Below, piece by piece: positions 1-64,000 of a stretch of DNA of 64,000 nucleotides. Positions within the stretch are counted from its first letter, which is position 1, and each line of letters opens with the position of its first letter. The stretch spans positions 65,149 to 129,148 of the forward strand of contig CAKSFT010000006.1 in the NCBI GenBank assembly GCA_934454145.1. Direction: 5' to 3'. Source of the DNA: an uncultured Clostridia bacterium (GTDB lineage: Bacteria > Bacillota > Clostridia > UBA1381). A program made the translations under genes and the position numbers. A model generated the notes under the pieces. That model saw only the letters and a program-made list of their open reading frames with translations. It had not been told where the DNA came from and searched no databases.

Positions 1-518
1 AGGTCGGGGTGGATACGGTCTATGACACCGCGGATTATCTCCGCGCTCTCGATGCCGGTTGTTCCCAGTACTCCCGGCGCCATCGCATACACCGAAGAAA
101 TTTCGTCACTGAGCAAATCCTTCTTGTATTCTTTTATATGCCCCGTCACCATAAGCTTTTTCACCACATCGGGCCCCAGGGCATCGGGCGTTATGCGGTG
201 GTTTCCCAGCCCGACGACAAGCGTCTTTGCGCCGCTTTTATTTTTTGCCATTGCCCGTATCTCCCCTGCCAGCAAGCGGCATGTGTCCTCATACACCTTG
301 ATGCTGTACTTTATGTCCGGGGCTTCAATGGTGACATAACGCCCCTTGGGCTTGCCCAGGGCGTCCTCCCCGTTTTTGTTTGTTATGTCAATTCTGGTTA
401 TGCTGATTCCGTTTTCTTCTCTTATGTCCACCGAAACACCGTCGATTTTTTCCTCTTCTTCTGCCTCTGACGCACACATTTCATGTGCTTCCAGTGCAAG
501 GTCTGTGCGTACTGCCAT
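1..518 (-). CDS. gpr: Germination (spore) protease Gpr, N-terminal part; the gene runs off the left edge
   Basis: Absent from the ORF track because it is open at the window edge. My minus-strand translation from the ATG at 518 gives MAVRTDLALEAHEMC...VTIEAPDIKY...LVVGLGNHRITPDALGPDVV. The RTDLALE start and GLGN..TPDALGP block are typical of GPR endopeptidase. A G-rich SD-like run lies just upstream. Confidence 0.8.
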   Translation of the reverse strand, partial: MAVRTDLALEAHEMCASEAEEEEKIDGVSVDIREENGISITRIDITNKNGEDALGKPKGRYVTIEAPDIKYSIKVYEDTCRLLAGEIRAMAKNKSGAKTLVVGLGNHRITPDALGPDVVKKLMVTGHIKEYKKDLLSDEISSVYAMAPGVLGTTGIESAEIIRGVIDRIHPD

Positions 519-595
519 AAGTCCCCCCGCTTTCTGTGTTTTTTGAAATATATGTTATTCTGCCCGCCAAAACGGCAAAATATGCATGAAAATCA

Positions 596-624
596 TTGAC
601 TTTCCAATATGGGTTTAGTATAAT
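596..624 (+). promoter_or_regulatory. Sigma-70-type promoter: TTGACT, 17 nt spacer, TATAAT
   Basis: TTGACT at 596-601, exactly 17 nt of spacer, TATAAT at 619-624. It sits 35 nt upstream of the micro-ORF start. Confidence 0.6.
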
Positions 625-659
625 AACATATAATTATTATATAATTGGGGGTGTACATC

Positions 660-719
660 ATGCCGAGGGGCAAGAAAAGAAATAAAGCACACCCCACTCC
701 GAAAAAGCAAAGGCTGTAA
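660..719 (+). CDS. Candidate 19-aa Lys/Arg-rich micro-protein (MPRGKKRNKAHPTPKKQRL), or an sRNA
   Basis: GGGGGTG SD-like motif 6 nt upstream of the ATG, a consensus promoter upstream, and a stop codon embedded in a strong terminator hairpin. Too short for the ORF track. Confidence 0.3.
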   Translation: MPRGKKRNKAHPTPKKQRL

Positions 720-751
720 AAAAACTCTGAAGTTTTTTTACAGCCTTTTTT
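712..751. terminator. Bidirectional intrinsic terminator hairpin GGCTGTAAAAAAA/TTTTTTTACAGCC
   Basis: 13-bp stem at 712-745 with a T-run on the plus side and an A-run (T-run on the minus strand) on the other. It lies between the convergent micro-ORF and DUF3006 gene. Confidence 0.7.
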
Positions 752-948
752 TAGTCGACAAACAATCTGTTCATCTTTTCCCTTATGCGCTTTTTCCTCT
801 TTTCTTCTTCGTCACGGGAAATTTCCACGTGAATCACACTTCCCTCCGCGGTCCCTTCGGGGAGTGCCGCAAGCGGAATATCCACAAATCCACCATCGGT
901 TTCAACAACCGCCGTGTCATTTTCAATACGGTCTACTGTCCAAAACAT
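751..948 (-). CDS. DUF3006-family small protein
   Basis: 65 aa. The pattern VDRIENDTAVVE...IPLAALPEGTAEGSVI followed by a basic tail resembles DUF3006. Confidence 0.6.
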   Translation of the reverse strand: MFWTVDRIENDTAVVETDGGFVDIPLAALPEGTAEGSVIHVEISRDEEEKRKKRIREKMNRLFVD

Positions 949-1007
949 ATCATCACACTCCTGATTATATGTTTATTTTACCACACAAAGCGCATACCGT
1001 CAACATC

Positions 1008-1850
1008 TTATACAATTTTTTTCAGATATTCAAAGCCTTTTCTGATGCCTTCAATACAGTCCTCACTGCCTTCATATTCAATGTCAATATGCCCGTCAAA
1101 TCCTGCTTTTTTGAGTATCGCCACGCATTGTGCCACCGGCACGTCGCCCGACCCCACCGAAACACCTTTGAGATAATTGCAGCCCCTTGTCTGCAAAAGC
1201 CCCTCGGGATTTTTGCAATCGGCAAAGTCCATCCTCACAAAATCTTTTGCATGTGCCAGAAAAGCAAAATTTGCAACCCTCGACAATGCCATTGCCGGGT
1301 TTTCGTCTGCACACATAAAATTCCCCATGTCGGCAAGCAAGCCATAGTTCGGGTGGTTCACCGCATTGATAAACCGCTCCATTCTGTCGCTGTCCTGGCA
1401 TATAAAACCATGGTTTTCACTCATGGTCTTTATCCCTTTTGATGCGGCATATTCGGTCACTTTTCTCACATTTGCCGCCGCATACGGGAGCATCTCGTCA
1501 AAAGAACGGAACTCCCCGTAAGAAAACGAGATATCATGCCTGAAAAACTTTACGCCCAGGATTTCTGCCACATCAACGCATTCTTTCAGACGTTCAATTT
1601 CTTCTTGTGCGTCTTTTTTTGAAAAATCCGCACCGACAACATATGCAGAAATCCTTATTCCGCATTTTTCCGCCTCATCGCGCAGTTCTTTTGCACACTC
1701 TTGCACGGTTTTGCCGTCGGACGGCACAATGTCCGTAAACTCTATATACTCAAAGCCCATGTCTGATGCCGCCTTGATGGTGTCCTTCATTGTCATTTCT
1801 CCGGTTCTGATTTTCTGTGCAAAAGAATATGAGCTTACTCCAATCTTCAT
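1008..1850 (-). CDS. Sugar phosphate isomerase/epimerase (xylose-isomerase-like TIM barrel)
   Basis: 280 aa. MKIGVSSYSF...GFEYIEF start and overall AP-endonuclease-2/TIM pattern. Confidence 0.75.
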   Translation of the reverse strand: MKIGVSSYSFAQKIRTGEMTMKDTIKAASDMGFEYIEFTDIVPSDGKTVQECAKELRDEAEKCGIRISAYVVGADFSKKDAQEEIERLKECVDVAEILGVKFFRHDISFSYGEFRSFDEMLPYAAANVRKVTEYAASKGIKTMSENHGFICQDSDRMERFINAVNHPNYGLLADMGNFMCADENPAMALSRVANFAFLAHAKDFVRMDFADCKNPEGLLQTRGCNYLKGVSVGSGDVPVAQCVAILKKAGFDGHIDIEYEGSEDCIEGIRKGFEYLKKIV

Positions 1851-1872
1851 AAAACAACCATTCCTCTCTGTT

Positions 1873-2934
1873 TTATTTCACAACAACTTCATGCCCCGTT
1901 TTTGCGGATTCATAAATTGCGTCAAGGATTTTCATAATCACCACACCGTCCTCTGCCGGCGCAATGCACTTCGTTCCGTTTTGGATACAATCTGCAAAAT
2001 GTGCCATTTCCGCCTCAAACATATCTGTTGAGAACTTGTAATTCTCCGTCTTTGGTGTGACGTCTGCCAAATATCCGTTCATCTCGGTGAAAATCTTCAT
2101 GCCCTGCCCGTCAATCTTTATGCCGCCCTTGTCGCCAAAAAATTGTTTTTCGGTCTTTTCCTCACCGTTAAGGCTATAGCTTGTTTCCAGAAGTGTTGTT
2201 TTTCCGCCTTCATATCTTATCATTGCTGTTGCAAAATCTTCCACATTAAAGATATCGTCAGGCTTTGCGTCCTTCGGTTTCCAGCCCACATCTGTCTTTA
2301 AATACTTCCTGTCCTTAAGCTTGTCAGAAGTCACGGCAGTCACGGTCAACGGCTTGGGATTCCCCATAAGGCAGCGCGTCAGGTCAATCACATGCACACC
2401 CAAATCAATAACGGGGCCGCCGCCCGAAAGCTTTTTGTTTGAAAACCAGCCGCCCGGAGAGCCGTGGCGTCTTAAATATGTAGCCTTTGAATAATATATG
2501 TCACCCAGATATCCATTGTCGATAAAATCCTTTGTTATAAGGCTTTCCGGGTCAAATCTCAGCACAAATCCAATCATCAGCAGTCTGTCGTTGCGCTTTG
2601 CCGCCGCAAGCATGTCCTCTGCCTCCTGCACATTCATCGCCATCGGCTTTTCGCACAAAACGTGCAGCCCTGCGTCAAGCGCCTCCATGGTGCACTTTGC
2701 ATGGTTGCAATTCCACACGCACACGTCCGCCGCGTCAAGCTGTTCTGCCGCAAGCATCTCGGTTTCGGATGCGTATCTTTTTTCAATTCCAAAGATATCT
2801 GCAGTTTCCTTCATGCGGTCGGCATTTATGTCGCATATTGCGGCAATTTCCACATTGTCAAGTTTTTTATAAGCTTTCAGGTGCGCGTTTGCAATGTTCC
2901 CCGCGCCAACCAAACCTATTCTCAGTTTTTTCAT
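1873..2934 (-). CDS. Gfo/Idh/MocA family NAD(P)-dependent oxidoreductase
   Basis: 353 aa. N-terminal Rossmann motif RIGLVGAGNIANAHL and EKPMA motif. Confidence 0.85.
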   Translation of the reverse strand: MKKLRIGLVGAGNIANAHLKAYKKLDNVEIAAICDINADRMKETADIFGIEKRYASETEMLAAEQLDAADVCVWNCNHAKCTMEALDAGLHVLCEKPMAMNVQEAEDMLAAAKRNDRLLMIGFVLRFDPESLITKDFIDNGYLGDIYYSKATYLRRHGSPGGWFSNKKLSGGGPVIDLGVHVIDLTRCLMGNPKPLTVTAVTSDKLKDRKYLKTDVGWKPKDAKPDDIFNVEDFATAMIRYEGGKTTLLETSYSLNGEEKTEKQFFGDKGGIKIDGQGMKIFTEMNGYLADVTPKTENYKFSTDMFEAEMAHFADCIQNGTKCIAPAEDGVVIMKILDAIYESAKTGHEVVVK

Positions 2935-2991
2935 TTTTATATCCCTTTCCTTTCACTCTGCATGCTTCCCCTGTTTTGTTCAGCCGATACT

Positions 2992-3849
2992 TTAGTTTTT
3001 GTTTATGATTTCTGTCAGATATTCCGCCGCTTTCCTGATGTCTGCCGCCGGGTTGTCACCGCATTCTCTTTCTATTGTCAAGAATCCTCTGTATCCGATG
3101 TCCTCCAAGGCCGCAAGATATTCTGCAAACGGCACACTGCCCTCTCCCAGGGGAACTTCTTCAAAAAATCCGCCGTGCATATATTCTTCGGGTATCGGGT
3201 GCACAACTCCGTAAATAAATTCCGGATTTGACTCCTTCAGCTTGATTCCGTCTTTTGCATGTGTGTGCACAATATAGTCACGCAAAGTATACACCGCCTT
3301 CACAGGATCGTCGCCCGTGACCATTGCAAGGTTTGCCGGGTCAAGATTCACCGCGACACCCGACGAGCCGAGCGAATCAAGAAATGTCTTAAGCGTTTCG
3401 GCACGCTCCGGTCCCGTTTCGACAGCAAAGTGAGAACCAAGGCTGTCGGCAAATTCCGCCAGTTCGCGGCACGCCTCCTGCATAATTTTGTATCTGTCGG
3501 CGCCGCTGTCCCCCGGCACAACGCCAATATGCGTTGTAACAATATTGCACCCCAGTTCCTTTGCCAGCTCCATTATGCGCTTTGACTTTTCAACATTTAT
3601 TTTGTTTTCTGCGACATTGCCGAAGCCTTTCCCCAGGTCACCGCATATCGCCGAGAAAACCAATCCGTTTGATTTTGCAATGTCGAGCACCTCCTTGATT
3701 TTTGCGCTCGTCATGTTTTCGGGCGCATGTTCGCCGTTGGTGCAATACATCTGCAATCCTTTTGCCCCCAGTTCTCTTGCGTATTCCGCCGCCTGTCTGA
3801 AATCCTTTCTGAAAGATTCCACCATGACGCCTATTGGAAATTTAAACAT
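2992..3849 (-). CDS. Sugar phosphate isomerase/epimerase (TIM barrel), second copy
   Basis: 285 aa. TIM-barrel isomerase-like. It is the first gene of a three-gene minus-strand operon divergent from the AraC regulator. Confidence 0.75.
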
Positions 3850-3992
3850 AAAACAACACCTCTTCCTTTTAAAATATATTGCTTTTTTTGTATTTTTATT
3901 GTATAATCAACTTATAAAAAAGTCAATAATATATATTGCCCAAAAATAACAAAATATTGCTTTTTGGAAATTTTTACGAAAGGAAAACCGCA

Positions 3993-4820
3993 ATGCAAAA
4001 AATCTACGAAACACACCGTCTGAATGACAAACCGCTCCCATTTATATTCCATCTTGACACAATAACAAAACAATACTTTGACTCTGCCACGATGAACTGG
4101 CACCCAAACATAGAAATTCTTTATTTTGTGGACGGAGAGGGCACTGTCAGATGTGACACGGAAGAACACAGCGTGCAGAAGGAAGATATATTCTTAGTCA
4201 ACTCAAACCTCAGTCATGTCATTCTTTCCGATTCCGTTATACGCTATCATTGCCTCATAATCGACAATGAATTTTGCATTGCAAACAATATCGACTGCGA
4301 AAGCACAATATTTAAGAACCTCATCAAGGATTCCGAAGCTGTCGGGCTGTACCGCAACGTGATAAACGAATATGAAAAAAACGACCCGTACCGCAATGCC
4401 GGCATAAAATCGGCAGTTTTGCGGCTTATGGTTTATATAGCCAGAAATTATACCGATTCCGTGTCCGGCATGAAAAATCACGGCGGAGCAAAAACGGAAA
4501 ATATACGCCGCGCTCTGCGCTTTATACGCTCACATTCTGCTGAGCCCCTTACCCTCGACATGATTGCCTCACATGCCGGGCTCAGCAAATACTACTTTCT
4601 GCGTGAGTTCAAATCCGCAACCGGCTACACCCCGACGGCATACATCAACAAAATGCGCTGTGAAAATGCAAAAAAACTGCTTCTTTCCTCCTCCCTCAGC
4701 ATATCGGAGGTATGTGATAAAACAGGATTTGAAAACCTTTCGTATTTTTCAAAAAAATTTAAAGAATCGGAGGGCTGCACACCCTCCCAATATATAAAAA
4801 AATATTTCCCCCCAAAATAA
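3993..4820 (+). CDS. AraC family transcriptional regulator (cupin N-domain plus HTH_AraC)
   Basis: The C-terminal part (LTLDMIASHAGLSKYYFLREFK...TPTAYINKMRCENAKKLL...SISEVCDKTGFENLSYFSKKFK) is a classic AraC double HTH. I prefer the ATG at 3993 (MQKIYE, preceded by AAAGGAAAA) over the track start at 3936. Confidence 0.85.
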   Translation: MQKIYETHRLNDKPLPFIFHLDTITKQYFDSATMNWHPNIEILYFVDGEGTVRCDTEEHSVQKEDIFLVNSNLSHVILSDSVIRYHCLIIDNEFCIANNIDCESTIFKNLIKDSEAVGLYRNVINEYEKNDPYRNAGIKSAVLRLMVYIARNYTDSVSGMKNHGGAKTENIRRALRFIRSHSAEPLTLDMIASHAGLSKYYFLREFKSATGYTPTAYINKMRCENAKKLLLSSSLSISEVCDKTGFENLSYFSKKFKESEGCTPSQYIKKYFPPK

Positions 4821-4849
4821 AAATACAGCCTCATGGCTGTATTTTTATT

Positions 4850-6187
4850 TTATTCATTTTCCATTTTGTCAAGCACATTTTTCTTGATGTTTCTGTACAT
4901 AAACAAGCACATCAAAGCGCCCACAACCTCGGCAATACACATCGAGAACCATACGTATTCCAAGCCAAACAAATTCTTCAGAATAAACGCAAGCGGCAAT
5001 ATCACCACAAGCTGACGTGAAATTGAAACTATCATGCTGAGGTATGCCCTGCCGAGCGCCTGGAAACACGAAGAATAAACGATTGAAAGCCCGGAAAAGC
5101 AAAAGCCTATACATATGATGCGCAGTGCAGGCACTCCGATTCTCAAAAGTTCCGCATTTGCGTTGAATATCGCAAGGAACATGGCAGGGAACAGCTCAAA
5201 CAGCACCGTGCCGAGTGCCATAATCGACAAAGCAATGATAAGCGCAAGCCTTGCGGCTTTTATAATCCTGTCATGCTTGAGTGCGCCGTAATTGTATGCC
5301 ACAATCGGTATCAGGGCGCCCGTCAGCCCGAATATCGGCATAAATATGAAGCTGTGCAGTTTATAATACACGCCAAACACAGCTATTGCAGTGTCGTTTG
5401 CCAAAATCTTGTTCATGCCTACCGTCATAATTGATATAATCGACTGCATGATTATCGACGGCACGGCTATTTTATAAATTTCTTTAATCATTTGCCCGTC
5501 AAGACGGAATCCCTTTAAGGACAAGGATATTTCTTTGTTTTTCCATGTGTTCAAAGCAAACGCAAATATCATTGCGCCCCACTGTCCTATGACCGTCGCC
5601 CACGCCGCGCCGGCAATACCCATTTTCAGGGTAAATATAAAAATCGGGTCGAGAATTATATTTATAACCGCACCCATAATCTGTGATGTCATGCTGAACA
5701 TCGTTTTGCCTGTGGATATAAGCAGTTTTTCCGCCACAATCTGCATAAAGCACCCCAGGGAAAACACGGTGCATATCCACATATATTCCGCCGCCATTTT
5801 GACGGTTTCTGTGTCTTGTGTGAAAAATCCAAAAATTTTATCGGCAGTGATTCCGCCGAAGACAGCAAATACAAGCGAAGTCACAACCCCCAAAAACACA
5901 CCGTTCAGCGCCGCGCGCCCTGCCGCCGCGCGGTCGCCTTCGCCCAGCTTTCGCGACAAGACCGAATTTATACCGATTCCCGTACCTGCCGCAAAGGCAA
6001 TCATCAGAGTCTGAATCGGGAAGCACAGCGACACCGCCGTCAATGCCTTGTCACTGTAGCGCGCCACAAACACACTGTCCACAATGTTATACATAGACTG
6101 CACAAGCATGGAAATCATCATCGGCAGTGACATTGTGATGAGCAGCTTATTTATGCCCATGGTACCCATTTTGTTTTCTTTTTCCAT
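4850..6187 (-). CDS. MATE family efflux transporter
   Basis: ~445 aa polytopic protein. N-terminal KLL..SLPMMISMLVQSMYNIVDSVFV is typical of MATE. The exact start is uncertain (ATG 6187 or an internal ATG). Confidence 0.85.
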   Translation of the reverse strand: MEKENKMGTMGINKLLITMSLPMMISMLVQSMYNIVDSVFVARYSDKALTAVSLCFPIQTLMIAFAAGTGIGINSVLSRKLGEGDRAAAGRAALNGVFLGVVTSLVFAVFGGITADKIFGFFTQDTETVKMAAEYMWICTVFSLGCFMQIVAEKLLISTGKTMFSMTSQIMGAVINIILDPIFIFTLKMGIAGAAWATVIGQWGAMIFAFALNTWKNKEISLSLKGFRLDGQMIKEIYKIAVPSIIMQSIISIMTVGMNKILANDTAIAVFGVYYKLHSFIFMPIFGLTGALIPIVAYNYGALKHDRIIKAARLALIIALSIMALGTVLFELFPAMFLAIFNANAELLRIGVPALRIICIGFCFSGLSIVYSSCFQALGRAYLSMIVSISRQLVVILPLAFILKNLFGLEYVWFSMCIAEVVGALMCLFMYRNIKKNVLDKMENE

Positions 6188-6263
6188 CAAATTTCGTCAA
6201 TCCTTTTTTCAGTTATATATGAGGAGGCAAAACCCCGGAGTTTTTGCCTCCTCTGCTTCCCGG

Positions 6264-6449
6264 AGGGGATAGAAAAAAAGCTTTGGAATTAACAAACTGA
6301 ACCAAAGCTTTAGCTTTGGGTTACCCGACGGCGTACATGGGTACGCCAAGCGGTTAAGTTTGTTGATAGCAAGAAACGAAAAATCATATTCTCTATAATG
6401 TGTGCTTTACTTCTTTTCTTGCGTTCCGGAATTTTTTTACATTCCCTCC
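6264..6449 (-). ncRNA. Candidate structured RNA, repeat family 2 copy 1 (three-way junction plus intrinsic terminator)
   Basis: Nested helices:
- AACAAACT 6291-6298 / AGTTTGTT 6357-6364
- CCAAAGC 6302-6308 / GCTTTGG 6313-6319
- GGCGTAC 6330-6336 / GTACGCC 6341-6347
- GCAAGAAA 6369-6376 / TTTCTTGC 6415-6422
On the minus strand the element ends in AAAGCTTTGG...CCAAAGCTTT plus a U-run. A second copy lies at 35302-35539. Confidence 0.35.
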
Positions 6450-6488
6450 GCATATTTGCAAAGACACCCTTGGCTTTGCAAGTGTTTA

Positions 6489-7640
6489 TCAAACTATATA
6501 ATCAGCCGGGCGCTCTTCTTCCAGACCATATCTGTTCAGAATCGCACTGATAATCCTCCCCGAGGCATTTCCGTCCCCATACGGATTTGCCGCATGCGCC
6601 ATCTTTTTGTAGCTTTCTTCATTGTCAAGCAAATCCTTTGCCATTGCAACAATATCTTCATATTCCACACCGGCAAGTTTCACCGTCCCTGCCTTCACGG
6701 CCTCGGGGCGTTCCGTTTCACGGCGCAAAACAAGCACAGGCTTCGCCAATGCCGGCGCCTCCTCCTGTATTCCGCCCGAATCGGTCATCACCATAAAACT
6801 GCGGTGGATAGCATTGTGCAAATCGTCCACCGTCACCGGGTCTGTCAGATGCACCCCGGGGACATCGTCAAGAATCCCAAACACTGTTTCTCTCACAGCC
6901 GGGTTCAGATGCACAGGATACACAATTTCAACATCACTGTATTCATTCACAATGGTCTTGAGTGCATTGCATATGTTCTCAAGCGGCTTGCCAAGATTTT
7001 CTCTGCGGTGTGCGGTCACCACAATCACACGCTTGTTCTCAAAGTCCAGCTCTCCCATGACCTTGTCCTGAAAAACATATCCGTCGCGCACGGTGGTCTT
7101 AAGCGCATCAATAACGGTATTTCCCGTTATGTATATATTTTCTGCATTTATATTTTCTTTCAGCAGATTTTCTTTGTTCTGCACTGTCGGCGAAAAATGC
7201 ATGTCTGCAATTCTCCCTGTCAGGTTGCGATTCATTTCTTCCGGGAAGGGTGAATATTTGTCATATGTCCTGAGCCCTGCCTCGACATGCCCCACGCTGA
7301 CCTGGTTATAAAAAGCCGCAAGTGCACCTGCAAAGCTTGTTGTTGTGTCCCCGTGCACCAAAACAATGTCAGGCTTTGCTTCTTTTATAACTCCGTCAAG
7401 TCCTTCAAGCACCCTTGTCGTAATCCCCAAAAGGCTCTGGCGCTGTTTCATGATATCCAAGTCATAGTCGGGCTTTATGCCAAACAGCTCCAAAACCTGG
7501 TCAAGCATTTCCCTGTGCTGTGCCGTAACGCAGACAACACTCTCAATCTGCGGATTTTTTTCCATTTCAATCGCAAGCGGCGCCATCTTGACAGCCTCCG
7601 GGCGCGTCCCGAAAACCGTCATCACTTTAATCTTTTTCAT
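6489..7640 (-). CDS. mnaA: UDP-N-acetylglucosamine 2-epimerase (non-hydrolysing)
   Basis: 383 aa. MKKIKVMTVFGTRPEAVKMAPL...HVEAGLRT...DSGGIQEE are WecB/MnaA signatures. Confidence 0.9.
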   Translation of the reverse strand: MKKIKVMTVFGTRPEAVKMAPLAIEMEKNPQIESVVCVTAQHREMLDQVLELFGIKPDYDLDIMKQRQSLLGITTRVLEGLDGVIKEAKPDIVLVHGDTTTSFAGALAAFYNQVSVGHVEAGLRTYDKYSPFPEEMNRNLTGRIADMHFSPTVQNKENLLKENINAENIYITGNTVIDALKTTVRDGYVFQDKVMGELDFENKRVIVVTAHRRENLGKPLENICNALKTIVNEYSDVEIVYPVHLNPAVRETVFGILDDVPGVHLTDPVTVDDLHNAIHRSFMVMTDSGGIQEEAPALAKPVLVLRRETERPEAVKAGTVKLAGVEYEDIVAMAKDLLDNEESYKKMAHAANPYGDGNASGRIISAILNRYGLEEERPADYIV

Positions 7641-8706
7641 TGTACTCCTCCTGTTCTTCTTCCTCCGTGCCCGGCTTTTTCATCATCACGCTCTGTATAA
7701 GCAAAAATACCATCACACATATAAGCAGCAATATCGCGCGCAGTGCGCCGCTTTCTGCCAGAATCACCGCCGTGATTCCCAACACACCGCTGATTGCATA
7801 AAGTATAAACACCGTCTGTTTCTGTGAAAATCCCATGTCTATCAGCCGGTGATGCAAATGTCCGCGGTCTGCTTTCATCGGGCTTTGCCCCTTCAGTATC
7901 CGCCGAATCATCGCAAAAGACGCATCAAAAAGCGGCAGTCCCAAGATAAGCAACGGCACGGCAAAGGATATCACCGCATAACTTTTGAACACTCCCTGTA
8001 TGGAAATTGTCGCAAGGATAAACCCCAGAAAAGTCGAGCCGGTGTCGCCCATGAAAATCTTTGCAGGGTTGAAATTATAAGGAAGAAACCCAAAACACGC
8101 ACCCATAAGCGCCGTCCCGATAATCGCCACCGAATATTCGCCAAGGCGCGCCGCGATAAACACAAGGCTTACAGTCATTATCGCCGAAACCCCGGCGGCA
8201 AGCCCGTCCAGCCCGTCAATAAAATTGACAGCATTTGTGATGAGCACTATCCACAAAACAGAAAAAATCACCGACGCCCACATGGGGAGCACAATATACG
8301 GCTGTCCCGACCAAACTATGGGATTTGTGAACACGTCCACACGCACTTCGCCCCACAGCACAACAATCAATGCCGCTATTATCTGTATCACAAATTTCGG
8401 TTTTGCGTCCAATGCCTTGACATCGTCCACAATCCCCATCACGGCAATTATCATGGCGCCGATCAGAATTGCGGCAAGGCTTTTGGTCATCGTCCCAAAA
8501 CACATCGCCGACACCATAAACCCAAAAATTATCGCAAGACCGCCCAGGCGCGGAATCGGCCTCTTGTGCATTCTTCTGTTATCCTTCGGCACGTCCACCG
8601 CCTTTATTTTAAACGCAAATCGCTTCACAACAGGCGTCATGGCAAACGAAAACACAAAAGCGATAACAAAGGAAAATATCAAAAATACTATCTGTTGACT
8701 TGTCAT
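7627..8706 (-). CDS. tagO: Undecaprenyl-phosphate GlcNAc-1-phosphate transferase (MraY/WecA/TagO family, GT4)
   Basis: 359 aa polytopic protein. NAVNFIDGLDGLAAG and MGDTGSTFLGF motifs. Its stop overlaps the mnaA start by 14 nt. Confidence 0.8.
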   Translation of the reverse strand: MTSQQIVFLIFSFVIAFVFSFAMTPVVKRFAFKIKAVDVPKDNRRMHKRPIPRLGGLAIIFGFMVSAMCFGTMTKSLAAILIGAMIIAVMGIVDDVKALDAKPKFVIQIIAALIVVLWGEVRVDVFTNPIVWSGQPYIVLPMWASVIFSVLWIVLITNAVNFIDGLDGLAAGVSAIMTVSLVFIAARLGEYSVAIIGTALMGACFGFLPYNFNPAKIFMGDTGSTFLGFILATISIQGVFKSYAVISFAVPLLILGLPLFDASFAMIRRILKGQSPMKADRGHLHHRLIDMGFSQKQTVFILYAISGVLGITAVILAESGALRAILLLICVMVFLLIQSVMMKKPGTEEEEQEEYNEKD

Positions 8707-8725
8707 TTTTTATTCTCCTATTGGA

Positions 8726-9727
8726 TTATACAATAAATCCGACTTTCTTCTTTACTTTATTCAGAGTCCTTGCCGCCATCTTTGCGGCTTTTTCCGCTCC
8801 GTTTTTATAAACCGATTCCAGATAATCTTTGTTATTCGAGAGTTCATCATACTTCTCACGTATTGGACGTATATGCTCCACAACCGCCTCTGCAATATCG
8901 CTCTTAAATTCACCATAGCCCTTGCCGCTGTATTCTTTTGCGACTTGCTCAATTGTTTTCCCGGTCACCGCCGCCATGATACTTATCAGATTATTTACGC
9001 CTGCTTTTTCCGGGTCATTCTCTCTGTATTCAATGATACCCTCACTGTCTGTGGTTGCACTTTTTATCTTTTTGGCAATCACATTAAAATCGTCAAGCAT
9101 AGAGATGTAGCCCTTCGGATTCGGGTCAGACTTTGACATCTTTTTTGTCGGCTCTGTCAGGCTCATTATCTTTGCGCCCGACTTGGTCACAAACCCCTCC
9201 GGGATTGTAAACACATCGCCGTAGATTGCATTAAAACGCTCTGCAATATCCCTTGTTATTTCAAGATGCTGCATCTGGTCTTTACCGACAGGCACCAAAT
9301 CCGCACGGTAAAGCAGAATGTCCGCCGCCATCAGAACGGGATATGTAAAAAGCCCGGCGTTTATATTGTCTGCATGGCGTTTTGATTTATCCTTAAACTG
9401 CGTCATTCTCGAAAGCTCGCCCATATAGGTGAAACAATTCAGAATCCACGCAAGCTCTGCATGCGCCGAAACGTGTGACTGCATAAAGAGCAGATTTTCC
9501 TCCGGGTCTATTCCGCAGGCTATATAAAGCTTCAGCAAATCAAGCGAGCGCTTGCGGAGTTCTGCCGGGTTTTGGCGCACCGTAATCGCATGCATGTCAA
9601 CAATTGAATAACAGCAATGATAATCATACTGCAAATCCACCCAATTCTTCAGGGCGCCCAGATAATTCCCGAGTGTTATCACACCCGAGGGCTGTATCCC
9701 CGAAAATATTATTTTTTTATCATCCAT
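8726..9727 (-). CDS. trpS: Tryptophan--tRNA ligase
   Basis: 333 aa. FSGIQPSG..TLGNYLGA and KMSKS motifs. Confidence 0.93.
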   Translation of the reverse strand: MDDKKIIFSGIQPSGVITLGNYLGALKNWVDLQYDYHCCYSIVDMHAITVRQNPAELRKRSLDLLKLYIACGIDPEENLLFMQSHVSAHAELAWILNCFTYMGELSRMTQFKDKSKRHADNINAGLFTYPVLMAADILLYRADLVPVGKDQMQHLEITRDIAERFNAIYGDVFTIPEGFVTKSGAKIMSLTEPTKKMSKSDPNPKGYISMLDDFNVIAKKIKSATTDSEGIIEYRENDPEKAGVNNLISIMAAVTGKTIEQVAKEYSGKGYGEFKSDIAEAVVEHIRPIREKYDELSNNKDYLESVYKNGAEKAAKMAARTLNKVKKKVGFIV

Positions 9728-9799
9728 TTTTTATACCTTTTCCTTTCTGTGCCGCGGCAAAAGCAAATCATGTGCCTCTGCGCGCAATCTGCATATTTT

Positions 9800-10996
9800 T
9801 TAGCCCAGGACTTCGCAAAGTGCCTCTCCCAGCCGTCTTATGCCTTCTTCAATCTTTTCCGGCGCGGCAGACGAATAGTTGAGCCTGAACATATTTGAAG
9901 GCGCGCTCATGTCAACCGCAAAGTTTGAACCCGGCACAATTGCCACCTTCTTCTCAAGCGCCTTGTCCACAACCGGGGAGATGTCGTCCAGCTCCGGACA
10001 TTCACACCACAGGAAAATTCCGCCCTCGGGGACTGTCCATTTCACCTTGCCCTTGGGGAAATATTTTTCCATTGCAGAAAGCATGACATCACATTTTTTT
10101 CCGTAAAGCTGCCTGTTTTTCTCTATATAGTCGTCAATGTTGTATTTTTTCATAAATTCCACGCACATCATCTGTGTCAGCACCGGTGTGTGCACGTCAT
10201 TGACCTGTTTCAGAATCTCCACCTTTTCCAGCAATGCCTTTGCACCCACAACATAACCCAGACGCATGCCGGGCGAGAGTATCTTCGAGAAGGAACCCAC
10301 ATAAACAACCCTGTCCTCGGTGTCAAGAGATTTCAGCGTGGGCACATCGTCACCCTTGAATCTCAAATCCCCGTATGGGTTGTCCTCCACAACAACCACG
10401 TCATATTTGTTTGCCAGTTCTATAAGGCGTTTTCTCTTTCCAAGCGACATTGTCGTGCCCGTCGGGTTCTGGAAGGTCGGAATCGTGTAGAGCATCTTGA
10501 TTCCGTCATTATTTTGCAGTGTTTTTTCCAGTTCGTCCATGTTCATTCCGTCCGCTTCGACAGTCACGCCCAAAAGCTCTGCCTCATATGTCCTGAAGGC
10601 GTTCAGACTCCCGATAAAGCTCGGGCTTTCCACAATTATTTTGTCACCCTTGTTTATCAGTGCTTTTGCGGTCAGGTCAATCCCCTGGTTTGCACCGGTC
10701 ATAATCAAAACACTGTCGCCTTCTTTGTACGCACCGACCTTTTTCGCACGCGAAAGCGCCGCGTCCTTCATGCCGGGTGTCCCGTCGGTTGTGCCGTACT
10801 GCAAAGCCCCCGTGGGGTTTGTCATCAATATCTTCCCGGCGATTTTTGAAAGTTCTTCCCCCGGGAAAAGCTCTGATGCCGGGTTTCCCCCCGCAAGCGA
10901 AATAATCTCCGGATCCTGCATACGTTTAAACATTTCTCTTATCGCAGACCCTTTCATGGGTTTCACGCGGTCTGCATAAAATTTTTCATAATTCAT
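9800..10996 (-). CDS. PLP-dependent aminotransferase (class I/II fold)
   Basis: SAIREMF...LAGGNP...YTIPTFQNPTG...SFSKILSPGMRLGY pattern. I prefer the start at MNYEKF (GGAGA 8 nt upstream) over the track start at 11056. Confidence 0.8.
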   Translation of the reverse strand: MNYEKFYADRVKPMKGSAIREMFKRMQDPEIISLAGGNPASELFPGEELSKIAGKILMTNPTGALQYGTTDGTPGMKDAALSRAKKVGAYKEGDSVLIMTGANQGIDLTAKALINKGDKIIVESPSFIGSLNAFRTYEAELLGVTVEADGMNMDELEKTLQNNDGIKMLYTIPTFQNPTGTTMSLGKRKRLIELANKYDVVVVEDNPYGDLRFKGDDVPTLKSLDTEDRVVYVGSFSKILSPGMRLGYVVGAKALLEKVEILKQVNDVHTPVLTQMMCVEFMKKYNIDDYIEKNRQLYGKKCDVMLSAMEKYFPKGKVKWTVPEGGIFLWCECPELDDISPVVDKALEKKVAIVPGSNFAVDMSAPSNMFRLNYSSAAPEKIEEGIRRLGEALCEVLG

Positions 10997-11093
10997 AATA
11001 TTCATCTCCATTTTGTTTTGGGCAGTGTCAAAGACACTCCGTTTTCCCTTGTCCATTCGGTCGGTTTTATATACAGCATTGATATTTTCATTG

Positions 11094-12770
11094 TCATTTG
11101 TTGACCTTTGCCCACGAATCCTTCAGCGCAACAGTGCGGTTGAATATCTTTTTGTCATCTGTGCTGTCTTTGTCCACGCAGAAATAGCCAAGGCGCATAA
11201 ACTGGAAACAGTCCCCCGCTTTTGCGTCTTTCAGGTTACTTTCAAGCTTGCAGTTTTTCAAAACCTTCACAGAGTCCGGGTTCAGATTTTCGGTGAAGCT
11301 CCCCACCTTGCTTTCGTCAGAAGGGTTTTCCACATTAAACAAACGGTCATACAGGCGCACCTCCGCATCTGCCGCATGCTCTGCACTTACCCAGTGAATC
11401 GTACCGCGCACCTTTCTCCCGTCGGGGGTCTGTCCGCCGCGGCTTTCGGGGTCATATGTGCAGTGTATTGCCGTGATGTTGCCGTTTTCATCCTTGTCGA
11501 CAGAAGTGCATGTGACATAATATGCGCCCTTGAGTCTGACCTCATTGCCCGGGAACATTCTGAAATATTTTTTCGGCGGCTCTTCCATAAAGTCGTCGCG
11601 CTCTATATAAAGTTCTCTCGAGAAAGTGACACCCCTGGTGCCTGCCTCCGGGTTTTCGGGGTTGACCTCAACCGTGATTTCTTCGGTCTTACCTTGCGGG
11701 TAATTGTCCACAATGAGCTTTACCGGGTCTAAAACCGCCATAGCGCGCGGCGCTGTTTTGTTCAAGTCCTCTCTCACGCAATGCTCCAGAAGCCCAAACT
11801 CAATCACGCTGTTTGCCTTTGCGACGCCGATTCTTTCGCAGAAGTCGCGGATTGCCGCGGCGGTATATCCTCTTCTTCTCATGCCGCAGAGCGTGCCCAT
11901 TCTCGGGTCGTCCCAGCCCGAAACAATCCCGTCCGCGACAAGTTTCAGGCACTTCCTTTTGCTGGTCAGGGTATAATTCAGATTCATTCTTGCAAATTCA
12001 ATCTGACGCGAAGGTTTTTCATATTCCAGTTCTCTCAAAACCCAATCATACAAAGGTCTGTGATCCTCAAATTCCAGCGAACACAACGAATGTGTAACAC
12101 CCTCCACCGTGTCGGATATCGGGTGTGCAAAATCATACATCGGATATACACACCATTTGTCGCCCGTCCTGTGGTGATGCGCATGCATTATGCGGTATAT
12201 AACAGGGTCGCGCATATTGAGGTTTGGCGATGACATATCAATCTTTGCCCTCAGAACCTTTGCCCCGTTCTCAAATTCGCCTTTTGTCATGCGGTCAAAC
12301 AATTCCAGGTTTTCTTCGGCACTTCTGTTTCTGAAAGGGCTTTCCTTTCCGGGCGAGGTGAGCGTGCCCCGATATTCCCTTATCTCGTCGGCGCTCAGGT
12401 CGTCCACAAATGCTTTCCCCTTTTTTATAAGTTTTATCGCCGCGGCATAGATGTCGTCAAAATAATCTGACGCATAAAGCACCTTGTCCCACTCAAAGCC
12501 AAGCCACTTTATGTCCTCCATAATTGCATCGACATATTCCACGTCTTCTTTTGTCGGGTTTGTATCGTCAAGGCGCAGGTTGCAGGTGCCGCCGTATTTT
12601 TCCGCTGTCCCGAAATCAATGCAGATTGCCTTTGCGTGTCCTATATGCAGATACCCGTTCGGCTCGGGCGGAAATCTTGTCTGCACTCTGTCATACACCC
12701 CGTCCGCCAAATCCTTGTTTATCGCCTCATGTATAAAATTGGTACCTATATTTTCTCTGTTTTCTTCCAT
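11094..12770 (-). CDS. glnS: Glutamine--tRNA ligase
   Basis: 558 aa. [18 protein letters not shown], with the GlnRS-type anticodon-binding C-terminal half. Confidence 0.92.
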
Positions 12771-12785
12771 AACAAACCGTCCCTT

Positions 12786-14435
12786 CTACAGTGTTTTTAT
12801 CGCCTCGTCAAGTCTTTTTATGACCTCATCTTTTCCCAAAACTTTCAAAATCTGGTGCATATCGGGGGTATTCTTTCTCCCTGTCACGGCAACACGGATA
12901 ATTGTGCTGACATCACCCACATGCCCTTTATAGCTTTCGGGGTCTTTTTTATAAATCTTCGGCGCCTTTGCGTACCCCAGTTCTTCACTCATGCCGCGTA
13001 TTTTTTCAAACCATTCCTCCTGGCTGTCCTCGGGCGAATACAGTGCACAATAGTTTTCTAAAATCGCCTTTATGTCCTCTTTTTTCTGCCCCTCTGGATA
13101 TTCACGCTCTGTGGGTCTTTTATAAAAATATCTTGTATATTCCACAGTGTCTGCCCACTTTTCTATATCCTTACGCGGTTTTTGGTTTCCTCTTTCTATG
13201 CCGAACACAGCCTTGGCATAGTCAGAATCGTTTACAAGCGTTTCATAAAAATCACTGTCATACTCTTTTGCCCACAAAACCGCACTCTCATAAACCTCGT
13301 CCGCCGTCAGCCTTGAAATATAAGTCTTGCTGATATCTGTCAGCTTTGCCAGGTCAAACAGCGCACCTGTTTTGCTCATATTTTTCAGTTTGAAGTCAAA
13401 GCTTTCCAAAGGCTCGTCCGGATTTTCGGTCCGCCATTGTTCATAATTGGAATTTGCAATTGTCGCAAGATATTCCAAAACAGCGCCGTAAGGGTATCCC
13501 TTCTCGTGATAATATTCCACAGATGCCTCCGGGTCTTTGCGCTTTGACAGTTTTCTCTTTCCGCCCGTTTCCTCGTCATGCTTCATTATCGGTGAAATAT
13601 GTGCATAAACAGGCTTTGCAAATCCAAGCAAATCAAAAAGCTGTATGTGAATCGGCGCAGAGGATATCCATTCCTCACCCCTTATCACGTGCGTCGTGCC
13701 CATGAGGTGGTCGTCCACCGCATGCGCAAAATGATATGTCGGGATTCCGTCCGTTTTCAAAAGCACGATGTCCAGAATATTCTCCGGCATTTCGATTTTT
13801 CCCTTTATTGCGTCGTTTAAAACAACTTTTTTGTCCGCTCCCCCGGGTGACCTGAGCCTGACAACATAGCTTTCTCCGTTTTTGATTTTTTCTTCAATTT
13901 CTTCCAAAGAAAGATTGCGGCACTTTGCAAAACTGCCGTAATACCCCGGGAGGAGCTTGTCCTTCTCCTGGTCTTTTCTTATTTCATCAATTTCTTCCGC
14001 CGTGCAAAAACAGGGATACGCAAGCCCCTCTGCCACAAGCTTTTTGCAGAACACATGATAGATATCCTTTCTTGCACTTTGCTGATACGGGCCGTAATCA
14101 CCGACAGATTTGTTTTCCCCCATCATGCCTTCGTCAATCTTTATCCCAAAATCTTTTATTCCCTTTACAATCCCGGTGATTCCGTTTTCCACCTCGCGCT
14201 TTTTGTCGGTGTCTTCAATCCTCAGATAAAACACGCCGCCCGCAGAGTGTGCGGCGCGCTCCGCAACAAACGCCGCAAACAGCCCGCCTATATGCAAAAA
14301 CCCCGTCGGGCTTGGCGCAAACCTCGAAACAACCGCGCCTTCGGGGAGGGGTCTTTTCGGATATTTCGCCTCAATGTCCTCTGTGCTTTGTGTGACCTCC
14401 GGGAACAAAAGTTCTGCCAGCTTCAAATTATCCAT
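12786..14435 (-). CDS. gltX: Glutamate--tRNA ligase (long form)
   Basis: 549 aa. RFAPSPTGFLHIGGLF...RIEDTD...KLSKRK motifs. Confidence 0.9.
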   Translation of the reverse strand: MDNLKLAELLFPEVTQSTEDIEAKYPKRPLPEGAVVSRFAPSPTGFLHIGGLFAAFVAERAAHSAGGVFYLRIEDTDKKREVENGITGIVKGIKDFGIKIDEGMMGENKSVGDYGPYQQSARKDIYHVFCKKLVAEGLAYPCFCTAEEIDEIRKDQEKDKLLPGYYGSFAKCRNLSLEEIEEKIKNGESYVVRLRSPGGADKKVVLNDAIKGKIEMPENILDIVLLKTDGIPTYHFAHAVDDHLMGTTHVIRGEEWISSAPIHIQLFDLLGFAKPVYAHISPIMKHDEETGGKRKLSKRKDPEASVEYYHEKGYPYGAVLEYLATIANSNYEQWRTENPDEPLESFDFKLKNMSKTGALFDLAKLTDISKTYISRLTADEVYESAVLWAKEYDSDFYETLVNDSDYAKAVFGIERGNQKPRKDIEKWADTVEYTRYFYKRPTEREYPEGQKKEDIKAILENYCALYSPEDSQEEWFEKIRGMSEELGYAKAPKIYKKDPESYKGHVGDVSTIIRVAVTGRKNTPDMHQILKVLGKDEVIKRLDEAIKTL

Positions 14436-14523
14436 AACTTATCTCTCCTTGTTTTTTTTCAAAAAAGCTGCCGCATATAATCCGGCAAAGCATAGTTATC
14501 CATTATTTATGTATACTTTCAAT

Positions 14524-14552
14524 ATTATACCTTTTTTACCCATTAATATCAA
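14524..14552 (-). promoter_or_regulatory. Sigma-70-type promoter for gltX-glnS: TTGATA, 17 nt spacer, TATAAT (minus strand)
   Basis: Reverse complement of 14547-14552 is TTGATA. Spacer is 17 nt. Reverse complement of 14524-14529 is TATAAT. It lies ~90 nt upstream of the gltX ATG. Confidence 0.6.
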
Positions 14553-14613
14553 GCATTTTTGCCAAAAAAAATGCTATAATATGAAAAACCGGGTATGTAC
14601 GGCTTTTTTTAGG

Positions 14614-15111
14614 TTATTTTATACAACATTCACGGCTTTTTTCAAAAGCAATCCTCTCTGTGCCGTCGTCCGGCATATAAATCTTTCCGCAATACTTAAA
14701 GCCATGTTTTTTTATAAGCCTCTGCATCGGGACATTGTCAGCATGCGTATCAATCCTTATGTGCGGATACATACCAAAACAATAGTCAAGGCAAAATCCC
14801 CCTGTGCCTTTTTTTACAGAAGCAATGCGGTGCACAACTCCGTATTCACTGTGGTCCCCCCAGCCCCCTTCATAAATGTGCTTATACACACTGTCCCTGC
14901 CGACTTTAAAATAAAATACGCCGACAATCTTATCTTCATCAAGGCAAACATAGCTCGCTCCGTCTGCAATGTCGCCCAAAACCATTTCTTCCGGCGGATA
15001 TACAGTGCCCCACTGCGACGGATTCCCATGTTCTGCCATGAACCGCTGTGCCGCACGGTAAATCTCCATCACTCTCTCAAAATCTTTTTTTGCTGTTTTG
15101 CGTATTTCCAT
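14614..15111 (-). CDS. GNAT family N-acetyltransferase
   Basis: 165 aa. The size and the ...IVGVFYF...RIASVKKGTGG...N..MQRLIKKHGF pattern fit the GNAT fold. Confidence 0.75.
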   Translation of the reverse strand: MEIRKTAKKDFERVMEIYRAAQRFMAEHGNPSQWGTVYPPEEMVLGDIADGASYVCLDEDKIVGVFYFKVGRDSVYKHIYEGGWGDHSEYGVVHRIASVKKGTGGFCLDYCFGMYPHIRIDTHADNVPMQRLIKKHGFKYCGKIYMPDDGTERIAFEKSRECCIK

Positions 15112-15144
15112 CTCTCGTCCTCTCCCAAAATTTTATAACTATAT

Positions 15145-15360
15145 GGGTAATTGTAAAACTAACGTTTTTCAATTAAATTTCTTGGGTAGAAATAAAAAGT
15201 TCCATCTGATTTTAACTTTACGACAGGCCGAAACTTTTTATTTCAGCCAAAAATGACGCACATGCCGTCATTTTTGATTGCCAATCAGGGGGGTTGGCAC
15301 CCCCGATACTCCCGCAAAGATGCGGTAGGTAATTGTAAAATTTACATTTTACAATTACCT
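15145..15360. mobile_element. MITE-like non-coding element, family P copy A (216 nt)
   Basis: The two ends are inverted palindromes: GTAATTGTAAAAC... and ...AGGTAATTGTAAAAT-ttac-ATTTTACAATTACCT. At least 4 internal stem-loops. Flanked by the identical 15-mer ATTTTATAACTATAT at 15130-15144 and 15361-15375. Confidence 0.7.
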
Positions 15361-15459
15361 ATTTTATAACTATATTCTAACATATGATACCGCAAATTTC
15401 AAGATTATCTTTGCCGTGCCGAAAAAACATGGCCAAATATATTTTTTTCAAAAAAATAC

Positions 15460-15488
15460 TTGACATTTCGACTTTTTTCTGTTACAAT
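15460..15488 (+). promoter_or_regulatory. Sigma-70-type promoter for ylxM-ffh: TTGACA, 17 nt spacer, TACAAT
   Basis: TTGACA at 15460-15465, 17-nt spacer, TACAAT at 15483-15488. Confidence 0.65.
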
Positions 15489-15540
15489 AAAATGCGTTGT
15501 AAAGGTTATGGGCTTTACAAGGACGGAGAGTGATATAAAA

Positions 15541-15873
15541 ATGAGCAAAGATTTGTCAGTAAATATGCTTATGGATTTTTATGCCGAGCTTCTCACCGAC
15601 AAACAACAAGAGGCGCTTGGACTCTACTATGACGATGATTTTTCGCTTGCGGAAATCGCCCAGCACATGGACATATCACGCCAGGGTGTGCGCGACTTTA
15701 TAAAGCGCGGCGAAAAACAGCTTTTTGAATTTGAAGAATGTCTTGGTCTGGCAAAGCGTTTTGATTGTATCACAAAAGAAGTTCTCAAAATGGAAAAACT
15801 CATCAAAGCACTCCCCAAAAAGGACAATGAAAAGCTTTCGGAACAGCTTGAAAACATAAAAAAATATCTATAA
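15541..15873 (+). CDS. ylxM: YlxM/p13-like putative DNA-binding protein (UPF0122)
   Basis: LLTDKQQEALGLYYDDDFSLAEIAQHMDISRQGVRDFIKR is the sigma-70 region-4-like HTH of YlxM. The gene sits directly upstream of ffh, as is usual. Start at the ATG at 15541 (GGAGAG SD). Confidence 0.85.
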   Translation: MSKDLSVNMLMDFYAELLTDKQQEALGLYYDDDFSLAEIAQHMDISRQGVRDFIKRGEKQLFEFEECLGLAKRFDCITKEVLKMEKLIKALPKKDNEKLSEQLENIKKYL

Positions 15874-15874
15874 T

Positions 15875-15907
15875 AGGTAAGGTAAAACGTAAATTTTACA
15901 ACTACCT
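15875..15907. repeat. Solo, partly decayed family P palindrome in the ylxM-ffh spacer
   Basis: AGGTAAGGTAAAAC-gtaa-ATTTTACAACTACCT. Flanked by AAATATCTATAA at 15862-15873 and 15909-15920. Confidence 0.65.
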
Positions 15908-15938
15908 GAAATATCTATAAATTAAGGAGGGTGAGCAT

Positions 15939-17288
15939 ATGGCATTTGAAAACCTGGGCGACAAACTGCAAGGCGTTTTCAAGCGTCTGCGCGGCAAGGG
16001 AAAACTCACCGAAAAAGACATCAAGGATGCCATGCGCGAGGTCAAGCTTGCGCTGCTTGAGGCGGACGTAAACTTCAAAGTTGTAAAAAACTTTGTTTCT
16101 TCTGTATCGGAAAAAGCTTTGGGACAGCAGATACTCGAATCACTCACCCCATCGCAGCAACTTATAAAAATTGTGCGTGACGAGCTTATAGAGCTTATGG
16201 GCAGCGAAAATGAGCAGTTATCCTATGCCAAAAATCCGCCGACAGTATACATGATGTGCGGTCTGCAAGGCGCCGGGAAAACGACGGCTTCGGGGAAGCT
16301 TGCCCTTTCGCTGAGGAAGGCTTTCGGCAAGCGTCCGCTTATGGCAGCATGCGACGTACAGCGCCCCGCCGCCATAAAGCAATTGCAGGTTTTGGGCGCA
16401 CAGATTGATGTGCCCGTCTTTTCAATCGAAGGCGAAAAAGACCCAGTCAAAATTGCAAAAGAGGCAATTGCGCACGCAAAAAAGCATGGCAATGACCCGG
16501 TTATCATAGATACCGCCGGGCGTTTGCATATAGATGAAGTCCTGATGGAAGAACTCCGGAAAATCAAAGAGGAAACCAACCCGACCGAGATACTCCTTGT
16601 TGTCGATGCGATGACGGGACAGGACGCCGTAAACGTTGCGGAGCACTTTAATTCTCAGCTTGACATCACAGGCGTCATTCTCTCAAAACTTGACGGCGAC
16701 ACAAGAGGCGGCGCTGCAATTTCGGTCAAGGCAATAACGGGAAAACCGATTAAGTTTTCTTCGGTCGGCGAAAAGCTTTCCGACTGGGAGGTTTTTCACC
16801 CGGAACGAATGGCAAGCCGAATCCTCGGCATGGGCGACGTGATGACTCTCATCGACAAAGCGCAGGAGGCTTTTGACGAAAAGGAGGCGGCGGCGCTTGA
16901 GAACAAAATCAAAAAGCAGTCGTTTGACCTGGAAGATTTTCTTGCACAATTGCAGCAAATCAAAAAAATGGGGCCTCTGTCACAGCTTATGCGCATGATT
17001 CCGGGCATTGACAAAAAGGCATTGGATTCCATCGACATTGAGGACGGAGAAAACCGCATGAAACGCATAGAGGCCATCATACGTTCCATGACGCCCGAAG
17101 AACGGCAAAAGCCGCAGATTATCGGAGCAAACAGAAAAATACGTATAGCCAAAGGGAGCGGCACGAAGGTACAGGACGTCAACGCACTCCTGAAACAGTT
17201 TGACCAAATGAAACAGATGATGAAACAGTTCACAAATCCGCGCCAGCAAAAAATGCTTAAGCGCATGCAGAAACTGAGCGGAAAATAA
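15939..17288 (+). CDS. ffh: Signal recognition particle protein Ffh
   Basis: 449 aa. GLQGAGKTT, DTAGR and a Met-rich M-domain at the C-terminus. Confidence 0.95.
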   Translation: MAFENLGDKLQGVFKRLRGKGKLTEKDIKDAMREVKLALLEADVNFKVVKNFVSSVSEKALGQQILESLTPSQQLIKIVRDELIELMGSENEQLSYAKNPPTVYMMCGLQGAGKTTASGKLALSLRKAFGKRPLMAACDVQRPAAIKQLQVLGAQIDVPVFSIEGEKDPVKIAKEAIAHAKKHGNDPVIIDTAGRLHIDEVLMEELRKIKEETNPTEILLVVDAMTGQDAVNVAEHFNSQLDITGVILSKLDGDTRGGAAISVKAITGKPIKFSSVGEKLSDWEVFHPERMASRILGMGDVMTLIDKAQEAFDEKEAAALENKIKKQSFDLEDFLAQLQQIKKMGPLSQLMRMIPGIDKKALDSIDIEDGENRMKRIEAIIRSMTPEERQKPQIIGANRKIRIAKGSGTKVQDVNALLKQFDQMKQMMKQFTNPRQQKMLKRMQKLSGK

Positions 17289-17345
17289 TGCTATTGAAAG
17301 CTTTACGGCTTACAATATATAAAAATTTAACGGAGGTAAACAAAA

Positions 17346-17588
17346 ATGGCAGTTAAAATCAGATTGAAGAGAATGGGTGCAAAGAAGGCTCCTTTTTATA
17401 GAGTTGTAGTTGCAGATTCAAGATACCCAAGAGACGGCAGATTTATCGAAGAAATCGGTACATTCAATCCTTTGACAGACCCGGCTGAAATCAAAATTGA
17501 TGCGGATTTGGCAAAGAAATGGATTGGCAACGGCGCTCAGCCTACAGACACCGTAAAAGCTCTTCTCAAGAAATCCGGCATTATCTAA
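17346..17588 (+). CDS. rpsP: 30S ribosomal protein S16
   Basis: [26 protein letters not shown] is a canonical bS16 start. Confidence 0.95.
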
Positions 17589-17602
17589 GGAGGGTTCAAA
17601 AC

Positions 17603-17830
17603 GTGAAAGAGGTTTTGGAAGTTATCGCAAAATCACTTGTCGACAACCCGGACGAAGTAGACATCACCGAAATTGACGGTGACGGTTCCACAACTCTGGA
17701 GCTGAGAGTTGCCGAGAGTGACATGGGCAAAGTTATAGGTAAGCAGGGACGCATCGCCAAGGCTATACGCACTGTTGTCAAAGCAGCCGCAAGCCGCGAA
17801 GACAAACACGTTTCTGTAGAAATCATATAA
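17603..17830 (+). CDS. KH domain RNA-binding protein (YlqC-like)
   Basis: VKEVLEVIAKSLVDNPDEV...GKVIGKQGRIAKAIRTV. GTG start at 17603 with GGAGGG 8 nt upstream. The longer track ORF would overlap rpsP. Confidence 0.85.
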   Translation: MKEVLEVIAKSLVDNPDEVDITEIDGDGSTTLELRVAESDMGKVIGKQGRIAKAIRTVVKAAASREDKHVSVEII

Positions 17831-17841
17831 CCCGCAACGAA

Positions 17842-17873
17842 AATCGTGGTATTGTTTTTACCGCGATTTTTTT
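17842..17873 (+). terminator. Intra-operon hairpin plus T-run between the KH gene and rimM (attenuator or partial terminator)
   Basis: AATCGTGGT...ACCGCGATT (one G-U pair) followed by TTTTT. Confidence 0.4.
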
Positions 17874-17891
17874 ACAGGAAAGGAAAATTTT

Positions 17892-18401
17892 ATGGATTTG
17901 CTTGAAGTCGGAAAAATTGTCAACACACACGGGCTGAAAGGCGAAGTCAAGATTGTGCCTTGGACAGACTCGCCCGATGTTTTTGAGGATTTGGAATATG
18001 TAATTATACACCAAAAAAATCAGGAGAAAAAACTTGATATAACCGGAATAAAATATCAAAAGAACAACATTATAGTAAAATTTTCGGAAATCAACCGTAT
18101 TGAGGACGCCGAGCCCCTGAAAAACCTGGTTGTCCTTGCGCCGCGCGAAATGCTTGGCGAACTGCCGGAGGGCGTATATTATATTGCCGACCTCATCGGG
18201 CTGGGGGTTTTTGACGAAGAAGGCAATATGCTCGGCACGGTTTCCGATGTGTTTTCCACCGGTTCAAACGATGTTTATGAAGTAAAGCGCGAGGGCAAAA
18301 AGAACCTTCTCCTGCCGGTGATAGATGACGTTGTCAAAGAAGTTGACCTGACAAACAAAAAAATCACCGTCCGCCTCATGGAAGGACTGGACGAGTTATG
18401 A
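17892..18401 (+). CDS. rimM: Ribosome maturation factor RimM
   Basis: 169 aa. VGKIVNTHGLKGEVKI and the PRC-barrel C-terminal pattern. Confidence 0.9.
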   Translation: MDLLEVGKIVNTHGLKGEVKIVPWTDSPDVFEDLEYVIIHQKNQEKKLDITGIKYQKNNIIVKFSEINRIEDAEPLKNLVVLAPREMLGELPEGVYYIADLIGLGVFDEEGNMLGTVSDVFSTGSNDVYEVKREGKKNLLLPVIDDVVKEVDLTNKKITVRLMEGLDEL

Positions 18402-19138
18402 TACGTTTTGATGTTTTGACCCTTTTTCCCGACATGTTCCGCGCCGTCCTCGGCGACAGCATCATAAAGCGCGCATGCGAAAAGGGACTTGTTGAGCTTC
18501 ACTTCACCGACATACGCGACTATACAAAAAACAAACACCGAAAAGTGGACGACTATCCATACAGCGGCGGTGGCGGCATGCTTATGACCCCACAGCCGAT
18601 ATATGACGCATATATGAGCATTGCCGAAGGGCTTGACTATAAGCCATACACAATCTATATGTCCCCCCAGGGAAAGATCTTTGACCAGCAGACAGCCATA
18701 GACCTGTCAAAGCTGCAACACATTATACTGTTGTGCGGACATTATGAAGGCATTGACCAGCGTGTGCTGGACATGATTGTCGACAGCGAAATGTCCATTG
18801 GTGACTTTGTCCTGACAGGCGGCGAAATACCTGCCATGGCAGTGATTGACGCTGTGAGCAGAATGATTCCGGGCGTGCTTGCAAATGAAAATTCCTATTC
18901 TGACGAAAGCCATTTTTCCGGTCTTTTGGAATATCCGCAGTATACACGCCCCGAGGAATTTATGGGAGAAAAAATCCCCGAAGTGCTGATTTCGGGGCAC
19001 CACGCCAATATAAACCGCTGGAAAAGAGAAGAATCGCTGAGGAACACTCTAAAAAAACGTCCCGACATGCTGCAAAAAGCACAACTCAGCAAGGAGGACG
19101 TTGCCTTTTTGGATTCACTGAAAAAAAAGGGGTTGTAA
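18398..19138 (+). CDS. trmD: tRNA (guanine37-N1)-methyltransferase
   Basis: 246 aa. FDVLTLFPDMF...CGHYEGIDQRV...SIGDFVLTGGE. Confidence 0.93.
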   Translation: MIRFDVLTLFPDMFRAVLGDSIIKRACEKGLVELHFTDIRDYTKNKHRKVDDYPYSGGGGMLMTPQPIYDAYMSIAEGLDYKPYTIYMSPQGKIFDQQTAIDLSKLQHIILLCGHYEGIDQRVLDMIVDSEMSIGDFVLTGGEIPAMAVIDAVSRMIPGVLANENSYSDESHFSGLLEYPQYTRPEEFMGEKIPEVLISGHHANINRWKREESLRNTLKKRPDMLQKAQLSKEDVAFLDSLKKKGL

Positions 19139-19140
19139 AA

Positions 19141-19178
19141 AAGTTCCGGCAAAACGAAATTCGTTTTGCCGGAACTTT
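19141..19178. terminator. Bidirectional terminator between trmD and ntpD
   Basis: 18-bp stem AAGTTCCGGCAAAACGAA/TTCGTTTTGCCGGAACTT flanked by A- and T-runs. Confidence 0.75.
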
Positions 19179-19179
19179 T

Positions 19180-19797
19180 TTATTCATTGTTTTTGTTTCC
19201 CTTTATCAGTTTCATTCTTGTGTGCTCTTCTCTTTCTTTTTCTTCAAGAGCATTTGTTATATCCTTTGTTATTTTTTCATAAAGTGGAATTGTTATGTTT
19301 TTCAGCGCATTTGCCCTTTTCTGAGTCTTTTTTATACCCATGGCAAGACGGTAAACAGAGTTTTCTATTTCCGCCAGCCGAACCGTAAGTTTCTTGACAT
19401 CAGAAAACCTGACAAAGGTTTCGTCAAATGCAGATGTGGTTTCATAAAAGCTGTACGAAGGCTTGTCATTTGTGTCGGAAAGATGCGTCATCGGCAATTC
19501 CACACCCATGACACTGCGCAGATTTATCTGCACATTTTCCTCCACCGCAGCCGAGTGCGCCAAATCCTGAACTGTGTCACAGCCCATCATTATGTTTGCG
19601 CTCTCCAAAGCATGGTATGCATCGGCGAATGTTTTTTCAATCTTTTCTTCTATATCCTTTGCCTCGTCTATAAGCGCCATCATTTCTCGGATAAGGATAT
19701 TTCTTTTTTTGTCAAGCATCTCATACCCCTGGTGCGAGAGCCTCAGGGTGTTTTTTGCCGCCATAAGGTTGCCTTTCGTAGGCGCGGTCTGTGCCAT
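19180..19797 (-). CDS. ntpD: V-type ATP synthase subunit D
   Basis: 205 aa. PTKGNLMAAKNTLRLSHQGYEMLDKKRNILIREM is typical of V/A-ATPase subunit D. Confidence 0.9.
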   Translation of the reverse strand: MAQTAPTKGNLMAAKNTLRLSHQGYEMLDKKRNILIREMMALIDEAKDIEEKIEKTFADAYHALESANIMMGCDTVQDLAHSAAVEENVQINLRSVMGVELPMTHLSDTNDKPSYSFYETTSAFDETFVRFSDVKKLTVRLAEIENSVYRLAMGIKKTQKRANALKNITIPLYEKITKDITNALEEKEREEHTRMKLIKGNKNNE

Positions 19798-19817
19798 ATA
19801 TCCTCACTCCTTTACCT

Positions 19818-21215
19818 TTATTCTGCCGGTTTATAGTATTTGTCCAATATTTCGTCCGGCACACGGTCAAGCTCACTGCGCGGAAGAATCCCCAAAAGTT
19901 CCCAGCCCAGGTCAAGCGTTTCGGTGATGCTTCTGTTCTCGTCCTGACCCTGGTTCAAAAATCTGCTGTCAAAGGCTTTTCCGAATTCTATATATTTCTT
20001 GTCTATCGGCGAAAGCTCGTCCTCACCGATAACCGAGGCAAGACTCTTTGCATCGTTTACCTTGGAATATGCCGAGAAAAGCTGGTTTGCAAGTGCCGGG
20101 TGATCCTCACGTGTAAAACCTTCGCCGATTCCGTCCTTCATCAGACGCGAAAGCGACGGCAAAACCGACACCGGCGGATAAACACCCGAAATTGTCAAAT
20201 CTCTCCCCAAAACAATCTGACCTTCTGTGATATATCCTGTCAGGTCAGGCACAGGGTGAGTGATATCGTCATTCGGCATCGAAAGAATCGGCACCTGTGT
20301 AACAGAGCCTTTTGCATCTTTTATTATCCCTGCACGCTCATACAGCGATGCCAAATCGGAATAAAGATATCCCGGATATCCCTTTCTTGACGGAACCTCA
20401 CCTTTTGACGAGGAAATCTCACGCAAAGCCTCTGCATAAGAGGTCATGTCCGTCAAAATTACAAGCACATGCATATCGTGCTTAAACGCAAGATATTCTG
20501 CCGCGGTGAGCGCACACTTCGGCGTGATGATTCTTTCCACAACAGGGTCATTTGAAAGGTTCAAAAACATCACAACCTTGCTTAAAACACCGCTTTCTTC
20601 AAATGCTTTCCTAAAGTAATTTGCCACGTCATGCTTTACGCCCATCGCGGCAAAGACAATCGCAAACTTGTCGCCGGCTGTGTCCGACTCGTCAACAACC
20701 TTTGCCTGTCTTGCAATCTGCACCGCAAGATTATCGTGCGGCAGGCCGTCCCCCGAAAAAATCGGGAGCTTTTGCCCTCTTATCAAAGTTGTAAGACAGT
20801 CAATCGAAGATATCCCGGTCTGTATAAAGTTGTTCGGGTACTCTCTTGAAACAGGGTTTATCGGCTCGCCGTTTACATTTCTCATTTCGTCGGCATAAAA
20901 CTCGCCCAAACCGTCTATCGGGCGTCCGATGCCGTCCAGGGTTCTCCCCAGGATTTCCATTGAAAGCGGCATCATCATGGGCTTGCCCATGAGCTTTGTT
21001 TTTGTATTTGTAAGCGACAGCCCCGATGTCCCCTCAAATACTTGTATAACAGCTTTGTCACCCGACATTTCTATGATACGCCCGATTCTTTTCGAGCCGT
21101 CCTCCAGGGTAATCGTCACCATTTCCTCATTTGCCGCGCCGCTTATCCCTTCTATAGCAACAAGAGGTCCTTCTATATTTTTAAGTCCTATATATTCAAT
21201 TGCCATAACATTCAT
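19818..21215 (-). CDS. ntpB: V-type ATP synthase subunit B
   Basis: 465 aa. Non-catalytic B-subunit pattern (...GQKLPIFSG...[16 protein letters not shown]). Confidence 0.93.
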
Positions 21216-21232
21216 TCCTTTCCGAGTTTTTG

Positions 21233-22996
21233 CTAATTATCATATTCGGCACAAATCCCCGAAATCGCCGCGTCAATTTTGCTTTTCAAGACAAAAAACG
21301 GACTCATATCATCATTTTTTACAGTATATTTTATCCTTATCAATTCCTCGGTTATGCCCGTTTCGGCAACCTTGGAAACCGGAATGGAGCGTTCCACAAG
21401 CTCGTGAAGCTTCTCGTGGAAATAAAGGATTACATCCATCATTTTTTCCTGTTTTTCCAGCGGAACATATGTGTCCTCGGCATGGAAAGCATTCTGCTGC
21501 AAAAATCCCTGGCGTATAACCTTTGCGGTTTCCAGTGTTGCTTTTTGCGAATCCGGCAAAACATCAGAACCAATCAGCTTTACTATTTCCATAAGGTTTG
21601 CCTCTTCGCCCAAAATTGACATTATCTCGCCGCGCTTTTTGAAAAAGTCGGGTGAAACATTTTCCTTATACCAGTCCTCCAAATCCTCTGTATAAGCCGA
21701 ATAGCTGTTCAGCCAGTTTATCGCCGGATAGTGACGCGCATACGCAAGCGCCTTGTCAAGCGCCCAGAAACATCTCGTAAATCTCTTTGTGTTCTGTGTC
21801 ACAGGCTCTGAGAAATCTCCGCCCTGCGGCGACACCGCACCAATCAGGGTCACAGAGCCCTCCGTCCCGTTCAGGTTTGTCACATATCCCGCACGCTCAT
21901 AAAACGCCGACAGCCTTGACGCCAGATATGCCGGGAATCCTTCTTCCGCCGGCATTTCTTCCAGACGTCCCGAGATTTCCCTCAAAGCCTCTGCCCAACG
22001 CGAGGTCGAGTCCGCCATAAGCGCAACATGATATCCCATATCACGATAATATTCCGCCAAAGTCACACCAGTGTATATGCTTGCCTCACGCGCCGCAACA
22101 GGCATGTTTGACGTATTTGCGATAAGTACGGTTCTGTCCAGAAGCGGTTTGTTTGACTTCGGGTCGATAAGCTCCGAAAACTCTTCCAAAACCTGTGTCA
22201 TTTCGTTTCCGCGTTCTCCGCAGCCTATGTAAACAATGATGTCCGCATCGCACCATTTTGCAATCTGGTGCTGGTTCATTGTTTTCCCCGTGCCGAATCC
22301 GCCCGGAATCGCCGCCGCGCCGCCTTTTGCCAGCGGAAACATAGAATCCATGATTCTCTGCCCCGTGATAAGCGGACGTGAAATCGGCTGGCGCAGCTTG
22401 TACGGTCTTTCAGTCTTTATCGGCCACTTCTGCGTCATTGTGAGTTCCTTTTCGCCGTCCTCGGTTTTAAGTTTCATCACAACATCATTTATGGTATATT
22501 CGCCGTCAGCGGCAATCCATGTGATTTCACCCTCCATGCCGTACGGAACCATAACCTTGTGCGTGATAAGTGAGGTTTCGGGGACTTGTGCAAATATGTC
22601 GCCTGCGGCAACATGCTCCCCGACCTTTTTTACAAATGTCGTTTTCCATTTCTTTTCAATGTCAAGCGAATTGAAGCTTACGCCTCTTCCTATAAACGCC
22701 CCGAAACGGTCGCGTATATCGGTAAGCGGTCTTTCGATGCCGTCAAATATATTTGAAATTATCCCCGGCGCCAGCGTAACCGAAAGCGGACTGCCCGTCC
22801 CGACCACCGGCTCGCCAATCATAAGCCCCTGTGTATCCTCATACACCTGGATAACAGCCGCCTTGTCGGTGACGCCTATGACTTCGCCGATTAACTGTTC
22901 GTTGCCCACATACACCATTTCCTGCATGCAGAAATCCGACGCACCGCTCACCGTAACAACAGGGCCGTTTATTCCGTGAATACTGCCTTTAGTCAT
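21233..22996 (-). CDS. ntpA: V-type ATP synthase catalytic subunit A
   Basis: 587 aa. Walker A GGFGTGKT, with the non-homologous insert typical of A subunits. Confidence 0.95.
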
Positions 22997-23033
22997 AATA
23001 TATCAAATCCCTTCATTTTGTGTGTGCCGGTTC

Positions 23034-23648
23034 TTAGTCTATCACCAATCCGCTGTTTTGCAGAAAATCTGCTCTCTGCGCCTGCAAAAGCTCATAAAAC
23101 GAATAGTCAACCATGATACCTTTTTCAAGGTTTCTCACACGCACACCGCCCCAAAATTCCTTCTCGGGCACTGCCTCCAAAGCCACACCCTCGGGGAGTT
23201 CTCCCGAAACCGCGGCACAGTCCGCCTCTGTAAGATATGCTTGCTTTTTCCCTTCTCCGGCTTCCAGAACCGCCTTTTTCAAACGTTTTTTCAGCCATTC
23301 TCCGTATTCCGGGCTCCCTTTAAATTCATAAAGTTTCCTTGATGCCTCACCAAAAACATCATCAATTATCTCTTCACGTTTTTTCAGGAGCGCCTTTTTG
23401 GCGTCAAACTCCGCCATTCTCACTCTCTCATTGTCCTCTTTGCGTATTTTCGAAATACAGTCCTGTATTCTCTCATACGCATCTTCCAAAAATTCATCAT
23501 ATTTGCTTTCCAGCTTTGATGCCTTTTCAGACTTTATTTCTGCCTCCAGCTCTTCCAGTTTTTTCTGTGCGTCGTTCATGACATTGCTGGAAAACTTGTT
23601 AAGCTTTGCTTCCAATAAAGAATCCATAATTTTCATCGCCTTTCTCAA
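23034..23648 (-). CDS. ntpE: V-type ATP synthase subunit E
   Basis: 204 aa. Long charged N-terminal coiled coil plus a globular C-terminus, and position in the operon. Confidence 0.75.
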   Translation of the reverse strand: MRKAMKIMDSLLEAKLNKFSSNVMNDAQKKLEELEAEIKSEKASKLESKYDEFLEDAYERIQDCISKIRKEDNERVRMAEFDAKKALLKKREEIIDDVFGEASRKLYEFKGSPEYGEWLKKRLKKAVLEAGEGKKQAYLTEADCAAVSGELPEGVALEAVPEKEFWGGVRVRNLEKGIMVDYSFYELLQAQRADFLQNSGLVID

Positions 23649-23953
23649 AGTTTCAAACCGATAGATTCCGAAACCATGCTGTTTATGGAATTGCCGATAT
23701 CACGGCTTCCGTGTCTGTCGGGTATCTCAATGATAAGCGGAGTATGCAGGGTTATTTTCAGGTTTCTGACATATTCTGTGTCTATTGCCGCCGCCTTTTC
23801 GGTGAATATAAGCAAGCCTATGCTTTTATCCTCAACAGCCGACTTTACAGCCGACTTCAGCGCCTCTTCGTCATGGACGACAACGCCCTCAACACCTGCC
23901 ACCCTCATGCCAATCTGAGTGTCTATGTTGTCACTTATAAGAAACATTTTCAT
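23645..23953 (-). CDS. ntpF: V-type ATP synthase subunit F
   Basis: 102 aa. MKMFLISDNIDTQIGMRVAGVEG pattern. Confidence 0.8.
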   Translation of the reverse strand: MKMFLISDNIDTQIGMRVAGVEGVVVHDEEALKSAVKSAVEDKSIGLLIFTEKAAAIDTEYVRNLKITLHTPLIIEIPDRHGSRDIGNSINSMVSESIGLKL

Positions 23954-23982
23954 TTCTTTATCATTCCTTTTAAATTCCGATA

Positions 23983-24420
23983 TCAGCCGTTTATAATCAT
24001 GATTGATATAACCAGGCCGTAGAGAGCAATACCTTCTGCCAGGGCAACAAAGATAAGTGTTTTACCCATAATTCCTTCATTTTCGCTCATCGCGCCGATT
24101 GCGGCGGAAGCGGCGGACGCAACGGCAATACCGCCGCCGATGCCCGAAGTACCGGTTGCCAGAGCGGCGCCGATGTATTTCAGCCCGTCACCTACCGTCA
24201 GGCCTGCGCCTGCGGCTGCCGTTTCTGCAAAAGCCGGCATTGCGCCGTACAGCGAATAAACCGTCCCGGCAAGCATGAGACCGAAAAAGGTCACCATATT
24301 TATTATAAGACATTCTTTCCCGTTTTTGTTGCCCGAAAGCTTATACACAGCCAAAGGAGCCGCAACAGACACCAAAACCAACACAAACAATACATTTAAT
24401 AACATTTTCAATTCCTCCAA
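23983..24420 (-). CDS. ntpK: V-type ATP synthase subunit K (proteolipid c)
   Basis: 145 aa. Gly/Ala-rich hairpin TM repeats and a conserved Glu in LAEGIALYGLVI. Confidence 0.85.
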   Translation of the reverse strand: MEELKMLLNVLFVLVLVSVAAPLAVYKLSGNKNGKECLIINMVTFFGLMLAGTVYSLYGAMPAFAETAAAGAGLTVGDGLKYIGAALATGTSGIGGGIAVASAASAAIGAMSENEGIMGKTLIFVALAEGIALYGLVISIMIING

Positions 24421-24422
24421 TT

Positions 24423-26312
24423 TTATTTATTTTTAAGTGATGTAAAAGGCTTTCCGTTTCCTGTGAAATATCTTGAGAACATTTCATAATACTCAAGCCT
24501 TAATACCTGAATCGCAACAACAATACCTTCCAAAACCATAACCAGAATATTCCCCAAAACAGAAACTATAATCATTTTGACCGTTCCGCCGGTGGCAAGC
24601 ACCGAAACCGCCATCATCATGCCGACATGGACAATGGCAAATGCGCCGATTCTCAGGAATGAAATTGTGTTTGAAAAATAACTGAGCACAACTTCGACCA
24701 GCTCAAAAAAGCTCTGCACATAGAATATCCCGTCCTTCGGCAGCCAGTCCTTTTTGCCTTCGACAAGCTTTCCCAGCGGCTCGTTCAGATACACAGCCAA
24801 AATCGACACAATCATCACTGTCACGGGCACTGCCGCCGGCAGGTTTATCGCCCCGACAAACAAATCCAGCACAAGCACAATTGCCGATGCATAAAAAAGC
24901 AGTCCGGCAATGCCGTTGTGTCCAAAAATCATATCGCCGATTCGCCGGTTTTTCCACGCATTTATGATGTTTAAAATCATGCCGAGGATTATTATAAATC
25001 CGCCGATTGCCACCGTGCCCAAAAGCAGTGTTGTTATATTTTTCATTGGCGGCAAAACGCCGTGGATTATCTCTTCATTTCCAAAAACAGAACCGTAAAG
25101 CCAGCCGAACACCGTCCCCGATATGCCGACAATGCCGACAATACGCGCAAGTTCAAATTTTGTAAACTTATATATCAGAAATCCGCCGATTACAAACAGC
25201 AGGCTCTGCCCCACATCGCCGAACATCATGCCGAAAAACAATATATATGTTATCGCCAGAAGCGGCGTCGGGTCAATTTCGTTATAGCCCGGATAGCCGT
25301 ACATTTTTACAAAAAATTCAAACGGTCTGAAAAGAATATTATTCTTCAGTTTTGTCGGCGGCTTTACAATATCCTTCAGATTGTCCGGATTTTCCGAATA
25401 GAACAGCAGTATGTCGGAATCATTGTCCGCCTCTTTTTCCATCTTTTTTGCGTCTTTTTCCGCCATCCACCCGACTATATAGAAATAGTCTGCCGAATGT
25501 GCCGCCTTGTCGCGCACCTCCGAGAACTTCTGGCGTCTTTTTGCGGTGTTATAGACATCCATCAATTTCGGCTTATATTCCTCCAGTATATCGGAGGTCT
25601 TTTTTTCAAGTTCTTTTGCCTTTACGGCAATGTCATCATTTCGCTTTTTAAGCGCCTCGGCAATCTGTGCCGGGTTGCCTTCGATTCCTCTCGGGAACAT
25701 CACACGTTCAAAATACAGCGAGGTGAATATATCGTCCACGCGTTCTGCATCCTCGTGTGCAACAAAATAAAATCCCCAAATATTGTTTTCATCTTCGTCG
25801 GTTTTCAAGAAGATAATGTCCAAATCCGCAAGATATGTGCCAAGCATCTTATATCCGCCTTTTGGCACCTTCCCAAAACGGCACCGCAAAAATTCCAGTT
25901 CGCCCAGTCTTGAAATGTCACAGTTTACATTTTTCATGTGCTCCAGGCTCTTCAGACTTTTTTGGTTTTCCGCCTGTTCTTTTGACAGTGCCTCCCTTTC
26001 CGCCTTTTTCCCTTCAAATTCCAGATTAAGCTTATCTAAGAATCCGCGCATATCATCAATGCTCATTCCGCCCGTATGCATATCGGTTTTCCCTGCCGAA
26101 ATCCCGGCAAGCTTCATGATTCCTTCCGCGCTTTTGACAATTGAGTCATACTGCACGCTGTCGTCAAATGCAGAAAGCCTTTCTTTGTTTCCCAATACCG
26201 AAATGGCATTTTCAAGATGTATGTCCCTGTTGTAGATATATTTGCTTACGACATTGTCAAAATTATCAATTTTTCCGGCAATGGTCACGGCAACCATTTT
26301 TACAATAGCCAC
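24423..26312 (-). CDS. ntpI: V-type ATP synthase subunit I
   Basis: 629 aa. Soluble N-half plus polytopic C-half, with the conserved LRL in LRLEYYEMFSRYF. Confidence 0.85.
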   Translation of the reverse strand: MAIVKMVAVTIAGKIDNFDNVVSKYIYNRDIHLENAISVLGNKERLSAFDDSVQYDSIVKSAEGIMKLAGISAGKTDMHTGGMSIDDMRGFLDKLNLEFEGKKAEREALSKEQAENQKSLKSLEHMKNVNCDISRLGELEFLRCRFGKVPKGGYKMLGTYLADLDIIFLKTDEDENNIWGFYFVAHEDAERVDDIFTSLYFERVMFPRGIEGNPAQIAEALKKRNDDIAVKAKELEKKTSDILEEYKPKLMDVYNTAKRRQKFSEVRDKAAHSADYFYIVGWMAEKDAKKMEKEADNDSDILLFYSENPDNLKDIVKPPTKLKNNILFRPFEFFVKMYGYPGYNEIDPTPLLAITYILFFGMMFGDVGQSLLFVIGGFLIYKFTKFELARIVGIVGISGTVFGWLYGSVFGNEEIIHGVLPPMKNITTLLLGTVAIGGFIIILGMILNIINAWKNRRIGDMIFGHNGIAGLLFYASAIVLVLDLFVGAINLPAAVPVTVMIVSILAVYLNEPLGKLVEGKKDWLPKDGIFYVQSFFELVEVVLSYFSNTISFLRIGAFAIVHVGMMMAVSVLATGGTVKMIIVSVLGNILVMVLEGIVVAIQVLRLEYYEMFSRYFTGNGKPFTSLKNK

Positions 26313-26327
26313 TTAACCTGCACCTCC

Positions 26328-27368
26328 TTAACCAATCCTCACATGTTTTTTTATCATTTCAGGATTAATATCATACCTTACCCCTTCTATAATCCTTGTG
26401 ATATTCAATATTTCAAGCTCTTTCAAGCCCAGATATGCGAAAAGCCCCGCAATTGAATCGGGCTTTGTGCGGAAAATCGTTTTCGCGGTTTTATACCGTA
26501 TTTTTCTGTAGTTTTCCTCAATAAAATAGCCCTCGTCCAGCCTGTCAAACAAATGCCTGTAAGGCGTGTGTTTCAGCATATCGGCAATGGAATCGGCATC
26601 TTTTGCCTCGACAAGCATTGCTATCTGCCCGTCATACAATTTGTATTTCACCGGCAAAAGATACGTATAAATAATCTTATTGTCAAATTTAAAATACTTC
26701 TTGCCGCGGTATATCCATATGATATTAAGCATATCCGCATCGCTTCCCAGATATTTTTTCATATCCGTCTGCTCCGCCTTTGAAAGATATTTTTCCGCAG
26801 CATTCCACAAAAGCTTGTAATAAAGACCGTCCAAAGTCATCGCAACCGAGAAATAATCCGCCTCCACAGATTCTGCACGTTCCAAAACATCATGGTATAC
26901 CGTGCCCTTTGCCGCCTCGGTGAAATCTGAAAGCTTTTCCGCCTTCTTGCACATATCAACATCGATTGATGTGTGCTTTCTGAAAAAATCGTCCAGCTCT
27001 TCGGTATTCTCAAATCGGTAAAGACCGCTTTCGTGATTGTATATATTTCTTATGCAATGCTTCAGATAATCAACCTCACGCCGTGCAAACCAAAATTCCA
27101 AAACAGATGACTTTGACGAATCCACAAAGTTCAGCATGCGCTTATATTCATCGGAAATTTCCTTCCAGAGAAGATTTTCTATTTCCCCTCGGTGCACGTC
27201 CGCCTCATTCATATTGCTGAAGAACCGCCTGTACGAGCTTTTGTTTTTCAGATATGCAAATATTTCGCCCACGCTGCGCTTTCCCACAAGTGTCGCAAAA
27301 TCCGCGTCTGTAAGACACTCGCCATACATCGCCCTTGTCTTGGTTGCGGCGGCAATATAGCTGTTCAT
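26328..27368 (-). CDS. ntpC: V-type ATP synthase subunit C (d-type)
   Basis: 346 aa. All-helical protein whose size and operon position match NtpC. Confidence 0.7.
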   Translation of the reverse strand: MNSYIAAATKTRAMYGECLTDADFATLVGKRSVGEIFAYLKNKSSYRRFFSNMNEADVHRGEIENLLWKEISDEYKRMLNFVDSSKSSVLEFWFARREVDYLKHCIRNIYNHESGLYRFENTEELDDFFRKHTSIDVDMCKKAEKLSDFTEAAKGTVYHDVLERAESVEADYFSVAMTLDGLYYKLLWNAAEKYLSKAEQTDMKKYLGSDADMLNIIWIYRGKKYFKFDNKIIYTYLLPVKYKLYDGQIAMLVEAKDADSIADMLKHTPYRHLFDRLDEGYFIEENYRKIRYKTAKTIFRTKPDSIAGLFAYLGLKELEILNITRIIEGVRYDINPEMIKKHVRIG

Positions 27369-27378
27369 ATCAAAAACC

Positions 27379-27687
27379 TCACTTTACAACTGTATTTACC
27401 AGATTTTCAATCCAGCCTTCTCTGCTCTTCTTTGCCGTATCTTCAATCTTCCTCAAATCAGCCTCCAGCTTGGTGTTAATCTTCTCAATCTTTTTGTCAG
27501 CCTCATCGTCTTCATAATTTTTCAGTGTTTCCTGCTTTTTTTCAGCCCTGGCGCTGATTTCTTCCTGCATTTTTTTCACTTCGCCGTCTATGGTTTCGCC
27601 CAGATGTTCCTTTTCTTCGCGTGCTTTTTTTATGAGTTCCTGCGCTTCCTCTTCTATCTTTATAATGCGTTCAATAATCTCGTCCAT
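27379..27687 (-). CDS. Small coiled-coil V-ATPase subunit (G/H-like)
   Basis: ~102 aa and highly charged (IIKIEEEAQELIKKAREEKE...). It is the first gene of the ATPase block. I prefer the ATG at 27687 (AAAGGAAG 8 nt upstream). Confidence 0.6.
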   Translation of the reverse strand: MDEIIERIIKIEEEAQELIKKAREEKEHLGETIDGEVKKMQEEISARAEKKQETLKNYEDDEADKKIEKINTKLEADLRKIEDTAKKSREGWIENLVNTVVK

Positions 27688-27716
27688 TAAAAACACTTCC
27701 TTTTATTCCTTAATGT

Positions 27717-29096
27717 TTAATTCTTCAATGACTGGAGCGGTGCCGGGATTCTTCCCTTCCTGGCGATAAACTCCGCACTGCTGTATTTGCTTACCTCCAT
27801 GACCGGTCCGCTGCCCAGAAGACCGCCAAATTCCACAATGTCGCCAATCTTCTTCCCCGGCGCCGGGATAACCCTCACCGCCGTGGTTTTGCTGTTGACC
27901 ATGCCGATTGCTGCCTCGTCTGCAATGATTGCCGAAACAGTCGCCGCGGAGGTGTCCCCCGGCAGAACAATCATGTCAAGCCCCACAGAACATACACATG
28001 TCATCGCCTCAAGCTTTTCAAGCTTCAGGGCACCCGTCCTTGCGGCGTCAATCATGCCCGCGTCCTCACTGACCGGTATGAAGGCGCCCGAAAGACCGCC
28101 GACATATGAAGAAGCCATGACGCCTCCTTTTTTTACAGCATCGTTCAAAAGCGCCAGCGCCGCCGTCGTGCCGTGCGTGCCGCATTTTTCCAATCCCATT
28201 TCTTCCAATATATATGCCACGCTGTCGCCCACTGCCGGCGTCGGCGCAAGCGACAAATCCACAATACCAAACGGCACATTCAGGCGCCTGGAGGCTTCCC
28301 TTGCCACAAGCTGACCCATGCGCGTTATCTTAAACGCTGTTTTCTTTATGGTTTCGGCAACAACGCCAAATGGTTCTCCCTTGACCTTCTCAAGCGCACA
28401 TTTTACAACCCCGGGGCCGCTTACGCCCACATTGATTACACATTCGCCCTCGCCTTCGCCATGGAAAGCGCCCGCCATAAAGGGATTGTCCTCAACGGCA
28501 TTGGAGAACACCACAAGCTTTGCGCACGCAAATCCGCCGCTTTCGGCTGTCAGTTCCGCCGCCTTTTTTACGATTCTGCCCATCTGCTCCACGGCGTCCA
28601 TGTTTATCCCGGCGCGTGTAGATGCAACATTCACACTCGAGCATACAAGCTCTGTCTGCGACAAAGCATAAGGAATCGATTCTATAAGGATTTCCTCACC
28701 TTTTGTATATCCCTTGTGCACCAGCGCACTGTATCCGCCTATAAAATTGACCCCAACAGTGTGTGCCGCCGCGTCAAGTGTTTTTGCGATACGCACACAC
28801 TTTTCCACAGTCGGGTCATCAAGAGAGTCAACAAGCGATGCAACCGGTGTGACCGATATGCGCTTATTTATAATCGGGATTCCATAATTTGCTTCTATTT
28901 CTTCCCCCACCTTCACCAAATCTTTGGCAAGTGTTGTTATCTTCTTGTATATCTTGTCACACATGCGGTCTATGTCCGGGTCTGCACAGCTTTTCAGGCT
29001 TATCCCCATCGTTATGGTTCTTATGTCAAGATTTTCCTTGTCTATCATATGTATTGTTTCTATGATTTCGGGAGAATTTATCATATCCTTATCCAT
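27717..29096 (-). CDS. UPF0210 (DUF711) family protein
   Basis: [24 protein letters not shown] is the characteristic UPF0210 N-terminus. Length is ~455 aa. The start is uncertain (29096 or 29084; the track start at 29117 is a GTG). Confidence 0.8.
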
Positions 29097-29138
29097 TCCT
29101 TTCCGTACCGCAGGCACCTTCCAAAAAAAGGTCTGCTC

Positions 29139-29402
29139 TTATATGCGGTGCATCGACCTGAATACTTCTTCGTTTTGCAGATGTATGGAAAGCCCCATTT
29201 CGTCTGCAATTTTCTCAAGTTCTTCTGCAATTGTCTTGTGCAGCACATTAGACATGTCCACCATCATAATCATCGTAAACATGTCGTCCATTATAGTCTG
29301 CGATATATCCAGTATGTTTATCCCGTTTTCATAAAGAACATTGCTTACCCTTGCAATAATGCCCGTTTTATCCTTTCCCACAACAGTTATAACCGATTTC
29401 AT
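29139..29402 (-). CDS. ACT domain protein (UPF0237 family)
   Basis: MKSVITVVGKDKTGIIARVSNVLYENGINILDISQTIM. The usual partner gene lies directly upstream of UPF0210. Confidence 0.8.
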   Translation of the reverse strand: MKSVITVVGKDKTGIIARVSNVLYENGINILDISQTIMDDMFTMIMMVDMSNVLHKTIAEELEKIADEMGLSIHLQNEEVFRSMHRI

Positions 29403-29742
29403 AAAAAGCCTCCTCCACACTTTTTCCGCAGTTTCTTATACAAAAAACTAAGCACAATCCCCATAAAGAGATTGCACCCTTGCATCTTCCTTTTTAAAAC
29501 TGCACATCGTTTTTGAATATCATAATAATAATACTTTTATTTTCAAAAATCCAGTTTGATTTTTACACGTTTTATATCATAATTCACAATCAGAGCAATA
29601 TGTCGGCAAAATCCTCACAATTGCTCTGATTTTCTCGGAATATTAAGCTTTTTCTCAAATTTTACAATGTTTTTTTTACACATTCCCCTTTTTTTTTACA
29701 TTGTGTCCAATTTGAACAAATTATGTCAGTAATTTTTGTTAA

Positions 29743-30474
29743 TTATTTAACTCTCTGACGCGAGATTTCATACATCATCACAGCAGCGGCAACAGATGCA
29801 TTCAGCGAATTTATTTCGCCATACATGGGTATGCTCACCAAAAAGTCGCATTTTTCACGCACCAATCGGCTGATTCCCTCCCCTTCGCTGCCTATCACCA
29901 ATCCAATCGCACCCGTAAGGTTGGATTGATACATATTTTCGCCGTCCATGTCCGCCCCGGCAATCCAAAGCCCTTTGTCCTTCAGTTCATCAATCGTGCG
30001 TGCTATGTTTGTCACCTTGGCAACCGGGGTATATTCCAGCGCACCGGCGGCGGTCTTGGAAACCACGGCGCTCAGACCTACGCTGTTCCGCTTCGGGACT
30101 ATGATTCCGTCTGCGCCGACGCAGTTTGCCGTCCTTATGATTGAGCCGAGGTTGTGCGGATCGGTGATTTTGTCACATATGATTACAAACGGCGGTTTTC
30201 CCTTTTCTTCCGCCTTTTTCAGTATATCGCCGACAGACGCATAGGGGCACACCGCCGCAAGGGCAACAATGCCCTGGTGGTTTGCGCCCTCCGTCATTGC
30301 GTCAAGCTTTTGTTTTTCCGTTTCGGTCACGATGATTCCACGCTCTTTTGCCTTTTTTATTATGGATACAATCGAGCCTTCTGTCGCGCCTTTTTTCACA
30401 AAAATTTTATCTATTTCATGCCCAGCGCGAATCGCTTCCATGACCGGGTTTCTTCCTATAATTTTATCTTCCAT
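29743..30474 (-). CDS. rlmB: 23S rRNA (guanosine-2'-O)-methyltransferase RlmB (SpoU/TrmH family)
   Basis: IIGRNPVMEAIRAG...ICDKITDPHNLGSIIRTA...LVIGSEGEGIS...IPMYGEINSLNASVAAAV. Start taken at MEDKII. Confidence 0.88.
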   Translation of the reverse strand: MEDKIIGRNPVMEAIRAGHEIDKIFVKKGATEGSIVSIIKKAKERGIIVTETEKQKLDAMTEGANHQGIVALAAVCPYASVGDILKKAEEKGKPPFVIICDKITDPHNLGSIIRTANCVGADGIIVPKRNSVGLSAVVSKTAAGALEYTPVAKVTNIARTIDELKDKGLWIAGADMDGENMYQSNLTGAIGLVIGSEGEGISRLVREKCDFLVSIPMYGEINSLNASVAAAVMMYEISRQRVK

Positions 30475-30487
30475 AACCTGTTCCGCC

Positions 30488-31693
30488 TCAAAGCATAAAT
30501 TTGTCGTGTATAGCCACAACCGCACGTTCTGCGTCCTTCTGATCCACCAGAACCGACACCTTGATTTCGGAGGTCGATATCATATTTATATTTATGTCGG
30601 CATCGTAAAGCGCCTCAAACATCTTTGACGCCACCCCGACACTGCTCATCATGCCTGTGCCCACAATTGATACCTTTGAAACATCCTTCGACCATTTTAT
30701 ATCGTTGTAGTGCAGAGTATTGTTTTCCCCTTGCAGAATCTTCAGTGCCTCGTCACAATCGCCCTCTGTGACAGTGAAGCTGATGTCCTTTGTCACGCCG
30801 TTTCCTATGGATTGAATAATCAGGTCTACGCTTATGCCATGCTTTGAAAGCAGAGAAAATACCTCAAACGCTTTTCCCGGAGTGTCCTCTATTCCGCAAA
30901 GTGCAATTCTTGCACAATCGTTATCCCTTGTTACCCCTCTGACCAACATCTTTTCCACTTGTTTTACCTCCTTAACATATGTACCTTCATTATTATTCAA
31001 GCTCGACTTCACTGCCAGCTTCACCTTATACTTCTTTGCCATTTCCACAGAACGGTTGTGCAGAACATTCGCCCCCAAAGACGCAAGCTCCAGCATTTCA
31101 TCATAAGAAATGTCGTCCAGTTTATATGCGTTCTTCACAATTCTCGGGTCGGCAGTATAAACCCCGTCCACATCTGTATAAATTTCGCACACATCTGCGC
31201 CCAGCGCCGCCGCAAGCGCAACTGCCGAAGTGTCGGAGCCGCCGCGCCCGAGGGTTGTGATGTCGTCAAACTTGTTGATTCCCTGGAAGCCTGCCACGAT
31301 AACTATACGCCTTTTGTCAATCTCACTTTTCAGGCGCTCCGTGTCTATGTTTTTGATGCGTGCCACAGAATAATGGCTGTCTGTCGTCATTCCTGCCTGC
31401 CAGCCCGTCAGCGAAACAACCGGTCTGCCGATTTTTTCTATCGCCATCGCAAGCAAAGAAATCGAAATCTGCTCACCCGTGGACAAAAGCATATCCATCT
31501 CTCTTTTGGAAGGAGATGCATTTATCTCGTGTGCCTTTTCAATCAAATCATCTGTCGTGTCGCCCTGCGCCGAAACGACCACAATAACATCGTTTCCCTT
31601 GTCATAAGTTTCCACAACGCGGTTTGCAACATTCATGACGCGCTCTGCGTCCTTCACTGATGTTCCGCCGTACTTTTGCACAATCAAACCCAT
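30488..31693 (-). CDS. lysC: Aspartate kinase (monofunctional, two C-terminal ACT domains)
   Basis: 401 aa. IVQKYGGTSV...VVVSAQGDTTD...LGRGGSDTSAVALAAAL. Confidence 0.92.
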   Translation of the reverse strand: MGLIVQKYGGTSVKDAERVMNVANRVVETYDKGNDVIVVVSAQGDTTDDLIEKAHEINASPSKREMDMLLSTGEQISISLLAMAIEKIGRPVVSLTGWQAGMTTDSHYSVARIKNIDTERLKSEIDKRRIVIVAGFQGINKFDDITTLGRGGSDTSAVALAAALGADVCEIYTDVDGVYTADPRIVKNAYKLDDISYDEMLELASLGANVLHNRSVEMAKKYKVKLAVKSSLNNNEGTYVKEVKQVEKMLVRGVTRDNDCARIALCGIEDTPGKAFEVFSLLSKHGISVDLIIQSIGNGVTKDISFTVTEGDCDEALKILQGENNTLHYNDIKWSKDVSKVSIVGTGMMSSVGVASKMFEALYDADININMISTSEIKVSVLVDQKDAERAVVAIHDKFML

Positions 31694-31750
31694 TTTTTTA
31701 CCATTCCTTTCACTCTCTTACCCATACGGCGCAAAAGCGCCGTTTTTATA

Positions 31751-32653
31751 CTAACAATTTTTATATTTAACAACAGTCCCGACATTGTCTGCTGACAAAA
31801 TGCGTATATGATATGACATTTCGTTTGCTGAGAAAAATCCCTTCATGCCATCGACAAGTTCTCTTGTGTTTTTCCCCGTCACCGCCATTATTGTCGGGCC
31901 GGAGCCGCTCAGATACATTGCCTTCGCGCCCAGCTCATATCCTTTGTCAAAAATGTCATACATTCTGTTTATATATGAAGCCCTGTAAGGCTGGTGCAGT
32001 CTGTCGTCCGCAAATTCTCTCAAATCATCATATCTTCCGGTAACCATCGCCGCGGCAAACGCCGAAGCCCTTGCAAGGTTATGTGCCGCCGCTTCAAGCG
32101 TAACCTGCTCCGGCAAAACCTCTCTCGATTTCTTTGTCACCACATAATATTCCGGTATCATCGCGACAAAACGCAAATCCGCCTTGGGCTTTATACTTTT
32201 GCAAATCACACCGCTGTCGGTTTTCATCGAAATGCAAAACCCTCCGTACAGTGCCGGCGCCACATTGTCGGGGTGCCCCTCCATATTTGCGGCAAGGTTC
32301 AATATCTGTCGGCAGTCCAGCTTTCTGCCTGACAGCACATTTGCCGCCGTCATACCGGCAATGATGCATGCACTGCTGCTGCCCATACCGCGCGTCTGCG
32401 GTATGCTGCTGTACTGATATATCGAAAGTCCCCCGGGGTGATATCCCACGCAATCAAAAACTTCCTTCATCGCGCGGTAAATCAAATTGTTTTCCCCTGT
32501 CGGGACATAATCTCCCATACCGAAATTTCTTATCTTTAAACCCTCCGGTATCTCTTTTACCGACACAGTGCTATATAAATTCAAAGCCATGCCAAAACTG
32601 TCAAATCCTGTCCCCATATTGGCGGTTGTCGCCGGGACTCTGACCTCAATCAT
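31751..32653 (-). CDS. thrB: Homoserine kinase
   Basis: 300 aa. VPATTANMGTGFD and GMGSSSA (GHMP kinase) motifs. Confidence 0.92.
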   Translation of the reverse strand: MIEVRVPATTANMGTGFDSFGMALNLYSTVSVKEIPEGLKIRNFGMGDYVPTGENNLIYRAMKEVFDCVGYHPGGLSIYQYSSIPQTRGMGSSSACIIAGMTAANVLSGRKLDCRQILNLAANMEGHPDNVAPALYGGFCISMKTDSGVICKSIKPKADLRFVAMIPEYYVVTKKSREVLPEQVTLEAAAHNLARASAFAAAMVTGRYDDLREFADDRLHQPYRASYINRMYDIFDKGYELGAKAMYLSGSGPTIMAVTGKNTRELVDGMKGFFSANEMSYHIRILSADNVGTVVKYKNC

Positions 32654-33840
32654 TCTTCATACATCCTTATTTTCGAAATAACTCCGCTGCATCCGGAAAT
32701 AAATTCGGTAAAAGCCTTTTCTGTCATTTTTGGGGTGATATAAGCCTTCTCACCCTGTGCCACCCCTGTTATTTCCTCAAAGCCGGCGAATTTGCCGCTG
32801 TCGCCGGCTATGCGGACAATATAAGAAACCTCTTTTTCTTCATACGGGACAATTGTTTCCCCGTCGGAGGCTTCCCATAATATAGTATGCATTTTTTTAT
32901 GTTTTTGGCATTCTATAATGTCCGAAACCACTGCACTTGCCGTCGGGAGCTTGCCCGCACCGCGCCCATAAAACATCGCGTCGCCCAGCATGTCGCACGA
33001 GAGCATCACCGCATTGAAAACATCACACACATTGGCAATCGGTGATGATTTCGGGATTATCATCGGACTTACTCTTGCATAGATTTTGTCATTTTCGTCT
33101 ATGTCGGCATAGCCTATCAGCTTTATAACCGCGTCAAGCTTTTCAGCATATTTCACATCGTCCAGGGTCACTTCTGTTATCCCCTCGGTGTGGATATCAT
33201 TATAATCAACAAACTTTCCCCACGCAACAGAGGCAAGAATTGCAATCTTGCGGCAGGCGTCATATCCCTCTACATCAGCCTCCGGGTTTCTCTCTGCATA
33301 GCCCAGCTCCTGCGCTTTTTCAAGCACATCCAGAAAGCCTTTGCCCTTTGTAAACATTTCCGTCAATATATAATTTGTAGTGCCGTTTAAGATACCCATA
33401 ATCTTTTTGATTTTGTTGGCACCCAGGTTGTTTGTCATCGCGGCAATCACCGGTATTCCTCCGCCGACGCTTGCCTCAAAAAGATACCGCACACCGTTTT
33501 CACAGGCGAGGTTTAAAAGCTCTGTGCCGTATGTCGCCACAAGCTCTTTGTTTGAAGTAACAACACTCTTCCCCTTCTGCAAAAGCTGCTTTGTAAATTC
33601 ATATGCCGGGTGCAGTCCGCCCATAACCTCTGCCACCGCTGTAATTTCAGGGTCGTTCAATATATCGTTAAAATCCTTGGTGAGCAGTTTTTTAACCTCA
33701 GGTTCATCAAAATCTCTTATGTCAAGGATACGCTTTACCTCAATATCTTCTCCCGCCGCTTTCCCGAAGTTTTTTGATTTTATGATTTCCCAGACTCCGC
33801 TGCCGACTGTTCCAAATCCCATAACCGCAATTTTTGCCAT
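32650..33840 (-). CDS. hom: Homoserine dehydrogenase
   Basis: 396 aa. IAVMGFGTVGSGV...SNKELVA...ILNGTTNYIL, with a C-terminal ACT-like tail. Confidence 0.92.
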   Translation of the reverse strand: MAKIAVMGFGTVGSGVWEIIKSKNFGKAAGEDIEVKRILDIRDFDEPEVKKLLTKDFNDILNDPEITAVAEVMGGLHPAYEFTKQLLQKGKSVVTSNKELVATYGTELLNLACENGVRYLFEASVGGGIPVIAAMTNNLGANKIKKIMGILNGTTNYILTEMFTKGKGFLDVLEKAQELGYAERNPEADVEGYDACRKIAILASVAWGKFVDYNDIHTEGITEVTLDDVKYAEKLDAVIKLIGYADIDENDKIYARVSPMIIPKSSPIANVCDVFNAVMLSCDMLGDAMFYGRGAGKLPTASAVVSDIIECQKHKKMHTILWEASDGETIVPYEEKEVSYIVRIAGDSGKFAGFEEITGVAQGEKAYITPKMTEKAFTEFISGCSGVISKIRMYEE

Positions 33841-33856
33841 ATCTTGTTTCCTCCTC

Positions 33857-34294
33857 TTAATTCATTGCTATTATTCTGATTTTATTCACGCCGTCCAGCT
33901 TCTTCAAAATGCTTATAACATTGTCCAAATCAGCGTCAATATTGTCCATCTTAAAAGTCACTGTGACATTTGCCACTCCGTTTATCGGTATGTTTTGATT
34001 TATCGTAAGTACACTTGCAAAGTTCTCTGCAAGAATATTCAAAATTGCCGAAAGCACACCTTTTATGTCATCAAGCGTAAACTCCAGCGAAACCATTCTG
34101 TCCTTTTCCAGCTCACTGCATGCAAAAACATAATCCCTGTATTTATAAAACGTGCTTCTGCTTATCCCCACCTCGCGGATTGCATCATTTGTAGATTTAC
34201 ATTTTCCCGAGGCTATCTTGGTTTTTGCCTCAATCACCTTGAGATATATCCCCGGCACAATCCTTGAGTCCACCATAAGATAAATCGAATCCAT
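33857..34294 (-). CDS. HTH plus ACT domain protein (UPF0735/PheB-like), first gene of the hom-thrB-lysC cluster
   Basis: N-terminal STNDAIREVGISRSTFYKYRDYVF (HTH) followed by an ACT-like fold. Start at MDSIYL with GGAGG 6 nt upstream. Confidence 0.65.
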   Translation of the reverse strand: MDSIYLMVDSRIVPGIYLKVIEAKTKIASGKCKSTNDAIREVGISRSTFYKYRDYVFACSELEKDRMVSLEFTLDDIKGVLSAILNILAENFASVLTINQNIPINGVANVTVTFKMDNIDADLDNVISILKKLDGVNKIRIIAMN

Positions 34295-34502
34295 AACACA
34301 CCTCCGCGTCCGCCACAAACGTACATCTGTTTTACTAAGACAGTATATTATCATATTTGCAAATAAAAGTCAATATCTTAAATTATAAAAGTATATAAGT
34401 TTTGGGCAGATATTTTGTGTATTTATGCCATATATATTTACAGTATTTTTCCCGCTGCGTCCTGTTCATATGTAGAATCTGTCCAAAATTCATTTACCGT
34501 GA

Positions 34503-34531
34503 TTGACATAATGCATAAAATATTATATACT
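34503..34531 (+). promoter_or_regulatory. Sigma-70-type promoter: TTGACA, 17 nt spacer, TATACT
   Basis: TTGACA at 34503-34508, 17-nt spacer, TATACT at 34526-34531, upstream of the SCP2 gene. Confidence 0.55.
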
Positions 34532-34619
34532 TATTATAATATAGGTAGTTGCCCTTGTAAAGAAAAATCTTTAAATTCCGCATCACCTGTATACAATAAT
34601 AAAAGGAGGTCTGTTTATC

Positions 34620-35231
34620 ATGAACTTTTATCAGGCATTTGACAGCATCAAGGAAAGCATAAAAAATTTTGATTCGTCAAAATTCAGCGGTGACTTTGCC
34701 ATTCAGCTGACAATGACAAACAAAGACTGCGGCGGTATTTTTTACATTGAATACAAAAACGGTACACTGAATGTTGAGCCATACAATTATTATGACCACA
34801 ATGTGGACGTAACCGCAAGCTACAACGATTTGTGCAAGGCTCTTTCGGGGGCGCTGAACCTTAAAACCGCGGCAGAAAAGGGTAAAATTGCATTTTCGGG
34901 CGACTCCGGCATATTTGAGGCTTTTGTGTCCGCAATAAGCTTTGCGCCGGCAGAAAAGAAAGCGCCGAAAAAGACCGCTCCTAAAAAAACAACAGTAAAA
35001 AAGACCGCAAAAGAAACAGCGAAGAAACCCGCAAAAGAAACCGCAAAGTCAGTGACCGAAAAAGCGGTGAAAACCGCGAAGGAAACCGCCGAAAAGGTTG
35101 AACAGACGGTGAAATCAGCAGCGGAAAAAGCAGAAAAAACCGTGCAGGAAACAGCAAAAAAAGCAAAAGAAACAATAAAAGCCACAGCAGAAAAATCAAA
35201 AGCAACGGTAAAAAAAGGGCAGAAGAAATAA
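34620..35231 (+). CDS. SCP2 sterol-binding-like domain protein with a Lys/Glu/Thr/Ala-rich repetitive tail
   Basis: The N-terminal ~105 aa resemble an SCP2 fold (FAIQLTMTN...GIFYIEYKNGTLNVEPYNY...ALSGALNLKTAAEKGKIAFSGD). The C-terminal ~95 aa are iterated (K)TAKETA/EK(A/T)V units. Confidence 0.6.
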   Translation: MNFYQAFDSIKESIKNFDSSKFSGDFAIQLTMTNKDCGGIFYIEYKNGTLNVEPYNYYDHNVDVTASYNDLCKALSGALNLKTAAEKGKIAFSGDSGIFEAFVSAISFAPAEKKAPKKTAPKKTTVKKTAKETAKKPAKETAKSVTEKAVKTAKETAEKVEQTVKSAAEKAEKTVQETAKKAKETIKATAEKSKATVKKGQKK

Positions 35232-35256
35232 CGAATACAATATAACCACAAAAAAT

Positions 35257-35289
35257 GGGCTGTAAAAAATCAATTGATTTTTTACAGCC
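35257..35289. terminator. Bidirectional terminator hairpin GGGCTGTAAAAAAT-caattg-ATTTTTTACAGCC
   Basis: Perfect stem with an A-run before and T-rich sequence after. It follows the SCP2 gene. Confidence 0.7.
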
Positions 35290-35301
35290 TTTGATTTTCA
35301 G

Positions 35302-35539
35302 AGGAGATAGGAAAAAGCTTTGGAATTAACAAACTAAGCCAAAGCCTTTGCTTTGGTTTACCCGACGGCGTACACGGGCACGCCGAGCGGCGAGGTTTGT
35401 TGACAGCAAGAAACAAGAAATTATACGAAACCCATTTTTTGATTTTTCTGCCATAATAAAACCAAACTGTAACAATTGTATTTTCTATAGTGTGCGCTTC
35501 ACTTCTTTTCTTGCGTTCCGAAGTTTTTTACATCCCCTT
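35302..35539 (-). ncRNA. Candidate structured RNA, repeat family 2 copy 2
   Basis: Same helices as 6264-6449, with changes confined to loops or giving G-U pairs on the minus strand. About 55 extra nt are inserted in the loop of the outer GCAAGAAA/TTTCTTGC helix. Confidence 0.35.
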
Positions 35540-35551
35540 ATTCATAATGCT

Positions 35552-37525
35552 TTAATAATCCAGCACAACCATCTGGTGGCACTCAAATTTGTCTACAACA
35601 AAGCTTACCGTGCCGTTTTCCGCCGTGAACGGAATTTCGGTTTTCTGCGGTGCAAGATAAACCTTCTTTATGTCTTTGTCGGTTTTGATTTTCACCTTTG
35701 TGTCATAAACCGGCAAAATATCTTCAATGACTTCCACACCCTTGCCCCTTCTCACCGGAGAAGCATAAAGCAAGTGATTGATGAGCCTTTTCTCTGCTTT
35801 TTGTTCCATGATTGTCACGACGCCCTGTGCGCCAAGGTTTGTGCTTATGGTCTTATTCTCATCCAAAAGCAGGTCAAGCGCATGTGTGATGGTTCTCTTG
35901 AGTATCAAAGAGCCTTTTTGTTCATATTCGCCGAATACTTCCCATGCAATGTAAATCCCGTCCTTGCCTTGTGCCATGCCGGGGCCGCCGTATTCAAAGG
36001 AATTTGGCGTGTGTCTGTGCGAGCAAAAATGCTCTACATCTCTGTTGAAATACGGATTTTCGCGCCTGCCGAGTTCCTTTCCGCCCGAAAGCTCAACCTT
36101 TTCCCCATGCGAATAGAACACGTATGATGTGTCAAAAAGTCCTTCCATTTCAAAGCCCGGTCTGAAATAATCCGGGTTATACGGGTTTTCTCCCACATAC
36201 TTCACGCCGAAATCAAACGCAAACTCGTCCTCGTCAGCCTTGAGGCCGCCCTTGCCTGTGGCAAGAATCTTGCCGCCGTGTGCGATAAAGTCATCCAGCT
36301 TTGCCTTAAATTCCGGTGTAACACGCACCAAATCCGGCAATATCATCACTTTGTATTTGTTGAAGTCAACCTCCATGTCCACAACATCAAAAAGATATTT
36401 TCCTTCAAGCAGAATTCTTGCAACGCCTGCGTCTATACCTGTGGTCTTGCCCATTTGTCCCGTGCCGAAACAACCCGAATAGGACTCATAAGAAAATACC
36501 GCAATATCTGTCACCTGATTTACATTGTCAAGCCATTCTTCCTTTTCCTCAAGTTCCGCATAAGCGGCGCCGATAAGCTTGTATGTAGCCATGTCCATTT
36601 CTCCCGAAGGGTGAAGCTGATCACCGATGGAACTTTTTGCACCGTTTGCCGCCGCAAGGCTCACTTCATATCTCAACGCATTGGGATGCTTAAATCCGCC
36701 GAATTCGCCCCAGCTTTCGTGGAATTTCCCCGTCATGCCCAAGAAGTCCATGCCAAGGTTCTGCACATATCTGGCAGAAAGCGGGAAATGGTCGTATCCC
36801 CAGCCTCCCGTCGGCAGTGATTCCAGTTCTATGTGTGTGTTCATGTGTGCAATGTCGCGCCTTCCGCCTCTTATGTGTCCGCCGTTGTGGAAAACGGGCA
36901 GACCGGGCTTTACGGAATCAATTGTTTCTCTTACGCGTCTTGTATAATTTGCATACACTCTTTCCGCCAAATCCAGCACATCTTCAGGTTTTTTGCGGCT
37001 TTTGCCTTCTTCCTCCAGCGTCCTTATGCAATTGTGGCAATAGCACGGCTGCACGCCGACTATGTCCAGGAATATGCCGTCCGCGTCATATCTTTGGCAA
37101 ACCTCTTTTATCTGTGCCAAAAGATAATCCAGATACGGCGAATTCATGCAGAACTTGTGATATCCCGCTGTCATAAAATCCGGTGCCCAGGTTGTGTTGT
37201 CCTCTTGCGATCTGACAAGCCACTCGGGGTGGCGCACTGCCATTTTCTCGTCCAGCCCTGCCGAGAGATATACCGGTGTTTTCACTCCGATTTCATGTGC
37301 CGCCTCAATCTGCGCCCCCAAAAGGTCAAAATCAAGGTGCGGATGCATTTCATTTTTTTCTGACGGGTGATATGCCCAGCCGTGGTGACATTTTGAAAAA
37401 ATCGTAATCGAATTTACATGTCCCGCCTTCAGCGCCGCCTGAAACTGCTCTTTGCTGAATCTTTTGCCTATTCCCGGTATTTTTTCACTGGTGTGAAAAT
37501 CCAGATGTACCTGTCTGAAATTCAT
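35552..37525 (-). CDS. Putative glycoside hydrolase (GH42-like / GHL6 plus beta-galactosidase-trimerisation-type domains)
   Basis: 657 aa. MNFRQVHLDFHTS...ITIFSKCHHGWAYHPS... start and overall architecture. The family call is from memory only. Confidence 0.5.
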   Translation of the reverse strand: MNFRQVHLDFHTSEKIPGIGKRFSKEQFQAALKAGHVNSITIFSKCHHGWAYHPSEKNEMHPHLDFDLLGAQIEAAHEIGVKTPVYLSAGLDEKMAVRHPEWLVRSQEDNTTWAPDFMTAGYHKFCMNSPYLDYLLAQIKEVCQRYDADGIFLDIVGVQPCYCHNCIRTLEEEGKSRKKPEDVLDLAERVYANYTRRVRETIDSVKPGLPVFHNGGHIRGGRRDIAHMNTHIELESLPTGGWGYDHFPLSARYVQNLGMDFLGMTGKFHESWGEFGGFKHPNALRYEVSLAAANGAKSSIGDQLHPSGEMDMATYKLIGAAYAELEEKEEWLDNVNQVTDIAVFSYESYSGCFGTGQMGKTTGIDAGVARILLEGKYLFDVVDMEVDFNKYKVMILPDLVRVTPEFKAKLDDFIAHGGKILATGKGGLKADEDEFAFDFGVKYVGENPYNPDYFRPGFEMEGLFDTSYVFYSHGEKVELSGGKELGRRENPYFNRDVEHFCSHRHTPNSFEYGGPGMAQGKDGIYIAWEVFGEYEQKGSLILKRTITHALDLLLDENKTISTNLGAQGVVTIMEQKAEKRLINHLLYASPVRRGKGVEVIEDILPVYDTKVKIKTDKDIKKVYLAPQKTEIPFTAENGTVSFVVDKFECHQMVVLDY

Positions 37526-37556
37526 AGTTTTTTCTCCTTTTTTCTGATTTTTGCAT

Positions 37557-37590
37557 AGGTAATTGTAAAATGCAGATTTTGCAATTACCT
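37557..37590. repeat. Solo family P palindrome in the 5' UTR of the glycoside hydrolase gene
   Basis: AGGTAATTGTAAAAT-gcag-ATTTTGCAATTACCT. It lies 31 nt upstream of the ATG at 37525 and downstream of the promoter at 37634-37662. Confidence 0.7.
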
Positions 37591-37633
37591 GTCTGATTTT
37601 TACCGTTTTTTTTTGGAATTATTATCTTTTCAG

Positions 37634-37662
37634 ATTATATAACACAGTGCACGAAAAGTCAA
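37634..37662 (-). promoter_or_regulatory. Sigma-70-type promoter for the glycoside hydrolase gene: TTGACT, 17 nt spacer, TATAAT (minus strand)
   Basis: Reverse complement of 37657-37662 is TTGACT. Spacer is 17 nt. Reverse complement of 37634-37639 is TATAAT. Confidence 0.6.
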
Positions 37663-37774
37663 CAAATATATGCCAAAATTTTTATTTTTTCCATGCTCTC
37701 TGCTTTCTTTGGTGCTCTTTTTTTCCGTGCGGCCGATATTTTTGGTTATATATCAAAAAAATTGAGGAAATTAC

Positions 37775-37803
37775 TTGAAAAATCCTTATAAAAATGATAT
37801 AAT
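37775..37803 (+). promoter_or_regulatory. Sigma-70-type promoter for recJ: TTGAAA, 17 nt spacer, TATAAT
   Basis: TTGAAA at 37775-37780, 17-nt spacer, TATAAT at 37798-37803. Confidence 0.55.
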
Positions 37804-37846
37804 TAAGATTGTTACATTATTAATATGTAACTGATTATAAAAACAA

Positions 37847-37979
37847 TGTTTTACAATTACAGACTAGAGCGGAAATGACACACATGCCGTCATTTTTGAT
37901 TACCAATCAGGGGGTGGCACCCCCGATACCCCGCAAAGATGCGGTGGCTAATTGTAAAATTTACATTTTACAATTACCT
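37847..37979. mobile_element. Truncated family P MITE-like copy C (right ~2/3 only)
   Basis: Matches copy A from AAATGAC.CACATGCCGTCATTTTTGATT.CCAATCAGGGG...CCGCAAAGATGCGGT through the terminal palindrome. The left part is replaced by a half palindrome TTTTACAATTAC. Confidence 0.65.
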
Positions 37980-38007
37980 AAAACAATTTAAATTTTGGGA
38001 GAATCTT

Positions 38008-39732
38008 ATGCAGCAGAAAAAATGGGTCTATAAATGCGCAAAATTAAATCGCGAAGCCGTCTCGGAGTTTGCCTCCGCACACGGCATGTCCCTTGTCATG
38101 GCAACTGTATTTTTAAACAGAGGCATCAACACTGACGAAAAATTGAAAAAATTTCTCAAAAAGCCGCTTGACTGCATATACAATCCCATGCTTATGCCAA
38201 ACATGGAAAAAGCCTGCAAAAGGATACTGCACGCCATAGACAATCACGAAAAAATAACGGTATACGGTGACTATGACGCCGACGGCGTGACCTCAACGGC
38301 CATACTTTACACATTCTTAAAAGAGCTCGGCGCAGATGTCGGCTTTTATATACCCGACCGCTTTTCGGAGGGGTACGGGCTGAACATCATGGCGGTGAAC
38401 AAAATTTCCAAAAGCGGCACAAAGCTTTTGATAACGGTGGACTGCGGAATAGTTTCCACGGGCGAAGTTCAGCTTGCAAAAGCACAGGGCATGGAGGTCA
38501 TCATCACCGACCACCACACACCCCAGGAGAAGCTTCCCGAAACCATCATTGTCCACCCCGCGCTTGCGGATTCGGAATATCCTTTTTCGTCGCTTGCCGG
38601 CGCCGGCGTCGCCTTCAAGCTGATTCTGGGGCTGGGCATCATGACCGGCATGAAAAGTGCGGATATTTTCAACCGTTATGTCGGCATCGCCGCGATTGGC
38701 ACAATTGCCGATGTCGTGCCTCTTTGTGACGAAAACCGCGTCATTGCCGACCGCGGGACAAAAGCACTTGCAAAAACAGAAAACCCCGGCATAAAAGCAC
38801 TTATGGAAATCGCCGGCATAAACACAAAGGTTCTGACGTCAACCTCGCTGGCATTCGGCATTGCGCCACGCATCAACGCCGCCGGCAGAATGGGCAGTGC
38901 GACAGATGCGCTGGAGCTGATTCTTGCAAAAGACCGCGAAGATGCCTACAAAAAAGCTTTGTGGCTTGACACACAAAACAGAACCAGACAGGCAACGGAA
39001 CAAAAAATCCTTGCACAGGCGCTTGCCATGACAGAGGCGGACTGCAACTTTGAGAAAAAGAAAGTCATTGTGCTCTCGGGAGAAGGCTGGCACCACGGAG
39101 TCATAGGCATAGTTGCCTCGCGTCTTTGCGAAAAATTCGGCAAACCGTGTATAATGCTTTCCGAAGAAAACGGGCTGTGCAAAGGTTCGGCACGGTCGAT
39201 ATCGGCTTTTAGCATGTTTGATGCGCTTTTGCATTGCTCAGACCTGCTGACAAAGTTTGGGGGACATTCTCAGGCGGCAGGGCTTTCCCTGGCCGCTTCG
39301 GACCTTGAGACTTTTTCGCAGAAAATAAACAAATATGCCGATTCTGTCCTGACAGAAGAGGACATGATAAAAACCATTGAAATCGACTGCCGCATAAACC
39401 CGGCTGACATCAGCATGGATTATGCCGCGGCTCTCAGCGCGCTTGAGCCTTTCGGCGAGGCAAACGAACGCCCGGTATTCTCTGTCTGCGGCATACGCGC
39501 GGCATCTGTCGGGAAAATGGGCGCGGACGGCAAACATCTGCGGCTGCGCATTGCGGACAGAGGGCGGCAGATAAACTGTGCCGGCTTCGGCATGGGCGAC
39601 GCCGCCGACACAATCTGTGACGGTGATTTGGTGGACATTGCATTCTGCATCGATATAAACGAATTTAATGGAACAAGAAATGTACAGCTTTTGCTTAAAG
39701 ATATAAAAAAGGCGGCAAACGCCGCATCATAA
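38008..39732 (+). CDS. recJ: Single-stranded-DNA-specific exonuclease RecJ
   Basis: DHH motifs (YGDYDADGVTS, ITVDCG, ITDHH) and DHHA1 GGHSQAAG. Start at the ATG at 38008 (GGGAGAA SD). Confidence 0.92.
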   Translation: MQQKKWVYKCAKLNREAVSEFASAHGMSLVMATVFLNRGINTDEKLKKFLKKPLDCIYNPMLMPNMEKACKRILHAIDNHEKITVYGDYDADGVTSTAILYTFLKELGADVGFYIPDRFSEGYGLNIMAVNKISKSGTKLLITVDCGIVSTGEVQLAKAQGMEVIITDHHTPQEKLPETIIVHPALADSEYPFSSLAGAGVAFKLILGLGIMTGMKSADIFNRYVGIAAIGTIADVVPLCDENRVIADRGTKALAKTENPGIKALMEIAGINTKVLTSTSLAFGIAPRINAAGRMGSATDALELILAKDREDAYKKALWLDTQNRTRQATEQKILAQALAMTEADCNFEKKKVIVLSGEGWHHGVIGIVASRLCEKFGKPCIMLSEENGLCKGSARSISAFSMFDALLHCSDLLTKFGGHSQAAGLSLAASDLETFSQKINKYADSVLTEEDMIKTIEIDCRINPADISMDYAAALSALEPFGEANERPVFSVCGIRAASVGKMGADGKHLRLRIADRGRQINCAGFGMGDAADTICDGDLVDIAFCIDINEFNGTRNVQLLLKDIKKAANAAS

Positions 39733-39747
39733 AAGGAGGCCGTGTTT

Positions 39748-41976
39748 ATGGAGGAAAACAAAACAACAATTTTATCACCCGATAAAATACTGCACATCGC
39801 CGCGGACACGGACGAGATTATAGACCAAGTGATTGAAATGGTCAAAAAATACAGCCCAAAGGCAAACACAGACATGATATATGTTGCATACAGGTTTGCA
39901 AAAAACGCCCACAAGGGCGTGAAAAGACGCTCGGGCGAGCCGTATATCATTCACCCCGTCCAGACGGCATTCATCGCCGCACAGCTTGAGATGGATTGCA
40001 CCACCATTGCCTCTGCGCTCTTGCACGACGTCATCGAAGACACACCGTATACCTTCTCGGACTTAGAGGCAATTTTCGGCAAGAGTGTGGCAGAAATCGT
40101 GGACGGAGTCACAAAACTTACAAAAATACAATATTCTTCAAAAGAACAGCAACAGATGGAAAACCTGAGGAAAATGTTCCTTGCCATGGCAAAGGATATC
40201 CGTGTGGTTATCATAAAGCTTATCGACCGCCTGCACAATCTGCGAACACTTGACTATCAGACAAGGGAAAAACAGCTTGAAAAAGCAAAGGAAACACTTG
40301 ACATATATTCCCCTCTCGCGCACCGTCTGGGTATGTCAAAAATCAAAACAGAGCTTGAAGATTTGTCGCTCAAATATCTTGACCCCGTGGCTTATGAAGA
40401 AATCAGAAACGGCATAAACCAAAAAAAGGAAGAACGCGAAAGATATGTCGTCACCATAATAAATGCACTGGAAGAGCGCCTTGCAAAACTCAACATCAAA
40501 GCACAGGTCACGGGGCGTGCAAAACACTTCTACAGCATATTCCGCAAAATGTATGCGCAAAACAAAACACTTGACGAGATATATGATCTTTTTGCCGTCC
40601 GTGTAATCGTGGACAGCGTAGCAGACTGCTATGCGGTGCTCGGTATGGTGCACGAGATGTACACCCCTATACCGATGAGGTTTAAGGATTACATCGCCAT
40701 GCCCAAGCCCAATCTGTACCAATCATTGCACACCACAGTTGTCGGTCCCAACGGCACGCCCTTTGAAATCCAGATACGCACATGGGAAATGCACAAGGTT
40801 GCAGAAGAAGGAATCGCGGCGCACTGGAAGTACAAAGAAGGCGTGACAGGTACAACCGACATGGATTCAAAGCTTGCGTGGGTGCGCCAGTTGCTTGAAA
40901 ACCAGGTCGACATCATTGACACCGACGACTTTTTAAAAACCATAAAATTTGACCTGTTCAGCGAGGAGGTTTTTGCCCTGACGCCGAACGGCAAGGTCAT
41001 ATCCCTTGCAAACGGCAGTACGGTCATAGACTTTGCCTTTGCGATACACACCGCCGTCGGCTACAAAATGAGCGGCGCCAAGGTCAACGGGAAAATCGTC
41101 CCGCACAACTATGTCCTCCAAAACGGCGACATAGTTGAAATCCTTACCTCTGCAAGCGTGAAAGGCCCCAGCCGCGATTGGCTGAAAATCGTAAAAACCT
41201 CCCAGGCGCGCAACAAGATAAACCAATGGCTGAAGCGCGAATGCCGCGACGAAAACATAAGCCACGGCAAAGAACTGATGGACAAAGAAATCAAGCGCAC
41301 CAGGATTCCCGCCTCGGAGTTGCTAAAAAACGAATGGCTGGAGCCGATATGCAAAAAATACAGCTTTGCGACAATTGATGATTTGTACGCAAGCATAGGC
41401 TATGGCGGACTGTCGGCGCAAAAGGTTCTTCTGCGCCTGCGTGAAGAATATACAAAATTCAAAAAGAGCAGCCGTGAAAATTCTTCCGGGTCGGCTGTCG
41501 GCAAAGCAAGAAAAACAAACTATAACGGAATCGAAGTGGAAGGAATCGAAAATTGCCTTGTGCGCCTTGCGGGCTGCTGCAACCCCGTGCCGGGCGATGA
41601 GATAAAAGGATTCATAACAAAAGGCAGAGGTGTTTCGGTGCACCGTGCAGATTGCTCCAATATCCGCCCGTCATCGCTTTCGGAAGAGGACAGAAACCGC
41701 TTTATCGAAGTGCGCTGGGCAGAAGAAAAGCACGCATCTTACATCGCAACACTGCAAATCGAGGCGGACGACCGCATCGGTCTGATGATGAATGTTTCGG
41801 CATGCCTTGCAGACCTCAAAATCAATTGCTCTTCAATCGATTCACGCGCGACAAAAAAGGGGATTGCAATAATGAACTTCGGTCTGGAAATTTCCGACGC
41901 GTCCGACATGAAACGCGCGATGAACAAAATCAAGCAAATCCCCGGCGTCATATCTGTAAGCCGCAAAAACGGCTGA
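39748..41976 (+). CDS. relA: Bifunctional (p)ppGpp synthetase/hydrolase RelA/SpoT (Rel)
   Basis: ~742 aa. HD domain (HPV...LLHDVIEDT), synthetase domain (YQSLHTTV), TGS and ACT-like C-terminus. ATG at 39748 with AAAGGAGG 8 nt upstream. Confidence 0.95.
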   Translation: MEENKTTILSPDKILHIAADTDEIIDQVIEMVKKYSPKANTDMIYVAYRFAKNAHKGVKRRSGEPYIIHPVQTAFIAAQLEMDCTTIASALLHDVIEDTPYTFSDLEAIFGKSVAEIVDGVTKLTKIQYSSKEQQQMENLRKMFLAMAKDIRVVIIKLIDRLHNLRTLDYQTREKQLEKAKETLDIYSPLAHRLGMSKIKTELEDLSLKYLDPVAYEEIRNGINQKKEERERYVVTIINALEERLAKLNIKAQVTGRAKHFYSIFRKMYAQNKTLDEIYDLFAVRVIVDSVADCYAVLGMVHEMYTPIPMRFKDYIAMPKPNLYQSLHTTVVGPNGTPFEIQIRTWEMHKVAEEGIAAHWKYKEGVTGTTDMDSKLAWVRQLLENQVDIIDTDDFLKTIKFDLFSEEVFALTPNGKVISLANGSTVIDFAFAIHTAVGYKMSGAKVNGKIVPHNYVLQNGDIVEILTSASVKGPSRDWLKIVKTSQARNKINQWLKRECRDENISHGKELMDKEIKRTRIPASELLKNEWLEPICKKYSFATIDDLYASIGYGGLSAQKVLLRLREEYTKFKKSSRENSSGSAVGKARKTNYNGIEVEGIENCLVRLAGCCNPVPGDEIKGFITKGRGVSVHRADCSNIRPSSLSEEDRNRFIEVRWAEEKHASYIATLQIEADDRIGLMMNVSACLADLKINCSSIDSRATKKGIAIMNFGLEISDASDMKRAMNKIKQIPGVISVSRKNG

Positions 41977-41994
41977 GTTTAAGGAGAAATATAT

Positions 41995-42219
41995 ATGCAA
42001 ACTGAAAACATCAAGATAAAAACCGAATTTATCAAGCTTGACCAGCTTTTGAAATTTTCGGGAATCGCCGAAACGGGCAGCGACGCAAAGGACATGGTTT
42101 TGGACGGCATTGTGGCCGTAAACGGCGAACCATGCACAATGCGCGGCAAAAAAATACGTCCCGGCGACGAAGTCACCGTCACCTTTGAGGACGGGAAATA
42201 CAAAATATGCGTAGAGTAA
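41995..42219 (+). CDS. yaaA: S4-domain RNA-binding protein YaaA
   Basis: 74 aa. [29 protein letters not shown]...RGKKIRPGD pattern. Located upstream of recF. Confidence 0.85.
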
Positions 42220-42232
42220 GCGGAGCAGGCAG

Positions 42233-43330
42233 ATGTATATAAAAACGCTTTTGGCGGAAAACTTCAGGAATTATACACATCAGGAATTGTCGCTCTCGCC
42301 GGGCACAAATGTGTTTTTCGGCAACAACGCCCAGGGGAAGACAAATCTCCTGGAGGCATGTTATCTTTTTTCCCACGGCAGAAGCCACAGGGCAAAATCC
42401 GACTCCGAGATGATAAAGTTCGGCGAAAAACTGTTTACTCTCAAGTCAGTATTTGCCGACTCTTCACGCGATTATAACGCACTGATAAGGATAAACGCCG
42501 AGGGAAAAAAAATCATCAAAATCAACAATGTGGCAATAACAAAGCTTTCCATGCTGATGAGCTACCTGAATGTGGTAATGTTTTCGCCGGACGATTTGGA
42601 ACTTATAAAGGGTTCCCCATCGGTGCGCAGAAAGTTTGCCGACGCGGCGATAAGCCAGCTGTATCCGAATTATTTGGTTAACCTGATAAACTACAACAAA
42701 ACTCTGATGCAGAAAAACGCACTTCTGAAAAATCTCCGCCTCTCGGGCAGCCGCCGCGATGCCGCGCTCTCTGTCTGGAACGAACAGCTTGCCGGCTATG
42801 GCGCGGCAATACTGAAATACCGCCGCAGTTTTCTTGACGTGCTCGGCAAAGAAGCAAAAGCCGTGCATGCCGAAATAACCTCCGAAAGCTTTGGGCTTTC
42901 GTATCTTCCAAACATCAATTGCGGCGAGGACAACCCGGCGGAGGATTTTTTAAAAAAGCTGGAATCCTCACAAGAACGCGAAATTGACGCCGGGCTTTCG
43001 CAATACGGCGTACAGCGCGATGACTTCCGGCTCACAATAAACGACAAAGACGCCAAGATATACGGTTCGCAAGGTCAGCAGCGCACCTGTGTGCTCACAC
43101 TCAAGCTTGCCGAAACCGAATATATTAAAAATATAAAAAACGAGTATCCCGTGCTTCTCCTTGATGACATTATGAGTGAACTTGATATCACAAGAAGAAG
43201 CTATCTGGCAGAAAAAATACGTGCAAAACAGGTGCTCATCACCTGCACGGACATTGATTCACTGAAAAAGGATTCTGACACAAGAATCTTTAAAATATCC
43301 GGCGGAACTATCCAAAACGACATCCGCTGA
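42233..43330 (+). CDS. recF: DNA replication and repair protein RecF
   Basis: 365 aa. Walker A GNNAQGKTNLLEA, signature GSQGQQRT, Walker B LLLDD. Confidence 0.93.
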   Translation: MYIKTLLAENFRNYTHQELSLSPGTNVFFGNNAQGKTNLLEACYLFSHGRSHRAKSDSEMIKFGEKLFTLKSVFADSSRDYNALIRINAEGKKIIKINNVAITKLSMLMSYLNVVMFSPDDLELIKGSPSVRRKFADAAISQLYPNYLVNLINYNKTLMQKNALLKNLRLSGSRRDAALSVWNEQLAGYGAAILKYRRSFLDVLGKEAKAVHAEITSESFGLSYLPNINCGEDNPAEDFLKKLESSQEREIDAGLSQYGVQRDDFRLTINDKDAKIYGSQGQQRTCVLTLKLAETEYIKNIKNEYPVLLLDDIMSELDITRRSYLAEKIRAKQVLITCTDIDSLKKDSDTRIFKISGGTIQNDIR

Positions 43331-43345
43331 AAAAGGGGGCATAGT

Positions 43346-43627
43346 ATGTATCTTCATCTGGGGAATGACGCCGTTGTGAGGAAATGCGACATTGTTGCGA
43401 TTTTTGACATGGACAACACCACAATTTCAAAACAAAGCAGAAAATTTCTGACCGATGCACAGCACAGCGGCTCTGTCATAGACATAACCGACGACCTCCC
43501 AAAGTCGTACATCATCACAGAACACAACAAAAAAGTGAGCGTGTATATATCGTCGGTATCGTCAAAGACGCTTCAAAAACGTTGGAAATCAAAAAAAATT
43601 ATATATGAAACAGGAGAAAAACAATGA
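43346..43627 (+). CDS. remB: DUF370 (RemB/YaaB-like) protein
   Basis: 93 aa. [18 protein letters not shown] pattern. Sits in the usual recF-gyrB spacer position. Confidence 0.75.
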
Positions 43628-45549
43628 TTGATGAAAAGATTGAAACCAAATATGACGAGAACCAAATTCAGATCCTTGAGGGACTTGACGCAGTAAGAAA
43701 GCGCCCGGGCATGTACATCGGGTCGACATCTTCTGCCGGGCTGCACCACCTTGTGTATGAAATTGTGGACAACTCCATAGACGAAGCCCTTGCAGGCTAC
43801 TGTACAGAAATTCTTGTCGATGTAAACCCCGACAATTCTGTGACGGTGACAGACAACGGCCGCGGCATACCCGTCGGCATACATCCCCAGCAGGGAATCC
43901 CGACAGTCGAAGTTGTGCTCACCATTCTCCATGCCGGCGGGAAATTCGGCGGCGGCGGATACAAAGTGTCTGGCGGTCTGCACGGCGTCGGTTCCTCTGT
44001 CGTAAACGCGCTCTCCGAGCGTCTTGAAGTTGAGGTTTCGGACGGAGAGCATGTTTATTATCAAAGCTATGAAAGAGGAAAGCCCACATGCAAGTTGAAA
44101 GTGATAGGCGACACCGACAAGACCGGCACAAAAATCACCTTTAAGCCCGACCCGGAAATCTTTGAAGTGCTTGAGTTTGACTATGACGTTCTCTTGAAAA
44201 GACTGCGCGAGCAGGCATTCTTAAACAAGGGCGTAAAGATAATCTTCACCGACAAGCGTCAGGACCCGCCTGTCACGCAAGAGCTTTATGCAGAAGGCGG
44301 CATAAAGGAATTTGTTCAATTTATAAACAAAAACAAGGACCCTCTTCATGATGAGATAATATATTTTGAAGCCGCACGCGACGACATGATGGTTGAAGTC
44401 GCAATGCAGTACACCGACGCATACAGTGAGATTCTCCTGAGCTTTGCAAACAATATCCACACCGTCGACGGCGGAACGCACGAAACAGGCTTTAAGGCAG
44501 GGCTGACACGTGTCATAAATGACTATGCAAGGAAAAACAATCTCTTGAAGGAAAAGGAGAACAACCTTTCGGGTGACGACACGAGAGAAGGCTTGACCGC
44601 CGTCATCAGCGTCAAGGTCACCGATGCACAGTTTGAGGGACAGACAAAAGCAAAACTCGGCAATTCCGAGGCGAGAACACTGGTGGAAAACGCCCTGAAC
44701 GACAAGCTGTCGGCGTTTCTGGAAGAAAATCCGAGAATCGCAAAAACCATTGTGGAAAAAACCCTCACCGCCTCACGTGCAAGGGAAGCGGCAAGACGCG
44801 CAAGAGAAGCCACCAGAAAAAATTCCGCCGTTTCCAACTCGTCACTGCTCGGCAAGCTTGCGCGCTGTACAGACGAAGGCGCAGATTATGCGGAAATATA
44901 CATCGTCGAGGGAGATTCCGCAGGAGGCAGTGCAAAGCAGGGCAGAAACAGGCGTTTCCAAGCAATTCTGCCGCTTTGGGGAAAAATGCTTAATGTGGAA
45001 AAATCACGCATAGACAAAGTTTACAGCAACGAAAAACTTCTGCCGATAATCCAGGCACTCGGTACAGGAATCGGCGACGACTTTGATATTGAAAAGCTGA
45101 AATACGGCAAAGTCATCATTATGGCAGATGCCGATGTCGACGGACTTCATATAAGAACCCTGCTTTTGACATTTTTCTTCAGATATATGCGTCCGCTCAT
45201 CGACAACGGCAACATCTATTGTGCTCAGCCGCCTCTCTTTAAGGTTTTCAAAGGAAAGAACGCAAATCTCGTTGAAAAATTTGCTTTCAGCGATGACGAG
45301 CGCGACGCACTCATTGCAGAAATGGGAAATGGCTGCAAAGTTCAGCGTTACAAAGGTCTGGGAGAAATGGACGCATCAGAACTTTGGGAAACAACCATGA
45401 ACCCCGAAACGAGGACTATGCTCCGTGTAAGCGTTGAGGACGCCGTCGCGGCAGACCAGACATTTACTATCCTGATGGGCGACAAGGTTGAACCGCGCCG
45501 TGAATTTATAGAACAGCACGCAAAATACGTATCAAACCTTGATATATAA
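43624..45549 (+). CDS. gyrB: DNA gyrase subunit B
   Basis: 641 aa. [39 protein letters not shown]. Confidence 0.96.
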
Positions 45550-45564
45550 AAAGATAACAATTAT

Positions 45565-45593
45565 AAAGGGGCTTTGCAAAAAAGCCCCTTTTT
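45565..45593 (+). terminator. Intrinsic terminator after gyrB
   Basis: AAAGGGGCTTT-gcaa-AAAGCCCCTTT followed by TT. Confidence 0.7.
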
Positions 45594-45611
45594 GCTGAAA
45601 GGAAAATAAAG

Positions 45612-46787
45612 ATGAAATTCACCTTTAAACAAACAAAATACGCCTGTTATTCCGGATATATCACCCAGGCGGTCATCAACAACTTTACGCCGCTTTTGTT
45701 CGTGATATTCGCTTCCGATTTCGGGCTTAACATCACACAGCTTGCTTCTCTGATAACAATAAACTTTTTCACGCAGATGTGCGTGGACACTTTCGGCGCA
45801 AGATATGCCGAAAAAATCGGGTATCGGCGCGTATTGGTTGCGTCGCAGTTTGCCGCCGCCCTTGGCATGATCCTTTTAGGCACGCTCCCCTTTGTGATGC
45901 ACCCATATGCCGGGCTTATCATTTCTGTCATAGTCTATGCCATAGGCAGCGGCTTTACCGAGGTAATGGTCAGCCCCGTTGTCGAGGCAATCCCCGGCGA
46001 CGCAAAGGCGTCGTCAATGAGCCTGCTTCATTCCTTTTACTGCTGGGGACATGTATACACCGTGCTTGTCGCGACGGCTTATTTCAATATTTTCGGGCTC
46101 GAAAACTGGCGCTACCTCGCCTACTACTGGGCGGTTCTTCCTTTTATGACAGCGTTGCTGTTTGCCAAAGTGCCGATAAATGTCTTTGGCGAAGAGAACG
46201 GGGAAAGGACAAAATTTTCGGAATTTTTCCGTTCCGGTGCCTTTTGGGTATTTATTCTTCTGATGCTCTGTTCCGGTGCGTCAGAGCTTGCGATAAGCCA
46301 ATGGTCATCAATGTTTGCCGAAACAAGCCTTCACGTGTCAAAAAATACGGGTGACCTCTTGGGGCCGTGTATGTTTGCTGTATTCATGGGAATTGCGCGT
46401 GTGGGCTTCGGCAGATTTGGCGAAAAGCTGAACCTGAAACGCAGTCTGACACTCACTTCGCTTTTGTGCATAACCGGCTACATAACGGCGTCTGCAATTC
46501 CGCATCCTTTTATAAACCTTGCCGGCTGCGGCATATGCGGTTTTTCTGTCGGTCTGATGTGGCCCGGCACGATGAGCCTTGCGGCAAAGCAATTCCCAAA
46601 AGGCGGCACTGCCCTCTTTGGGCTTTTGGCGCTTGCCGGCGACATAGGCTGTTTCACAGGGCCGGAACTTGTCGCAACGGTTTCGGAATTTTCGACGCTA
46701 AAAATCGGAATCTTATCCGCTGTCATTTTCCCGGTTATATTGCTTTTGCTTACGTTTTATCTGCAAAAAACGCGTACATCAAAATAA
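45612..46787 (+). CDS. MFS transporter
   Basis: 391 aa with ~12 predicted TM segments in a 6+6 layout. Confidence 0.75.
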   Translation: MKFTFKQTKYACYSGYITQAVINNFTPLLFVIFASDFGLNITQLASLITINFFTQMCVDTFGARYAEKIGYRRVLVASQFAAALGMILLGTLPFVMHPYAGLIISVIVYAIGSGFTEVMVSPVVEAIPGDAKASSMSLLHSFYCWGHVYTVLVATAYFNIFGLENWRYLAYYWAVLPFMTALLFAKVPINVFGEENGERTKFSEFFRSGAFWVFILLMLCSGASELAISQWSSMFAETSLHVSKNTGDLLGPCMFAVFMGIARVGFGRFGEKLNLKRSLTLTSLLCITGYITASAIPHPFINLAGCGICGFSVGLMWPGTMSLAAKQFPKGGTALFGLLALAGDIGCFTGPELVATVSEFSTLKIGILSAVIFPVILLLLTFYLQKTRTSK

Positions 46788-46793
46788 AAAAAT

Positions 46794-46830
46794 GGGCTGA
46801 TTAAAAAACAATTGATTTTTTAATCAGCCC
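46794..46830. terminator. Bidirectional terminator hairpin GGGCTGATTAAAAAA-caattg-ATTTTTTAATCAGCCC
   Basis: 16-bp stem between the convergent MFS and eno genes. It is a sequence relative of the hairpin at 35257-35289. Confidence 0.7.
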
Positions 46831-46865
46831 TTGCTTTTGGGAAAAAGGAGAAACAGTAACATTTA

Positions 46866-46912
46866 CTTTTTTCTTCTTTTCTTGTGTTCCGGAGTGTTTT
46901 TACATCTCCCTT
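46866..46912 (-). repeat. Short family 2 module in the eno 3' UTR
   Basis: Minus strand reads AAGGGAGATGTAAAAACACTCCGGAACACAAGAAAAGAAG, starting 4 nt after the eno stop. It matches the 5' ends of the elements at 6405-6449 and 35495-35539. Confidence 0.4.
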
Positions 46913-46915
46913 ATT

Positions 46916-48241
<1,326 letters not shown>

Positions 48242-48290
48242 CTATTATTTTCCGTTTGACACAATTTTATCCTGAATTTGCGAAAATCAC

Positions 48291-48332
48291 AAAAAAACTG
48301 CATTGCAAAAAGTTTACACCATGCAATGCAGT
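48291..48332 (-). terminator. Intrinsic terminator after dut
   Basis: Stem ACTGCATTGCA/TGCAATGCAGT, followed on the minus strand by a 7-nt T-run. Confidence 0.7.
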
Positions 48333-48347
48333 CAAGTTTTATACAGC

Positions 48348-48851
48348 TTATTTTTTTGTCGTACTCCCAAAACCGCCGTTCCTTATTTCGGTTGCTCCGT
48401 CATCAACGGTGATGCCGTATTCACAAAAAATCCCCTGGGCAAAGCCTTCACCGGCTTTCACCTCCACGGTTTTCCCCTCGCGCGAATCATTTGTTATCTT
48501 TATAAATATATGCCCCTCGTTGTCCGAGTTGTAATAATCACTGTCGATAATCCCGACAGTGTTGTTCAGCTGCACGCGATACTTAAATCCCAAGCCGCTC
48601 CTGGGGTATATCTTAAGCACCCAGCCGTCGTCAATTTTCGCCCTTATCCCGGTTGCGATTTTGATGCTTTCCCCGGGCTTGAGCGCAAAATCCACAGGCG
48701 AATAAAAATCATATCCGGCAGAACCGGACGTTGCCCTTTTGGGGAGCTTCAATGCTTCATATTCCCCCTGCGGCTTTTTGCCAAAAGAATCCTCAAATCC
48801 TTGTGCAAACTGCTCACCCGAAACCTTTTCAAATTTGGCTATTCTCTTCAT
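48348..48851 (-). CDS. dut: dUTP diphosphatase (trimeric dUTPase family, YncF-like)
   Basis: 167 aa. SAGYDF, IYPRSGLG, GIIDSDY motifs. Confidence 0.85.
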   Translation of the reverse strand: MKRIAKFEKVSGEQFAQGFEDSFGKKPQGEYEALKLPKRATSGSAGYDFYSPVDFALKPGESIKIATGIRAKIDDGWVLKIYPRSGLGFKYRVQLNNTVGIIDSDYYNSDNEGHIFIKITNDSREGKTVEVKAGEGFAQGIFCEYGITVDDGATEIRNGGFGSTTKK

Positions 48852-48853
48852 CC

Positions 48854-49354
48854 CTATTCCCGTTCCTTTCCGTGCAAAACAACATCGCCCGACTCGAGCG
48901 TCTTTTTTACATCAATGACGCGCTGATTGGAGCTTCCTTTCCAAAAAAGCTTTTCGTCTTTCAGCTCTTCCACAAATTCGCCGTCAACCACCACGTCGGC
49001 AAGCTTTATATAATCCTCGTCCTTTATCTCGTCCCACGAAAAACCCGTATAAAGCCATATCGTCTTTTGCGGAAGCTTTTCTTTTATTTTTTTCATCAGC
49101 TTTGCCACCTCTGCCCTGTTTTGGGGGTGCAGCGGGTCGCCCCCGCTGAAGGTGACACCCGAGATATAGGGCTTGTTTATTGCCTCAAAAAGCTCCCTCT
49201 CCGCCGCCTCGTCAAACTCAATGCCGCCGTTTATATCCCATGTCACAGGGTTGTGGCAATTTTTGCATTTGTGCGTACAGCCGGCAACCCATAAAACAGC
49301 ACGCAGACCGTCGCCGTTCAACATGTCGTCCTTGGTTATGTTATGATAACGCAT
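48854..49354 (-). CDS. nrdG: Anaerobic ribonucleotide reductase activating protein (radical SAM)
   Basis: 166 aa. GCTHKCKNCHN cluster motif. Located directly downstream of nrdD. Confidence 0.9.
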   Translation of the reverse strand: MRYHNITKDDMLNGDGLRAVLWVAGCTHKCKNCHNPVTWDINGGIEFDEAAERELFEAINKPYISGVTFSGGDPLHPQNRAEVAKLMKKIKEKLPQKTIWLYTGFSWDEIKDEDYIKLADVVVDGEFVEELKDEKLFWKGSSNQRVIDVKKTLESGDVVLHGKERE

Positions 49355-49357
49355 TTT

Positions 49358-51478
49358 TTACATACTTCTCCTATCCTTTATTTCCGCCATCTTGGCCTCG
49401 TTCAGGCGCGTGTCGCCTTTCACCCTGGAATACGAAAGATATCCGTTCATACGGTCTATTTTGGTGAGGTTTTTGCTGCCGCACTTGGGGCATACGTCCA
49501 TCTCCAGCTCCTGGTGTCCGCAGTCGTCACAATAAGCAAGAGAAAGGTTTACACCCTCATAAAATCCCATGTCCATCGCACGGCGTATCAGGGTTTTGAC
49601 AGCCTCGACATTATAATCAATCGGATACTTGACATACTGGATTTTGCCGCCGTTCATCAAATTCCAGAAACGGTTCTCCAAATCCTGCTTCATAATCGGG
49701 GTGATGTCCTCCGACACATGGCAATGGAAGCTGTTTGACACATACTCCCTGTCCGACACATTTTCGATTATGCCATATTTTTTCCTGAATTGCTTAATCT
49801 GCAATCCGCAGAGATTCTCGGCAGGGGTGCCGTACATTGCGTACAAAACACCATCTTCTTTTTTGAATTCTGCTACCTTTTCATTTATGTGCTCCATAAC
49901 CTTTATGGCAAATTCTCCGTCCTCAACCAGCGATTTTTTGTTATAAAGCTGCTGCAATTCATTCAGGGCTGTTATGCCAAAGGATGCCGTTGCGGTTTTC
50001 AGAAGCGGCTTTATCTTGTCATGTATGCCCAGATGTCCGCCATAAAATCCGCCTTCACAATAGGCAAGCGGATTTGTGGAGGCGCGCATCTCGCCCAGAT
50101 AGTCATATGTCCTCAGATGAAGGTTCCTTATGAGATTCAGATAATAATCCAATACTTCATAAAAATCGCGGCTCTCTTTTTGCGCCTTTGCATAAATCAT
50201 CGGCAGATGCAGGCTGACCGCGCCGATGTTGAACCTCCCCACAAATACCGGCATGTCATTCTCGTCTGCCGGCTCCATGCCGCCTTTTTCATACCACGGC
50301 GACAAGAACGCGCGGCAGCCCATCGGAGAAATAACCTTTTTATATTTTTTGTAAATACCGGCAACATAGCCCTCACCCGTAAGCGACAGCCAGTCGGGGT
50401 ACATCGTTTTTCTCGAGCACTCCACCCCGGCCTCAAACACGTCCTCAAGCTCTTTGCCCGGGCCGTGCAGTTCTTCGTCATACAAAAATACGATTTTGGG
50501 GAAAAGCACCGGCTTTTTGCACCATTTCTTCCCCTGTCCCTTGCGGCGCACGTTGAGCATGATTATTGATGCCATTTTTTCAAACCTGCCTGTCCCCAGC
50601 CCGGCCGTCACCGTGATAAACGGATAATCGCCGCGGCTTGACGCGACAGTGTTAAATTTGTATTCCCAGCCCTGGAATCCTTGCTCAAAGTCAAGCGTAA
50701 TGTCCTTCATCGCCTCTTTTTCGCACACTTCCTCGGGGAGTCCCAGTTCTCTGTATTTTTCAAGCTGCTTATTATAGCTCTTTTCCGCATACGGCGCCAG
50801 GATTTTGTCCACCTCCGGCACAGTAAAACCGCCGTATTGCTGACTCGCCGCAGAAAGCACAATGTCCCCGATGACGTCAAACGCAACGTCCAGCGTCTTT
50901 GGCTCGTTATACCACAGGTTGCCCATCTCAAAGCCGCCCTCAAGCACGGTTTTGACATCAAACAAACAGCAATTCATCGTATCGCGCCTTGCCGACATGT
51001 CATGTACATAGATATAGCCCTCTCTGCATGCCTGCAATTCTTCCACGGTCATGAAAAACTTTTGGTACAGCTCTTTGTTTAGCTGGTTAAAAATAAGCGA
51101 ACGCTTTGTCGAAACAAGTGCAGAATCGGAATTTGAATTTTCCTTGTCCCCGATATACATGATTGCCTGACTCTTCTGGTACACTTCGTCAAGCATGTGC
51201 ACAAAGTCCTGCTTATAGTTTCTGTAATCCCTGTAGCTTTTTGCAACCACAGGGTTGACCATGTCAAGCGCACCCTCAACAATGTTGTGCATCTCCGATA
51301 TATGTATCTCATCTTTTTTAAGATTCAACACACGGCTGTCCACAAATATACATATTTTTTGTATTTCTTCATCAGTAAAAGTAATAAGCGCACGAAAGGC
51401 GGACTTTTTCACCGCTGTGACAACTTTTTGTACATTGTATTCTTCTTTTGTGCCGTCCTTTTTGATAATATAAATCAT
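49358..51478 (-). CDS. nrdD: Anaerobic ribonucleoside-triphosphate reductase
   Basis: N-terminal ATP-cone (IIKKDGTKEEYNVQKV), C-terminal Zn ribbon CDDCGH...CPKCGS and a glycyl-radical-type RMNGY. Start at MIYIIKK with GGAGG upstream. Confidence 0.93.
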   Translation of the reverse strand: MIYIIKKDGTKEEYNVQKVVTAVKKSAFRALITFTDEEIQKICIFVDSRVLNLKKDEIHISEMHNIVEGALDMVNPVVAKSYRDYRNYKQDFVHMLDEVYQKSQAIMYIGDKENSNSDSALVSTKRSLIFNQLNKELYQKFFMTVEELQACREGYIYVHDMSARRDTMNCCLFDVKTVLEGGFEMGNLWYNEPKTLDVAFDVIGDIVLSAASQQYGGFTVPEVDKILAPYAEKSYNKQLEKYRELGLPEEVCEKEAMKDITLDFEQGFQGWEYKFNTVASSRGDYPFITVTAGLGTGRFEKMASIIMLNVRRKGQGKKWCKKPVLFPKIVFLYDEELHGPGKELEDVFEAGVECSRKTMYPDWLSLTGEGYVAGIYKKYKKVISPMGCRAFLSPWYEKGGMEPADENDMPVFVGRFNIGAVSLHLPMIYAKAQKESRDFYEVLDYYLNLIRNLHLRTYDYLGEMRASTNPLAYCEGGFYGGHLGIHDKIKPLLKTATASFGITALNELQQLYNKKSLVEDGEFAIKVMEHINEKVAEFKKEDGVLYAMYGTPAENLCGLQIKQFRKKYGIIENVSDREYVSNSFHCHVSEDITPIMKQDLENRFWNLMNGGKIQYVKYPIDYNVEAVKTLIRRAMDMGFYEGVNLSLAYCDDCGHQELEMDVCPKCGSKNLTKIDRMNGYLSYSRVKGDTRLNEAKMAEIKDRRSM

Positions 51479-51523
51479 CTTTTGTTTCCTCCATCGGTCT
51501 TTCCTCAAAATTTTACATAAAAA

Positions 51524-51645
51524 GCACTATATATGCCATCCACAGCATGGTGTGCGCGGCATTTTGCCTTGTTGCAATACAACCGACATACAATATATAG
51601 TATGCCGGTTGTTTTTTGCAGTTCATATTATACTATATATTATAC
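51524..51645. promoter_or_regulatory. Putative NrdR boxes upstream of nrdD
   Basis: AT-core palindromes of the acaCwAtATaTwGtgt type:
- GCACTATATATGC at 51524-51536
- CATACAATATATAGTATG at 51587-51604
- TATACTATATATTATAC at 51629-51645. Confidence 0.5.
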
Positions 51646-51815
51646 ATCATACAAAGAGATAATACAAGTTTTTTTTGTCTGTCATTTTGCACCAAAAACA
51701 CCGTTTGCTTTTATGCATATTGTCAATTATGATAATTGATTTTTTGGGGCAATTTGTGGTAAAATAAATAGCATATAAAAATGTTTTATTTTCGTATAAT
51801 TATGAGGTGAAAATT

Positions 51816-52280
51816 ATGACAAAAAAACCCCCGTCGGATTCATACACAGAGCAGGTGCAGATTGTGTCGCAGGCAGACCTGAACGGTTTTTCACGTCTTT
51901 TTGGCGGAAGGCTTATGCAATGGATAGACATTGTCGCCGCGGTGTGCGCCAGACGCCATTGCGAGTGCAATGTCATAACAGCCATGGTTGACAAGCTGGA
52001 ATTCCATGCCGCGGCATATGCAAACGACATAATACTCCTGACCGCAAAAGTGACCTATACCGGGAAAACCTCCATGGAGATATGCGTGGAATCGTACGTC
52101 GAAAAGAGCAACGGCAAGCGGCTTTTGATAAACCGTGCGTTTTTCATCATGGTTGCGATGGATAAAAACGAAGTCCCGGCGCCCGTGCCGCAGCTTGACC
52201 CGCAGACGCCCAAAGAAAGGCTGGCATGGGAAGAAGGGTTTAAAAGATACCTTGCGCGCAGAGAAAAGCCACATTCATAA
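51816..52280 (+). CDS. Acyl-CoA thioesterase (hotdog fold, YciA-like)
   Basis: PSDSYTEQVQIVSQADLNGFSRLFGGRLMQWID...TSMEI pattern. ATG at 51816 with GAGG 8 nt upstream. Confidence 0.8.
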   Translation: MTKKPPSDSYTEQVQIVSQADLNGFSRLFGGRLMQWIDIVAAVCARRHCECNVITAMVDKLEFHAAAYANDIILLTAKVTYTGKTSMEICVESYVEKSNGKRLLINRAFFIMVAMDKNEVPAPVPQLDPQTPKERLAWEEGFKRYLARREKPHS

Positions 52281-52345
52281 TACGTCAAAAATATACAAAA
52301 TTTTCGTTTATTTTTTCTTAAATTACATTAAATACCTCATAAAGG

Positions 52346-52375
52346 TTGACATGTACCAAAAAAAAGTGATATAAT
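52346..52375 (+). promoter_or_regulatory. Sigma-70-type promoter for the LCP genes: TTGACA, 18 nt spacer, TATAAT
   Basis: TTGACA at 52346-52351, 18-nt spacer, TATAAT at 52370-52375. Confidence 0.55.
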
Positions 52376-52423
52376 GTGTTTGTTTGGTAAAAATTCTGTT
52401 TTGGCAGAAAAGGGGATAAAAGA

Positions 52424-53356
52424 GTGAAAAGAGCAAAGAAAACCGAAAAAAAAGCATTTATCATTGACTTCAGGATTCTGTTCGGCGCTCTTTTTGTGTT
52501 TATCGCCGCTTTTGTCTTTATTATTGTTCTGAGCGGGCTGACGGGGGAAAATGAGTCCCGCACAAAGACCGAACCGGTCAACGGACAAAGGATAAATCTG
52601 CTTGTAACAGGCTTTGACGCAGACGGGATACGCACCGACCTGATTATGGTTTCATCTCTTGAAACCGCGTCAAAGAAAGCCGACATACTTTTGATTCCCG
52701 AAAACACACGTATGTATGTAGGCGGGAGATATCAAAAAATAAGCGCGGCACATGCCATCACCCAAAACGGCAGGCAAAACGGAGTAGGCGGAACCGTAGA
52801 GGCAATACGCCGCCTGACCGCAATTGAACTTAACTACTACATCGAATTTTCAAGTGATTCATTTATAAAGTTTACCGACGCCCTTGGGGGGATAGAATTT
52901 GATGTACCGCAAACCATGAAATACTCCGACCCTCTCCAAAATCTTGACATAGATTTGAAAAACGGGTATCAGCGCCTGAACGGCAAAAAAGCGTGCGACC
53001 TGATACGCTTTGTGTCCTACAAAAACGGGCCCGAAGGGCGCACCGCTCTTCAGTCGGAATTTTTTGCGGAATTTGCGGCACAAAAACTTAACCCGAAGTA
53101 TATCGGCATGCTTCCCGGGCTTTTCCGGGACATTGACATAAACACAAACCTCACAGCAAAGGACGCAGTAAGCTATGCCAATCTCCTTCTTTCCCTTGAC
53201 AGCAGTGACATATCTTTTCACATCTGCCCCGGGCATCAGGAGGAACAGGGCGTGACATACTGGATTCCCGACACAGAAGCGCTGAAGTCGCTTATACGGG
53301 AAAATTTTGGCTGTGACCCGAAAAACATAACTGCCAACAAACCAAAAAAAGATTAA
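52424..53356 (+). CDS. LCP (LytR-CpsA-Psr) family protein
   Basis: 310 aa. Basic N-terminus, one TM segment, then INLLVTGFDADGIRTDLIMV...IPENTRMYV and an LCP core. GTG start. Confidence 0.85.
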   Translation: MKRAKKTEKKAFIIDFRILFGALFVFIAAFVFIIVLSGLTGENESRTKTEPVNGQRINLLVTGFDADGIRTDLIMVSSLETASKKADILLIPENTRMYVGGRYQKISAAHAITQNGRQNGVGGTVEAIRRLTAIELNYYIEFSSDSFIKFTDALGGIEFDVPQTMKYSDPLQNLDIDLKNGYQRLNGKKACDLIRFVSYKNGPEGRTALQSEFFAEFAAQKLNPKYIGMLPGLFRDIDINTNLTAKDAVSYANLLLSLDSSDISFHICPGHQEEQGVTYWIPDTEALKSLIRENFGCDPKNITANKPKKD

Positions 53357-53369
53357 AGAGGTAATTATT

Positions 53370-55139
53370 GTGAAAAGAGCCAGGAATAAAAGATTTAACC
53401 GAAAAAATAATATTGAAGAAGAAACACTGCAAAGATACACTGCCCAAGAGGACAGTTCCGCATACGCCGCCGACGATTCCGAGCCGAACGACTTTGCGCT
53501 CCCGGACGAGGTTTTCTCATCGGGCAATCAGGGCGCGGGCGGCGAGCCTGTGCATACAGACTTTGAAAACACCGCATCGGAAACGGAGCCGGATAATTTC
53601 GCGGTCACAGACAACGCTTTTGCAGCAGACATCACATCGGAACCGTCCGATTTTGAAAACACCGCAGAGGAAGAAATCCCCTTTGCCGCCGGTGCATTTG
53701 CCGGGGATATAATCCAACAGGAGCCGGGCGCCGAAAAACCGCAGCAAGTTCATCATTCGGAGGATTATTTGAAGAGAAAAGCCATGAACAAGAAAAAATT
53801 TGAACAAAAAAGAAAACGCAAAAGAGTCAGAACCGTCTGCATAGGTGTGCTTCTGCTTCTTGTTGTCACCGCCACGGTGATTCTGGGGCTTGATTTCTCG
53901 GGCGGCGACGGAGAAGGATTTACCACCCCTGTCGATACTCAGACAGGGAAACTAAACATTCTGCTTTTGGGCGTGGACAAAGACGGCGAGCGAAGCGACT
54001 CAATCATGCTTGTAAGCTATGATTTTGACGACCATTCGATAAATCTGCTTTCTGTCCCGCGTGACACAAAGATGTACGTGACCGACCGTGACGTGACGCG
54101 CAAAATCACAGAAGTACATGGCATGCACAACAGTGCCGGGAAGATGTACGGCGCGGCGGCAGTCGCCGAATCGGTGACCTCTCTGACAGGGATTCCGATA
54201 AACTATTATCTTGAATTTTCTTTTGACGCACTTGACAATGTCATGGATATCCTTGGGCCTGTCACCTTTGACGTGCCGGACATTGAAGGCGGCGGCAAGG
54301 GCATGAACTATGATGACGGTTATCAGGATTTGCATATCCACCTCAAACCCGGTGTGCAAGAGCTTTCGGGCAATCAGATACAGCAATTTTTGCGTTACAG
54401 AAAGAGCAACCGCGGCACAACCGACGGCAGTGATATCAGCCGTGTCGGACGCCAGCAGGAATTGCTCAAAGCTATAATTGACCAAAAGGTAAACCTTGAA
54501 CTTATCATAAAAATACCGGATATTTTTAAGGAAATGAAAACACAGCTGAAAACCAACTTTGGGCTCAAGGACGTAATCAAATATGCCGGATACTTAAAAG
54601 ACATATCCAGCGAAAACATGAATACCTATGTCCTGCCCGGCGAGTCTGCAAAAACCAGCGGTGCATGGTATTATATCTGTGATATGAATGCGACGGCAGA
54701 CTTAATCAGCACAACATTCGGCTATCCCGTGACTGTGAATCAGCTCACAAATGAGATAAGCCTGACCGGCAAAAAAACCTCCGGCAAAACCACACAGTCG
54801 TCGGAAACAAAAAAGAATGACACGTCAAACTCAGGCAAAACATCTTCAAATAAAGATTCGCAAGGCAGTTCTTCCAAAAAATCTTCATCCGGCACTTCTT
54901 CAAAGAACACGCAGGACAGCAATACTCCCAAGAACACTTCAACAAGCCAAACCGAATCCGCCCCGAAGAAGAATGACACCACGTCCTCCGGCAAGAACAA
55001 CGAGGAACCAAAGCACACCACAACTGATTCCGCGACAGAAACAACGCCAAAGCATGAGGACAAAACCACAACCGAAACCGAAACACCAAAACCTTCGGAA
55101 TCATCAGACAATGATGATGAAACAATTTCGCTTGACTAA
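53370..55139 (+). CDS. LCP family protein with a long acidic N-terminal region and a Ser/Thr/Lys-rich C-terminal tail
   Basis: 589 aa. TM segment near aa 155. LCP core LNILLLGVDKDGERSDSIMLVSYD...VPRDTKMYV. C-terminal ~120 aa of low complexity. GTG start. Confidence 0.85.
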   Translation: MKRARNKRFNRKNNIEEETLQRYTAQEDSSAYAADDSEPNDFALPDEVFSSGNQGAGGEPVHTDFENTASETEPDNFAVTDNAFAADITSEPSDFENTAEEEIPFAAGAFAGDIIQQEPGAEKPQQVHHSEDYLKRKAMNKKKFEQKRKRKRVRTVCIGVLLLLVVTATVILGLDFSGGDGEGFTTPVDTQTGKLNILLLGVDKDGERSDSIMLVSYDFDDHSINLLSVPRDTKMYVTDRDVTRKITEVHGMHNSAGKMYGAAAVAESVTSLTGIPINYYLEFSFDALDNVMDILGPVTFDVPDIEGGGKGMNYDDGYQDLHIHLKPGVQELSGNQIQQFLRYRKSNRGTTDGSDISRVGRQQELLKAIIDQKVNLELIIKIPDIFKEMKTQLKTNFGLKDVIKYAGYLKDISSENMNTYVLPGESAKTSGAWYYICDMNATADLISTTFGYPVTVNQLTNEISLTGKKTSGKTTQSSETKKNDTSNSGKTSSNKDSQGSSSKKSSSGTSSKNTQDSNTPKNTSTSQTESAPKKNDTTSSGKNNEEPKHTTTDSATETTPKHEDKTTTETETPKPSESSDNDDETISLD

Positions 55140-55156
55140 TCAACGAAAAGGTGCAA

Positions 55157-55204
55157 AAAAGGAGCTGCAACAAAATGTGATGATTTTGTTACAGCTCCTT
55201 TTAA
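55157..55204. terminator. Bidirectional terminator between LCP2 and the NUDIX remnant
   Basis: AAAAGGAGCTG.AACAAAAT-loop-ATTTTGTT.CAGCTCCTTTT. Confidence 0.7.
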
Positions 55205-55238
55205 GTTTTTTTGAAAATATTGCATAACAAAGTTCTTA

Positions 55239-55565
55239 TCAGTCAAAAATTGTCCTCCAATCCGGGGCGCAAAACGCATCAAAACATATTTTTATCTGTT
55301 CTTTATTGTTCTTTTCTTCTGCCAAAACGGGCAATTCATCATATGAAAAATACGCACTCCCCACGGTTTCAATATTTTCTTTGAATCCTCCGCCCAAAAC
55401 AGAACACATCACAAATATTTTGCACACCTTGTACGCATAAACCGGCAAGTTGTGTTTTTTCCTGTCCTGTACGGCGATAACCGCGTCGGCGCTGACGTCC
55501 AGCCCTGCCTGTGCAAGGCTTTGTAATTCCACTGCCTAGTCCAGCCATTTTTCATTTTTATCCAT
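55239..55565 (-). pseudogene. Decayed NUDIX hydrolase gene (in-frame TAG, Nudix box missing)
   Basis: Reading the minus strand from the ATG at 55565 gives MDKNEKWLD*AVELQSLAQAGL..., matching the KWL.WA.ELQ.LAQ.GL start of the Nudix N-terminal domain. A TAG at 55536-55538 sits where Trp is expected. The remaining 97 aa lack a GX5EX7REUXEEXGU box. Confidence 0.6.
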
Positions 55566-55580
55566 AACTGCTTACCCCTA

Positions 55581-56408
55581 TCAAAACCATCTTTTCCTTT
55601 TTATAAACCGATACATAAAACAACATACCACAACGCTGAATATTATCACAAAAAGATATCCGAATTTCCAGCCATATTCCGGCATGGCAAAATTCATTCC
55701 ATACCACCCCACAATCAGCGAAAGCGGAAGAAATATTGCCGTTATTATTGTGAAAATTTTCATAATCTGATTCTGTTCAATGTCAATCTGCGCCTGATAT
55801 GCTTCCCGTATCTGCGTCACATATTCCCTCAGATGCGCAACCGTTGCTTCGAGGTGGTCAATCCTGTGGCTGAGTGCCACAAAACGGTTCCTCAGCTTTT
55901 TGGGCATCGCCTCCGCCTCGTCCAGGGCAAGCATGTCTGCAACAGTGCTCAGCTGTTCATAATACCTCTTCATCTTCAGCAAAATACGCTTAAATATGAC
56001 AATGCGCGTCCCTGTGTCCTTTCTCAGTTCTTTTGAGGTAATAAGCTCTTCCTCCAAAACGCCAAACTCGTCCTCCATAGCGTCAAGCGTATCTATATCC
56101 CCTTCAATCAGCATATTGAAAAACATTTCAAGCATGCGCATAGAGCTTGTCTTTTCGCTTTCCCCCTCCGTCTCCGGCAGTCCCAGGTTGTCGCTTATCA
56201 AAACAAAATCTTTTTCATTGCAAAACACCGTCACGCGCTCTTCGGTTTTTGAAGTGTCCGTGATATCGCACCAGTCAAAAATTATCAAGTACGCTTTTTC
56301 CTCAAGAGGTATGCACAAATGGCGTATACCCTCCTGCCATGCATAAACGCTGTCCCCGACATATCTGCGCAGAACCTCGGCGCTGTCGGATTTAAACGCC
56401 ATGTTCAT
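55581..56408 (-). CDS. corA: CorA-family magnesium/cobalt transporter
   Basis: C-terminal two TM segments with the GWYGMNF motif. Start taken at the ATG at 56408 (GAGGGGG 8 nt upstream). Confidence 0.85.
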   Translation of the reverse strand: MNMAFKSDSAEVLRRYVGDSVYAWQEGIRHLCIPLEEKAYLIIFDWCDITDTSKTEERVTVFCNEKDFVLISDNLGLPETEGESEKTSSMRMLEMFFNMLIEGDIDTLDAMEDEFGVLEEELITSKELRKDTGTRIVIFKRILLKMKRYYEQLSTVADMLALDEAEAMPKKLRNRFVALSHRIDHLEATVAHLREYVTQIREAYQAQIDIEQNQIMKIFTIITAIFLPLSLIVGWYGMNFAMPEYGWKFGYLFVIIFSVVVCCFMYRFIKRKRWF

Positions 56409-56424
56409 CAAAAAATCCCCCTCA

Positions 56425-57597
56425 TCATGCTTTATACACCGTTTCACCGTCTATAACCGTCATCAGCACCTTTGCGCCAAACTCGCACGGCGGTTTGTCA
56501 AACAAAACAAAATCAGCGTCTTTCCCGACTTCTATGGAACCCACACGGTCATCAATGCCGCAATTTCTTGCGGCATTGATTGTGATGCCCGTGAGGGCAT
56601 ATTTTTTCTCCATGCCGTTTGCCGCTGCCATTGCCGCACACAGCGGCAGATTTTCTATTGTTATTTCCGGGTGGTCTGTTATGATGGCGACGGACAGTCC
56701 TGTTTCCGAAAGCTTTTTATATGTAGCAAAGCTGCTGCTTTTAAGCTCCGGCTTGCTTCTGTCACAAAGGGTCGGTCCCAGCATCACGGGGATTTCCTCT
56801 TTTTTCAGAATATCCGCAACAGTGCTCCCGTCTGTGCAATGCTCCACGGTCACCCGCAGGTCAAATTCCTTTTTTATCCTTATGGCACTGCATATATCAT
56901 CCGCCCTATGCGCATGAATTTTCACCGGTATTTCTTTTTTCAGCACAGGTATCAAAGCCTCAAGCTTGATGTCGAATTCGGGTTTGTCCGCCTCTTCCGG
57001 GTCATGGCGGTATTCCTCCCAATCCCTCATATATTCCTTTGCTTTATAAAGCGTTTCCCTTATCAAAGCCATGACCCCCATTCTTGTGACAGGCATCTGA
57101 CCTTTTGAATGATACACCGATTTTGGGTTTTCCCCCAGGGAAAACTTCATCGCCGCCGGTGCCTTTATCACCATGTCGTCCACGCACACACCCCGGGTTT
57201 TCATAGCGGCAAACTGACCGCTTATCGGGTTTGCGCTCCCCGGTCCTGTCAAAACCGTTGTCACCCCTGCCCTCACGGCGTCGGAAAAACCGCGGTCTTG
57301 CGGGTTTACGGCGTCTATGGCACGCATCTGCGGCGTCACCGGATCGGATTCTTCGTTTCCGTCGTCACCCTCAAAGCCCAGAGAGTCCTCAAACATTCCC
57401 AGATGGCTGTGCGCGTCTATAAGCCCCGGAAAAAGGCACTTGCCGCCGGCATCAATCACTTCGCCGACGTCAAATTCCGGCGTATCCTCCCCCACGTAAC
57501 GTATCTTGTCGTCATATATCACAATGCCGTTTTTTATCGGCTCACAACTCATGGTGTACACAATGGCATTCTTTATTTTTTTCACTTCTGCAATCAT
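56425..57597 (-). CDS. Amidohydrolase family protein (metal-dependent)
   Basis: 390 aa. PGLIDAHSHLG metal-binding motif and TIM-barrel amidohydrolase pattern. Confidence 0.8.
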   Translation of the reverse strand: MIAEVKKIKNAIVYTMSCEPIKNGIVIYDDKIRYVGEDTPEFDVGEVIDAGGKCLFPGLIDAHSHLGMFEDSLGFEGDDGNEESDPVTPQMRAIDAVNPQDRGFSDAVRAGVTTVLTGPGSANPISGQFAAMKTRGVCVDDMVIKAPAAMKFSLGENPKSVYHSKGQMPVTRMGVMALIRETLYKAKEYMRDWEEYRHDPEEADKPEFDIKLEALIPVLKKEIPVKIHAHRADDICSAIRIKKEFDLRVTVEHCTDGSTVADILKKEEIPVMLGPTLCDRSKPELKSSSFATYKKLSETGLSVAIITDHPEITIENLPLCAAMAAANGMEKKYALTGITINAARNCGIDDRVGSIEVGKDADFVLFDKPPCEFGAKVLMTVIDGETVYKA

Positions 57598-57619
57598 TCC
57601 TTCCTGCTTATCACAAAAT

Positions 57620-58537
57620 TTATCCCAACTGATTTATATAGCGGATTGCAGAAACAGCGGCAACCGCGCCGTCTGCTGCGGCGGTCACAATCTGCCGCAG
57701 CGGTGTGTCACGCACATCTCCGGCGGCAAAAATGCCCTTTACATCGGTCTGCATTTCGCGGTCTGTCCGCACAAAGCCGTCTTGGGTGAGAAAAACATAC
57801 TTGCCGGCAAGTTCGCTTTTCGGCACTCTGCCAATTGCCACAAAAACCGCCGATGTTTCTATTGTGCTTTCTCTTTTTGTCTGCACATTCTTAATCGTCA
57901 CCGAATCAACGGCGTCCTTGCCATGGATACACTCCACCACGCTGTCGGTGACAATCTCTATCCTGCCGTTGTTCATGGCTTGTTCCACAAGCTTGCGGTC
58001 TGCACGGAATTTTTGACTTCTGTGCACAAGATACACCTTCGGCGAAAATCTTGACAAATACAGCGCATCTTCAAATGCTGTGTTTCCGCCCCCGACCACA
58101 AGCGTTGTCTGCCCCCTGAAAAAAGCGCCGTCACATGTGGCACAATATGAAACGCCCAGACCCGAAAAAGTGTCCTCGCCGGGCACGCCGAGTTTCCGCG
58201 GTTCGGCACCTGTGGCAAAAATAACCGTATTTGTGCTGTATTCGTTTCTTCTGGTTTTCACAATCTTTATTTCCTTGTCACAGCCGTCAATTTCCCTCAC
58301 CTTTTCGGTGACAATCTGTGCGCCAAGCTTTTCGGCGTGCTTTCTGAAATTGTTTGAAAGTTCTTCGCCTTTCGGATTCTCATAAAATCCCGGATAATTG
58401 TCAACATCATATGTGTAATTTATCTGACCGCCGCAGCTCAGCTCCTCCAGCACAAGGGTTTTCATTCCGCCGCGGCATGCATATATCGCGGCGGACAGCC
58501 CGGCCGCGCCGCCGCCTATGATTACTATATCGTACAT
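57620..58537 (-). CDS. trxB: Thioredoxin-disulfide reductase
   Basis: YDIVIIGGGAAG, redox-active CATCDG, GGGNTAFE. Start at MYDIVI. Confidence 0.92.
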   Translation of the reverse strand: MYDIVIIGGGAAGLSAAIYACRGGMKTLVLEELSCGGQINYTYDVDNYPGFYENPKGEELSNNFRKHAEKLGAQIVTEKVREIDGCDKEIKIVKTRRNEYSTNTVIFATGAEPRKLGVPGEDTFSGLGVSYCATCDGAFFRGQTTLVVGGGNTAFEDALYLSRFSPKVYLVHRSQKFRADRKLVEQAMNNGRIEIVTDSVVECIHGKDAVDSVTIKNVQTKRESTIETSAVFVAIGRVPKSELAGKYVFLTQDGFVRTDREMQTDVKGIFAAGDVRDTPLRQIVTAAADGAVAAVSAIRYINQLG

Positions 58538-58640
58538 ATCCAAAATACCTCTCTTTTTTTGGTTCTTTATACTATTATATACCAATGCCATACATTTAAC
58601 AAGTATTATTTCAAAATATTCTCCTCACCTTTAGCAAAAT

Positions 58641-58860
58641 AGGTAATTGTAAAATGTAAATTTTACAATTACCACCGCATCTTTGCGGGGGTATCGGGGG
58701 TGCCAACCCCTGATTGGTAATCAAAAATGACGACATGTGCGTCATTTTTGGCTGAAATAAAAAGTTTCAACCTGTCGTGAAGTTAAAACCGGATGGAACT
58801 TTTTATTTCTACCCAAGAATTTTAATTGGAAACGTTAGTTTTACAATTACTTATTTATGC
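58641..58860. mobile_element. MITE-like non-coding element, family P copy B (inverted relative to copy A)
   Basis: The reverse complement aligns end to end with 15148-15360. By manual alignment there are roughly a dozen substitutions and a few 1-2 nt indels. Confidence 0.7.
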
Positions 58861-58917
58861 AAAAATAAAGGGTCACGGCAAAATCTGCTCTGCCGCAACC
58901 CTTTTGACAAGCCGATA

Positions 58918-59763
58918 TTAAAACTCAACCTCCATACCGTCATACGACGTTATGATGCCGGATTTCTTTGCGATTTCCGAAAATTCTTCATACAACATAT
59001 CGGCACCGTTGTGTGAAAAATGGTTTGAACAAAAGATTGTATTTTCATCTGCCGCGCCTATTTCCTTCAGGCGGTTCATGACGCGTATATTGTCATTCAG
59101 ATTCATATGCCCCACATACGTCATCGCCGGGTCATTTGCCTGTGTGCAGTCAAGGGAAACAAAATTCAGCTTTATGCCGCTTTTTTCAAAAAACTCCCAC
59201 ACTTCTTCGCAAAAATAGTTTGTGTCATGTGCATAGAGCAATCGCTTTCCCTCTTTGTTTTCAATGATATACATAGTCGGATATGAAGTCACATCATGGG
59301 TTGCTCTCAGCGCCGTGACGGTGTGTTCTCCGATTTTTTCCGGTTTGTACAGTTCCATCGGCTTTGCACCCAGATACTTCTCCGCCTCAAAATTCATGCC
59401 GCTGACAATGGAATGAATTTTTATCATTGCGCCGTACATGCCATGGAATGTAAACACCGGTGTACGTTTTGGGGTTTGCGAATATCCGGGGAATATCGAG
59501 GGCAAATCACCCGAATAAAAATGGTCTGCATGCATGTGCGTTATCAGACAGTCCTCTATGTCCGCAAGATTGATGTTGTTGTTTATACAGTGCACAAAAG
59601 TATCGGCAGGAAAGTCAATCAGCAGCTTCCCGTCAATCAAAGCCTGCGTCCTTGTCCTTATATTTTTTCCGCCGCGTCTGTGTGCCTCTCTGCACTTTTC
59701 ACACATACAAAACATCGCCGGGATTGCCTCTGCCGCCGCCGTCCCCAAAAACCTTATTTTCAT
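58918..59763 (-). CDS. MBL-fold metallo-hydrolase (PhnP-like)
   Basis: 281 aa. HMHADH motif, with an N-terminal Cys-rich CMCEKC insert as in PhnP-like enzymes. Confidence 0.75.
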   Translation of the reverse strand: MKIRFLGTAAAEAIPAMFCMCEKCREAHRRGGKNIRTRTQALIDGKLLIDFPADTFVHCINNNINLADIEDCLITHMHADHFYSGDLPSIFPGYSQTPKRTPVFTFHGMYGAMIKIHSIVSGMNFEAEKYLGAKPMELYKPEKIGEHTVTALRATHDVTSYPTMYIIENKEGKRLLYAHDTNYFCEEVWEFFEKSGIKLNFVSLDCTQANDPAMTYVGHMNLNDNIRVMNRLKEIGAADENTIFCSNHFSHNGADMLYEEFSEIAKKSGIITSYDGMEVEF

Positions 59764-59964
59764 AAAAAACTCCTTCCGCCGCCATACACCGGCACAAATA
59801 GTAATCTAATCTTCTCTTATCCGTATGGCAAGGAATGATAAGAGATTTTATGCCCATGTATGTTTCCGGGCGTAGTGAGGAAAATGTCACACGGGCAATT
59901 AAATTCTGCCAAAGGCATAGCATGAAAGGAACTTTCATGCTATGCCGCTTCCATATTTTTTATT

Positions 59965-59993
59965 ATATTATCACACACACACCGTATTGTCAA
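59965..59993 (-). promoter_or_regulatory. Sigma-70-type promoter for the MBL gene: TTGACA, 17 nt spacer, TAATAT (minus strand)
   Basis: Reverse complement of 59988-59993 is TTGACA. Spacer is 17 nt. Reverse complement of 59965-59970 is TAATAT. Confidence 0.5.
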
Positions 59994-60039
59994 GTTTTTT
60001 TTACTGAAAATTGAAATGGAATACATATTATAAAAAAGC

Positions 60040-60065
60040 AAAGAGGCTGTTTAAACAGCCTCTTT
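60040..60065 (-). terminator. Intrinsic terminator after the ferredoxin gene
   Basis: AAAGAGGCTG-tttaaa-CAGCCTCTTT, followed on the minus strand by GCTTTTTT. Confidence 0.7.
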
Positions 60066-60082
60066 CAAGCTTTATTTTCAAA

Positions 60083-60253
60083 TTATGCCTGTTCCGGCGC
60101 GCCTACAGGGCAAGTATCTGCACAAGCTCCGCATTCGATGCAGGTAGCTTCGTCAATAACATAAGCAGCATCACCTTCTGAAATAGCGCTTACAGGACAT
60201 GCATCTGCACAAGCTCCGCAGCTGATGCATGCATCACTGATTTTATATGCCAT
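60083..60253 (-). CDS. fdx: 2x[4Fe-4S] clostridial-type ferredoxin (56 aa)
   Basis: Below the ORF-track length cut-off. My translation is MAYKISDACISCGACADACPVSAISEGDAAYVIDEATCIECGACADTCPVGAPEQA, with two CxxCxxCxxxCP motifs. AAGGAGG lies 8 nt upstream. Confidence 0.9.
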   Translation of the reverse strand: MAYKISDACISCGACADACPVSAISEGDAAYVIDEATCIECGACADTCPVGAPEQA

Positions 60254-60389
60254 ACGAGAACACCTCCTTAAAAAAATACATTATACCCTTTGGTTTGACT
60301 GCAAACTTTACGTTTTCAGAAACATAGACCGTATCAAATGTGAGTATATAATTTCTATGTTCGTCCTCATTATAACATATTAATTTTAT

Positions 60390-61262
60390 TTATTCAAGTT
60401 TTTTTAGCATTTCTTCATCAATTTTTTCTCCTTTTTGTTCGTGGCGTCTGCCGCCTTTCAAAACTTTCACTTTTTTTACGGGATATTCCTGCAATGCCTT
60501 TTCCTTGTTGTCGTCAATCTTCACCTTCACCATGCCGCGCAAAAGGTTTACACTCTCAACCTCACCCTTGCCGTCGGGCGTCCTCACAACAGCGCCCACC
60601 CTCGGTGTGATGCGCAAAAGCTCTTCATAGTTTTCCTGTTCATATTTCAGGCAGCACATCAGCCTGCCGCATGCGCCCGAGATTTTTGCCGGGTTCAGGC
60701 TCAGCCCCTGTTCCTTTGCCATCTTTATCGACACCGGCTCAAATTCCCCCAAAAACTGTGTGCAGCAAAGCGCCCTTCCGCATACGCCTATGCTCCCGAT
60801 GCTTTTGGTTTCGTCCCTCACGCCAATCTGGCGCAGCTCTATTCTTATCTTAAAAATTGCCGCCAAATCTTTTACCAAATCGCGGAAATCCACACGTCCG
60901 TCGGCAGTGAAGTAAAACAGCACCTTGCTCCCGTCAAAGGTATATTCTACCTCTACAAGCTTCATTTCAAGCCCATGCTTTTTTATCTGCTCGTTGCAGA
61001 TTGCAAAAGCATTTTTTTCCTTCTGCTTGTTGTTGTTTCTTATCTGCATATCCTTTTCATTTGCGACACGTATGACACTCTTAAGCGGTTTCACAACTCT
61101 TTCCTTATTGATTTCGCACGGGGCTATGACAACCTCGCCCAGTTCTGTCCCGCGTGCCGTTTCCACAACGACAAAACCGCCCTTTTTTATTTCATAATCC
61201 GCCGGGTCAAAGTAATATACCTTCCCCGCGGTCTTAAAGCGTACTCCTACAATCTTAGTCAT
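60390..61262 (-). CDS. ricT: PSP1-domain protein RicT (YaaT, stage 0 sporulation protein)
   Basis: 290 aa. VGVRFKTAGKVYYFDP...GRLMCCLKYE and Cys-rich PSP1 core. Confidence 0.88.
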   Translation of the reverse strand: MTKIVGVRFKTAGKVYYFDPADYEIKKGGFVVVETARGTELGEVVIAPCEINKERVVKPLKSVIRVANEKDMQIRNNNKQKEKNAFAICNEQIKKHGLEMKLVEVEYTFDGSKVLFYFTADGRVDFRDLVKDLAAIFKIRIELRQIGVRDETKSIGSIGVCGRALCCTQFLGEFEPVSIKMAKEQGLSLNPAKISGACGRLMCCLKYEQENYEELLRITPRVGAVVRTPDGKGEVESVNLLRGMVKVKIDDNKEKALQEYPVKKVKVLKGGRRHEQKGEKIDEEMLKKLE

Positions 61263-61740
61263 TCATATACTCCTTTATCTTCTTGACAAACTTCTCGTCC
61301 GGCTCAAACACTATGATGTTCTTTTCATTTCCGCACACAATCACCGAGGTATTTTTGCGGCTGAATATGCTTGAGCACAGCCTGAGCTTTTTTCCCTTAA
61401 GCTTGGGGGTCTTTTTTATATACACATTCTTTATTTCATCAATAGGGATATCGTATTCCGTCACTCTGCTGCCGGTCTTTTTCTCTATCACGATGTGCTC
61501 GGAATTTATCTTATATTTGTATACCGACGCATAATAATTGTATACCCAAAACACTATCAGAACACACATCGCCGCAAGCATGATGTGCCCCGAAAGCCTT
61601 GCCGGGATTTTGCCGCCGCTTAAAAATCCCAAAAGCCCGCCCAAAAACTCGCTTATCACAATCGCCCCGAAAGCCATTGCAACAGTAATCAAAAAGCTTT
61701 TTACTCCTGCTTTATTTTCTTGTTTATACACATAAATCAC
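61255..61740 (-). CDS. Membrane protein (two N-terminal TM segments plus a ~80-aa soluble domain, possibly YdbS-like bacterial PH domain)
   Basis: 161 aa. The topology is evident from the sequence. The PH-domain idea rests on architecture only. It overlaps the ricT start by 8 nt. Confidence 0.45.
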   Translation of the reverse strand: MIYVYKQENKAGVKSFLITVAMAFGAIVISEFLGGLLGFLSGGKIPARLSGHIMLAAMCVLIVFWVYNYYASVYKYKINSEHIVIEKKTGSRVTEYDIPIDEIKNVYIKKTPKLKGKKLRLCSSIFSRKNTSVIVCGNEKNIIVFEPDEKFVKKIKEYMND

Positions 61741-61801
61741 CTCAATCTTACCCGATAATTATATTACAAAAACCCTGTCTTGTCAAGCGGAGGTCAAAAA
61801 A

Positions 61802-61842
61802 AGAGGCTGTTTAAAAAGTCAACTGACTTTTTAAACAGCTCT
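61802..61842 (-). terminator. Intrinsic terminator after the lipoprotein gene
   Basis: AGAG.CTGTTTAAAAAGTCA/TGACTTTTTAAACAG.CTCT, followed on the minus strand by a 7-nt T-run. Confidence 0.65.
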
Positions 61843-61885
61843 TGCTCTCTCTGCTTTTCTTTCATTTCGTTTTTTTACATTCTCT

Positions 61886-62854
61886 TTATTCCTTTTCCGG
61901 CAGCTTTATCCCCGGCAATGAAATGCTTATTTTTTGCGAAGCCTCGGGCTCATACCAATTTTTACCCACTCCAAAGGTAAATTCAATTTGTGAAATTTCA
62001 CTTATATCGGCAAATTCCCCTTCATACCTGTCTGCAAGGTTTGAAAGAAAAACATATGTCACATTTTTCTTTCCTGCGTTGATGCTGTCACTTGACCACA
62101 GCGAATCGTACACCTCATGCCCGTTTATAAACATATCCCTCAAAGACACATAAACCGTGTCGGAAGAATTGTTCTCCACCTCAAGCAAAAGTGACGGCTC
62201 TCCGTCAACATTTGTAAACACTGCCGAGGATGAAATGCATACATTATATTGGTTAAACAACTGCTCTTCCGAAAAATAATTCCGCACAGTGTCAAACCTT
62301 TTCTGCAATGCTCCGTTCTTCAAAACCGCACGATAGCTGTTTTTATCATAATTATACGAATCCGCGGCCGATGTTTTTATCGCCAGCGGCCCTGTATAAG
62401 TATAGTTATAATCATCATCTTTTATTGAAAACCCTATTTCCATATCGGCAATTTTGTTTATCCCGAAAACATTCAATGTGCTGAAATTATATGTAAGATT
62501 CTCTGTCTTGTTCTCGCCCGGCATAAGCTCACAATTCATATATCCGTCTTCAACCATATATCCGTTCACCGAATTGACGCTGTATCCTGCCGAACCGCAT
62601 ACAAATGACAGATTTTTATCACTGTTGTTTTCCACACTCACCGACAGCTGAGCCGAGAAATTGTCATAAGTCAGCCCGTTTGCCGTTATTTTCACTCCGT
62701 TTTCGTCATAAAGCACCGTCTGCTCAATCGTCGGCTTTGTGTCAAACTCCCCGAGTGTTGCACCTCCGCATGCCGACAGCGCCAATGCCCCGAAAAGCAT
62801 ACACACCGCCGCAAAAATACCCCTGTTTTTTCCTCTTTCACCTTTCATTTTCAT
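61886..62854 (-). CDS. Lipoprotein of unknown function with two internally similar beta-rich halves
   Basis: MKMKGERGKNRGIFAAVCMLFGALALSAC|GG is a signal peptide plus lipobox. AAAGGAGAA lies upstream of the ATG at 62854. ENNSDKNLSF...NGYMVED and ENNSSDTVYVSL...NGHEVYD suggest a duplication. Confidence 0.7.
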   Translation of the reverse strand: MKMKGERGKNRGIFAAVCMLFGALALSACGGATLGEFDTKPTIEQTVLYDENGVKITANGLTYDNFSAQLSVSVENNSDKNLSFVCGSAGYSVNSVNGYMVEDGYMNCELMPGENKTENLTYNFSTLNVFGINKIADMEIGFSIKDDDYNYTYTGPLAIKTSAADSYNYDKNSYRAVLKNGALQKRFDTVRNYFSEEQLFNQYNVCISSSAVFTNVDGEPSLLLEVENNSSDTVYVSLRDMFINGHEVYDSLWSSDSINAGKKNVTYVFLSNLADRYEGEFADISEISQIEFTFGVGKNWYEPEASQKISISLPGIKLPEKE

Positions 62855-62884
62855 CACTTCTCCTTTGTATAAATTTTTATTCAA

Positions 62885-62913
62885 GTAATTGTAAAACTGA
62901 TGTTTTACAATTA
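62885..62913. repeat. Solo family P palindrome (left-end type), 30 nt upstream of the lipoprotein ATG
   Basis: GTAATTGTAAAAC-tgat-GTTTTACAATTA. Confidence 0.65.
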
Positions 62914-62925
62914 AAATGCTGAGGT

Positions 62926-62964
62926 AAAAATAAAAAGTGTGCAGACACATCAAAGCCTGCACAC
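62926..62964 (-). terminator. Intrinsic terminator with no upstream CDS (end of a leader or sRNA)
   Basis: Minus strand: GTGTGCAG-gctttgatgtgt-CTGCACAC followed by TTTTTATTTTT. Confidence 0.6.
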
Positions 62965-63208
62965 CCAAAAATATACAGCTCCGACTGTTGCCAAACAAAA
63001 CTTTATGATACACAAATTCCTGCACATAAAATTCGGAGCATATATATTTTTGCCAAAGCAAATAAATATATGCCTGTGCATATATTTTGTGTATTATATT
63101 AAGTTTTGTTCGGCACTTGCTATTATATCTCATATTTTCTGAAAAAACAAGCAAAAAAGCAAAGGCTGTAAAAAAATCAAGGGACAAAAAGAAAAATGTC
63201 AAAAAATA

Positions 63209-63237
63209 TTGTAAATAGTGTGAAAATGTGTTATAAT
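63209..63237 (+). promoter_or_regulatory. Extended -10 promoter: TTGTAA, 17 nt spacer, (TGt)TATAAT
   Basis: TTGTAA at 63209-63214 and TATAAT at 63232-63237, preceded by TGT. Confidence 0.55.
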
Positions 63238-63284
63238 ATGTATGCTACAAACTTATAATCTATAATAGGATAGTTATAATCAAA

Positions 63285-63447
63285 TTTCAACAATTGGGGT
63301 ACACTCTATGTGAAGAGCGTACACTTCGATTATCATGCAACCCAAAAGTTGAAATTATGATTATAAGTGTGTAGCAACCTTTAACATCGAAGTCAATGCG
63401 TTTTTCAAGTGCGTGGCTCTGTGTAAAGGAGGCTACGCACTTTTTTT
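63285..63447 (+). ncRNA. Candidate structured leader or sRNA ending in an intrinsic terminator
   Basis: - TTTCAAC 63285-63291 pairs with GTTGAAA 63348-63354
- inner hairpin GTACACTCT/AGAGCGTAC
- competing TACACTT.ATTATCAT/ATGATTAT.AGTGTGTA pairing
- terminator AGTGCGTGGC 63408-63417 / GCTACGCACT 63432-63441 plus T7. Confidence 0.35.
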
Positions 63448-63609
63448 GTTTTAAAGATGCTTTCCTATAACAGCTCATGTAAAATTCGCGAATGATTTAA
63501 GAGAGTAAATATTTTTTAGAAACGGAGAGATGTGCATGAAAACAAAAATTTACTAAACGTACAAAACAAATTATAAAACCATTATCAGACAATGAAAGGA
63601 ACGAAAAAT

Positions 63610-64000
63610 ATGAAAAAATTTTTAACCAATGATATCTGTAAGAAAATCGGTATATCCGTGATTATGCTGGCAATTATGCTTTGTTCGGTATTTATTGTTT
63701 CTAAATTTGCAACTTCGCCCGAATATTATAAAGGCACCATGCAATCAATAGATGATAAAAAAGCAACAGTGATGGGGATTACTGCAGGAGCCGCAACAAC
63801 ATCCACTATTTTAGCAGCCTTTCCCGGTGATGTAACCACTCCTATTGCAAATCAAATCATGCAAATAAGTTCATATTTGATGATAGTAGTATGTGTACTT
63901 GTATTGGAAAAATCGGTATTGACTGTAATGGGATATTTAGCATTTAATATTCTGGTGCCTATTGCATGTGTGCTTTTTGGAATACATACATTTATAAGAA
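63610..64000 (+). CDS. Membrane protein of unknown function (5' part; runs off the right edge)
   Basis: ATG at 63610 with AAAGGAA 8 nt upstream. My translation is MKKFLTNDICKKIGISVIMLAIMLCSVFIVSKF...GITAGAATTSTILAAFPGD...YLMIVVCVLVLEKS..., with several TM segments. AT-rich codon choice differs from the rest of the window. Confidence 0.6.
   Translation, partial: MKKFLTNDICKKIGISVIMLAIMLCSVFIVSKFATSPEYYKGTMQSIDDKKATVMGITAGAATTSTILAAFPGDVTTPIANQIMQISSYLMIVVCVLVLEKSVLTVMGYLAFNILVPIACVLFGIHTFIR

Follow-up and report, generated by a model that had tools for sequence, protein, structure and literature searches.

What is the non-coding segment that separates trxB from an MBL-fold hydrolase gene, and why does a second, inverted copy of it lie on the same contig? 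We studied this locus in a window of 64,000 nucleotides (G000:C6:65149-129148), the whole stretch of DNA that was analysed, from the genome of an uncultured Clostridia bacterium (G000; 2.68 Mb, 16 contigs, 99.9% complete, 88% coding). The original prediction held that the two segments, here copy A and copy B, resemble each other from end to end. A MAFFT alignment of window:15128-15380(+) with window:58621-58880(-) bears this out over ~213 nt, with about a dozen substitutions and three small indels, much as had been counted by eye. The whole length aligns, and the similarity is thus not limited to the terminal palindromes. Both genes named as neighbours of copy B indeed lie on either side of it. 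A repeat search furthermore recovered an internal arm of 126 nt at 93% identity in the two copies.

A strong terminator-like hairpin (58904-58867) lies between the hydrolase gene and copy B, and a promoter-like site (58602-58574) is found between copy B and trxB, whose start is at 58537. The Pfam matches of the hydrolase also include Anti-Pycsar_Apyc1 (PF23023). Other assemblies either have the same 380-nt spacer at the copy B locus or break at the repeat. ARAGORN reported a 'tRNA-Stop (tta)' at 15280-15373(-); this call falls inside copy A and was dismissed as an artefact of its hairpins.

The element is a non-autonomous DNA transposon (MITE), with inverted-repeat ends, target-site duplications (TSDs), no coding capacity, many copies and empty sites, and copy B is an ordinary copy of this family. 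The 216 bp consensus, whose boundaries (TAGG...CCTA) were refined from 50+ family copies, contains stops in all six frames. Its 15-bp inverted tips (TAGGTAATTGTAAAA / TTTTACAATTACCTA) are conserved in 50+ copies, and each is embedded in a 32-36-bp terminal palindrome whose inner arm carries a degenerate tip. BLAST identified 54 full-length copies (~216 bp; matches of >=150 nt) in G000. Motif scans of the same genome returned 531 sites resembling a tip as well as 313 outer arms of palindromes, from which the number of elements is put at about 150 when solo 36-bp palindromes and derivatives some 110-330 nt long are counted in. Five family members lie within the window (Table 1). Degenerate palindromes starting ATCTATAATAGG... 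at window positions 15875-15908 and 63258-63293 look like decayed solo members.

TSDs of 10-15 bp were scored on 50 elements, using fixed TAGG...CCTA boundaries and taking in only elements with at most one TSD mismatch. Their A+T content is 88%, and each site has its own sequence. The mode is 12 bp (16 elements), and the other lengths are 10 bp (6), 11 bp (10), 13 bp (10), 14 bp (4) and 15 bp (4). Most copies have a TSD, and so do solo palindromes. Orthologous sites are filled in one species and empty in another: locus L033 of G002 is filled and the corresponding region of G000 (C1, ~93.9 kb) is uninterrupted, and locus L036 of G001 is filled and G000 is uninterrupted at C10:126789. In another relative, G011, two identical ~500-nt composites, each a MITE with a nested ~290-nt insert, occur at different sites, which indicates that the outer ends move whatever stands between them. 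The insert (composites at L101:1115-1625 and L102:805-1310) sits in the loop of the GGGG/CCCC hairpin, and its inverted ends (GGCATTAGAGATTCGAATCC / GTTCGAGTCCCTAATGCC) resemble tRNA T-arms.

The similarity of the two copies had been attributed to recent transposition or to strong selection on the structure. Transposition is upheld by the inverted-repeat ends, the TSDs and the empty sites in related species, but 'recent' does not apply to this pair: copies A and B are 91-93% identical (93% by BLAST), which is ordinary in a family with a mean pairwise identity of 89%. The closest twin of copy B is instead G000:C1:40103-40316, which is identical at 212 of 214 positions and differs only at the tip. 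Either the copying was very recent or gene conversion has made the two alike. Copy B had also been described as lacking a clean flanking duplication. In fact it has a degraded 11-bp TSD with one 1-nt indel, which reads TTTTGCTAAA and TTTTGCATAAA on the element strand (aligned as TTTTGCATAAA and TTTTGC-TAAA).

Table 1. Coordinates of the element copies, their parts and neighbouring features. Positions are those of the window unless a genome or locus is given; a dot marks features without an assigned strand.
Feature	Position	Strand	Details
MITE copy B, 214 bp	58640..58853	-	alignment with copy A and family consensus boundaries
Copy B tips	58640-58643; 58850-58853		TAGG; CTTA, mutated from CCTA
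Terminal palindrome, consensus right end	58640..58673	.	GGTAATTGTAAAA-loop-TTTTACAATTACC; 14-pair stem
Two short GC-rich hairpins	58675..58709	.	CCGCA...TGCGG and GGGGG...CCCC, read from sequence
Twin hairpin stem B	58723..58749	.	AAAAATGACG-loop-CGTCATTTTT; RNAalifold, covaries across genera
Twin hairpin stem A	58753..58809	.	GAAATAAAAAGTT...AACTTTTTATTTC; RNAalifold helix, covaries across genera
Terminal palindrome, consensus left end	58823..58853	.	RNAalifold helix 1
Copy B TSD, GGAG side	58630..58639	.	TTTAGCAAAA on the + strand
Copy B TSD, distal	58854..58864	.	TTTATGCAAAA on the + strand; matches 58630-58639 except for a 1-nt indel
GGAG, pseudo-SD beside copy B	58621..58624	-	exactly 5 nt (GGTGA) past the TSD
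trxB (Pyr_redox_2 family)	57620-58537	-	
MBL-fold hydrolase (Lactamase_B_2)	58918-59763	-	
MITE copy A, 218 bp	15144..15361	+	G000 C6:80292-80509
Copy A TSD, perfect 13 bp	15131..15143 and 15362-15374		TTTTATAACTATA
GGAG of the SD site of gene 14614-15111(-)	15122..15125	-	5 nt past the copy A TSD
Solo 36-bp palindrome	37556..37591	.	about 6 nt from a minus-strand GGAG
Shorter derivative without stem A	37819..37982	+	flank: 12-nt TSD-sized stretch, TTTTG, GGAG, ATG
Left-end fragment, subfamily copy	62880..62940	+	minus-strand GGAG 18 nt past the tip
Other-architecture loci	L139, L141, L146, L147, L149		G171, G175, G022, G065, G087
Other-architecture loci	L148, L150, L152, L156, L159		G082, G052, G067, G006, G066
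Surface-protein segment loci	G000:C2:126832-130735 (L091); L035 (G016); G002:C19:22455-25349; G137:C372		

The duplications reveal where the element lands. GGAG, the core of the Shine-Dalgarno (SD) box, starts exactly 5 nt past the end of the TSD in 32 of the 50 elements of G000 and 4-6 nt past it in 37/50, and each of these GGAG motifs is followed 6-10 nt on by ATG, GTG or TTG. Six of the remaining 13 elements have GGAT, GGAC, GGGA or GAAG at +5, and seven of the 50 are without an adjoining SD-like motif. Among AT-rich intergenic 12-mers of G000 the +5 configuration occurs at a rate of 0.74%, giving a P of about 9e-56. The position matrix consists of the AT-rich TSD followed by N N N A [not T] G G A G. 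The gene is faced by the right end in 16 cases and by the left end in 21. In a second species, G002, 14 of 21 elements obey the rule, which is also visible in copies from G001, G008, G013 and G111; in one relative, G010, the motif lies inside the TSD. A start codon is located 28-39 nt from one end in 35/54 full copies, in either orientation, where gene starts were taken from crude in-house ORF calls; the GGAG test is independent of these calls.

We conclude that integration is positioned by the SD motif: one edge of the TSD lies exactly 5 bp upstream of GGAG/GGA, the other floats 10-15 bp further upstream, and either end of the element can face the gene. The gap to GGAG is constant while TSD length varies, so one cut is fixed and the other floats. 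The GGAG beside copy B is followed only by TTG AAA TAA and no gene; anchoring to a GGAG that is not part of a working ribosome-binding site suggests that the DNA motif itself is read. Roughly one in two anchored copies occupies the entire gap to the stop codon of an upstream gene on the same strand, which implies that the element is transcribed through without serious polarity. The target genes include one for a class I aminoacyl-tRNA synthetase, whose upstream gap is filled by a copy. Taken as a whole, the explanation of copy B as an insertion of a ~216-bp MITE whose integration is positioned by the SD motif is very probably correct. The variable stagger of 10-15 bp counts against it, as this would be unusual for a rigid transposase complex.

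This targeting rule is apparently undescribed. We found no published description of SD-anchored insertion, and the section on insertion preference in a 2024 MITE review is silent about it. Intergenic mobile elements are generally depleted upstream of genes (PMC2942039), and the MITE family runs against this pattern.

The search for the mobilising enzyme covered the genomes as well as sequence collections. In G000, no two family tips within 6 kb of each other enclose a gene, and matches to PF01609, PF00665, PF01610, PF13610 and PF05598 in five MITE-bearing genomes are without family tips. A cognate autonomous insertion sequence with the same ends, a defining feature of MITEs, was thus not found in the genomes searched, which are MAGs and as such often lose insertion sequences, limiting how this absence is to be read. 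Metagenome collections yielded 11 matches, all of them MITE copies or fragments, and plasmid, phage and viral collections yielded none.

Several genes were considered as partners and rejected. An IS1182/IS5-like gene in G011 (DUF772 and DDE_Tnp_1) has unrelated ends. An IS3-like gene (G000:C2:230-1546; HTH_Tnp_1, HTH_21, rve) was set aside on family grounds, as IS3-family enzymes make 3-5-bp duplications; the family tip is absent from the flanks examined, which may not reach the ends of the insertion sequence. A truncated ISL3 gene and IS200 copies were likewise rejected, and the 1.5-kb repeats of G000 are paralogous transporter and phage-like genes rather than insertion sequences. P0001 (L003:601-1305(-) = G000:C1:39207-39911) is a single-copy gene for a RAYT-like protein of 234 aa with weak Y1_Tnp and REP_Tyr_transpos matches. 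It lies 196 nt from the twin of copy B (C1:40107), is not flanked by palindromes in G002, and carries RVH where, presumably, the HxH of the HUH motif is expected, so that it looks degenerate. P0001 was rejected as a partner since its homologues occur in 140 of 164 genomes irrespective of the MITE, which occurs in 7/164. From the staggered TSDs alone, we infer a mobilising enzyme of the DDE type.

The element is rich in predicted structure. The family consensus folds at -71 and -81 kcal/mol for the two strands, and relatives carry hairpins equivalent to the two short GC-rich ones, with other sequences. Among the near-identical family members the pairing of the hairpins is 98% complete but there is little variation, with a covariation term of -0.09 kcal/mol and 4 of 53 pairs compensatory, and private mutations are only mildly depleted in stems (0.57 vs 0.80 per column). 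Strong selection on the structure, as originally proposed, cannot be read from the A/B pair or from this family, but it does hold for the twin hairpin across genera. With a covariance model the twin hairpin was located in 31 of 151 genomes, which represent 12 of 25 genera; copy numbers of 10-25 are frequent. Its stem A has the form ...AAAAGTTCC-loop-GAAACTTTT... and its stem B the form ...TGACG-CACATG-yCGTCA..., with no variation in their inner 6 bp (stem A) and 4 bp (stem B). In an alignment of 33 representatives that was fitted to the model and favours pairing, 15 of 23 pairs are compensatory, both-side changes occur in 158 cells, a number that none of 500 shuffles attains (55.6 +/- 5.6), and pairing holds in 98% of cells but falls to 36-64% once partners are displaced by 1-3 columns. 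Of 759 cells, only 4 are G-T pairs; their near-absence fits a constraint on both strands, that is, folding at the DNA level or an RNA read either way.

An Rfam search with the element gave nothing at gathering score and chance-level matches only at E up to 1. We conclude that the covarying twin hairpin is a conserved structure that is so far undescribed. At least three architectures, which differ in their termini, contain this core (Table 1). The second has CTGTCGACAAAA.../...TTTTGTCTGCAG hairpins and the third a GC-rich GGCGTGCGCGTCCGCACGCC hairpin. Several of these other-architecture copies are again located just upstream of ribosome-binding sites.

Could the positions of the copies be explained without a targeting enzyme? 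Random insertion in AT-rich intergenic DNA, followed by purifying selection that leaves harmless copies near ribosome-binding sites, has some support, as selection shapes intergenic insertion sequences (PMC2942039) and an 88%-coding genome offers limited tolerated space. We nevertheless consider it unlikely. The precision is that of a single nucleotide, although sites 1-10 nt further upstream would be equally harmless, and the same offset is seen in wide divergent intergenic regions with 300-400 nt free. The distance from tip to GGAG varies with the TSD and the GGAG gap does not, the opposite of what selection on spacing would produce; a fixed-plus-floating cut pattern is hard to obtain through selection after random insertion. 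The non-functional GGAG of copy B also counts against it. The 13-6-13 palindromes could alternatively be operator sites of a global transcription factor, since they are perfect and stand at a fixed distance from many gene starts. Each palindrome is, however, bracketed by its own duplicated target, orthologous promoters of sister species are without it, and the patchy distribution of the palindrome family (seven of 164 genomes) argues in the same direction, making this reading extremely improbable.

Two further alternatives build on the hairpins. Were the element a strand-specific structured RNA (a leader, small RNA or riboregulator) that spread because it regulates the downstream gene, its place in 5' leaders, 17-20 nt from SD sites, its strong folding and the covariation of its core would be expected. 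Yet its orientation to the gene is random (16:21), it has no Rfam match even at a permissive threshold, the depletion of private mutations in stems is only mild, and its arrival by insertion is evident from TSDs and empty sites; we therefore judge this role very unlikely, while a secondary effect of the MITE on mRNA is conceivable. Equally improbable is a REP/REPIN-like or IS200/IS605-derived element whose single-stranded hairpins are moved by a Y1 (HUH) transposase such as P0001. The palindromic termini and the covarying core with almost no G-T pairs fit such a model, as does the position of the degenerate P0001 gene near the twin of copy B. Y1 elements, however, make no TSD, whereas 10-15 bp is the rule here; P0001 is far more widespread than the MITE and has RVH instead of HxH; and the hairpins of a true IS200 copy in G000 are unrelated to those of the MITE.

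Two other functions were discarded. The only candidates for outward promoters are hybrids of TTTACA (-35) with a -10 in the flank, whose transcripts would start at or after the SD site. The terminal palindrome also obtains a terminator-like score, but its GC content is low, and copies inside operons must let transcription pass.

The MITE family shares traits with known systems. Classical MITEs (Correia/NEMIS, ERIC, RUP, MITEAba12, and MIC231 with IS231; PMC10969869, PMC3184786) are likewise short, non-coding and multi-copy, with terminal inverted repeats, TSDs, intergenic location and folding into long hairpins. Unlike them, the present element has long, variable TSDs and ends that are each palindromic, is anchored 5 bp from the SD GGAG, contains a covarying twin-hairpin core that recurs with other termini, and has no partner insertion sequence that we could find. 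REP/BIME/REPIN sequences with RAYT are also dispersed extragenic palindromes with modular hairpins and solo and doublet forms. REPs leave no TSD and flank their RAYT gene, whereas TSDs are the rule here and the RAYT-like gene is near-universal in the bacterial family irrespective of the element.

Palindrome-associated elements derived from IS200/IS605 likewise have end hairpins and in part conserve structure over sequence. Their insertion takes place 3' of a tetra- or pentanucleotide and creates no duplication; the TSDs of the present element set it apart from this mode of insertion. Long duplications are known from the IS4 group (IS4, IS231), which makes duplications of 10-13 bp, and from the IS30-family IS1630, whose duplications are long, variable and located at terminator hairpins. 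Both resemble the present element in TSDs of at least 10 bp, variable length and structured or motif-defined targets. Its tips do not resemble typical IS4-family ends, and in the MITE-bearing genomes examined neither a PF01609 nor an IS30-like transposase has ends that match.

The full element occurs in seven of the 164 genomes of the bacterial family and is abundant in G000, G002 and G011. G002 belongs to the same genus as G000; housekeeping genes of the two share 70-73% DNA identity and their MITEs 87-92%. A tree of copies shows clustering by genome with few exceptions, and amplification took place separately in at least three species. MITE identity above host-gene identity, together with the clustering by genome, points to horizontal arrival followed by separate bursts.

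A ~3-kb segment that encodes GDSL-lipase, beta-helix and SLH surface proteins carries the MITE at the same site across species. Copies of the segment in G002, G016 and G137 share 96-98% identity, and G000 has it too; the species belong to two genera (Table 1). There is no transposase within the segment. The identity indicates recent horizontal transfer of the segment, a possible route by which the MITE spreads.

How might such an element move? A transposase supplied in trans, most likely of the DDE type with a staggered cut, may bind the tips and read the purine-rich SD box in DNA. Reading the SD box would offer thousands of harmless sites between promoter and ribosome-binding site or between the genes of an operon, and the element would have to be transcribed through. 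The twin hairpin may be the cis-acting part needed for mobilisation or for harmlessness. We tentatively put forward a joint reading, which is possible but on balance doubtful, in which the SD box would act as a landing beacon, with one strand-transfer position set rigidly at 5 bp from GGA(G) and a second, looser one 10-15 bp away. Integration would depend on a twin-hairpin cis element common to at least three architectures and 12 genera, and the enzyme would stand outside the insertion-sequence families checked; it could be structure-recognising or guide-using rather than a classical DDE transposase.

Should the SD box serve as an integration cue, it would surpass in abundance every other 'safe harbour' known to be targeted by a bacterial transposon. 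The tolerance of a 2.7-Mb genome that is 88% coding for ~150 insertions, at sites that include the gap upstream of the aminoacyl-tRNA synthetase gene and the interiors of operons, would thereby be explained. A strongly folding hairpin of ~216 nt, located 15-20 nt from many ribosome-binding sites, could modulate mRNA stability or translation genome-wide. Furthermore, an enzyme with an SD target rule could serve for the precise placement of cargo upstream of genes.

The window contains another repeated non-coding sequence. Three intergenic stretches (6230-6437, 35267-35529 and 46842-46900) have in common a CT-rich block, ACTTCTTTTCTTGCGTTCCGGA, downstream of a TATAAT-like box. A further ~110 nt upstream is common to the first two (87% identity). 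None of the three has an Rfam match, and they may represent a leader or small RNA that is repeated.
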